Positions 1 through 14,072 of a stretch of DNA of 14,072 nt are shown piece by piece. Under the pieces are notes generated by a model. It ran no database searches, was not told where the DNA came from, and saw nothing but the letters and a program-made list of their open reading frames with translations. Numbering within the stretch: the first letter of the stretch is position 1; each line of letters opens with the position of its first letter. The translations under genes and the position numbers were made by a program. The DNA comes from Myxococcota bacterium (lineage in GTDB: Bacteria; Myxococcota_A; UBA796; CAJQPC01): positions 1 to 14,072 of the forward strand of contig DASCPX010000001.1 in assembly GCA_036012755.1 (NCBI GenBank). Direction: 5' to 3'.

Positions 1-184
1 CCATGTTTCTCCGAGACCGACTTGCCGCCTCAACTCCGCCTGGCTGAAACACCATGTTTCTCCGAGACCGACTTGCCACCTCAACTCCGCCTGGCTGAAA
101 CACCATGTTTCTCCGAGACCGACTTGCCGCCTCAACTCCGCCTGGCTGAAACACCATGTTTCTCCGCGACCGACTTGCCGCCTC
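1..184. repeat. 51-bp direct tandem repeat, about 3.6 copies, truncated by the window start
   Basis: Unit CCATGTTTCTCCGAGACCGACTTGCCGCCTCAACTCCGCCTGGCTGAAACA at 1-51, 52-102 and 103-153, with a partial copy at 154-184. There is one substitution in copy 2 and one in copy 4, and no spacers. The junctions form the inverted repeat GAAACA-CCA-TGTTTC. Confidence 0.97.
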
Positions 185-294
185 GCCAGGCAGGCCACCA
201 ACCTCCAGCAAGCACCAGCCGCTGATGCCCTCGGAAAACCCGCTCAGCGGACCCGAGTGAAGACCCCGCCGAGCGACTCGTGCTCGAGTTCGAC

Positions 295-915
295 TCAGCC
301 CCGCGGGGTGCGCGCGATGTGGGCCCGGGCCTGGATCGACAGCCAGGCGTCGACCGCCGTGCGCTCCTGGGGATCCAGGCGCGCAATGCGGCGCTTGATG
401 CGCTGGACTCGCTGGGTGACCGCGGCCCGGCTCACGCCGTGGCGGCGGCTGTACTCGACCTTGCTCTCGGCTTCGAGCAGCGCCAGGATGAAGCCCTGGT
501 CGATCTCGGAGAGCGCCACGCCGGGGATGACCTCGACCAGATCCTCGGGGTGGCGGACCGTGCCGAACCAGCCCAGGGCGGCCTCGGCGCCCTCTCCCTT
601 GAGGACGTCGCGCTCGCGGATCGCCCGCTGAGCCAGGCGCCAGACGCAGCGGTCGGTGATCGTGCGAACGAAGGCGAAGAGCTCGTTGATGGTCTCGCCT
701 CGGAAGCTGGCCAGCGCGCCGGTGATGAGGCGCTTGAGCACCTCTGCCACGGCCTCCTCGACCTGCGCTTCGCTGAGCAGATCGCGGTAGCAGCTGCGCC
801 ACACCAGGCGCGCGCGCCGGTCGATGTAGCCGAGCAGCCTCTCGTAGAAGGCCCGGGTCTCGGGCGTGTGCCGGTCTGCCAGCAGCAGGCGCAGTGAACG
901 TCGGAAGTCCGTCAT
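295..915 (-). CDS. Divergent ECF-type (sigma-70 family) RNA polymerase sigma factor, 206 aa
   Basis: Region-2-like segment 'SEAQVEEAVAEVLKRL...SFRGE...LFAFVRTITDRCVW'. Region-4 HTH-like segment 'LSEIDQ...SKVEYSRRHGVSRAAVTQRVQRIKRRI'. Size is typical of ECFs. The ATG follows the upstream peptide's stop after a 3-nt gap. Confidence 0.72.
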   Translation of the reverse strand: MTDFRRSLRLLLADRHTPETRAFYERLLGYIDRRARLVWRSCYRDLLSEAQVEEAVAEVLKRLITGALASFRGETINELFAFVRTITDRCVWRLAQRAIRERDVLKGEGAEAALGWFGTVRHPEDLVEVIPGVALSEIDQGFILALLEAESKVEYSRRHGVSRAAVTQRVQRIKRRIARLDPQERTAVDAWLSIQARAHIARTPRG

Positions 916-918
916 CCC

Positions 919-1068
919 CTAGATCCCGTTGCTGAAGCCGTCTCCGGCTGTCGGGGTCCAGATGTTCGTCGCGGGAGGCGGTGGGGGGGCGACCGACTGG
1001 TCAGCAGCCGGCAGCTGGACCGAGAGCGAGGTGATCAACCAGACATAGAAGGCGAGGATCGTGCTCAT
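919..1068 (-). CDS. 49-aa small protein, probably exported or membrane-anchored: MSTILAFYVWLITSLSVQLPAADQSVAPPPPPATNIWTPTAGDGFSNGI
   Basis: The ATG at 1068 overlaps the TPR gene stop (ATGA), with GGAG 9 nt upstream. It fills the gap between the TPR and sigma genes almost exactly. It has an N-terminal hydrophobic stretch, a Pro-rich linker and a short polar tail. It is the 3' end of track ORF 919..1698. Confidence 0.8.
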   Translation of the reverse strand: MSTILAFYVWLITSLSVQLPAADQSVAPPPPPATNIWTPTAGDGFSNGI

Positions 1069-1673
1069 TTTTCGGTCTCCGTGCGAAGAAGCGCCAGGTC
1101 GGCGTCGCTGGCGATCGCCGAGTCCAGCTCGGCGACCATGGATGCGGGGTAGCTCCGACGGATCTGGACGAGCAGCGCGGCGGCCTCGTCGATCTCGCGG
1201 AGGCGGATCAGGGTGCAGAGGATGTTCTGCAGGTTCTCTCCGGAGCGCTCGCGCTCGAGGGCTCGGGAGCAGTAGTCCAGGGCCTGCTCGTAGCGGCCCA
1301 TGGCGAAGGCGAGCCAGGCGCGGTGGCGCTCGACGCTGGCGAGGTCGGCGTTGAGGTCGGGACCGTCGTCCTGCCAGGCGGCGACCTCCTGCTCGGCGGT
1401 CATGCGAGCGGCCTCGGCGTAGTTCTTCACCTTCGGGTGGGCGGCGACGATGTGCAGCGCAGAGAACATCGTGACCCTTCGGATGCGGCCCTCGGCCTGA
1501 AGTCGCCTGACGAGGGCACGAAGCTCCTCTGGCTCCCAGTCGGGCTGGCGGAGGGCGTCCCGGAACACGGCCAGCGCTTCTGCCTCGTGGCCCGAGATCC
1601 GATGGACCGGAGTCTGGTAGGACTCCTCGTCGACGGTCTCGAAGATCCGATCGAGGATTGCGCGGTAGGACAT
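1065..1673 (-). CDS. Tetratricopeptide-repeat (TPR) protein, 202 aa
   Basis: TPR-like 'RHRAWLAFAMGRYEQALDYCSRALERERSGENLQNILCTLIRLREIDEAAALL'. The C-terminal 'DADLALLR' resembles the DPDL..LR cap seen after TPR arrays. GGGAG lies just before the ATG. No signal peptide is visible. Confidence 0.82.
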   Translation of the reverse strand: MSYRAILDRIFETVDEESYQTPVHRISGHEAEALAVFRDALRQPDWEPEELRALVRRLQAEGRIRRVTMFSALHIVAAHPKVKNYAEAARMTAEQEVAAWQDDGPDLNADLASVERHRAWLAFAMGRYEQALDYCSRALERERSGENLQNILCTLIRLREIDEAAALLVQIRRSYPASMVAELDSAIASDADLALLRTETEK

Positions 1674-1881
1674 CGTTCTCCCAGTGGTGGACAGCCACCG
1701 TGTGAGCGGTGGGGCCCAGCCGCCTGAAGGTTAACGATCAAACTGCAGAGTCGCTGTCAATGGGGGATTCCTGACGGGGATCTGGCACGGGACGTGCGTC
1801 GGGCGCCTTTGGCGGCCCTGAATGTGCCCTGTAAGAAGCGGCCACGGCACCCGTTCCCACCGCCACGCTTCGAGGTCCCCC

Positions 1882-2781
1882 TTGGTCGCTCATCTCGACA
1901 AGATCGCCAACTCCGCCTGGTTCACCAACTTCGTCACGGTGGTCATCCTGGCCGCTGGCCTCGTCGTCGGTCTCGAGACCTATCCGGCCATCTCGGAGGC
2001 CTACCACACGCCCCTGCACTGGGCGAACTGGACCATCCTCGGCATCTTCATCGTCGAGATCATCGTGAAGATGGGGGCCCACGGACGGCACTGGTACCGC
2101 TACTTCAAGGACCCGTGGAACATCTTCGACTTCGCCATCGTCGTGGCCTGCCTGATGCCCTTCGGCAGCGGCTTCGTCGCCGTGCTGCGCCTGCTCCGGG
2201 TGCTGCGTGTGCTGAAACTGGTGACGGCGCTGCCGAAGCTGCAGATCCTCGTAGGCGCGCTGTTGAAGTCGATCCCCTCGATGCTCTACGTGAGCGTGCT
2301 GCTCGGCCTGTTGTTCTACCTCTACGCGGTCACGGCGACCTTCTTCTTCAGCGAGAACGACCCCATCCACTTCGAGACGCTGCAGCTGTCGATGCTCTCG
2401 CTGTTCCGAACGGTCACGCTCGAGGACTGGACCGACCTGATGTACATCAACATGTACGGCTGCGACAACTACGGCTACGGCGGCAACGAGGCCCTCTGCA
2501 CCCAGCCCAACGCCATGCCGATCTTCTCGGCGGGCTTCTTCGTCAGCTTCGTGCTCTCCGGAACGATGATCATCTTGAACCTGTTCATCGGCGTCATCAT
2601 GAACGGCATGGAGGAGGCCCAGGCAGAGGCAGCGGAGATGGCAAAGGCCAGCCGCAAGGGCCGGGAGTCCCTCGCCGAGGAGCTCGCTGCGGTCAGCGGT
2701 CAGCTGGCGGAGATGCAGAAGGTCCTGGCTGCGATCGAGATCCGCGCGAGGAACGAGGCAGGGGCCCGCGCGGCAAAGTAG
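1882..2781 (+). CDS. Prokaryotic voltage-gated ion channel (BacNav/NaChBac family, Ion_trans)
   Basis: Six hydrophobic segments; 'YFKDPWNIFDF' before S3; S4 'LRLLRVLRVLKLV'; filter 'TVTLEDWTD' (TLEDWTD at 2416-2436); S6 'ILNLFIGVIMNGM'; C-terminal coiled-coil-like tail. The start is placed at TTG 1882 after GAGG (1872-1875), whereas the track ORF begins at 1822. Confidence 0.93.
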   Translation: MVAHLDKIANSAWFTNFVTVVILAAGLVVGLETYPAISEAYHTPLHWANWTILGIFIVEIIVKMGAHGRHWYRYFKDPWNIFDFAIVVACLMPFGSGFVAVLRLLRVLRVLKLVTALPKLQILVGALLKSIPSMLYVSVLLGLLFYLYAVTATFFFSENDPIHFETLQLSMLSLFRTVTLEDWTDLMYINMYGCDNYGYGGNEALCTQPNAMPIFSAGFFVSFVLSGTMIILNLFIGVIMNGMEEAQAEAAEMAKASRKGRESLAEELAAVSGQLAEMQKVLAAIEIRARNEAGARAAK

Positions 2782-2896
2782 GACTCAGATGCGGCGGACC
2801 AGCTCCGTGTAGAGGTCCTGCCACAGGGGGTAGATCTCGTCCATCTGGGGCCCTAACCTCGGAACCGACTGCGCCACGCGGAGGTCAAGCTGACCC

Positions 2897-3595
2897 ATGC
2901 TGTTGTTGTTGAAGCTGGCGAGCGCCGAGACCATCGAAGAGGCCTTCCCCCCACCGAGCGGCGAGCGCGTCGCGACCGAGGGCTACGGCGCCTCGCTCAA
3001 GACCCTGGAGCTGCGGGCGGCGGAGGTGCCCGTGCGCACCCACGACGGGCGCGAGGTGAACCACCAGGCTCGGGTGGTGGAGCTGCCGCTGGTCCCAGGT
3101 GACCTCCAGCAGTGCGCGGACTCGCTCATCCGCCTGCGGGCCACCTGGGAGCTGGAGCAAGAGCAGGAGGTGGTCTTCCACGCCACCAGCGGCGATGCGT
3201 TGCCGTGGGCGAGGTATCGGGACGGCGAGACGCCCTATGTCGTGGATGACCGCATCGCTTGGAAGACAGGAGGGACAGGACAGTTCGAGGACTACCTGGC
3301 GAAGGTCTTCATGTGGGCCGGGACGCACTCGCTGGAGCACCTGGACACGGTGCCGACGACCGAGGTGGTTCCTGGCTCCATGCTGATCCAGGGTGGCTTC
3401 CCGGGACACGCGGTGGTGCTCCTGGACGTCGCGGTGTCGGGGGACAAGACCTACGTGCTGGTCGGCGAGGGCTACATGCCGGCCCAGGACTTCCACGTGG
3501 AGCTGGGACCCCACTCGGGCTGGTGGCTCTGGGAGGAGGGCCTGCCGAGCTACCACTGGCCGATGAAAGCAGCCAACCTGCGAGCGTTCGACTGA
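2897..3595 (+). CDS. DUF4846-like exported protein
   Basis: Motifs 'DLQQCADSLIRLRA', 'PGHAVVLLDVA' and 'GYMPAQDFHV' match my recollection of DUF4846. Short hydrophobic N-terminus ending in ASA. Confidence 0.78.
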   Translation: MLLLLKLASAETIEEAFPPPSGERVATEGYGASLKTLELRAAEVPVRTHDGREVNHQARVVELPLVPGDLQQCADSLIRLRATWELEQEQEVVFHATSGDALPWARYRDGETPYVVDDRIAWKTGGTGQFEDYLAKVFMWAGTHSLEHLDTVPTTEVVPGSMLIQGGFPGHAVVLLDVAVSGDKTYVLVGEGYMPAQDFHVELGPHSGWWLWEEGLPSYHWPMKAANLRAFD

Positions 3596-3616
3596 GGGAC
3601 GAGTTCTAATGGCACC

Positions 3617-4546
3617 ATGGTCCGCTCGCTGCCTTTGCTCCTGCTCATGACCCTCTCTTGCGGAGGCGCGGTCGATCCCCCCAGGAGCGGGACGCTCCAC
3701 GAGGACCAGACCTACGAGCACGGCGGGACCACCCGGACCTACCACTTCTACGAGACCGCCGGTGACGGCGCTCGACCCCTGGTCTTGCTGCTGCATGGCG
3801 GCGGGGGCGTGATCGACAACCACATCGGCCTCGGCGGCGTGAGCTGGCCTCACCAGGTCTGGCTGGACATCGCGGACGAGGAAGGGCTCCACGTGCTCGT
3901 CCCCCAGGGCATCAGCCGCCACTGGAACGACTGCCGGGCGGAGTGCACCCGCTGCGGAGACGAGGACGACGTCGGCTTCCTCGTCGGGCTCCTCGACGAC
4001 GTGGCGACGCAGTACCCGGTCGACCTCGAGCGCGTCTACGTCGTCGGCGAGTCCAACGGTGGCTTCATGACCCAGCGCCTCGCCCAGGAGGTCCCGGAGC
4101 GCTTCGCGGCCATGGGCGTCGTCATCGCGCTCCAGCCCGCCGAGTCCGACTGCACCGCGCTCGATGTCCCCATGCCCCTGATGTACCAGGTGGGCACCGC
4201 TGATGCCGCGATCCTCTACGAGGGCGGCGCCAGCGACTCGAACACCAGCGTGCTGTCGGCGGCCGAGACGGTCGCCTACTGGCGAGACCTCAACGGCTGC
4301 GAGGCGACCCCGACGACCACCTCCTTGGACGATCTCGACCCCGATGACAGCTCGACTGTCAGCCGGGACGACTACTCCTGCGACCAGGGCGCGCTGTCCG
4401 TCCTCACGATGGACGGCGCGGGCCACGTCCCGCCGAGCATCGAGGTCGAGGTCTCGGCGTTCTGGGAGGGCATCGCCGGCATCCAGAACCACGACATCGA
4501 GGGGGCCAGGGTGTTCTGGACGTTCTTCTCGGGTCGGTCACGATGA
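3617..4546 (+). CDS. Alpha/beta-hydrolase lipoprotein, LpqC / PHB-depolymerase-family esterase
   Basis: Lipobox 'TLSC'; 'PLVLLLHGGGG'; 'DDVGF...VDLERVYVVGESNGGFM' (GxSxG nucleophile); 'GTAD' and 'GAGH' as candidate triad Asp and His. Confidence 0.9.
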   Translation: MVRSLPLLLLMTLSCGGAVDPPRSGTLHEDQTYEHGGTTRTYHFYETAGDGARPLVLLLHGGGGVIDNHIGLGGVSWPHQVWLDIADEEGLHVLVPQGISRHWNDCRAECTRCGDEDDVGFLVGLLDDVATQYPVDLERVYVVGESNGGFMTQRLAQEVPERFAAMGVVIALQPAESDCTALDVPMPLMYQVGTADAAILYEGGASDSNTSVLSAAETVAYWRDLNGCEATPTTTSLDDLDPDDSSTVSRDDYSCDQGALSVLTMDGAGHVPPSIEVEVSAFWEGIAGIQNHDIEGARVFWTFFSGRSR

Positions 4547-4640
4547 CCATCTGACCGCCCGATTCGGCCACTCTGGCCTTTCCCCGCAGGTCATGATGGG
4601 GTAGACAGCCCCCAGGGCACCGTGCATCCTGGCGAGCCGT

Positions 4641-6653
4641 ATGCTTGCGCTCCTCCTCGTGACCGCCTGCTCGAAAGAGCAGAACTTCTACACGACCTCC
4701 CCTGATCCGGTCGGCGGCTCGGACTCTGCTACCCCCGACGGCACCGACGCAGACGGCGACGGCTACGACGAGGACATCGACTGCGACGACAGCGACGCGG
4801 ACGTCCACCCCGACGCGACAGAGGTCTGCAACGGCATCGACGACGACTGTGACGAGCTCGTCGACGACGACGACGACAGCGTCGACCTGGCCACGACGAC
4901 CTACTGGTACGAGGACTTCGACCTCGACGGCTACGGCGATCCGGACACCATCGCCGAGTCCTGCAGCGCCCCCAGCGTGGACCACATCCTCGTCGGCGGC
5001 GACTGCGACGACAGCGACGGGATGATCAACCCCGACGCGACAGAGGTCTGCAACGAGGTGGACGACGACTGCGACCTGCTCATCGACGACGACGACGATG
5101 ACGTCGATCCGGCGACCCAGATCCCATGGTTCGCCGACCTCGACGGCGACGGCTACGGCGACCCCAACGACTTCGAGTTCGCCTGCGTCCAGATCGATGG
5201 CCGCGTCGAAGACGACAACGACTGCGACGACGGCTCCAAGGGCGTGAACCCGGGGCAGAGAGAGGAGTGCAACGACCTCGACGACGACTGCGACGGGTAC
5301 ATCGACGACGACGACGCCAGCTTGGACCTCGAGACCGCCAACTGGTACTGGGAAGACGCCGACGGCGACGGCTACGGCAACGAGGACAAATCCCAGCAGG
5401 CCTGCGACAAGCCCGACGGGTGGAAGTCCAACAAGAAGGACTGCGACGACACGGACGCGGACATCAACCCGGACGCCGCCGAGATCTGCGACGGCGAGGA
5501 CAACGACTGCGACTCGGCCACGCCGGAAGACGGCACGGCCAGCGTCGGCAGCGCCTCCTACGGCACCATCCAGGCAGCCGTGGACGCTGCCTCTTCGGGA
5601 GACACCGTCACCATCTGCGACGGCACCTTCTACGAGAACATCGACACCAGCGTGTCGCTGACCCTGGAGTCCCTCAACGGCTCCGGCAGCGTGACCCTCG
5701 ACGGACGCAGCAAGGGCGCGGTCGTCACCGCCGGCGCTCAGTTGACCGTCAGCGGCTTCACGATCCAGAACGGCAGCGGCCCGCTAGGCGGCGGCATCGA
5801 CGGCTGGACCAACGACGCGGGCACCCTGACCATCGAAGACTGCACGTTCACCGACAACAGCGCCACCTACGGGGGCGGCGTGCTCGGTCCACCCAGCTAC
5901 GATCTCGACGTCAGCGACAGCGAGTTCAAGAACGGGGACGTCACGAACTCCGGAGGCGGCGTCTACATCACCTCCGGCAGCCTCTCGAACGTCACCGTCC
6001 ACGACAACGAGGCGGACTACGGCGGCGGTGTCTTCGTCGACTACGGCGGCAGCGCGACCTTCGACTCCTCCACCGACATCTACGACAACGACGCTACCTA
6101 CGGCGGCGGCGTCTTCCTCTACGGCGCCACCCTCGACGGCGACGACGCGACGATCCGCGACAACGACGCTGACGACGGCGGCGGCGTGTTCATGACGGAC
6201 TCGAACAACTCCCTGTCCAACGCGACGGTCTCCGGGAACACAGCCGACTACGGCGCGGGCCTCTTGTCCGAGAACTACAGCGGCCAGTTCGTCGACACCG
6301 TGGACTTCAGCAGCAACGTCGGCAGCTACGGCGGCGCGGTGTACGTCTACGGCGGCTCGATGGAGATCGAAAACAGCACGCTCGACGCGAACACGGCCAG
6401 CTATGGCGGCGGCATCCTGCTCATCCTCGACGGCACCCTGACGGTGGACGCCTGCACCCTGACGAACAACGGCGCGACCGGGGGCGGAGACGGCGGCGGA
6501 CTGCTGATCTACAAGGGCGACCTGTGGTCCTACTCCACCGACTGGGGCAGCGGGACCAGCGACAACACCCCAGAGGACATCTACTCCTGGGTGACCGACA
6601 GCGCGAGCAGCGGCACGAGCACCGCCTTTTCCTGCGACGAGAGCGGATGCTGA
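4641..6653 (+). CDS. Surface lipoprotein with four MopE-related (putative metal-binding) repeats and a C-terminal right-handed beta-helix domain, 670 aa
   Basis: Lipobox-like 'VTAC'. Four repeats of D.DGDGY...DCDD....NP...E.C...D.DCD. These are followed by 'YGTIQAAVDAASSGDTVTICDGTFYENI' and repeated 'N.A.YGGG' beta-helix motifs. Confidence 0.88.
   Translation: MLALLLVTACSKEQNFYTTSPDPVGGSDSATPDGTDADGDGYDEDIDCDDSDADVHPDATEVCNGIDDDCDELVDDDDDSVDLATTTYWYEDFDLDGYGDPDTIAESCSAPSVDHILVGGDCDDSDGMINPDATEVCNEVDDDCDLLIDDDDDDVDPATQIPWFADLDGDGYGDPNDFEFACVQIDGRVEDDNDCDDGSKGVNPGQREECNDLDDDCDGYIDDDDASLDLETANWYWEDADGDGYGNEDKSQQACDKPDGWKSNKKDCDDTDADINPDAAEICDGEDNDCDSATPEDGTASVGSASYGTIQAAVDAASSGDTVTICDGTFYENIDTSVSLTLESLNGSGSVTLDGRSKGAVVTAGAQLTVSGFTIQNGSGPLGGGIDGWTNDAGTLTIEDCTFTDNSATYGGGVLGPPSYDLDVSDSEFKNGDVTNSGGGVYITSGSLSNVTVHDNEADYGGGVFVDYGGSATFDSSTDIYDNDATYGGGVFLYGATLDGDDATIRDNDADDGGGVFMTDSNNSLSNATVSGNTADYGAGLLSENYSGQFVDTVDFSSNVGSYGGAVYVYGGSMEIENSTLDANTASYGGGILLILDGTLTVDACTLTNNGATGGGDGGGLLIYKGDLWSYSTDWGSGTSDNTPEDIYSWVTDSASSGTSTAFSCDESGC
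4746..5513 (+). repeat. Four intragenic Asp/Cys-rich MopE-like coding repeats (boundaries approximate)
   Basis: Recurring DCDD / NPDATEVCN / DDDCD blocks. The DNA 'cccgacgcgacagaggtctgcaacg' occurs twice, near 4809 and 5032. Confidence 0.85.
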
Positions 6654-6757
6654 CATCCGTGTCATGATCCGGGGACGCGGGGATCACGACAGCGCGGCCC
6701 CATGGGGATCCACAGCGATGGCACGGCTCCTGCACAGCGCCACCGCAGGAGAACCCC

Positions 6758-7777
6758 ATGCTCATCTTCGGACTCATCGCTTGCGGCGGCCCGGTCGCGT
6801 TCCAGGACGACATCGACGACCGCTTGGACATCTTCGGGCCCCGGAACGACGATCTGTCCACGCCATACGTCGAGACCGCCGCCTTCGAGATGAGCATCGT
6901 GCCTCGGCGGGACAAGGACATCACGGGCTGGACGCTGTCCTCCTCCGATCCCACCGTGCTCGAGCTCGGTGAGCTCGAAGCGGACGACTCCGGTCTCTCC
7001 GCCCAGGCGCACGCGCTCTCCACGGGGGAGGTCGAGCTCCAGGCCTTCGACGAGACCGGCAAGCTCCGCGCAACCGAGCTCGTCGAGGTCCGCAGACCCA
7101 CCCGACTCGAGGTCGAGCACGTCGCCCCGCTGCTGCTCGGAGACCCCGACGTCCTCGGCGAGGAGGTCCCGCAGCTGCTCGTCGGCGGCAGCGCCACGAT
7201 GCTGGTCGAGTACTTCGACGAGGACGGCCAGCTGCACGGCCAGGCCGAGGGACTCACCCTCGACGCCCACCCGATGCTGAACCCGACGACGCTGCAGCGG
7301 GACTACGAGGAGAACGTCGACTTCATCCAGATCAGCCCGGAGCTCGCCGGCGACTTCAGCTTCACCGTGAGCATGGGCGACGTGGAGAGGGAGATCGAGG
7401 TCGTCGGCGTGACCATCGACGCGCTGGACCACCTCGCCATCGCGCGCACCGACGAGGAAGAGGACGGCGGCAACCAGGTGGTAGTGGTCCTTGGCGAGGA
7501 CAGCACCGATCGGCCAATCCTCGGGGTCGAGCCCGGCTGGAGGATCAACGGCCAGCTGCGAGAGGAGACAGGAGACGTCTGGGTCTACCAGCTCGAAAAG
7601 GGGGTAGAGAGCCAGGCCATCGCCTCCTTCGACAGACACCAGGTCGGCTTCGACTTCCAGAGCAGCGACGGCGCCGTCCACAGCACGAACACCCCGGGCT
7701 GCAGCGCCACCGGCCTGGGGGCCTCGGCCCTGCTGGCCATGGCCGGCCTCGTCGTCATTCGAAGGCGCTCCACATGA
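6758..7777 (+). CDS. MYXO-CTERM-sorted surface protein (paralog 1), probably Ig-like beta-sandwich domains
   Basis: AGGAG RBS; N-terminus 'MLIFGLIAC'; C-terminus 'PGCSATGLGASALLAMAGLVVIRRRST' (GC motif, TM helix, Arg cluster); 'WTLSSSDPTVL' is Big_2-like. Confidence 0.82.
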   Translation: MLIFGLIACGGPVAFQDDIDDRLDIFGPRNDDLSTPYVETAAFEMSIVPRRDKDITGWTLSSSDPTVLELGELEADDSGLSAQAHALSTGEVELQAFDETGKLRATELVEVRRPTRLEVEHVAPLLLGDPDVLGEEVPQLLVGGSATMLVEYFDEDGQLHGQAEGLTLDAHPMLNPTTLQRDYEENVDFIQISPELAGDFSFTVSMGDVEREIEVVGVTIDALDHLAIARTDEEEDGGNQVVVVLGEDSTDRPILGVEPGWRINGQLREETGDVWVYQLEKGVESQAIASFDRHQVGFDFQSSDGAVHSTNTPGCSATGLGASALLAMAGLVVIRRRST

Positions 7778-8799
7778 TCGTCTTCGGCTTCACCGCCTGC
7801 CTGTCCGGTCACGTCTCCTTCGAAGACGACCTCGACGTCCGAGTCGACCTCGCGGCGACCGAGAGCGACCGGCTCCACACCCCCTACGTTCGAGGTGCGG
7901 CCTTCGACATCACAGCTCGGCGCGACGGCGTCGTGGACCTCTCGGACTGGCAGCTGGTCAGCTCGAACGAGCTGGTCCTCGACGTCGTCGACCTCCGAGC
8001 AGGCGAGGACTCCCTGACCGCCAGCGTAGAGGCCATCGGCGAGGGCGAGGCCCGCATCGAGCTCCTCGGCGCCAGCGGCGACCTCGTCGATGCCCGCGTC
8101 CTCGAGGTGGCCTTCCCCGAGTCCGTCTCGCTGCGTCACGAGAACGCCCTGCGGCTCGGCGTCGAGAGCGACGACGAGTTCGCCCTCGCCTGGGACGGCC
8201 AGGGCCGCTACCTCGCGACCTACATCGACGACCAGGGCCGCGAGCTCTCGGGCCACGGCGTGCTCTCGGCCGGGGATCTCGCCCCACTGCTCGAGGTGGA
8301 CGTCGACGACTTCGCCTGGGGCGAGGACCGGGACTGGGTGACCCTGACCAGCGGCTGGTACGAAGGCGCGGCCGATGTGGAGCTCTACGTCGACGGCGAG
8401 CTCGCCGACGAGCTCTACGTCGAAGTGGTCGGGCCCGCCGACGTCGAGGAGATCGAGGTCATCACCTCCGACGAGGGCGCCGCGACGGAAGGCCAGGATC
8501 TGCTCGCCTGGACCCTCGGCTTCACGATGGACGGGCGCGAGGTCCACGGTGTCGACGCGACCTGGGACGCTGGTGGCCTGGCGCTCCGGGTGGGTGACAC
8601 GGTCGAGTACGTCTTCGACCCCACCGAGCCGACGGACCTCGTCGCCCACTTCGGAGAGAGCGAGGACCGGGCGCTCATCCACGGCAGCGAGTTCCCGGGG
8701 GCGCGGCCTCCCGGCGGCTGCTCGGCGACGGGCCTCGGCGCCACTGGAGCCCTGGCCTTTTTGGGTCTGCTGGTCCTGAGGCGACAGCGACGGGGTTAG
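7774..8799 (+). CDS. MYXO-CTERM-sorted surface protein (paralog 2)
   Basis: ATGA overlap with paralog 1; N-terminus 'MIVFGFTAC'; C-terminus 'GGCSATGLGATGALAFLGLLVLRRQRRG'. Colinear similarity to paralog 1 (L.TPYV..AAF, W.L.SS...VL, Y.D..G). Confidence 0.82.
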   Translation: MIVFGFTACLSGHVSFEDDLDVRVDLAATESDRLHTPYVRGAAFDITARRDGVVDLSDWQLVSSNELVLDVVDLRAGEDSLTASVEAIGEGEARIELLGASGDLVDARVLEVAFPESVSLRHENALRLGVESDDEFALAWDGQGRYLATYIDDQGRELSGHGVLSAGDLAPLLEVDVDDFAWGEDRDWVTLTSGWYEGAADVELYVDGELADELYVEVVGPADVEEIEVITSDEGAATEGQDLLAWTLGFTMDGREVHGVDATWDAGGLALRVGDTVEYVFDPTEPTDLVAHFGESEDRALIHGSEFPGARPPGGCSATGLGATGALAFLGLLVLRRQRRG

Positions 8800-8808
8800 G
8801 CTCGGGCC

Positions 8809-9870
8809 GTGGCCGTCCCGACCGAACTGATCCGAGACCTGCCGCTGTTTCGCATGGTTCCAGCCCACCACCTGGACCAGGCGGCGGAGCTGGCGATGAT
8901 CTCCGTCGAGGTCGGCGAGGGTGAGCTGCTCCTGGCGGAGGGAGAGCGGGACGACTCGTTGATGGTCGTGCTGCAAGGCGAGCTGGAGATCATCAAGGGG
9001 GATCCCTCGGTGCGCATCGCCCGGGTGGGCCGCGGCGAGATCCTCGGCGACATGGCCCTGTTCGGGGGCAGCGGTGTCCGCACGGCGACGGTGCGGACCC
9101 TGTGTCCCAGCTCCTTCGTGCTGATGGAGCAGACCGGCCTCGCGATCCTGCGCGCGCACGGCAACCAGCTCGTGACGGTGCTGGAGTCGACGGCGCTCCG
9201 GACCCTGGGTCGCCGCCTGCGAGACATGAACGACCGCATCTCGGAGATGGCGGTGGGGACCGAGCTGGCGCCAGAGGAACCCTCTGGGCTCCTCGCCCGC
9301 CTGCGCTCCCTGTTCGCGTCGGCCGACCAGGGACCCAAGGGACCTGCCCCCAACCCGGCGTCCGTGCTCGCGAACAGCTCCAGCTTCGACATCCTGCCTG
9401 CCGACAGCCGCGACGCCCTCGCCGACGAGCTGGAGGTCCTCTCGATCCCGGCTGGCACGGTCCTGCTGCAAGAGGGCGAAGTGGGCGACGACGCCTACGT
9501 GGTCGCAGCCGGGCGCGTCGACGTCTACCGAGCGACGCGCACCTTCGAGAACAAGAAGCTGGCCGAGTTCGGGCCGGGCTCTGTGTTCGGGCTGGTCTCG
9601 CTGGTCCACGGCAACGTGCGCTCCGCGACCTGCTATGCGCCCGTCGGGAGCTGGCTGCTCAAGCTGCCAGGCAGCGTCTACCGCGAGCTCGAGGGCACGA
9701 ACTCGATCGAGGCCCAGGCCATGCGAGGCGTCGTCTACCAGTCCCTGGCCCGTCAGCTCGCCGGCGCCAACGAACACGTCGCCCTGCTGATCGCGGCGCT
9801 CGCCCGGGACCCGACCATCACCGAGCGCGAGCGTGCCGCCTACCGGGCCCTGGTCGTCGACTCGATCTGA
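8809..9870 (+). CDS. Protein with two tandem cyclic-nucleotide-binding (CAP_ED) domains and no visible effector domain
   Basis: Domain 1 'LLAEGERDDSLMVVLQGELEI...GEILGDMALFGGSGVRTATV'. Domain 2 'LLQEGEVGDDAYVVAAGRVDV...GSVFGLVSLVHGNVRSATC'. No C-terminal HTH. GTG start. Confidence 0.88.
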   Translation: MAVPTELIRDLPLFRMVPAHHLDQAAELAMISVEVGEGELLLAEGERDDSLMVVLQGELEIIKGDPSVRIARVGRGEILGDMALFGGSGVRTATVRTLCPSSFVLMEQTGLAILRAHGNQLVTVLESTALRTLGRRLRDMNDRISEMAVGTELAPEEPSGLLARLRSLFASADQGPKGPAPNPASVLANSSSFDILPADSRDALADELEVLSIPAGTVLLQEGEVGDDAYVVAAGRVDVYRATRTFENKKLAEFGPGSVFGLVSLVHGNVRSATCYAPVGSWLLKLPGSVYRELEGTNSIEAQAMRGVVYQSLARQLAGANEHVALLIAALARDPTITERERAAYRALVVDSI

Positions 9871-9924
9871 GCGCACCGGCGACCGCGGCGCGATAGCTTC
9901 GTCGCCCCCTTTGCAAGGGATCAC

Positions 9925-11241
9925 ATGCTCCTGCTCTACGCCATGAACGCACACGCCGTGAACCTGTCCATCCCCCACGAGCAGTACCAGCTCGACAACG
10001 GCCTCAACGTCGTCCTCGTCGAGGATCACAGCCTCCCGCAGGTGGTGATCAACCTCTGGTACGGCGTCGGGAGCAAGGACGAGGCGTCCGGTCGCACGGG
10101 CTTCGCCCACCTCTTCGAGCACCTCATGTTCATGGGCACCACCCGCCTGCCGGACAGCGGCTTCGACGACCTCATGGAGGGGCAGGGCGGCTGGAACAAC
10201 GCCTGGACCAGCGAAGACGCCACCGACTACTACGAGGTCGGCCCCTCCAGCCTCGTCGAGCTCTTCCTCTGGATGGAGGCGGACCGCATGGATGGCCTCG
10301 CCGGCGCGATGACGCAGGACAAGCTCGACCTCCAGCGCGAGGTCGTGCGCAACGAGCGGCGCCAGTCCTACGAGAACGCACCCTACGGCCAGGTCGGGCT
10401 GGACATGCCGGCGGCGCTCTACCCAGAGGGGCACCCCTACGCCCACACGGTCATCGGCAGCCACGAAGACCTCGAGGCCGCCACCCTGGCCGACGTCGTC
10501 GGCTTCTTCGACACCTGGTACGTGCCAAACAACGCCTCCCTGGTCGTCGCGGGGGACATCGACGTCGACAAGACGAAGGCCGACATCGAGCGCCTCTTCG
10601 GCGGCCTCGAGATGGGCCCCCTGCCAGCGCTCGAGATGGTCGCCACTCCCCTGAAGCCCGTGCAGCCCCTGGTGGAGATCACCGACGAGAGCATCGAGAC
10701 GCCCCTGACGATGACCGTCTGGCACAGCGCGGCCGCCCTCCAGCCAGGAGACGCCGAGCTGGACGTCGTGAGCGCCATCCTCTCCAGTGGGCGCAGCTCG
10801 CGCCTGTATCGACGACTGGTCGACACGGGCGTGGCGCTGGAGGTCCACGCCTGGCAATACAGCCAGCTCCTGTCTTCGATCTTCGGCATCGAGGCCAAGC
10901 CGGCGGAGGGCCACACCGTCGAGGAGATCGAGGCCATCGTCTACGAAGAGCTCGCCCGGCTCGCAGAAAAGGGGCCGACCGATGCGGAGCTCGAGCGTGT
11001 CGTCAACGCCTACGAGATGCGCTTCATCCGGAACCTGGAGTCGCTCCAGGCTCGGGCCAGCGCGCTGAACCGCTACCACTACCTCGTGGGCGAGCCCGAC
11101 TACCTCGAGAAAGACCTCGCCCGCTACAGGGCCGTGGACGCCGAAGCGGTCCAGGGAGCCGCCCGTCAGCTCACGGCTGAGCGGGCAGCGACCTTCCATG
11201 TCTTCCCTCCGGCTCCCGAGCCCACGGAGGAGACCGACTGA
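9925..11241 (+). CDS. M16B family zinc metallopeptidase, catalytic subunit
   Basis: 'LDNGLNVVL', 'WYGVGSKDE..GRTGFAHLFEHLMFMGT' (inverted zinc motif HxxEH), 'NAWTS.DATDY', 'VVRNERRQ', 'HPYAHTVIGS' and 'WYVPNNASLVVAGD'. Confidence 0.96.
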   Translation: MLLLYAMNAHAVNLSIPHEQYQLDNGLNVVLVEDHSLPQVVINLWYGVGSKDEASGRTGFAHLFEHLMFMGTTRLPDSGFDDLMEGQGGWNNAWTSEDATDYYEVGPSSLVELFLWMEADRMDGLAGAMTQDKLDLQREVVRNERRQSYENAPYGQVGLDMPAALYPEGHPYAHTVIGSHEDLEAATLADVVGFFDTWYVPNNASLVVAGDIDVDKTKADIERLFGGLEMGPLPALEMVATPLKPVQPLVEITDESIETPLTMTVWHSAAALQPGDAELDVVSAILSSGRSSRLYRRLVDTGVALEVHAWQYSQLLSSIFGIEAKPAEGHTVEEIEAIVYEELARLAEKGPTDAELERVVNAYEMRFIRNLESLQARASALNRYHYLVGEPDYLEKDLARYRAVDAEAVQGAARQLTAERAATFHVFPPAPEPTEETD

Positions 11242-12641
11242 TGCTGCTGTACGCCACCCTCCTCGCCTGCCCCAAGAAGAACCCCGAGAGTGCGGCCATG
11301 CCGGAGAGCTCCCTGGCCGAGCGGCCCGAGATCCCCGCTCCCCTCAGCTTCACCCCACCGACCGCCGAGCTCCTGAAGCTCGAGTCCGGAGCGGAGCTGT
11401 GGGTCATCCACCAACCCGGACTCCCGCTCGTCGCCATCGATCTCGTCGTCCACGGCGGCAAGGCCGCGGATGGCATCGCCGGCGAAGCGCGCCTCTGCGA
11501 CAAGATGATGCTCCGCGGGGCCGGTGAACGGGACGCGACCGCCTTCGCAGAGGTCCTCGACCAGCAGGCCATCGACCTGTCCACCGCCACCTACGACACC
11601 GCCTCCATGATCTCGCTGGCGACCCACACCGGGCGCCTCTCCACGGGCCTGGAGCTGATGGCAGACGCCGTCGTGCATCCCACCCTGGAACCCGAGGAGT
11701 TCGACAAGCTGCTCGCCCAGACCAAGGCATCGCTGGACGAGAACCTCGCGCGGCCTCCGGTCGTCGCCTCCTGGGTCGCGAGCCGCCTCTACTGGGGCGA
11801 GGGTCACCCCCTCTCGAACCCGGCCATCGGCACGAAGGCATCCTTGGAAGAGGTGGGCGTCGAGGCCTGCACCGCCTCTCTCGAGACACGCTTCCGGCCG
11901 GATCGGGCGACCTTCGTCGTCGCCGGCGATCTGTCCGCAGAGGACGCGAAGGTGGCCCTGGATGCAGCCTTCGCGGACTGGACCGGCCCTGCCGAGGAGC
12001 CTCTGGATCTGCCCTCGGCCGAGCCGAGCCCGGGCTTCTACCTGGTCGACGACCCGGGCTCCACCCAGTCGAGCCTGCGGGTGGTCATGCCCGGGTGGCA
12101 CGCCGTGCACCCCGAGCGCACCAGCGCCCAGCTGGGTGTCATCGTGCTCGGCGGCACCTTCACCTCTCGCCTGAACCGGCTGCTGCGCGAGGAGAAGGGC
12201 TACACCTACGGCGCCAGGGCGAACCTCTCCTACGGCGCCGGCTACGGCCAGGTCGTGGCCTCCACCAGCGTGCGCTCAGACGTCACTGGAGCGGGTCTGC
12301 GAGACCTGCTCGACCAGCTGCAGCTCGTCACAGAGGGCATCGACACCGCGGAGCTGGACAAGGCCAAGGGCGCCCGGCGCACGACGCTCACCTCGAGGGT
12401 GGAGACCCGCTCGAGCACGGCGGGCACCTGGGCCTGGTACATGGCCGACGGCCAGCCTTCCAGCCAGATGGCAGAAGACCTCGCCGCGATCGACGCCGCC
12501 ACACTGGAGACCGTGAACGCAGCCTTGGCCCAGCTCGATCTGTCCCAAGCGGTGGTCGTGGTGGTAGGCGACATCAGCCAGATCGAAGCCCAGCTCGCGG
12601 AGCACGTGCCAGAGGCCACCTGGACGACGGTCGAGAAGTAG
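11241..12641 (+). CDS. M16B family peptidase, non-catalytic partner subunit (probable lipoprotein)
   Basis: TGATG overlap with the upstream gene. HxxEH is replaced by 'RLCDK'. The substrate-binding R/Y motif 'SRLNRLLREEKGYTYGA' is retained. N-terminus 'MLLYATLLAC'. Confidence 0.92.
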   Translation: MLLYATLLACPKKNPESAAMPESSLAERPEIPAPLSFTPPTAELLKLESGAELWVIHQPGLPLVAIDLVVHGGKAADGIAGEARLCDKMMLRGAGERDATAFAEVLDQQAIDLSTATYDTASMISLATHTGRLSTGLELMADAVVHPTLEPEEFDKLLAQTKASLDENLARPPVVASWVASRLYWGEGHPLSNPAIGTKASLEEVGVEACTASLETRFRPDRATFVVAGDLSAEDAKVALDAAFADWTGPAEEPLDLPSAEPSPGFYLVDDPGSTQSSLRVVMPGWHAVHPERTSAQLGVIVLGGTFTSRLNRLLREEKGYTYGARANLSYGAGYGQVVASTSVRSDVTGAGLRDLLDQLQLVTEGIDTAELDKAKGARRTTLTSRVETRSSTAGTWAWYMADGQPSSQMAEDLAAIDAATLETVNAALAQLDLSQAVVVVVGDISQIEAQLAEHVPEATWTTVEK

Positions 12642-12654
12642 GCTCACGATGCGC

Positions 12655-13482
12655 TCATAGTGGAGACCTGATCTGCATCCGCCCGGGATCCCGGAGGTGG
12701 ATGTAGCGCATGGTCGTGCGCAGGTCTGCGTGGCCGAGCAACACCTGTATGACGGCGAGGTCCGAGCCTTGTTCGAGCAGATGCGTGGCGAAGGCGTGTC
12801 GCAGCGAGTGCGGCGTCACTTTGCCCTCTACGCCCCCGGCCGCGGCTGCCCTGCCCACGACCTTCTGGATGGACCGAGCCGTGAGCGCCCCGCCTGCATT
12901 TGACGGGATCACCGGCGACTCCGGGTGTCTTCCGTGGGTTTGCTCCCGGAGCGTGTCCGTCAGCATCGGACTGAGCAGTGCGACCCTCTCTTTGCGTCCT
13001 TTGCCTCTCCGGATCCGCAGCTGGAGCCGACTCAGGTCGACATCGCCGACCCGCAGCCCGACGAGCTCACTCACGCGCATGCCACTTGCGTAGAGCAGCA
13101 GGATCACGAGCCGGTGCTTGTCGTTGGTGGTGACCGCAGCCATCGCGAGCACCTCCTCACGGGTAGGGACTCGCGGAAGAAACACCCCCCGCTTCGGCCG
13201 CGGCACCACGAACATCTCCGCCGAGCGCCCGTAGAGCTCGTGGAAGAGCAGCTTCAGCGCGGAGACCACCTGGTTGACGTAGGCCCGGCTCCTGTCCGCC
13301 TCCAGCAGTCCGAGCAGGTAGCTCCGCACCTGCCCGTCAGTGGCGTCACGCGGCACCACCGGATCAATGTGGGCCACGAACCCGCGAAGGCAAGACAGGT
13401 ACGCCTTGATGGTGGTCCGCGCATACCCACGCAGCACCATCTCCTGCTGGTACCGCTCATACAGATCCTGCGAAAGCCCCAC
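12655..13482 (-). CDS. Tyrosine recombinase, integron-integrase-like (N-terminal SAM-like domain, C-terminal SPL), apparently without the IntI-specific insertion; 275 aa
   Basis: Intact catalytic set: R (GMRVSE), K (GKGRKER), HxxR (HSLRH), H (LLGH) and Y (TTMRYIH). N-terminus 'LRGYARTTIKAY...NQVVSALKLLF', then 'LPRVPTREEV', ending 'IRSPL'. The start is placed at GTG 13482 with GGAGG 5 nt upstream, whereas the track starts at 13557. Confidence 0.92.
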   Translation of the reverse strand: MGLSQDLYERYQQEMVLRGYARTTIKAYLSCLRGFVAHIDPVVPRDATDGQVRSYLLGLLEADRSRAYVNQVVSALKLLFHELYGRSAEMFVVPRPKRGVFLPRVPTREEVLAMAAVTTNDKHRLVILLLYASGMRVSELVGLRVGDVDLSRLQLRIRRGKGRKERVALLSPMLTDTLREQTHGRHPESPVIPSNAGGALTARSIQKVVGRAAAAGGVEGKVTPHSLRHAFATHLLEQGSDLAVIQVLLGHADLRTTMRYIHLRDPGRMQIRSPL

Positions 13483-13535
13483 CTCGCCCTCCTCTGCCTC
13501 CGTATCCGCGAGGGGGACCAGAAACTGTCCGGGGG

Positions 13536-13564
13536 ATCGCAGAAGTAGCCCTCTCAAGCATCAA
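13536..13564 (-). promoter_or_regulatory. Possible sigma-70 promoter for the recombinase
   Basis: Minus strand TTGATG-N17-TGCGAT, 53 nt upstream of the GTG. The -10 match is poor. Confidence 0.25.
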
Positions 13565-13566
13565 TG

Positions 13567-13597
13567 CGACACCGGTGTCGGTAGTCAGGCGTTAGGC
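13567..13597 (+). other. Candidate attI-like recombination site: perfect 14-bp palindrome plus GTTRRRY core
   Basis: CGACACCGGTGTCG (13567-13580) is followed 10 nt later by GTTAGGC (13591-13597). It lies about 110 bp upstream of the recombinase start, on the strand where integron attI cores lie. Confidence 0.55.
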
Positions 13598-13622
13598 GAC
13601 ATTGACGAGTGCTTTTAGCCCT

Positions 13623-14072
13623 TTAGTCGTATCGCTCCCGAAGTTGGGACCCTTCGAGTAGTGCCATGAGTTCTGCGCTGCCCTTGAGTGCGTCCGGGGA
13701 GACCATCGTTTCATTGAACTGGCGCCAGATGAGCGCTTCGACGACGGTCGCTTGGAACTTCCACCCTCGGGTGACACCGTACGCTCGGACGCGGGGATCG
13801 TCTGCGTCCTTCCAACGCTCGAACAACCGGGAGAGTGCCTTGTCTCTCTCGTGTTTCTGGAGCCAGTGTGACGTTGCTTCCGGCCCCGCCTCACGGAGGA
13901 CCAGATAGGCGGCGAGCTTGATGAGGGCGTCGCCGAGCTGAGCCTCGGACCAGAGCGCCTGGTCGTCAGACGCGATTTCGATGGCCGCCAGTGCCTCTGC
14001 AGCGGCGTTGCCGTCCGCCTCCGAGATGCGCTGACCTTCCCCACGGCCTGTCAGTACGTGCCCGTCGGGTAG
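13623..14072 (-). CDS. 5'-truncated gene: dsRBD-like segment followed by a Mini-III/RNase III-like domain
   Basis: My manual translation shows the frame of track ORF 13623..13826 open to the window end (149 codons): LPDGHVLTGRGEGQRISEADGNAAAEALAAI (dsRBD beta3-alpha2-like), EAQLGDALIKL (13914-13946; cf. LEFLGD/LAYLGDA) and KFQATVVEALIW (13725-13760; cf. ADxxEALIG/TAFEAL). Confidence 0.65.
   Translation of the reverse strand, partial: LPDGHVLTGRGEGQRISEADGNAAAEALAAIEIASDDQALWSEAQLGDALIKLAAYLVLREAGPEATSHWLQKHERDKALSRLFERWKDADDPRVRAYGVTRGWKFQATVVEALIWRQFNETMVSPDALKGSAELMALLEGSQLRERYD

Follow-up and report, generated by a model that had tools for sequence, protein, structure and literature searches.

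A TPR gene, a small-protein gene and a divergent ECF-type sigma gene form, as judged from sequence comparison, a conserved three-gene operon of marine Myxococcota, and the middle gene, a 49-aa ORF, is almost certainly real and translated. The cassette lies on the minus strand of the window, i.e. the whole stretch of 14,072 nt that was analyzed, with the following features:

1709..1735, minus strand: promoter-like element 5' of the TPR gene (GTTAAC at 1730-1735, 17 nt, CCAC at 1709-1712)
1065..1673, minus strand: TPR gene, predicted 202-aa cytoplasmic all-helical protein (Pfam TPR_2, E 2.4e-6, just above the cut-off)
1077-1080, minus strand: Shine-Dalgarno (SD) sequence GGAG of the small ORF, 8 nt before its ATG and within the last codons of the TPR gene
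919..1068, minus strand: small ORF, 49 aa, middle gene of the cassette (ATG 1066-1068, stop TAG 919-921)
1012..1062, minus strand: hydrophobic segment at the N-terminus, residues 3-19 (TILAFYVWLITSLSVQL), probably for export or membrane anchoring
973..987, minus strand: PPPPP stretch, residues 28-32, in the variable linker
922..936, minus strand: conserved C-terminal pentapeptide, here FSNGI, defined on the alignment of 66 sequences
295..915, minus strand: sigma-like gene, 206 aa, divergent ECF-type, lacking an SD of its own

The small ORF, whose translation is MSTILAFYVWLITSLSVQLPAADQSVAPPPPPATNIWTPTAGDGFSNGI, is closely fitted between its neighbors. Its ATG and the TGA (1065-1067) with which the TPR gene ends overlap as ATGA, an arrangement found at 45/66 loci, and its stop is separated by 3 nt from the ATG (913-915) of the sigma-like gene, the stop being located within -4 to +5 nt of the sigma start at 63/66 loci. 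An earlier note on this DNA had described the ORF as translationally coupled and as provided with its own RBS, and both claims were borne out, the GGAG being matched by an SD-like 4-mer 5-20 nt upstream of the small ORF at 64/66 loci.

Openness of the frame was given little weight by itself, since no stop interrupts the same frame over 259 codons across the TPR gene; by our own estimate from the base composition of the G+C-rich window, a stop-free frame of this length has approximately a 1-in-4 chance of occurring. Long open frames are common at such composition, which speaks for a frame that has stayed open by chance in a G+C-rich spacer, and no gene. The probability of that explanation is nevertheless close to nil, as it is already contradicted by the comparative data. 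A start-to-stop ORF was present in the gap between the TPR and sigma genes at 20/20 loci of relatives and at 64/64 loci from public MAGs containing the upstream TPR gene (L067 included), with matching ends despite an unalignable middle; together, these loci yielded 66 distinct small-protein sequences of 48-97 aa. The SD is conserved, GC3 is frame-specific (0.857 for the small ORF; family median 0.869 vs. 0.891 for TPR genes and 0.907 for sigma genes), and conserved codons vary synonymously. The invariant Gly of the C-terminal tail is encoded by GGG in 39 sequences, GGC in 15, GGA in 7 and GGT in 5, the tail Ser by TCG, TCC or AGC, with a switch between TCN and AGC, and the hydrophobic character of the last residue is kept through first-position codon changes. 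On the evidence of this synonymous codon use, the small protein is under protein-level selection. Reads of four DNA runs gave only short pieces of the contig, identical to the window, and no strain variation was seen in them; among the sequencing runs listed, no RNA run contained this DNA.

All 66 small-protein sequences share a three-part build, consisting of a hydrophobic N-terminus (consensus MTxLxAxLxWLLSxxG, with conserved W10 and G16), a hypervariable acidic linker and a conserved tail with the consensus [I/L]-[S/Y/F]-[N/V]-G-[F/I/L/V/Y]-COOH. Within the tail, Gly at -2 was found in all 66 sequences, Ile at -5 in 60 and Asn at -3 in 58, while the last residue was F in 41, I in 13, L in 7, V in 3 and Y in 2; the peptide of this genome was the only one of the 66 with F at -5. 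Mean column identity over the family was 16% and the tail Gly was the sole invariant column, yet identity reached 62-100% per position in the tail, next to a linker that could not be aligned. The alignment of TPR-sigma intergenic ORFs from relatives had been predicted in the earlier note to give a conserved xSNGx terminus and a variable linker, and this was the pattern observed in the 20 and the 64 loci; neither loss of the ORF nor a C-terminus as variable as the linker, the outcomes that would have spoken against the prediction, was encountered. The same note had also drawn a three-part build with an information-rich tail of 15 residues: the build was recovered, but conservation is restricted to the last five residues (FSNGI) and does not extend to the preceding NIWTPTAGDG.

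A profile of the family searched against 1.84 billion proteins recovered 103 representatives at 50% identity, 48-80 aa long and nearly all matching end to end. No Pfam match was obtained for the family, and the few members bearing a database name are called only ‘hypothetical protein’. Four proteins came out of a word-index search with the alignment of the family, the two among them with a source name being likewise ‘hypothetical protein’, and the best score of the small protein in the ESM Atlas (0.80) was uninformative. A role of the tail as a general sorting signal was considered and ruled out, as, among 26,780 high-GC3 open frames in the genome, just 2 end in the motif, and the small ORF itself is one of these.

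Part of the tail conservation may act at the RNA level, as suggested by two features of the sequence, namely the overlap of the tail codons with the initiation region of the sigma gene and an excess of GGG or GGA at the tail Gly (46/66 vs. 30% of Gly codons in neighboring genes).

The protein encoded downstream appears to be a divergent ECF-type sigma factor. It lies below the Pfam and NCBIfam cut-offs (TIGR02937: E 0.017, 14.8 bits vs. a cut-off of 42.9), and among the 66 family members Sigma70_r2 was matched by 17 and r4_2 by 16, all weakly. Profile-profile alignment (hhalign) with 11 canonical ECF sigmas from this genome gave a probability of 94.5% and an E-value of 8.3e-8 over 135 columns covering both regions. 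The AF2 model of the protein (pLDDT 84.8) showed the sigma-2 fold, with Foldseek E-values of just 0.04 or weaker; in VIA, its superposition on the region 2 domains of SigW, sigma-E, RpoE and SigK gave rmsd values of 2.4-3.0 Å over 84-91 residues and Z-scores of 8.4-9.3, and Z-scores of 9-10 were obtained to sigma region-2 domains; values below approximately 13 can be non-specific for helical folds. The top rows were nearly all sigma factors. The protein stops after its HTH, at 206 aa, and has no C-terminal TPR fusion.

An SD-like 4-mer precedes the sigma gene at only 4/66 loci, vs. 64/66 for the small ORF, so the sigma gene probably relies on reinitiation after the small ORF, and translation of the two is very probably coupled. 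This arrangement, with no sigma SD at 62/66 loci and the sigma start within a few nucleotides of the stop, invites the view that the small ORF serves mainly translation, as a leader or coupling ORF and perhaps as a force-sensitive arrest peptide of the kind of SecM, MifM and VemP. Its C-terminal residues would modulate termination and thereby reinitiation on the SD-less sigma gene, and the peptide itself would have no task afterwards. Conservation falls precisely on the five terminal residues, those inside the ribosome at termination, and the hydrophobic export-type segment at the N-terminus and the minimum length of 48 aa fit force-sensing leaders. Moreover, PPP stretches, which slow ribosomes, are enriched in the family: they occur in 82/152 members, usually in the context A-PPP(P)-[E/A/S], vs. 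3.5% of 63-aa control windows from this genome. Known arrest motifs are longer or else Pro-rich, usually with a Pro at the peptidyl-transferase center, while the ISNGF tail is free of Pro throughout the 66 sequences and its conservation is confined to five residues. The gene downstream is sigma-like and not a Sec/YidC or protein-localization component, the paired cysteines of the linker and the conserved W10 and G16 imply a role of the finished protein, and simple coupling needs no conserved peptide. The Pro-rich ones end in RAPP- or RAGP-type sequences (PMC12992588), ApdA and ApcA being of the RAPP type. The small ORF is similar to SecM, MifM, VemP and ApdA/ApcA in that it is short, begins with a putative signal for export or insertion, has a conserved C-terminus and lies directly before the gene that it would control; it differs from them in the lack of a tail Pro, in five conserved residues ending at the stop, in having a sigma gene downstream and in a likely mechanism of reinitiation instead of SD unmasking. 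Taken as the main function of the small ORF, a translational device is quite improbable.

Upstream, the TPR protein was modeled by AF2 (pLDDT 86.4, pTM 0.82) as ten helices over residues 28-196, all of them repeat helices, and no N-terminal hydrophobic segment was present. No HTH or other DNA-binding domain and no phosphatase or enzyme domain was detected by Pfam, which returned TPR-type and unrelated weak families. Foldseek matched the model solely to TPR proteins, including complexes with C-terminal peptides (Sec72-Ssa1, KLC1-torsinA and NprR-NprX). Mean column identity was 64% over 66 sequences, a conservation equal to that of the tail. In the AF2 model the invariant residues R116, N147 and N150 are located on the A helices of successive repeats, positions that line the ligand groove in peptide-binding TPRs, as in the Hop and PEX5 structures. 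In the four aligned cassettes of family f8, which lack the ISNGF tail, TPR residues S113, R116, R141, R143 and N147 are replaced; this apparent co-variation of tail and TPR protein is, on the sequences compared, a single event on a long branch, confounded by overall divergence (35-39% identity of the f8 TPR proteins). Only 2-8 changes per tail position were counted on the tree of 66 cassettes, few events from which to judge co-evolution of tail and TPR residues. The suggestion of the earlier note that the tail is the mature signal or a TPR ligand is plausible and consistent with these data; specific binding of the tail by the TPR protein of its own cassette is put forward tentatively, at somewhat less than even odds.

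With the TPR profile, no second copy of the TPR protein, fused or free, was found in this genome, and in the ESM Atlas the protein fell into Myxococcota clusters of its own (‘hypothetical protein’) and generic TPR clusters. Sequence searches of solved structures with the TPR and sigma-like proteins yielded matches to HTH or designed-TPR proteins only, all of them weak. A T-rich tract followed by cGT[T/G/A][A/T]AC, N17 and CAC[C/T] was found 5' of the TPR gene at 57/66 loci, with an AAC-type -35 like that of ECF promoters. A regulon scan of the genome with the weight matrix of this element did no better than its reversed-genome control, with 152 vs. 85 hits above an equal score and similar top scores. 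Sigma-70 promoters and terminators were not found in positions 1-1900, and Rfam gave nothing relevant in positions 1-2000 of the window, the single row being a chance miRNA match (E 0.98). Within 2.5 kb of the cassette, no conserved neighbors other than the TPR and sigma genes, and no conserved transporter or protease, were detected.

The small protein itself is probably exported or membrane-anchored, to judge from its sequence features. Its hydrophobic segment, of approximately 15-18 residues, lacks a basic n-region (three K/R in total within the first five residues of the 66 sequences) and a clear cleavage site, and conforms to the textbook form of neither a signal peptide nor a TM helix. 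The 15 residues flanking it on the C-terminal side contain 23 K+R vs. 133 D+E over the 66 sequences. Cysteines in the linker were counted as none in 20 sequences, one in 9, two in 34, three in 2 and four in 1, mostly 8-13 residues apart, and the pattern was repeated among the 103 representatives; the small protein of the window has no cysteine. The middle genes of distant cassettes encode either a classic signal peptide, as at the 6 loci of family f8, or a lipoprotein signal, as in G140. The charge pattern, the paired cysteines and these distant versions together suggest export.

The same data bear on the alternative raised in the earlier note, a minimal membrane-tethered anti-sigma or anchor whose helix would lie in the membrane with the rest of the protein in the cytoplasm, the tail holding the TPR protein, and thereby sigma, at the membrane. 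Small anti-sigma genes such as nepR and cnrY adjoin ECF sigma genes, NepR being encoded directly upstream, and the small ORF likewise lies directly 5' of its ECF-type sigma gene within one operon; the related structures 5uxx and 4cxf were among the matches of the sigma-like model. The tight coupling would suit a stoichiometric complex, and tail and TPR protein would share the cytoplasm. The alternative was weakened, however, by the presence of only 1-3 residues ahead of the hydrophobic segment, a point that the note had itself raised, and by the acidic flank after it, which by the positive-inside rule speaks against a position in the cytoplasm; the paired cysteines and the distant signal-peptide and lipoprotein versions also point outward. 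An unalignable linker cannot be a conserved sigma-binding domain, and, unlike NepR and CnrY, the family has no conserved cytoplasmic helical segment for sigma binding, only the N-terminus and the five-residue tail being conserved. We consider an anti-sigma of this kind very unlikely.

If linker and tail are extracytoplasmic, as the charge and cysteine evidence indicates, the small protein could instead be anchored in the inner membrane and its hydrophobic C-terminus be read by a PDZ-type protease or envelope protein encoded elsewhere, which would trigger the sigma pathway, the TPR protein being purely cytoplasmic, e.g. a partner of sigma. PDZ domains read hydrophobic C-termini, such as the YxF of OMPs with DegS and the WVF of MucE with AlgW, and through AlgW/DegS these C-termini activate AlgU/sigma-E. 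The tail always ends in a hydrophobic or aromatic residue with a free carboxylate, and the proline-rich stretch suits a spacer spanning the periplasm, as in TonB. The small protein would thus resemble MucE and OMP C-termini as a small envelope protein offering a free hydrophobic C-terminus as candidate signal for an ECF sigma. On the other hand, its motif is x-N-G-hydrophobic and not the aromatic-x-aromatic of the known cases, the invariant Gly at -2 is atypical and, to our knowledge, not a usual feature of PDZ ligands, and the gene is located inside the sigma operon. Neither a membrane-spanning anti-sigma of the RseA or MucA type nor a protease was found in the cassette or in its conserved neighborhood (2.5 kb), which leaves no visible route to the cytoplasm, and this kind of periplasmic signaling is rated as unlikely.

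A different use of a C-terminal peptide is known from the RNPP/RRNPP systems of Firmicutes and phages (PlcR-PapR, NprR-NprX, Rap-Phr, AimR-AimP), in which a short precursor with a conserved C-terminus is encoded beside a cytoplasmic TPR gene, as in the cassette. By analogy, the small protein would be secreted and processed, and its C-terminal peptide re-imported to bind the cytoplasmic TPR protein, which would control sigma, providing cell-cell or autocrine signaling in a Gram-negative lineage. The build of the small protein matches that of the PapR, Phr, NprX and AimP precursors (a length of approximately 50 aa, an N-terminus of the export type, a middle that varies, a functional or conserved C-terminal part and a TPR neighbor), export signals are found on the middle gene of distant cassettes, and the TPR model resembles NprR (4gpk, TM by query 0.57), as one among many other TPRs. 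Several differences were nonetheless found. Here the peptide gene follows the TPR gene and precedes the sigma gene, and translation of the three is probably coupled; the TPR protein, of just 202 aa, has no fused HTH or phosphatase domain, and a separate ECF-type sigma would provide the output. Neither a peptidase nor a peptide permease was conserved within 2.5 kb, and no cleavage site is evident before the tail, with G, R, D, K or P found at -6. In addition, a released peptide would have to cross two membranes in a Gram-negative myxococcotal host. The tail is near-identical across an order and beyond, and this near-invariance, together with a TPR protein devoid of DNA-binding or enzyme domains, counts against a diversifying quorum-sensing ‘language’. 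We regard a signaling pro-peptide of this type as rather unlikely.

The reading that we prefer, to which we assign a probability of roughly 40% as a whole, combines the operon, reinitiation, export or anchoring, docking of the tail and a TPR-gated sigma. According to this scheme, ribosomes finishing the small ORF would reinitiate on the sigma gene, so that sigma synthesis would depend on translation of the small ORF. The hydrophobic N-terminal segment would export the small protein or anchor it in the inner membrane, and the acidic, proline-rich and often two-cysteine linker would then lie outside the cytoplasm together with the tail. The near-invariant tail, I/F-S-N-G-hydrophobic-COOH, would act as a docking peptide, with the co-translated TPR protein as its likeliest receptor; if the tail is periplasmic, as charge and cysteines suggest, and hence in a compartment other than that of the cytoplasmic TPR protein, it would have to be caught before export or after release and re-import. 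The fate of the small protein would thereby decide whether the TPR protein holds or frees sigma, in an export-coupled or ligand-coupled switch. A more specific version of the scheme, in which the TPR protein is a ‘tail reader’ that clamps ISNGF-COOH, gauges the amount of unexported or returned mini-protein and frees or holds the ECF-type sigma accordingly, would constitute a new sigma switch, and it is offered as a doubtful but conceivable extension.

A further comparison is with ECF42 sigmas, which, according to PMC8999054, need a fused C-terminal TPR extension of approximately 200 residues predicted to bind another, unidentified protein; the same paper presents the control of ECF sigmas without a recognizable anti-sigma and the ligands of ECF42-like TPR modules as open questions. 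On that description, the cassette is similar to ECF42 in combining an ECF-type sigma with a TPR module of approximately 200 residues, and differs from it in that the TPR protein is encoded by a separate upstream gene, the sigma is far more divergent and a candidate ligand gene is located between them. Literature searches on ECF, TPR and small proteins in Myxococcota/Myxococcales retrieved no account of a TPR-small protein-sigma cassette, and searches on ISNGF, ISNGI and ISNGL gave none on bacteria of this kind among the matches listed.

Three small genes that are shared by an order of marine Myxococcota make the cassette a compact natural system, in which the gene of a candidate TPR ligand lies between those of the TPR protein and sigma and the readout would be the translation and activity of sigma. 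With its 103 representatives at 50% identity, the small-protein family is a well-supported addition to the under-annotated small proteins, and the conservation of its ends around a free middle is an unusually clean pattern. If the tail reader were true, it would represent a post-translational monitor of export or of the state of the envelope or, alternatively, the first RNPP-style peptide-TPR module native to a Gram-negative phylum.

The small ORF lies in the middle of three tightly packed genes, read from the window sequence as follows:

295-1673, minus strand: the three-gene cassette
1065-1673, minus strand: upstream TPR gene, 202 aa
1077-1080, minus strand: GGAG, 8 nt upstream of the small-ORF ATG
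919-1068, minus strand: small ORF, 49 aa, MSTILAFYVWLITSLSVQLPAADQSVAPPPPPATNIWTPTAGDGFSNGI
295-915, minus strand: downstream sigma-like gene, 206 aa
1709-1735: promoter-like element upstream of the TPR gene, with GTTAAC at 1730-1735

The ATG of the small ORF shares bases with the TGA of the 202-aa gene (ATGA overlap), and its TAG stop is followed by 3 nt and the ATG of the 206-aa gene. Together with the GGAG, this agreed with the earlier note, which had described a translationally coupled 49-aa ORF with its own ribosome-binding site. Elsewhere in the window, positions 1-184, at the contig start and downstream of the sigma-like gene, were taken up by 3.6 tandem copies of a 51-bp unit (97% matches). 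A 319-aa voltage-gated-type ion-transport gene (1822-2781, plus strand; Pfam Ion_trans, E 3e-46) lay in divergent orientation and was absent from the conserved neighbours of the cassette, and a 670-aa ORF (4641-6653, plus strand) carried many Asp- and Cys-rich repeats (...CDD.D..INP.A.E.CN..DDDCD...) followed by a repetitive region rich in Gly, Asp, Ser and Thr.

The sigma-like gene was present in 29 of 41 genomes of the window's order. Each of the 20 loci retrieved from the order had a TPR gene ahead of the sigma-like gene, the gap between the two being filled by an ORF of 49-97 aa. A wider scan, with one genome per species, yielded 69 loci, all from MAGs (labels mostly Myxococcota or Deltaproteobacteria, some implausible). 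The sigma-like gene was recovered in 68 of these loci and the upstream TPR gene in 64 of the 68; of the remaining four, L075, L076 and L087 were truncated where the contig ends and L086 lacked a TPR gene. Every one of the 64 loci having both genes (L067 among them) also had the small ORF, so the alignment of TPR-sigma intergenic ORFs proposed in the earlier note came out in its favour, with the ORF always present and its terminus conserved. Beyond the TPR and sigma genes (43-44 of 46 loci) no neighbour was conserved, the next commonest occurring in 14 loci. Deduplication left 66 distinct small proteins (48-97 aa, median 63), and a search of 1.84 billion proteins with their profile returned 103 representatives at E <= 0.001, all of 48-80 aa and nearly all matched end to end, 86 of them not identical to the 66. 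A word-index search with the family gave two source-named matches, both "hypothetical protein", and no Pfam match among its hits, and full-text literature searches found, among the matches listed, no description of an ISNGF-type motif or of a TPR-small protein-sigma cassette. The small ORF truly belongs to a so far undescribed family of small proteins and is the middle component of a three-gene sigma module.

Residues at the last five positions of the small protein (66 sequences)
Position -5: I 60, L 5, F 1
Position -4: S 45, Y 15, F 4, D 1, N 1
Position -3: N 58, V 7, D 1
Position -2: G 66
Position -1: F 41, I 13, L 7, V 3, Y 2

Among the 66 tails, F at -5 was unique to the FSNGI of the window. 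The information-rich tail postulated from the window alone was retained as regards its conserved C-terminus and shortened from 15 residues to 5, as positions -6 to -12 showed no conservation across the 66 sequences. A tree built from the concatenated TPR and sigma proteins of the cassettes placed only 2, 5, 2 and 8 changes on the tail positions, and only 2 of the 26,780 high-GC3 open frames of the window's genome ended in the tail pattern. The N-terminal consensus was M-[T/S/N]-x-[L/I/F]-x-A-[L/F]-[L/F]-x-W-L-L-S-x-x-G; the middle was unalignable, and mean column identity over the entire alignment was 16%. PPP, most often in the context A-PPP(P)-[E/A/S], was found in 82 of 152 family members versus 3.5% of rough control windows; it may serve as a rigid spacer or brake translation in an EF-P-dependent manner. 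These poly-proline runs (PPP or longer) sat 14-45 residues ahead of the C-terminus.

Codon composition indicates that the small ORF is under protein-level selection, because the invariant tail Gly was encoded by all four Gly codons, the tail Ser by TCN and AGC alike, the last codon varied at its first base with a hydrophobic residue throughout, and GC3 (0.869) was close to that of the flanking genes (0.891 and 0.907). The tail Gly was GGG or GGA in 46 of 66 cases, an over-use with respect to 30% of the Gly codons of neighbouring genes, which points to a likely additional RNA-level constraint on the tail codons, from the adjoining sigma start.

An SD-like 4-mer was located 5-20 nt ahead of the small ORF in 64 of the 66 loci, ahead of the TPR gene in 45 and ahead of the sigma gene in 4. 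The small ORF overlapped the TPR stop by ATGA in 45/66 loci, and the sigma start fell -4 to +5 nt from the small-ORF stop in 63/66. The simplest reading of this arrangement is that ribosomes terminating on the small ORF would be needed for sigma translation, in which case any cell that makes the sigma factor would also translate the small ORF. A T-rich tract, cGT[T/G/A][A/T]AC, 17 nt and CAC[C/T] preceded the TPR gene in 57 of the 66 loci. An AAC-type -35 is ECF-promoter-like, and the sigma factor may read this element as its own promoter, in keeping with autoregulation. A genome-wide scan with the matrix of the element was not specific.

The 206-aa product of the downstream gene is probably a highly divergent, ECF-type member of the sigma-70 family. 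It fell short of curated cut-offs (TIGR02937, E 0.017; KorA-type HTH, 2.6e-4), and among its 66 relatives Sigma70_r2 was touched by 17 and r4_2 by 16. Profile-profile comparison of these relatives with 11 canonical ECF sigmas from the window's own genome gave a probability of 94.5% (E 8.3e-8) for an alignment of 135 columns that takes in both region 2 and region 4. Its AF2 model (pLDDT 84.8) could be superposed on the region-2 domains of sigma factors (84-91 residues at 2.4-3.0 A; VIA Z 8.4-9.3), and nearly all of its top structural matches were sigma factors.

The location of the small protein was argued from composition. The first five residues of all 66 proteins contained 3 K/R in total, the 15 residues past the hydrophobic segment 23 K+R vs. 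133 D+E, and the entire family 204 K+R vs. 483 D+E. Linker Cys numbered 0 in 20 sequences, 1 in 9, 2 in 34, 3 in 2 and 4 in 1, mostly spaced 8-13 residues apart; the 103 representatives followed the same pattern (0 in 33, 1 in 10, 2 in 57, 3 in 1, 4 in 2; 30 K+R vs. 198 D+E), and the window's peptide had no cysteine. An extracytoplasmic linker would fit these data because of the acidic flank (positive-inside rule) and the even Cys count (disulfides form in the periplasm).

Of 401 genomes sampled from the phylum, 44 gave a match to the TPR profile; most of them belong to four families of the window's order, some to two more families of the class, and one to a different class. Family f8 had distant cassettes in 6 of 15 genomes (L140, L142, L144, L150 and L154 among its loci), whose middle gene, unrelated in sequence to the small ORF, opened with a textbook signal peptide (MR-x-x-L-A-L..., A-x-A) and ended in another hydrophobic motif, [I/L]I[L/F]GQ[D/E]R. 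At L143, in the genome of the other class (G140), the middle gene encoded a lipoprotein (LLGC) with two SIGNGPL repeats near its end. The f8 signal peptide and the G140 lipoprotein lend independent support to a predicted extracytoplasmic location of the small protein. The SIGNGPL repeats were reminiscent of the ISNG tail.

The 202-aa upstream gene encodes a soluble, highly conserved TPR protein (Pfam TPR_2, E 2.4e-6, barely above cut-off; mean column identity 64% over 66 sequences) that lacks a hydrophobic N-terminal segment. Its AF2 model, from the 66-sequence alignment (pLDDT 86.4, pTM 0.82), contained ten repeat helices at residues 28-196, and Foldseek matched it to TPR proteins only (E 3e-3 to 2e-2), including the peptide-bound TPRs of Sec72-Ssa1 C-terminal peptide, KLC1-torsinA and NprR-NprX. 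By Pfam register and model helices, the invariant R116, N147 and N150 mapped to two consecutive A helices, at positions 5, 2 and 5 respectively; in known peptide-binding TPRs (Hop and PEX5 structures), residues so placed face the concave groove and hold a C-terminal carboxylate. Four aligned f8 cassettes, which lack the ISNGF tail, had S113, R116, R141, R143 and N147 replaced and N150 retained, a suggestive pattern but one event on a long branch; the G140 TPR retained R116 and lost N147. If the tail is periplasmic and the TPR protein cytoplasmic, docking would need the tail to be caught ahead of export or a fragment of it to come back. TPR residues 1-24 (1602-1673, minus strand), modelled at pLDDT < 50, were conserved, with R9, D15 and Y19 invariant and V14 nearly so, and may be a partner-binding segment. 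In four genomes (L145, G220:C230; L146, G174:C1; G201; G265) a second, more divergent TPR paralogue that kept the RHRG and EN..GN residues directly followed the sigma gene, with no second ISNGF ORF behind it; at L146 a 448-aa protein-kinase-like ORF came after it.

The cassette was most like an RNPP-type peptide-TPR pair joined to an ECF42-type TPR-requiring sigma factor, ECF42 being, according to a passage in PMC8999054, a type of ECF sigma factor dependent on a TPR module. It belongs to neither, because its TPR protein, unlike the RNPP type, has no effector domain and its tail does not diversify, and, unlike ECF42, the TPR protein is not fused to the sigma factor, which lies under the family cut-offs. 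MucE-type C-terminal signals, SecM/MifM-type leader peptides and NepR/CnrY-type small anti-sigma factors each have some features in common with the cassette, yet their defining features were absent from it. We favour, at a probability of about 0.4, a reading in which the small protein would be an exported mini-protein, its translation would drive synthesis of the sigma factor, and its tail would act as a docking peptide, with the TPR protein of the cassette as the likeliest candidate receptor.

Follow-up and report, generated by a model that had tools for sequence, protein, structure and literature searches.

Can a tyrosine recombinase without the insertion that marks integron integrases run an integron-type gene-capture platform, and does the end of a myxobacterial contig represent one? 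The window that raises this question, 14,072 nt in length, is a whole contig from an uncultured marine myxobacterium (genome G000), and its right-hand end has the look of a platform of this kind, seen from the integrase side. An earlier note had described a recombinase with IntI-like ends and an absent insertion, the heptamer GTTAGGC and a gene stop nearby, and had read them as the possible end of a cassette array run by a non-canonical integrase. The individual features were borne out by the sequence, by profile searches and by alignment, and their coordinates are collected in Table 1.

Table 1. Features of the right-hand part of the window (strand relative to the contig).
Feature	Position	Strand	Basis or remark
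M16-family peptidase gene (M16b)	11241..12641	+	Pfam Peptidase_M16 and M16_C; last gene of the conserved chromosomal flank
Spacer, 13 nt between convergent stop codons	12642..12654	.	Sequence; left edge of the inserted DNA
Tyrosine recombinase, 275 aa	12655..13482	-	IntI-like, without the IntI insertion; longer TTG frame to 13557
Promoter-like motif CCGGACAGTTTCTGGTC	13516..13532	-	About 35 nt 5′ of the GTG start
Candidate attI region	13533..13590	.	Between promoter motif and box; candidate role, after the junction position in relatives
12-nt palindrome GACACCGGTGTC	13568-13579		Inside the candidate attI region; sequence
GTTAGGC (GCCTAAC on the recombinase strand)	13591..13597	+	Candidate R box, putative crossover point at the attI/cassette junction
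Upstream gene, last 149 codons and stop of a 191-codon gene	13623..14072	-	Runs off the contig; candidate first cassette

The recombinase frame on the minus strand opens with TTG and encodes 300 aa (12655-13557); the database call P0003 has 275 aa, and its start, as read from the sequence, lies at the GTG at 13482. Pfam identified a Phage_integrase domain (9.4e-38) and an N-terminal SAM-like domain, that is, core-binding and catalytic domains only with no arm-binding domain, which are the features of 'integron-like' simple tyrosine recombinases. Alignment with VchIntIA (2a3v) placed recombinase residues 38-223 on IntI residues 11-199 and residues 228-300 on 245-317, leaving IntI residues 200-244 (about 45) with no counterpart, and both proteins share the C-terminal SPL end. 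The integron integrase profile TIGR02249 matched at positions 5-178 and 238-313 only, with 179-237 unmatched; the alignment, this gap and the common SPL end together confirmed IntI-like ends without the insertion. The protein scored below the NCBIfam cut-offs for IntI (TIGR02249, 178.9 vs 265 bits; PRK15417, 105.1 vs 435 bits) and for the Xer proteins (XerA, 192 vs 220 bits; XerC, 157 vs 335; XerD, 155 vs 330), the XerA-type model being its top NCBIfam match. No TIGR02249 match above the cut-off was found in G000 or in the related genomes G001, G008, G012, G016 and G070. Judging from the HMMER alignments, the catalytic R-K-H-R-H/W-Y set of tyrosine recombinases is predicted to be present, with R in ASGMRVSE, K in GKGRKER, HSLRH, LLGH and Y in MRYIH aligned with the corresponding motifs of XerA and IntI.

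Placed on a tree, as the earlier note had proposed, the recombinase family formed a clade with 99% SH-aLRT support (26 of 52 rows). This clade fell within a group of 38 rows with moderate support (84% SH-aLRT). Besides the clade, the group comprises an annotated integron integrase and IS91-linked recombinases, with XerD and an Xer-like paralog of G000 outside it; the tree was built by a quick method, with one IntI row only and several long branches. The family is patchily distributed, occurring in 30 of the 182 genomes of the class in varying and unrelated neighbourhoods, and no conserved neighbour genes were found around the first seven homologous loci. Pattern scans for close relatives returned only proteins of 29-43% identity. 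An assignment to PF22823 given for distant homologs could not be repeated when four of them were examined.

Comparison with related genomes revealed that the recombinase lies in inserted DNA. The gene order cNMP-binding, M16a, M16b is kept in G002, G005, G012 and G003, and similarity stops at the M16b stop codon. In G002, lipoprotein and MOSC genes follow within about 95 nt of this stop, and in G000 both are found at the end of contig C74. Compared with the four relatives, where the flanking genes are neighbours, G000 has an insertion that comprises the recombinase, the upstream gene and an ISKra4-like IS. A direct or inverted repeat linking the left junction to the C74 boundary, as expected of a classical island att site, was searched for and not found, the score being lower than the shuffle mean. 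Likewise, no IS ends were found adjoining the recombinase.

The DNA beyond the GTTAGGC box also varies within the population. Four metagenome runs were compared over the stretches with contig cover. In runs X2 and X4, the recombinase-bearing contigs stop or diverge at 13598-13604, and the depth beyond this point is 0.3-0.6 of that to the left. In run X1, the depth of the cassette region is close to that of the recombinase (10.1 vs 12.3), and the stretch 13570-13604 recurs with three mismatches in a different contig, which is then unlike the window; since this contig shares 13 nt past the putative crossover, a diverged allele fits better than a different cassette. The earlier note had regarded conserved synteny across 13591, with no repeated sites or variable genes past 14072, as evidence against its reading; synteny was found to be broken at 13591, and the DNA beyond that position is variable. 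Contig breaks also have other causes, a multi-copy IS standing at the break in both G000 and G070. A repeat at the G070 contig start, considered as an attC site, was rejected because it is the terminal repeat of an IS or MITE.

Between the recombinase and the variable DNA lie a promoter-like motif and the GTTAGGC box. The motif CCGGACAGTTTCTGGTC occurs at equal distance in G001 with 13 of 13 fixed bases and in two family-f7 relatives with 11 of 13; twelve near-exact copies are present elsewhere in the genome, several of which, when read, lay at a fixed distance 5′ of gene starts, and the motif thus may act as a promoter. The box is located 109 nt 5′ of the GTG start. The upstream gene stops beyond it and points toward it, as the earlier note had stated, at a distance of 26 nt rather than the 25 nt given there. 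On the strand of the upstream gene the order reads stop ... GCCTAAC, and no GTTRRRY partner follows, in agreement with the reported lack of a matching R′ arm. The window contains six copies of GTTRRRY, fewer than the 8.9 predicted by shuffling, and six or more were reached in 181 of 200 shuffles. The heptamer alone is therefore not more than chance, and it gains meaning only from its position and from comparison with relatives. The GCCTAAC box sits where the cassette-bearing relatives have the recombinase-side cassette boundary. At the equivalent place G424 carries GTCGCTTAAC, compared with GTCGCCTAAC in the window, one base different over 10 nt, and GTCGCTTAAC has its pairing partner, GTTAGGCGAC, at the opposite end of the G424 cassette. 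Furthermore, CGCCTAACGCC of the window box is also present upstream of the G008 homolog, 44 nt from the end of that contig.

The upstream gene has codon-position GC contents of 0.72/0.45/0.73, the pattern of a real gene, and its GC3 of 0.73 compares with 0.90 in the flanking host gene M16b. Its full-length product P0123 (191 aa, 99% identical) is encoded on a 14,829-nt contig of another assembly. This full-length form showed a weak dsRBD-like N-terminus (Pfam dsrm, E 0.009, below the cut-off) and gave a lead to an RNase III-like fold, and no NCBIfam or PHROGs match was found for the protein. The reading frame is co-oriented with the recombinase and points toward it. The contig stops at 14072, 475 nt past the box, and for this reason neither an attC site nor a second cassette can be made out in the window. 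Searches of the assembled genome for a partner of the window flank GTCAATGTCGCCTAAC gave only matches with three mismatches, which we took for chance, and the last 200 nt of the contig share no 21-mer or longer word with the rest of the genome. A genome-wide search of G000 detected no chained GTT/AAC pairs, and no array is assembled anywhere in it; a perfect GTT/AAC pair at the start of contig C174 was rejected as an inverted duplication inside a secretion-ATPase gene, probably an assembly artefact. An Rfam search produced one sub-threshold chance match only.

Homologous loci supplied what the window end cuts off. Eleven loci with 48-64% identity and at least 1.7 kb assembled upstream were compared, and cassettes with inverted GTT...AAC flanks were identified upstream of the recombinase in six of them (G012, G016, G424, G439, G452 and G453), the recombinase-side flank lying a few hundred bases 5′ of the recombinase in all but G452. 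The most extensive case is G012, whose recombinase is 49% identical. Here, four near-identical hairpin sites with cores of 60-61 nt are spaced at 1.06-1.2 kb on the 5′ side of the recombinase. Each has a right flank complementary to the left flank of the site that follows, and the last pair ends about 170 nt 5′ of the conserved recombinase N-terminus. All four cassettes, closed with their cognate ends, gave values between -35.7 and -38.7 kcal/mol and 16-20 pairs in the flanks, as against -22.3 +/- 1.5 kcal/mol and 0-14 pairs for the 16 non-cognate combinations. One of these cassettes is a Phd/PIN toxin-antitoxin pair. Complementary cassette ends were found for all four G012 cassettes and for one cassette each in G016, G424, G439, G452 and G453, and attC-type hairpin features in G012 (four sites), G424, G453 and G452; in G424 the R″/R′ boxes are canonical (GCCCAAC ... 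GTTAGGC). As a background, 29 of 1679 inverted repeats are GTT/AAC-bounded in 806 kb upstream of 197 recombinase loci, and 6 of these 29 belong to G012 and G016.

Assembly breaks point to the same side of the gene. Among the first 16 loci, contigs end less than 800 nt from the 5′ side of the recombinase in nine and from its 3′ side in one (Fisher p 0.006); among a further 16, the end is likewise near the 5′ side in eight. Four contigs end 23-49 nt beyond an RYYYAAC box. At the five other well-assembled homolog loci (G001, G047, G375, G446 and G503) no cassette was found. They include the closest relative, G001 (63% identity, same genus), in which the recombinase gene lies between a CPBP-type gene and recN. 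The comparison of this solo copy with an empty site gave no result, its left flank not being syntenic in G002 and recN having no match in G000. A search of the upstream and non-coding downstream regions of the first 16 loci for a shared motif yielded no k-mer above shuffles. The array-end reading thus stands in so far as relatives adjoin attC-like arrays on the 5′ side of the recombinase, but neither an attC site nor a second cassette was seen for this genome. The proposal that cassettes lie upstream also holds, with arrays running away from the integrase as in ordinary integrons; uniform co-orientation with the recombinase does not, since the cassette frames are co-oriented in the window and G012 and have the canonical opposite orientation in G424.

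Could the recombinase simply be the integrase of an ordinary island or integrative element, integrated beside the M16 peptidase gene by double-strand att recombination, with GTTAGGC a chance heptamer? The region is an insertion relative to four relatives, contains an IS, has a GC3 below that of host genes and is not enriched in GTTRRRY, and 5 of the 11 well-assembled homolog loci are without cassettes. Moreover, the recombinase stop lies 13 nt from a chromosomal gene and the gene is transcribed toward the junction, which suits an att-junction site; island integrases are often transcribed in this way. However, the left junction and the right-hand boundary region have no direct repeat in common (score lower than the mean of shuffles), the other 6 homologs adjoin attC-bounded cassettes, and the box of G424 is nearly that of the window. 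In addition, recombinase and chromosome stay joined with no change in depth, whereas the DNA upstream of the recombinase varies; gain and loss of an entire island would not be expected to give this pattern. We regard an island integrase as an unlikely explanation.

A solo or decayed platform is a still less probable account, in which a member of an integron-like family would persist with no working array as an In0-like remnant, the box and the upstream gene being leftovers or unrelated. The lack of a cassette beside the gene in G001, the invasion of the region by an IS and the failure of any array to assemble in G000 would suit it. Decay accords poorly, however, with an intact recombinase frame in which all catalytic motifs are predicted and with the conserved promoter-like motif, and the variation past the box within the population, seen in two studies, suggests ongoing turnover. 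We consider it very improbable that the protein is an accessory recombinase of an IS91-type transposon or an Xer-type dimer resolvase or invertase. On plasmids, the genes for its most similar proteins (34-36% identity) immediately precede IS91-family transposase genes, and its top NCBIfam match is of the XerA type, but its downstream neighbour is the convergent M16 peptidase gene and not an IS91 transposase, and its clade is separate from the IS91-linked proteins and from XerD. The patchy occurrence is unlike that of a housekeeping Xer, G000 has other Xer-like genes, and no inverted repeats bracket an invertible segment.

The reading that we prefer, with a probability of about 0.6, is that the window holds one end of an integron-like platform, the attI end, and that the integrase of this platform is of the insertion-less kind. 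The recombinase would be the integrase of this gene-capture platform, the roughly 110 nt of DNA between its promoter and GTTAGGC would serve as the insertion site attI, and G/TTAGGC would be the crossover point. The first cassette would be the upstream gene for the dsRBD/RNase III-like protein, carried in reverse orientation, and this copy would have, or once have had, an array. By analogy with the relatives, excision would release each cassette as a circle in which its two ends pair to form a long hairpin site (AAC ... GTT), and entry would take place at the integrase-proximal site. Extrahelical bases are read by the IntI insertion, which the enzyme does not have; for this reason it may, if active, recognise in single-stranded DNA an extended and almost perfect stem built from cassette-specific flanks (17-29 nt in relatives), much as Xer does on the folded CTX-phage site. 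That the whole insertion-less, IntI-related clade of marine and other Myxococcota runs true cassette arrays, with long stems replacing the recognition of extrahelical bases, is a tentative extension that we hold to be possible but somewhat doubtful.

Integrons are in practice defined by an integrase bearing a special insertion. This insertion is regarded as the step that enabled single-strand attC recombination (PMC7790495), and genome surveys discard recombinases lacking it (PMC4889954). If the wider reading of the clade is true, integron-type cassette capture can do without the I2 insertion, and such systems could be an ancestral, pre-I2 form of the integron. Many 'CALINs' may then have an integrase that current tools ignore, and part of the 'orphan' arrays would be reclassified. 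A conserved insertion-less family at array ends would also widen the search space for integron-type gene capture and offer a natural system for studying recombination of attC-like hairpins without the I2 helix. The window itself is of narrower value, contributing the probable integrase end of one such platform from an uncultured myxobacterium of marine origin.

Sedentary chromosomal integrons such as the Vibrio superintegron combine IntI and attI with arrays of similar attC sites. The system described here resembles them in having a tyrosine recombinase gene with a (here candidate) insertion site on its 5′ side and, in relatives, an array that runs away from the recombinase, near-identical imperfect hairpins with AAC/GTT ends, complementary cassette ends, toxin-antitoxin cassettes and some reversed reading frames. 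It differs in that the 45-60 or so residues of the IntI insertion are missing from the integrase, which scores too low for the curated IntI models, in that the complementary cassette flanks measure 17-29 nt in relatives instead of about 7 nt, and in that the cassette frames of the window and G012 all point toward the integrase. Smyshlyaev, Barabas and Bateman (bioRxiv 10.1101/542381) state that only IntI has the insertion, its closest homologues being without it. The same paper describes an 'integron-like' subgroup of simple tyrosine recombinases, which are two-domain proteins near IntI without the insertion, as is our protein. As members the paper names recombinases of IS91 and IS3 transposons, whereas the present family is a separate clade with no IS91 transposase adjoining and with cassette arrays at 6 of 11 well-assembled loci.

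CALINs are attC clusters without an integron integrase (Cury et al. 2016, PMC4889954), and by the intI_Cterm criterion given in that paper, the arrays in G012, G424 and others would presumably count as CALINs, because the neighbouring recombinase lacks the intI_Cterm region. Unlike CALINs, they have one conserved recombinase family at the array end in several genera and a hybrid junction beside the recombinase. Cury et al. found only four IntI/Xer intermediates, each with fewer than three attC sites, and judged them not to be IntI. In the part of the literature covered, we came upon no report of insertion-less integrases that run cassette arrays in Myxococcota. A precedent exists in the Xer recombination of folded single-stranded CTX-phage DNA (PMC7790495), where an insertion-less enzyme of the Xer type has a folded hairpin as its substrate. 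In that case, however, the phage hijacks the host XerC/D at dif, with neither a cassette array nor a dedicated recombinase.

The G000 assembly (6.73 Mb, 250 contigs, 68% GC) contains the window as one entire contig of 14,072 bp, and the runs containing window sequence are marine metagenomes. The elements described in the earlier note were all present, namely a short recombinase with IntI-like ends and an SPL tail but no insertion, a GTTAGGC box upstream, and the stop of a gene that points toward this box, which lies 26 rather than 25 nt beyond it. The recombinase has the catalytic domain of tyrosine recombinases and a SAM-like domain at its N-terminus. The upstream gene showed the codon-position GC pattern of a real gene, with a GC3 of 0.73 versus 0.90 in the host gene M16b, the second M16 peptidase gene. 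Another assembly carries the full-length form (191 aa, 99% identical) on a contig of 14,829 nt; the N-terminus of this form is weakly dsRBD-like (Pfam dsrm, E 0.009, under the cut-off), and a weak lead pointed to an RNase III-like fold. A fused form of the dsRBD-like protein (P0124), on a contig of 779 nt from another assembly, continues in frame after its first 93 residues into the C-terminal biotin-lipoyl portion of a BCCP-like protein; the cause is either chimeric assembly or a genuine junction near window position 13920. A 1204-codon open frame without a family match (7585-11199, minus strand) overlaps four plus-strand frames, three of them with Pfam matches, and is probably spurious, an antisense frame such as high-GC DNA gives rise to.

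Features of the window, of its genome G000 and of loci with recombinase homologs
Feature	Location	Strand	Details
Recombinase open frame	12655-13557	minus	300 codons
Recombinase, database form P0003	start placed at GTG 13482 from sequence	minus	275 aa
Promoter-like motif	13516-13532		position kept in G001, less well in two more distant relatives
GTTAGGC	13591-13597		upstream gene's stop 26 nt further on
Upstream gene, 3' part	13623-14072	minus, co-oriented with recombinase	last 149 codons; 5' part beyond contig end
ISKra4-like IS, multi-copy in G000	C74:35501-36137; ends of C58 and C166; C184:5505-6980		full transposase frame of 492 aa on C184
Complementary pair, G016	upstream of homolog		22 nt, 91%
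Complementary pair, G424	upstream of homolog		23 nt, 91%
Complementary pair, G439	upstream of homolog		29 nt, 93%
Complementary pair, G452	upstream of homolog		26 nt, 88%, repeated cores
Pair, G453	upstream of homolog		plus two repeated cores of ~150 nt

Alignment of the recombinase with the solved IntI structure VchIntIA (2a3v) gave two blocks, in which residues 38-223 correspond to IntI 11-199 and residues 228-300 to IntI 245-317; therefore, about 45 IntI residues are without counterpart, and the C-terminal tail ending in SPL is common to both. Only profile positions 5-178 and 238-313 of the curated integron-integrase model TIGR02249 were matched, with 178.9 bits against a cut-off of 265. 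The recombinase passes no other curated model either, and the integron-integrase cut-off is reached by no protein in G000 or in five genomes with homologs (G001, G008, G012, G016 and G070). According to a preprint by Smyshlyaev and colleagues (bioRxiv 10.1101/542381), the insertion is IntI-specific and missing in the closest IntI homologues, and the recombinase family fits the "integron-like" subgroup of simple tyrosine recombinases defined there. In a tree of 52 rows, built by a quick method with a single IntI row and several long branches, the family formed a clade of 26 rows (99% SH-aLRT). The enclosing group, with moderate support (84%), also contained recombinases located directly upstream of IS91-family transposases and an E. 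coli plasmid protein annotated as an integron integrase, and was separate from XerD and from a Xer-like paralog of G000.

Among 5.8 billion proteins searched, many of about 275 aa with 46-66% identity were retrieved from metagenome-assembled genomes, and the few homologs with a source label were assigned to Myxococcota, Deltaproteobacteria, Kiritimatiellia or Pseudomonadota. At a threshold of E <= 1e-65 the family is patchy, with homologs in 30 of the 182 genomes of the class, G000 included, and their neighbourhoods have nothing in common except the recombinase. Elsewhere in G000, three neighbouring tyrosine-recombinase frames on one strand (C89:1842-4572) look like a "recombinase in trio" element. 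On plasmid NZ_CP012644.1 of Rufibacter tibetensis (3368-8515), six small co-oriented genes stand in a cassette-like layout behind a tyrosine recombinase of 484 aa that shows 39% identity over the match; five of the genes are annotated as hypothetical and one as a DUF6756 protein, with one GTT/AAC inverted pair just downstream.

A better-assembled locus is that of G012, whose homolog is 49% identical. Four near-identical sites lie upstream of the recombinase, 1059-1215 nt apart, with cores of 60-61 nt reading from AAC through an imperfect hairpin to GTT. The 17-21 nt right of each site are 90-95% complementary to the 17-21 nt left of the next, and the sequence differs every time; the last complementary flank lies ~170 nt upstream of the recombinase's conserved N-terminus and is followed by a degenerate site-like stretch. 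When the ends of each cassette were joined in silico, all four gave hairpins of -35.7 to -38.7 kcal/mol with 16-20 flank pairs, versus -22.3 +/- 1.5 kcal/mol (best -24.8) and 0-14 pairs for all 16 non-cognate joins. Such complementary ends are the signature of integron cassettes. One cassette encodes a Phd/PIN toxin-antitoxin pair, and the site is absent elsewhere in G012 apart from one fragment on another contig. Contig C57 of this genome (7650-9660) has a further locus, where a truncated copy of the attC core adjoins tandemly repeated GGGTATC. The 818-nt unit present there, whose inverted ends of 22 nt are of GTT/AAC type, is possibly a cassette inserted at a secondary site. Among the 11 loci with at least 1.7 kb assembled upstream, cassettes were seen in six (G012, G016, G424, G439, G452 and G453) and none in the other five (G001, G047, G375, G446 and G503). 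As background, the 806 kb upstream of 197 recombinase loci contained 1679 inverted repeats, of which 29 are GTT/AAC-bounded, six of the 29 coming from G012 and G016.

The GTTAGGC heptamer is unremarkable by itself, and the meaning of the site is not derivable from the window alone: the window has six copies of GTTRRRY where 8.9 are expected, and at least six occur in 181 of 200 shuffles. The site in G424 has canonical boxes (GCCCAAC ... GTTAGGC), with a cassette start GTTAGGCGAC and a recombinase-side end GTCGCTTAAC. Read on the recombinase strand, the window (GTCGCCTAAC) is one base off this recombinase-side end over 10 nt, at a comparable position upstream of the start, and the homolog in G008 has the same CGCCTAACGCC as the window, 44 nt from the contig end. 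Therefore, the heptamer was taken for the candidate crossover box at the junction on the recombinase side; the stretch 13533-13590 would be the attI region, and the gene for the dsRBD-like protein the first cassette. One array direction agrees with every junction, leading away from the recombinase just as it does in ordinary integrons. In the relatives the cassettes stand upstream of the recombinase, as the earlier note had proposed for the window; the co-orientation it had also proposed applies to the window and G012, where the ORFs point toward the recombinase, but not to G424, where the orientation is canonical. The promoter-like motif belongs to a CAGAAACTGTCCGG type found with at most one mismatch in 11 other places of G000 (e.g., C166:15046, C18:586, C19:26929 and C70:128781), at a fixed distance upstream of gene starts in several copies and inside multi-copy repeats near contig ends in some; it may be a promoter or operator. 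In G453 (C36, 911-1132), the DNA immediately 5' of the recombinase homolog has a tandem duplication of a ~118-nt unit, and a GGACAGAATTTGTCC-type palindrome related to this motif stands in both copies.

Synteny of the left-hand genes, for a cNMP-binding protein and the two M16 peptidases, extends to the M16b stop in G002 (same genus), G005, G012 and G003, where these genes are followed by a lipoprotein or MOSC-domain gene and then an epimerase gene; the G000 orthologs of this second flank lie at the end of contig C74. Only ~95 nt separate the two flanks in G002. The earlier note had named conserved synteny across 13591, together with a lack of repeated sites or variable genes beyond 14072, as the sign of a chance heptamer; in these four genomes, the recombinase and the upstream gene are absent between the flanks. 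Since the flanks are adjacent in relatives, this comparison identifies both genes, together with the 5' part of an ISKra4-like IS at the C74 end, as inserted DNA. The C74 copy, which shares the recombinase's insertion, is 64.5% identical over 141 aligned residues to the full copy on C184 (NF033572, 1e-35), and identical 5' parts stand at three contig ends (C74, C58 and C166). No direct repeat joining the two edges of the insertion was found. At C174:1-530 of G000, within a secretion-ATPase-like gene, the first ~66 nt are an inverted copy of 466-530, probably an assembly artefact.

Short-read assembly is defeated by something upstream of the recombinase genes: a contig end lies within 800 nt of the 5' side in nine of the first 16 loci versus one of 16 on the 3' side (Fisher p 0.006), and in eight of 16 further loci. 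In four cases (G472, G018:C45, G008 and G501), the contig ends 23-49 nt past an RYYYAAC box. Multi-copy IS are a partial reason for the break in G000 and G070. The terminal repeat of an IS or MITE, 55 nt long, occurs in at least six places, mostly contig ends, one copy lying ~250 nt upstream of the G070 homolog; contig C161 of G070 carries two attC-like ~185-nt repeats (186-367 and 1036-1220) with GTCCAAC ... GTTAGC ends, 850 nt apart. Logan contigs from four marine-metagenome runs of two studies were placed on window 11000-14072. Contigs with the peptidase gene and the recombinase extend to 13718 and 13730 in one study, and end or diverge at 13598 and 13604 in the other. Right-hand depth was 0.3-0.6 of that on the left in three runs and 0.8 in the fourth. 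In run X1, a separate contig matches 13570-13604 with three mismatches and then continues unlike the window; it resembles a diverged allele more closely than it does another cassette.

We favour, with a probability of about 0.6, the reading that the window is the integrase end of an integron-like platform with an insertion-less integrase. Such an enzyme might do without the I2 helix by recognising the long stems of folded single strands, in analogy to Xer, whose action on folded CTX-phage DNA is summarised in PMC7790495. The assembled G000 holds no attC site, second cassette or complementary partner of the window flank, the window contig ending at 14072; the closest relative (G001) has a solo recombinase copy and no cassette; the contig breaks are of mixed cause; and the X1 contig resembles an allele. 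Therefore, a classical island integrase, unlikely as we hold it to be, stays a serious rival, and a decayed platform is possible at longer odds.

Cury et al. 2016 (PMC4889954) found no more than four IntI/Xer intermediates among recombinases near attC sites, none with three sites or more, and judged them not to be IntI. Under the criterion stated there, arrays like those of G012 and G424 would presumably count as CALINs. The literature searched, of partial coverage, gave no account of such arrays run by insertion-less integrases in Myxococcota. In layout, the system corresponds to a sedentary chromosomal integron. The enzyme is without the feature that defines IntI.

Follow-up and report, generated by a model that had tools for sequence, protein, structure and literature searches.

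RNase III enzymes are divided into four classes according to what accompanies the catalytic domain, as set out in excerpts of PMC4357697 and PMC5141509. In the Aquifex enzyme, two Mg2+ ions are bound by E40, D44, D107 and E110, of which E110 is essential (excerpt of PMC3867540). Mini-III is an active homodimer, and the substitution E106Q inactivates BsMiniIII (excerpt of PMC5141509); the entries 1u61 and 2gsl are Mini-III enzymes (PMC4357697).

The window analysed here is a whole contig of 14,072 bases, from a parent assembly of 6.7 Mb with 68% G+C. At its far end a first-pass annotation, made from the letters of the DNA, had noticed an uninterrupted frame with a dsRBD-like part followed by two acidic motifs, and had read it as a domain-permuted, Mini-III-like nuclease for double-stranded RNA in a mobile context. 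No family model annotates this dsRBD-first bacterial protein, and the sources that hold it call it hypothetical.

Recovery of the complete gene

The RNase III-like gene has its TAA stop at 13623-13625 and a frame that stays open up to the contig end at 14072, with its first 42 codons falling past that end; no copy of these missing N-terminal codons was found elsewhere in the assembly. The frame carries GRGEGQRISEADGNAAAEALAAI, then LGDAL, then ATVVEALI, and the Asp of LGDAL lies 64 residues from the Glu of ATVVEALI, all as the first-pass annotation had read it. The 67-aa track that it regarded as only the tail of the protein matches a TTG-started sub-ORF at 13623-13826 within the frame. Its reading needs one correction, as the contig contains no more than roughly the final 30 residues (43-72 of 191) of the dsRBD. 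The features of the gene are as follows.

13623..14072, minus strand: truncated RNase III-like gene, the final 149 codons and stop of a 191-codon gene
13983..14072, minus strand: C-terminal part of the predicted dsRBD (residues 43-72, strand 3 and helix 2), from the AF2 model and dsRBD matches
13653..13970, minus strand: predicted RNase III-fold helical domain (residues 77-182), from AF2 models, fold searches and hhalign
13929..13931, minus strand: codon of Asp90 in the GDAL motif, aligned by hhalign with D44 of Aquifex RNase III and conserved in 53/53 members
13737..13739, minus strand: codon of Glu154 in the VEAL motif, aligned by hhalign with E110 of the Aquifex enzyme and E106 of B. subtilis Mini-III, and conserved in 52/53 members

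The full ORF was recovered from L085, a 50-kb metagenome contig found with a 32-base pattern from the 14,072-base contig and 100% identical to it across 8083 aligned bases. L085:493-1068 holds a complete ORF for 191 aa, whose overlap with the contig's 149 residues is identical; it starts with ATG, and AAGGGGGA stands just before this codon. A word-indexed protein search also returned P0003, a 191-aa protein 99% identical to the product of the frame. The encoded protein is acidic, with a pI of 5.6.

Distribution of relatives

When 1.84 billion cluster representatives were scanned exhaustively with HMMER, 73 proteins passed E<=0.001, 51 of these at E<=1e-10, and their lengths are mostly 180-200 aa. 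Because the frame has 73 relatives in a set of this size, we take it to be more than a chance reading frame. The alignment-based word-indexed protein search led to five proteins, all unnamed or recorded as "hypothetical protein", and a language-model atlas labels the protein's own cluster "dsRNA-binding protein family protein". Among the 73 relatives, 53 full-length members were aligned, short or much longer ones being omitted. A86, G89 and D90 are invariant in this alignment; Q87 (49/53), K94 (52/53), E117 (51/53), E154 (52/53), A155 (50/53) and W158 (52/53) are nearly so, and residue 151 is Thr in 41/53 and Ser in 6/53. The dsRBD precedes the C-terminal domain in all 53. A longer member, P0007, has two tandem dsRBDs ahead of the same C-terminal domain.

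The named records with relatives are mostly cyanobacteria. Further relatives come from metagenome-assembled genomes (MAGs) of "Deltaproteobacteria"/Myxococcota, from Bacteroidota, and from one Gemmataceae and one Halomonas MAG, and in some genomes two or three copies are spread over separate contigs. When 40 related genomes were searched, one gave a full-length match and a second matched in the dsRBD part only. The genome studied here also encodes a normal rnc gene. The family is small and patchy, and it has no conserved neighbour, as described below.

Domain architecture

An AF2 model built from the 53-sequence alignment (pLDDT 93.1, pTM 0.84) has its first elements in the order alpha-beta-beta-beta-alpha (helix 5-15, strands 25-30, 33-42 and 48-55, helix 58-71). 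In a search of 48,161 PDB chains this part matched dsRBDs at Z 8-10.2, with an rmsd of 2.0-3.2 over 64-75 residues. The 53-member profile, compared with solved proteins, matched TARBP2 (1e-7), Loquacious (1.2e-7) and the dsRBD of E. coli RNase III (0.001). The Pfam model dsrm (PF00035) matches 24 of the 53 members, at best with 8e-9; this protein on its own reaches 17 bits over 64 of the 66 profile positions, under the cut-off of 23. The region-3 lysine of the dsRBD family consensus, at the N-terminus of the second helix, is Ile58 here, with Arg57 preceding it. By the fold and the family-profile matches, residues 1-72 are a dsRBD (PF00035).

A five-residue linker separates this domain from a compact helical domain of about 105 residues (77-182). 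For the latter, neither the fragment nor the full protein gave a match in PDB sequences, Pfam or NCBIfam, and no Pfam, NCBIfam, PADLOC or PHROG model spans it. Where the first-pass annotation had looked to profile and structure searches, both a dsRBD and an RNase III fold were matched, but the two named nuclease families were not: PF00636 and PF14622 had no match to the full protein at E<=10, and neither is among the 25 Pfam families listed for the 53 members. Foldseek likewise returned no match at E<=0.001 for the whole or the domain-only model, with all E-values above 0.1, although it puts the same RNase III-fold proteins on top (E-values 0.18 and worse).

Among the 50 best matches to the whole model, the only entries other than dsRBDs are RNase III domains, namely those of Giardia Dicer (Z 9.6, rmsd 2.8, 99 residues), C. 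jejuni Rnc (Z 8.7, rmsd 3.5, 101 residues) and Dcr1 (Z 7.3). We also modelled the C-terminal domain by itself (residues 74-191) from 34 sequences, which were sub-ranges taken from the 14,072-base contig and the family loci together with natural short forms, and obtained a pLDDT of 89.1. Ranks 1-30 of 48,161 chains were almost all of the RNase III fold, at Z 8.9-4.7 with an rmsd of 2.5-4.2 over 82-107 residues; such values are to be read knowing that helical domains can reach Z 8-9 with the VIA aligner through a common arrangement. These ranks include Dicer, Dcr1, RTL4, Rnc of four bacteria, FN1578 and Drosha, the Mini-III structures 4oun (Z 7.7) and 2gsl (Z 7.5), the mitoribosomal RNase III-like subunits 3j6b_5 (Z 7.8) and 3j7y_c (Z 7.2), and RNA-editing RNase III-like subunits, the family labels being in part our own presumption. 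From Z 4.6 downwards, entries titled as proteins of another kind appear.

A comparison of profiles built from sequences points the same way. We took 19 RNase III nuclease domains out of the genomes searched and made a profile of them, to which hhalign aligned the family's C-terminal domain at E=2.6e-4 over 99 columns, in one collinear alignment that pairs GDAL with GDAV, ESDxxLA with VSDxxLA and VEAL with FEAV. The score of 29.0 compares with a mean of 11.9 (sd 2.3, maximum 19.1) for 200 column shuffles and 8.3 for the reversed profile. Earlier comparisons with thin profiles (7 rnc and 5 Mini-III sequences) were not significant (E=0.074 and 0.17), nor was that with a 21-sequence Mini-III profile (E=0.23), which kept the same register. 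When the whole-family alignment was compared with the genome's own Rnc, the dsRBDs alone were aligned, as expected because the domains are permuted. Beyond its own cluster, the protein's language-model neighbours are RNase III clusters at 0.83, which we treat as a lead only. The placement of the modelled C-terminal domain in the RNase III fold is well supported by three independent lines (the whole-model search, the domain-only search and the profile comparison), and the order of domains proposed in the first-pass annotation, dsRBD before nuclease fold, holds in the profile matches, the fold searches and hhalign.

Predicted catalytic residues

Motifs and the hhalign alignment together indicate which of the four metal-binding carboxylates are kept. 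The equivalents of D44 and E110 are D90 (53/53) and E154 (52/53). The position of E40 is Ala (A86) in 53/53, and that of D107 is Thr or Ser in 47/53. Only two of the four carboxylates of RNase III are therefore present, in agreement with the first reading of the motifs, and the two lost positions hold Ala and Thr as in Mini-III. Of 21 cyanobacterial Mini-III sequences, 20 have Ala at D-4, and 20 have Thr or Ser at E-3; the family shows this same reduced pattern (A..GD and T..E), with A86 in 53/53 and T/S151 in 47/53. By analogy, the reduced site would be no argument against catalysis, since Mini-III is active with the same Ala/Thr pattern.

The term "Mini-III-like" in the first-pass annotation fits this pattern of motifs and is otherwise only partly supported. 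The distance from Asp to Glu has a mode of 64 in the family, as against 79 in 20/20 Mini-III sequences measured and 64-82 (mode 72) in the 19 rnc domains, and it is the rnc profile that matched significantly, not that of Mini-III. Judged by this spacing and by the profile match, the domain outside its motifs appears nearer to canonical RNase III than to Mini-III.

A cassette beside a recombinase gene

The RNase III-like gene is followed on the same strand, 65 bp downstream, by a gene for a tyrosine recombinase, and one arm of an inverted repeat lies between them.

12655..13557, minus strand: tyrosine recombinase gene, Xer/integron-integrase-like (PF00589 9.4e-38, PF13495 4.5e-11)
13590..13612, no strand: recombinase-proximal arm of a 23-nt inverted repeat, equal to L085:1079-1101, with its partner arm at L085:97-119

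The best model for the recombinase is NF040815 (XerA / integron-integrase type), at 192 bits with a cut-off of 220. It reaches 178.9 bits against TIGR02249 (cut-off 265) and 105 against PRK15417 (cut-off 435), and both of the latter matches break in two near residue 207-208. The protein thus scores under the cut-offs of all three models, those for integron integrases included. GC3 is 0.73 in the RNase III-like gene, 0.81 in the recombinase gene and 0.90-0.92 in the adjacent peptidase genes.

The two repeat arms are complementary at 22 of 23 positions (96%), lie 959 nt apart, and enclose the gene together with an acidic ORF of 112 codons (L085:135-473, pI 4.6) that stands 20 bp upstream of it in L085. 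This small ORF matched no Pfam family and had no relative beside other family members or elsewhere in the genome; its structural neighbours in the atlas include SUKH-4 immunity-type clusters (TM 0.63-0.66), again a lead only. The cassette is bounded by GTTAGGC and GCCTAAC, and GTTAGGC, which the arm at 13590-13612 contains, fits GTTRRRY, the consensus of the integron core site. In the assembly a 22-nt repeat arm is present at a single place and the sequence to the left of the cassette is not found again, and no flanking inverted repeat of at least 16 nt was found in any of 33 other family loci. The L085 flanks fold no better than shuffles (z=0.29 for L085:20-106). With the recombinase as neighbour, the bracketing inverted repeats and the drop in GC3, the mobile context suspected at the outset is borne out, and the gene is accessory cargo in this genome.

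Metagenome contigs from four marine runs (two studies) were aligned to L085:1-2100. In all four, word depth over the cassette is about half that on the recombinase side, a contrast that is suggestive only because contig depths sum over organisms. The contigs stop or diverge at L085 1087-1103, and in three runs they share only L085 60-111 (or 60-93) and then differ on both sides. At this contig level, no inversion or excision junction of the cassette was seen in the four runs.

Relatives of the recombinase, 49-63% identical, were found in five of the 40 related genomes at six loci, three of which are cut off by the end of their contig shortly upstream of that gene. At L095, a locus with upstream sequence, a conserved repeat about 73 nt long is present four times, at spacings of 1139, 1059 and 1215 bp. 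In two of the three copies folded, these repeats form an imperfect hairpin closed by TAACG/CGTTA, with z from -1.1 to -2.0 relative to shuffles. Each intervening segment has its own inverted ends of 17-19 nt that start with CGTT, and one encodes a Phd/YefM and PIN pair. The arrangement at L095 looks like an integron-type cassette array; an HMM of its four repeats found nothing significant in the genome studied here or in L085.

Neighbourhoods across the family

The first-pass annotation had suggested looking for defence islands around homologs, and the outcome was mixed. Using a Pfam scan of 107 flanking ORFs at 32 loci and our own classification, we found restriction, toxin-antitoxin, helicase-nuclease, integrase or resolvase genes within two genes of the family member at 15 loci. 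Clustering of neighbours across 33 family loci gave no conserved partner, the largest group being an SNF2-type helicase at four loci, three of them in one genus, and PADLOC gave no match for seven proteins. The remaining loci, about half, have ordinary metabolic or translation neighbours, such as EF-P, L28 and a formyltransferase. A search with PHROGs gave one weak match among six proteins, no relative of the protein was found in viral contigs, plasmids or phages, and the 14,072-base contig holds no tRNA gene and no Rfam family.

Proposed function and alternatives

We consider it reasonably probable that the gene encodes an RNase III superfamily enzyme with its domains in reversed order, acting as a dimeric cutter of double-stranded RNA and carried as cassette cargo, probably in a conflict role. 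In such an enzyme the dsRBD (1-72) would hold double-stranded RNA, and two helical domains would come together, the arrangement common to all RNase III enzymes. One strand would then be cut by each domain with Mg2+ presumably held by Asp90 and Glu154, and the conserved Gln87, Lys94 and Glu117 may assist cleavage. Dimerisation and catalysis are likely by this reasoning, and metal binding and the nature of the substrate are ascribed to the protein on the same grounds. The weakest step is the last one, in which the enzyme would serve in conflict, as a toxin with an immunity protein or as an anti-RNA defence, and not in rRNA maturation. Such a role is probable since the gene is accessory cargo between 23-nt repeats beside a recombinase. 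The patchy spread over cyanobacteria, Myxococcota-type MAGs, Bacteroidota and planctomycetes, taken with capture in a cassette, also points to conflict-related cleavage of double-stranded RNA. Given this context and distribution a toxin or defence role is plausible, and no conflict role for bacterial RNase III-family proteins is documented in the full-text literature searched. Against a conflict role count the outcomes with PADLOC, PHROGs, viral contigs, plasmids and phages, the lack of a shared neighbour at the 33 loci, and the upstream ORF, for which no relative was seen beside other family members. Against the enzyme reading as a whole count the two missing carboxylates, the blank searches with PF00636 and PF14622, the Foldseek E-values, the non-significant comparison with Mini-III, Ile58, the dsrm score under its cut-off and the acidic pI.

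It is somewhat unlikely, in our view, that the protein is instead an inert binder of double-stranded RNA whose RNase III fold is a scaffold or dimerisation module, and which might sequester such RNA, or pair with the host RNase III and modulate it. The loss of two of the four canonical carboxylates would suit an inert protein, as would the blank RNase III HMM searches, the non-cleaving mitoribosomal subunits (3j6b_5 and 3j7y_c) among the fold matches, and the canonical rnc already in the genome. However, the constraint on D90 (53/53) and E154 (52/53), and on Q87, K94 and E117 besides, is unexpected for a scaffold, and the same Ala/Thr pattern works in Mini-III (excerpt of PMC5141509).

Catalysis could also serve housekeeping, with the protein an active RNase III-type enzyme that processes rRNA, tRNA or sRNA as Mini-III does, and its place next to a recombinase gene incidental. 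In favour of this, the characterised bacterial enzymes of the RNase III family all process cellular RNA (PMC3867540, PMC8708148), the family's neighbours are ordinary metabolic or translation genes at about half of the related loci, and the defence library of PADLOC had no match. We nevertheless think a housekeeping role quite unlikely for a gene that has a full-length copy in only one of 40 related genomes, that is present in two or three copies on different contigs in some genomes, and that lies near restriction, toxin-antitoxin, helicase-nuclease, integrase or resolvase genes at 15/32 loci; in this genome it also has a foreign-looking GC3 and sits in a repeat-bracketed cassette. Finally, an unrelated helical bundle whose RNase III likeness is convergent or an artefact of prediction is very improbable, for although Z-scores of 8-9 and Foldseek E-values above 0.1 are individually weak and the HMM-to-sequence searches were blank, ranks 1-30 of 48,161 chains belong almost entirely to one fold family, with others from Z 4.6, the sequence-only profile comparison beats 200/200 shuffles with three motifs collinear, and the language-model neighbours (0.83, lead only) are RNase III clusters.

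Returning to the reversed-order enzyme, it matters as a second natural test, after Mini-III, of the minimal number of carboxylates in an RNase III site. It would also show what effect a rigidly attached N-terminal dsRBD has on the choice of cleavage site. Mini-III is of interest as a sequence-specific cutter of double-stranded RNA, and a small relative that brings a dsRBD along could therefore prove useful as a reagent. The fullest form of the proposal goes further, to an undescribed RNase III class (dsRBD first, minimal core, two carboxylates) that travels in a two-gene cassette as its toxic or antiviral member, with the small acidic immunity-type protein encoded first, the cassette being part of an integron-like array served by a recombinase without the hallmark of integron integrases. 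We regard this as speculative and, taken whole, unlikely, but if it were true, cleavage of double-stranded RNA would be a conflict weapon borne on cassettes in bacteria.

Relation to described enzymes and cassettes

None of the four classes accommodates a bacterial protein in which one dsRBD stands before one minimal RNase III domain, and the open full-text literature searched yielded no bacterial example of a dsRBD that precedes an RNase III domain. Class 1 Rnc (PF14622/PF00636 with PF00035) has the same two folds, one of each, and in which the GDA, VSDxxLA-like and xEAL motifs are collinear with those of the family, the Asp-Glu distance of 64 falling inside the 64-82 of rnc. The family differs in having this order reversed, with the dsRBD first and a linker of only about five residues. 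Its nuclease domain has about 105 residues as against about 150 in Rnc (excerpt of PMC3867540), in place of E40 it has Ala and in place of D107 Thr or Ser, and no Pfam or NCBIfam model recognises it.

The cassette itself recalls those of integrons in that the gene adjoins the 5' end of an IntI/Xer-like recombinase gene and is bounded by GTTAGGC ... GCCTAAC. It differs in its below-cut-off recombinase and in genes that point towards the recombinase, and folding against shuffles found no attC-like hairpin beside it. Arm complementarity that extends 23 nt into the cassette ends is unlike the canonical attC layout.

Mini-III (class 4; B. subtilis MrnC, PDB 4oun, 1u61 and 2gsl) shares with the family Ala at D-4, Thr at E-3 and a small size. 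According to excerpts of PMC4357697 and PMC5141509 it has no dsRBD, whereas the family carries one, and with an Asp-Glu distance of 79 in Mini-III and 64 in the family, the family appears, judged by spacing, to lack the alpha5b helix. Mini-III occurs in every sampled cyanobacterial genome that has a short form, and the present family is patchy.

The nearest case in the literature searched for this order of domains is eukaryotic, the Dictyostelium Dicer DrnB, a long protein with two RNase III domains. Likened to the family here by domain families alone, DrnB has an N-terminal dsRBD (residues 9-75) before its RNase III part, as described in an excerpt of PMC5056781.

Cassette boundaries and the adjacent acidic ORF

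L085:1-1103, identical in sequence to the end of the window and running on beyond it
L085:135-473, 112-codon acidic ORF, 20 bp upstream of the gene and inside the same repeat-bracketed segment

On L085, the metagenome contig that carries the complete gene, depth across the cassette was about half of that on the recombinase side in contigs of four metagenome runs, and the arms of the inverted repeat were the points at which the contigs of these runs diverged. In three of these four runs, a 52-nt stretch (L085:60-111) was found again between differing flanking sequences. In run X1 the depth was 140 at L085:1-70 vs. 12 on the recombinase side.

The product of the 112-codon ORF has a pI of 4.6, and no Pfam family was found for it. 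Since SUKH-4 immunity-type clusters are among its predicted-structure neighbours (TM 0.63-0.66), the ORF may encode an immunity or antitoxin partner.

A repeat array beside a related recombinase

L095:473-5816, repeat array upstream of the recombinase, genome G017, contig C23

A recombinase 49% identical to that of the window is encoded at L095, in a relative's genome. Upstream of it a conserved hairpin-forming repeat (about 73 nt) occurs four times, at intervals of about 1.1-1.2 kb. Each segment between the repeats has its own pair of inverted ends of 17-19 nt; a Phd/YefM-PIN pair is encoded in one of these segments. Together, the repeats and segments look like an integron-type cassette array; the integrase itself scores below the integron-integrase cut-offs.

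Other frames in the window

4641-6653, plus strand, 670-aa protein that combines a right-handed beta-helix region with four metal-binding motifs of the MopE type
7585-11199, minus strand, open frame of 1204 codons, without a Pfam match

The 1204-codon frame is most likely not a gene but a shadow frame of the kind seen at high GC. It lies opposite four plus-strand ORFs; cNMP-binding or M16 peptidase domains are present in three of these, and the fourth has no Pfam match.

Variant architectures and the canonical RNase III domain

G036:C65:181480-181695, 220-codon frame at L054, in a same-order genome

P0007 (274 aa), a family member, has two tandem dsRBDs preceding the RNase III-like domain. In P0004 (219 aa, encoded on a 779-bp contig) the family's first 94 residues, through GDALI, continue in frame into a C-terminus of the biotin-lipoyl type (PF00364). 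P0004 has two possible origins, as a chimera made in assembly or as a copy that was rearranged in a related strain. The L054 frame matches the family profile only in the dsRBD part (positions 3-76, E=8.9e-6) and may represent a bacterial dsRBD protein of different architecture.

A total of 19 canonical-length RNase III domains, mostly cyanobacterial, from L041, L042, L043, L050 and other cyanobacterial rnc loci were scanned for Asp at the position of Aquifex D107, which precedes the catalytic Glu by three residues. It was present in only 3/19, the commonest residue there being Ser (7/19), in a regex-based scan that possibly mis-assigned some sequences. Judged from these sequences, therefore, class 1 enzymes do not all have the D107-position carboxylate either.
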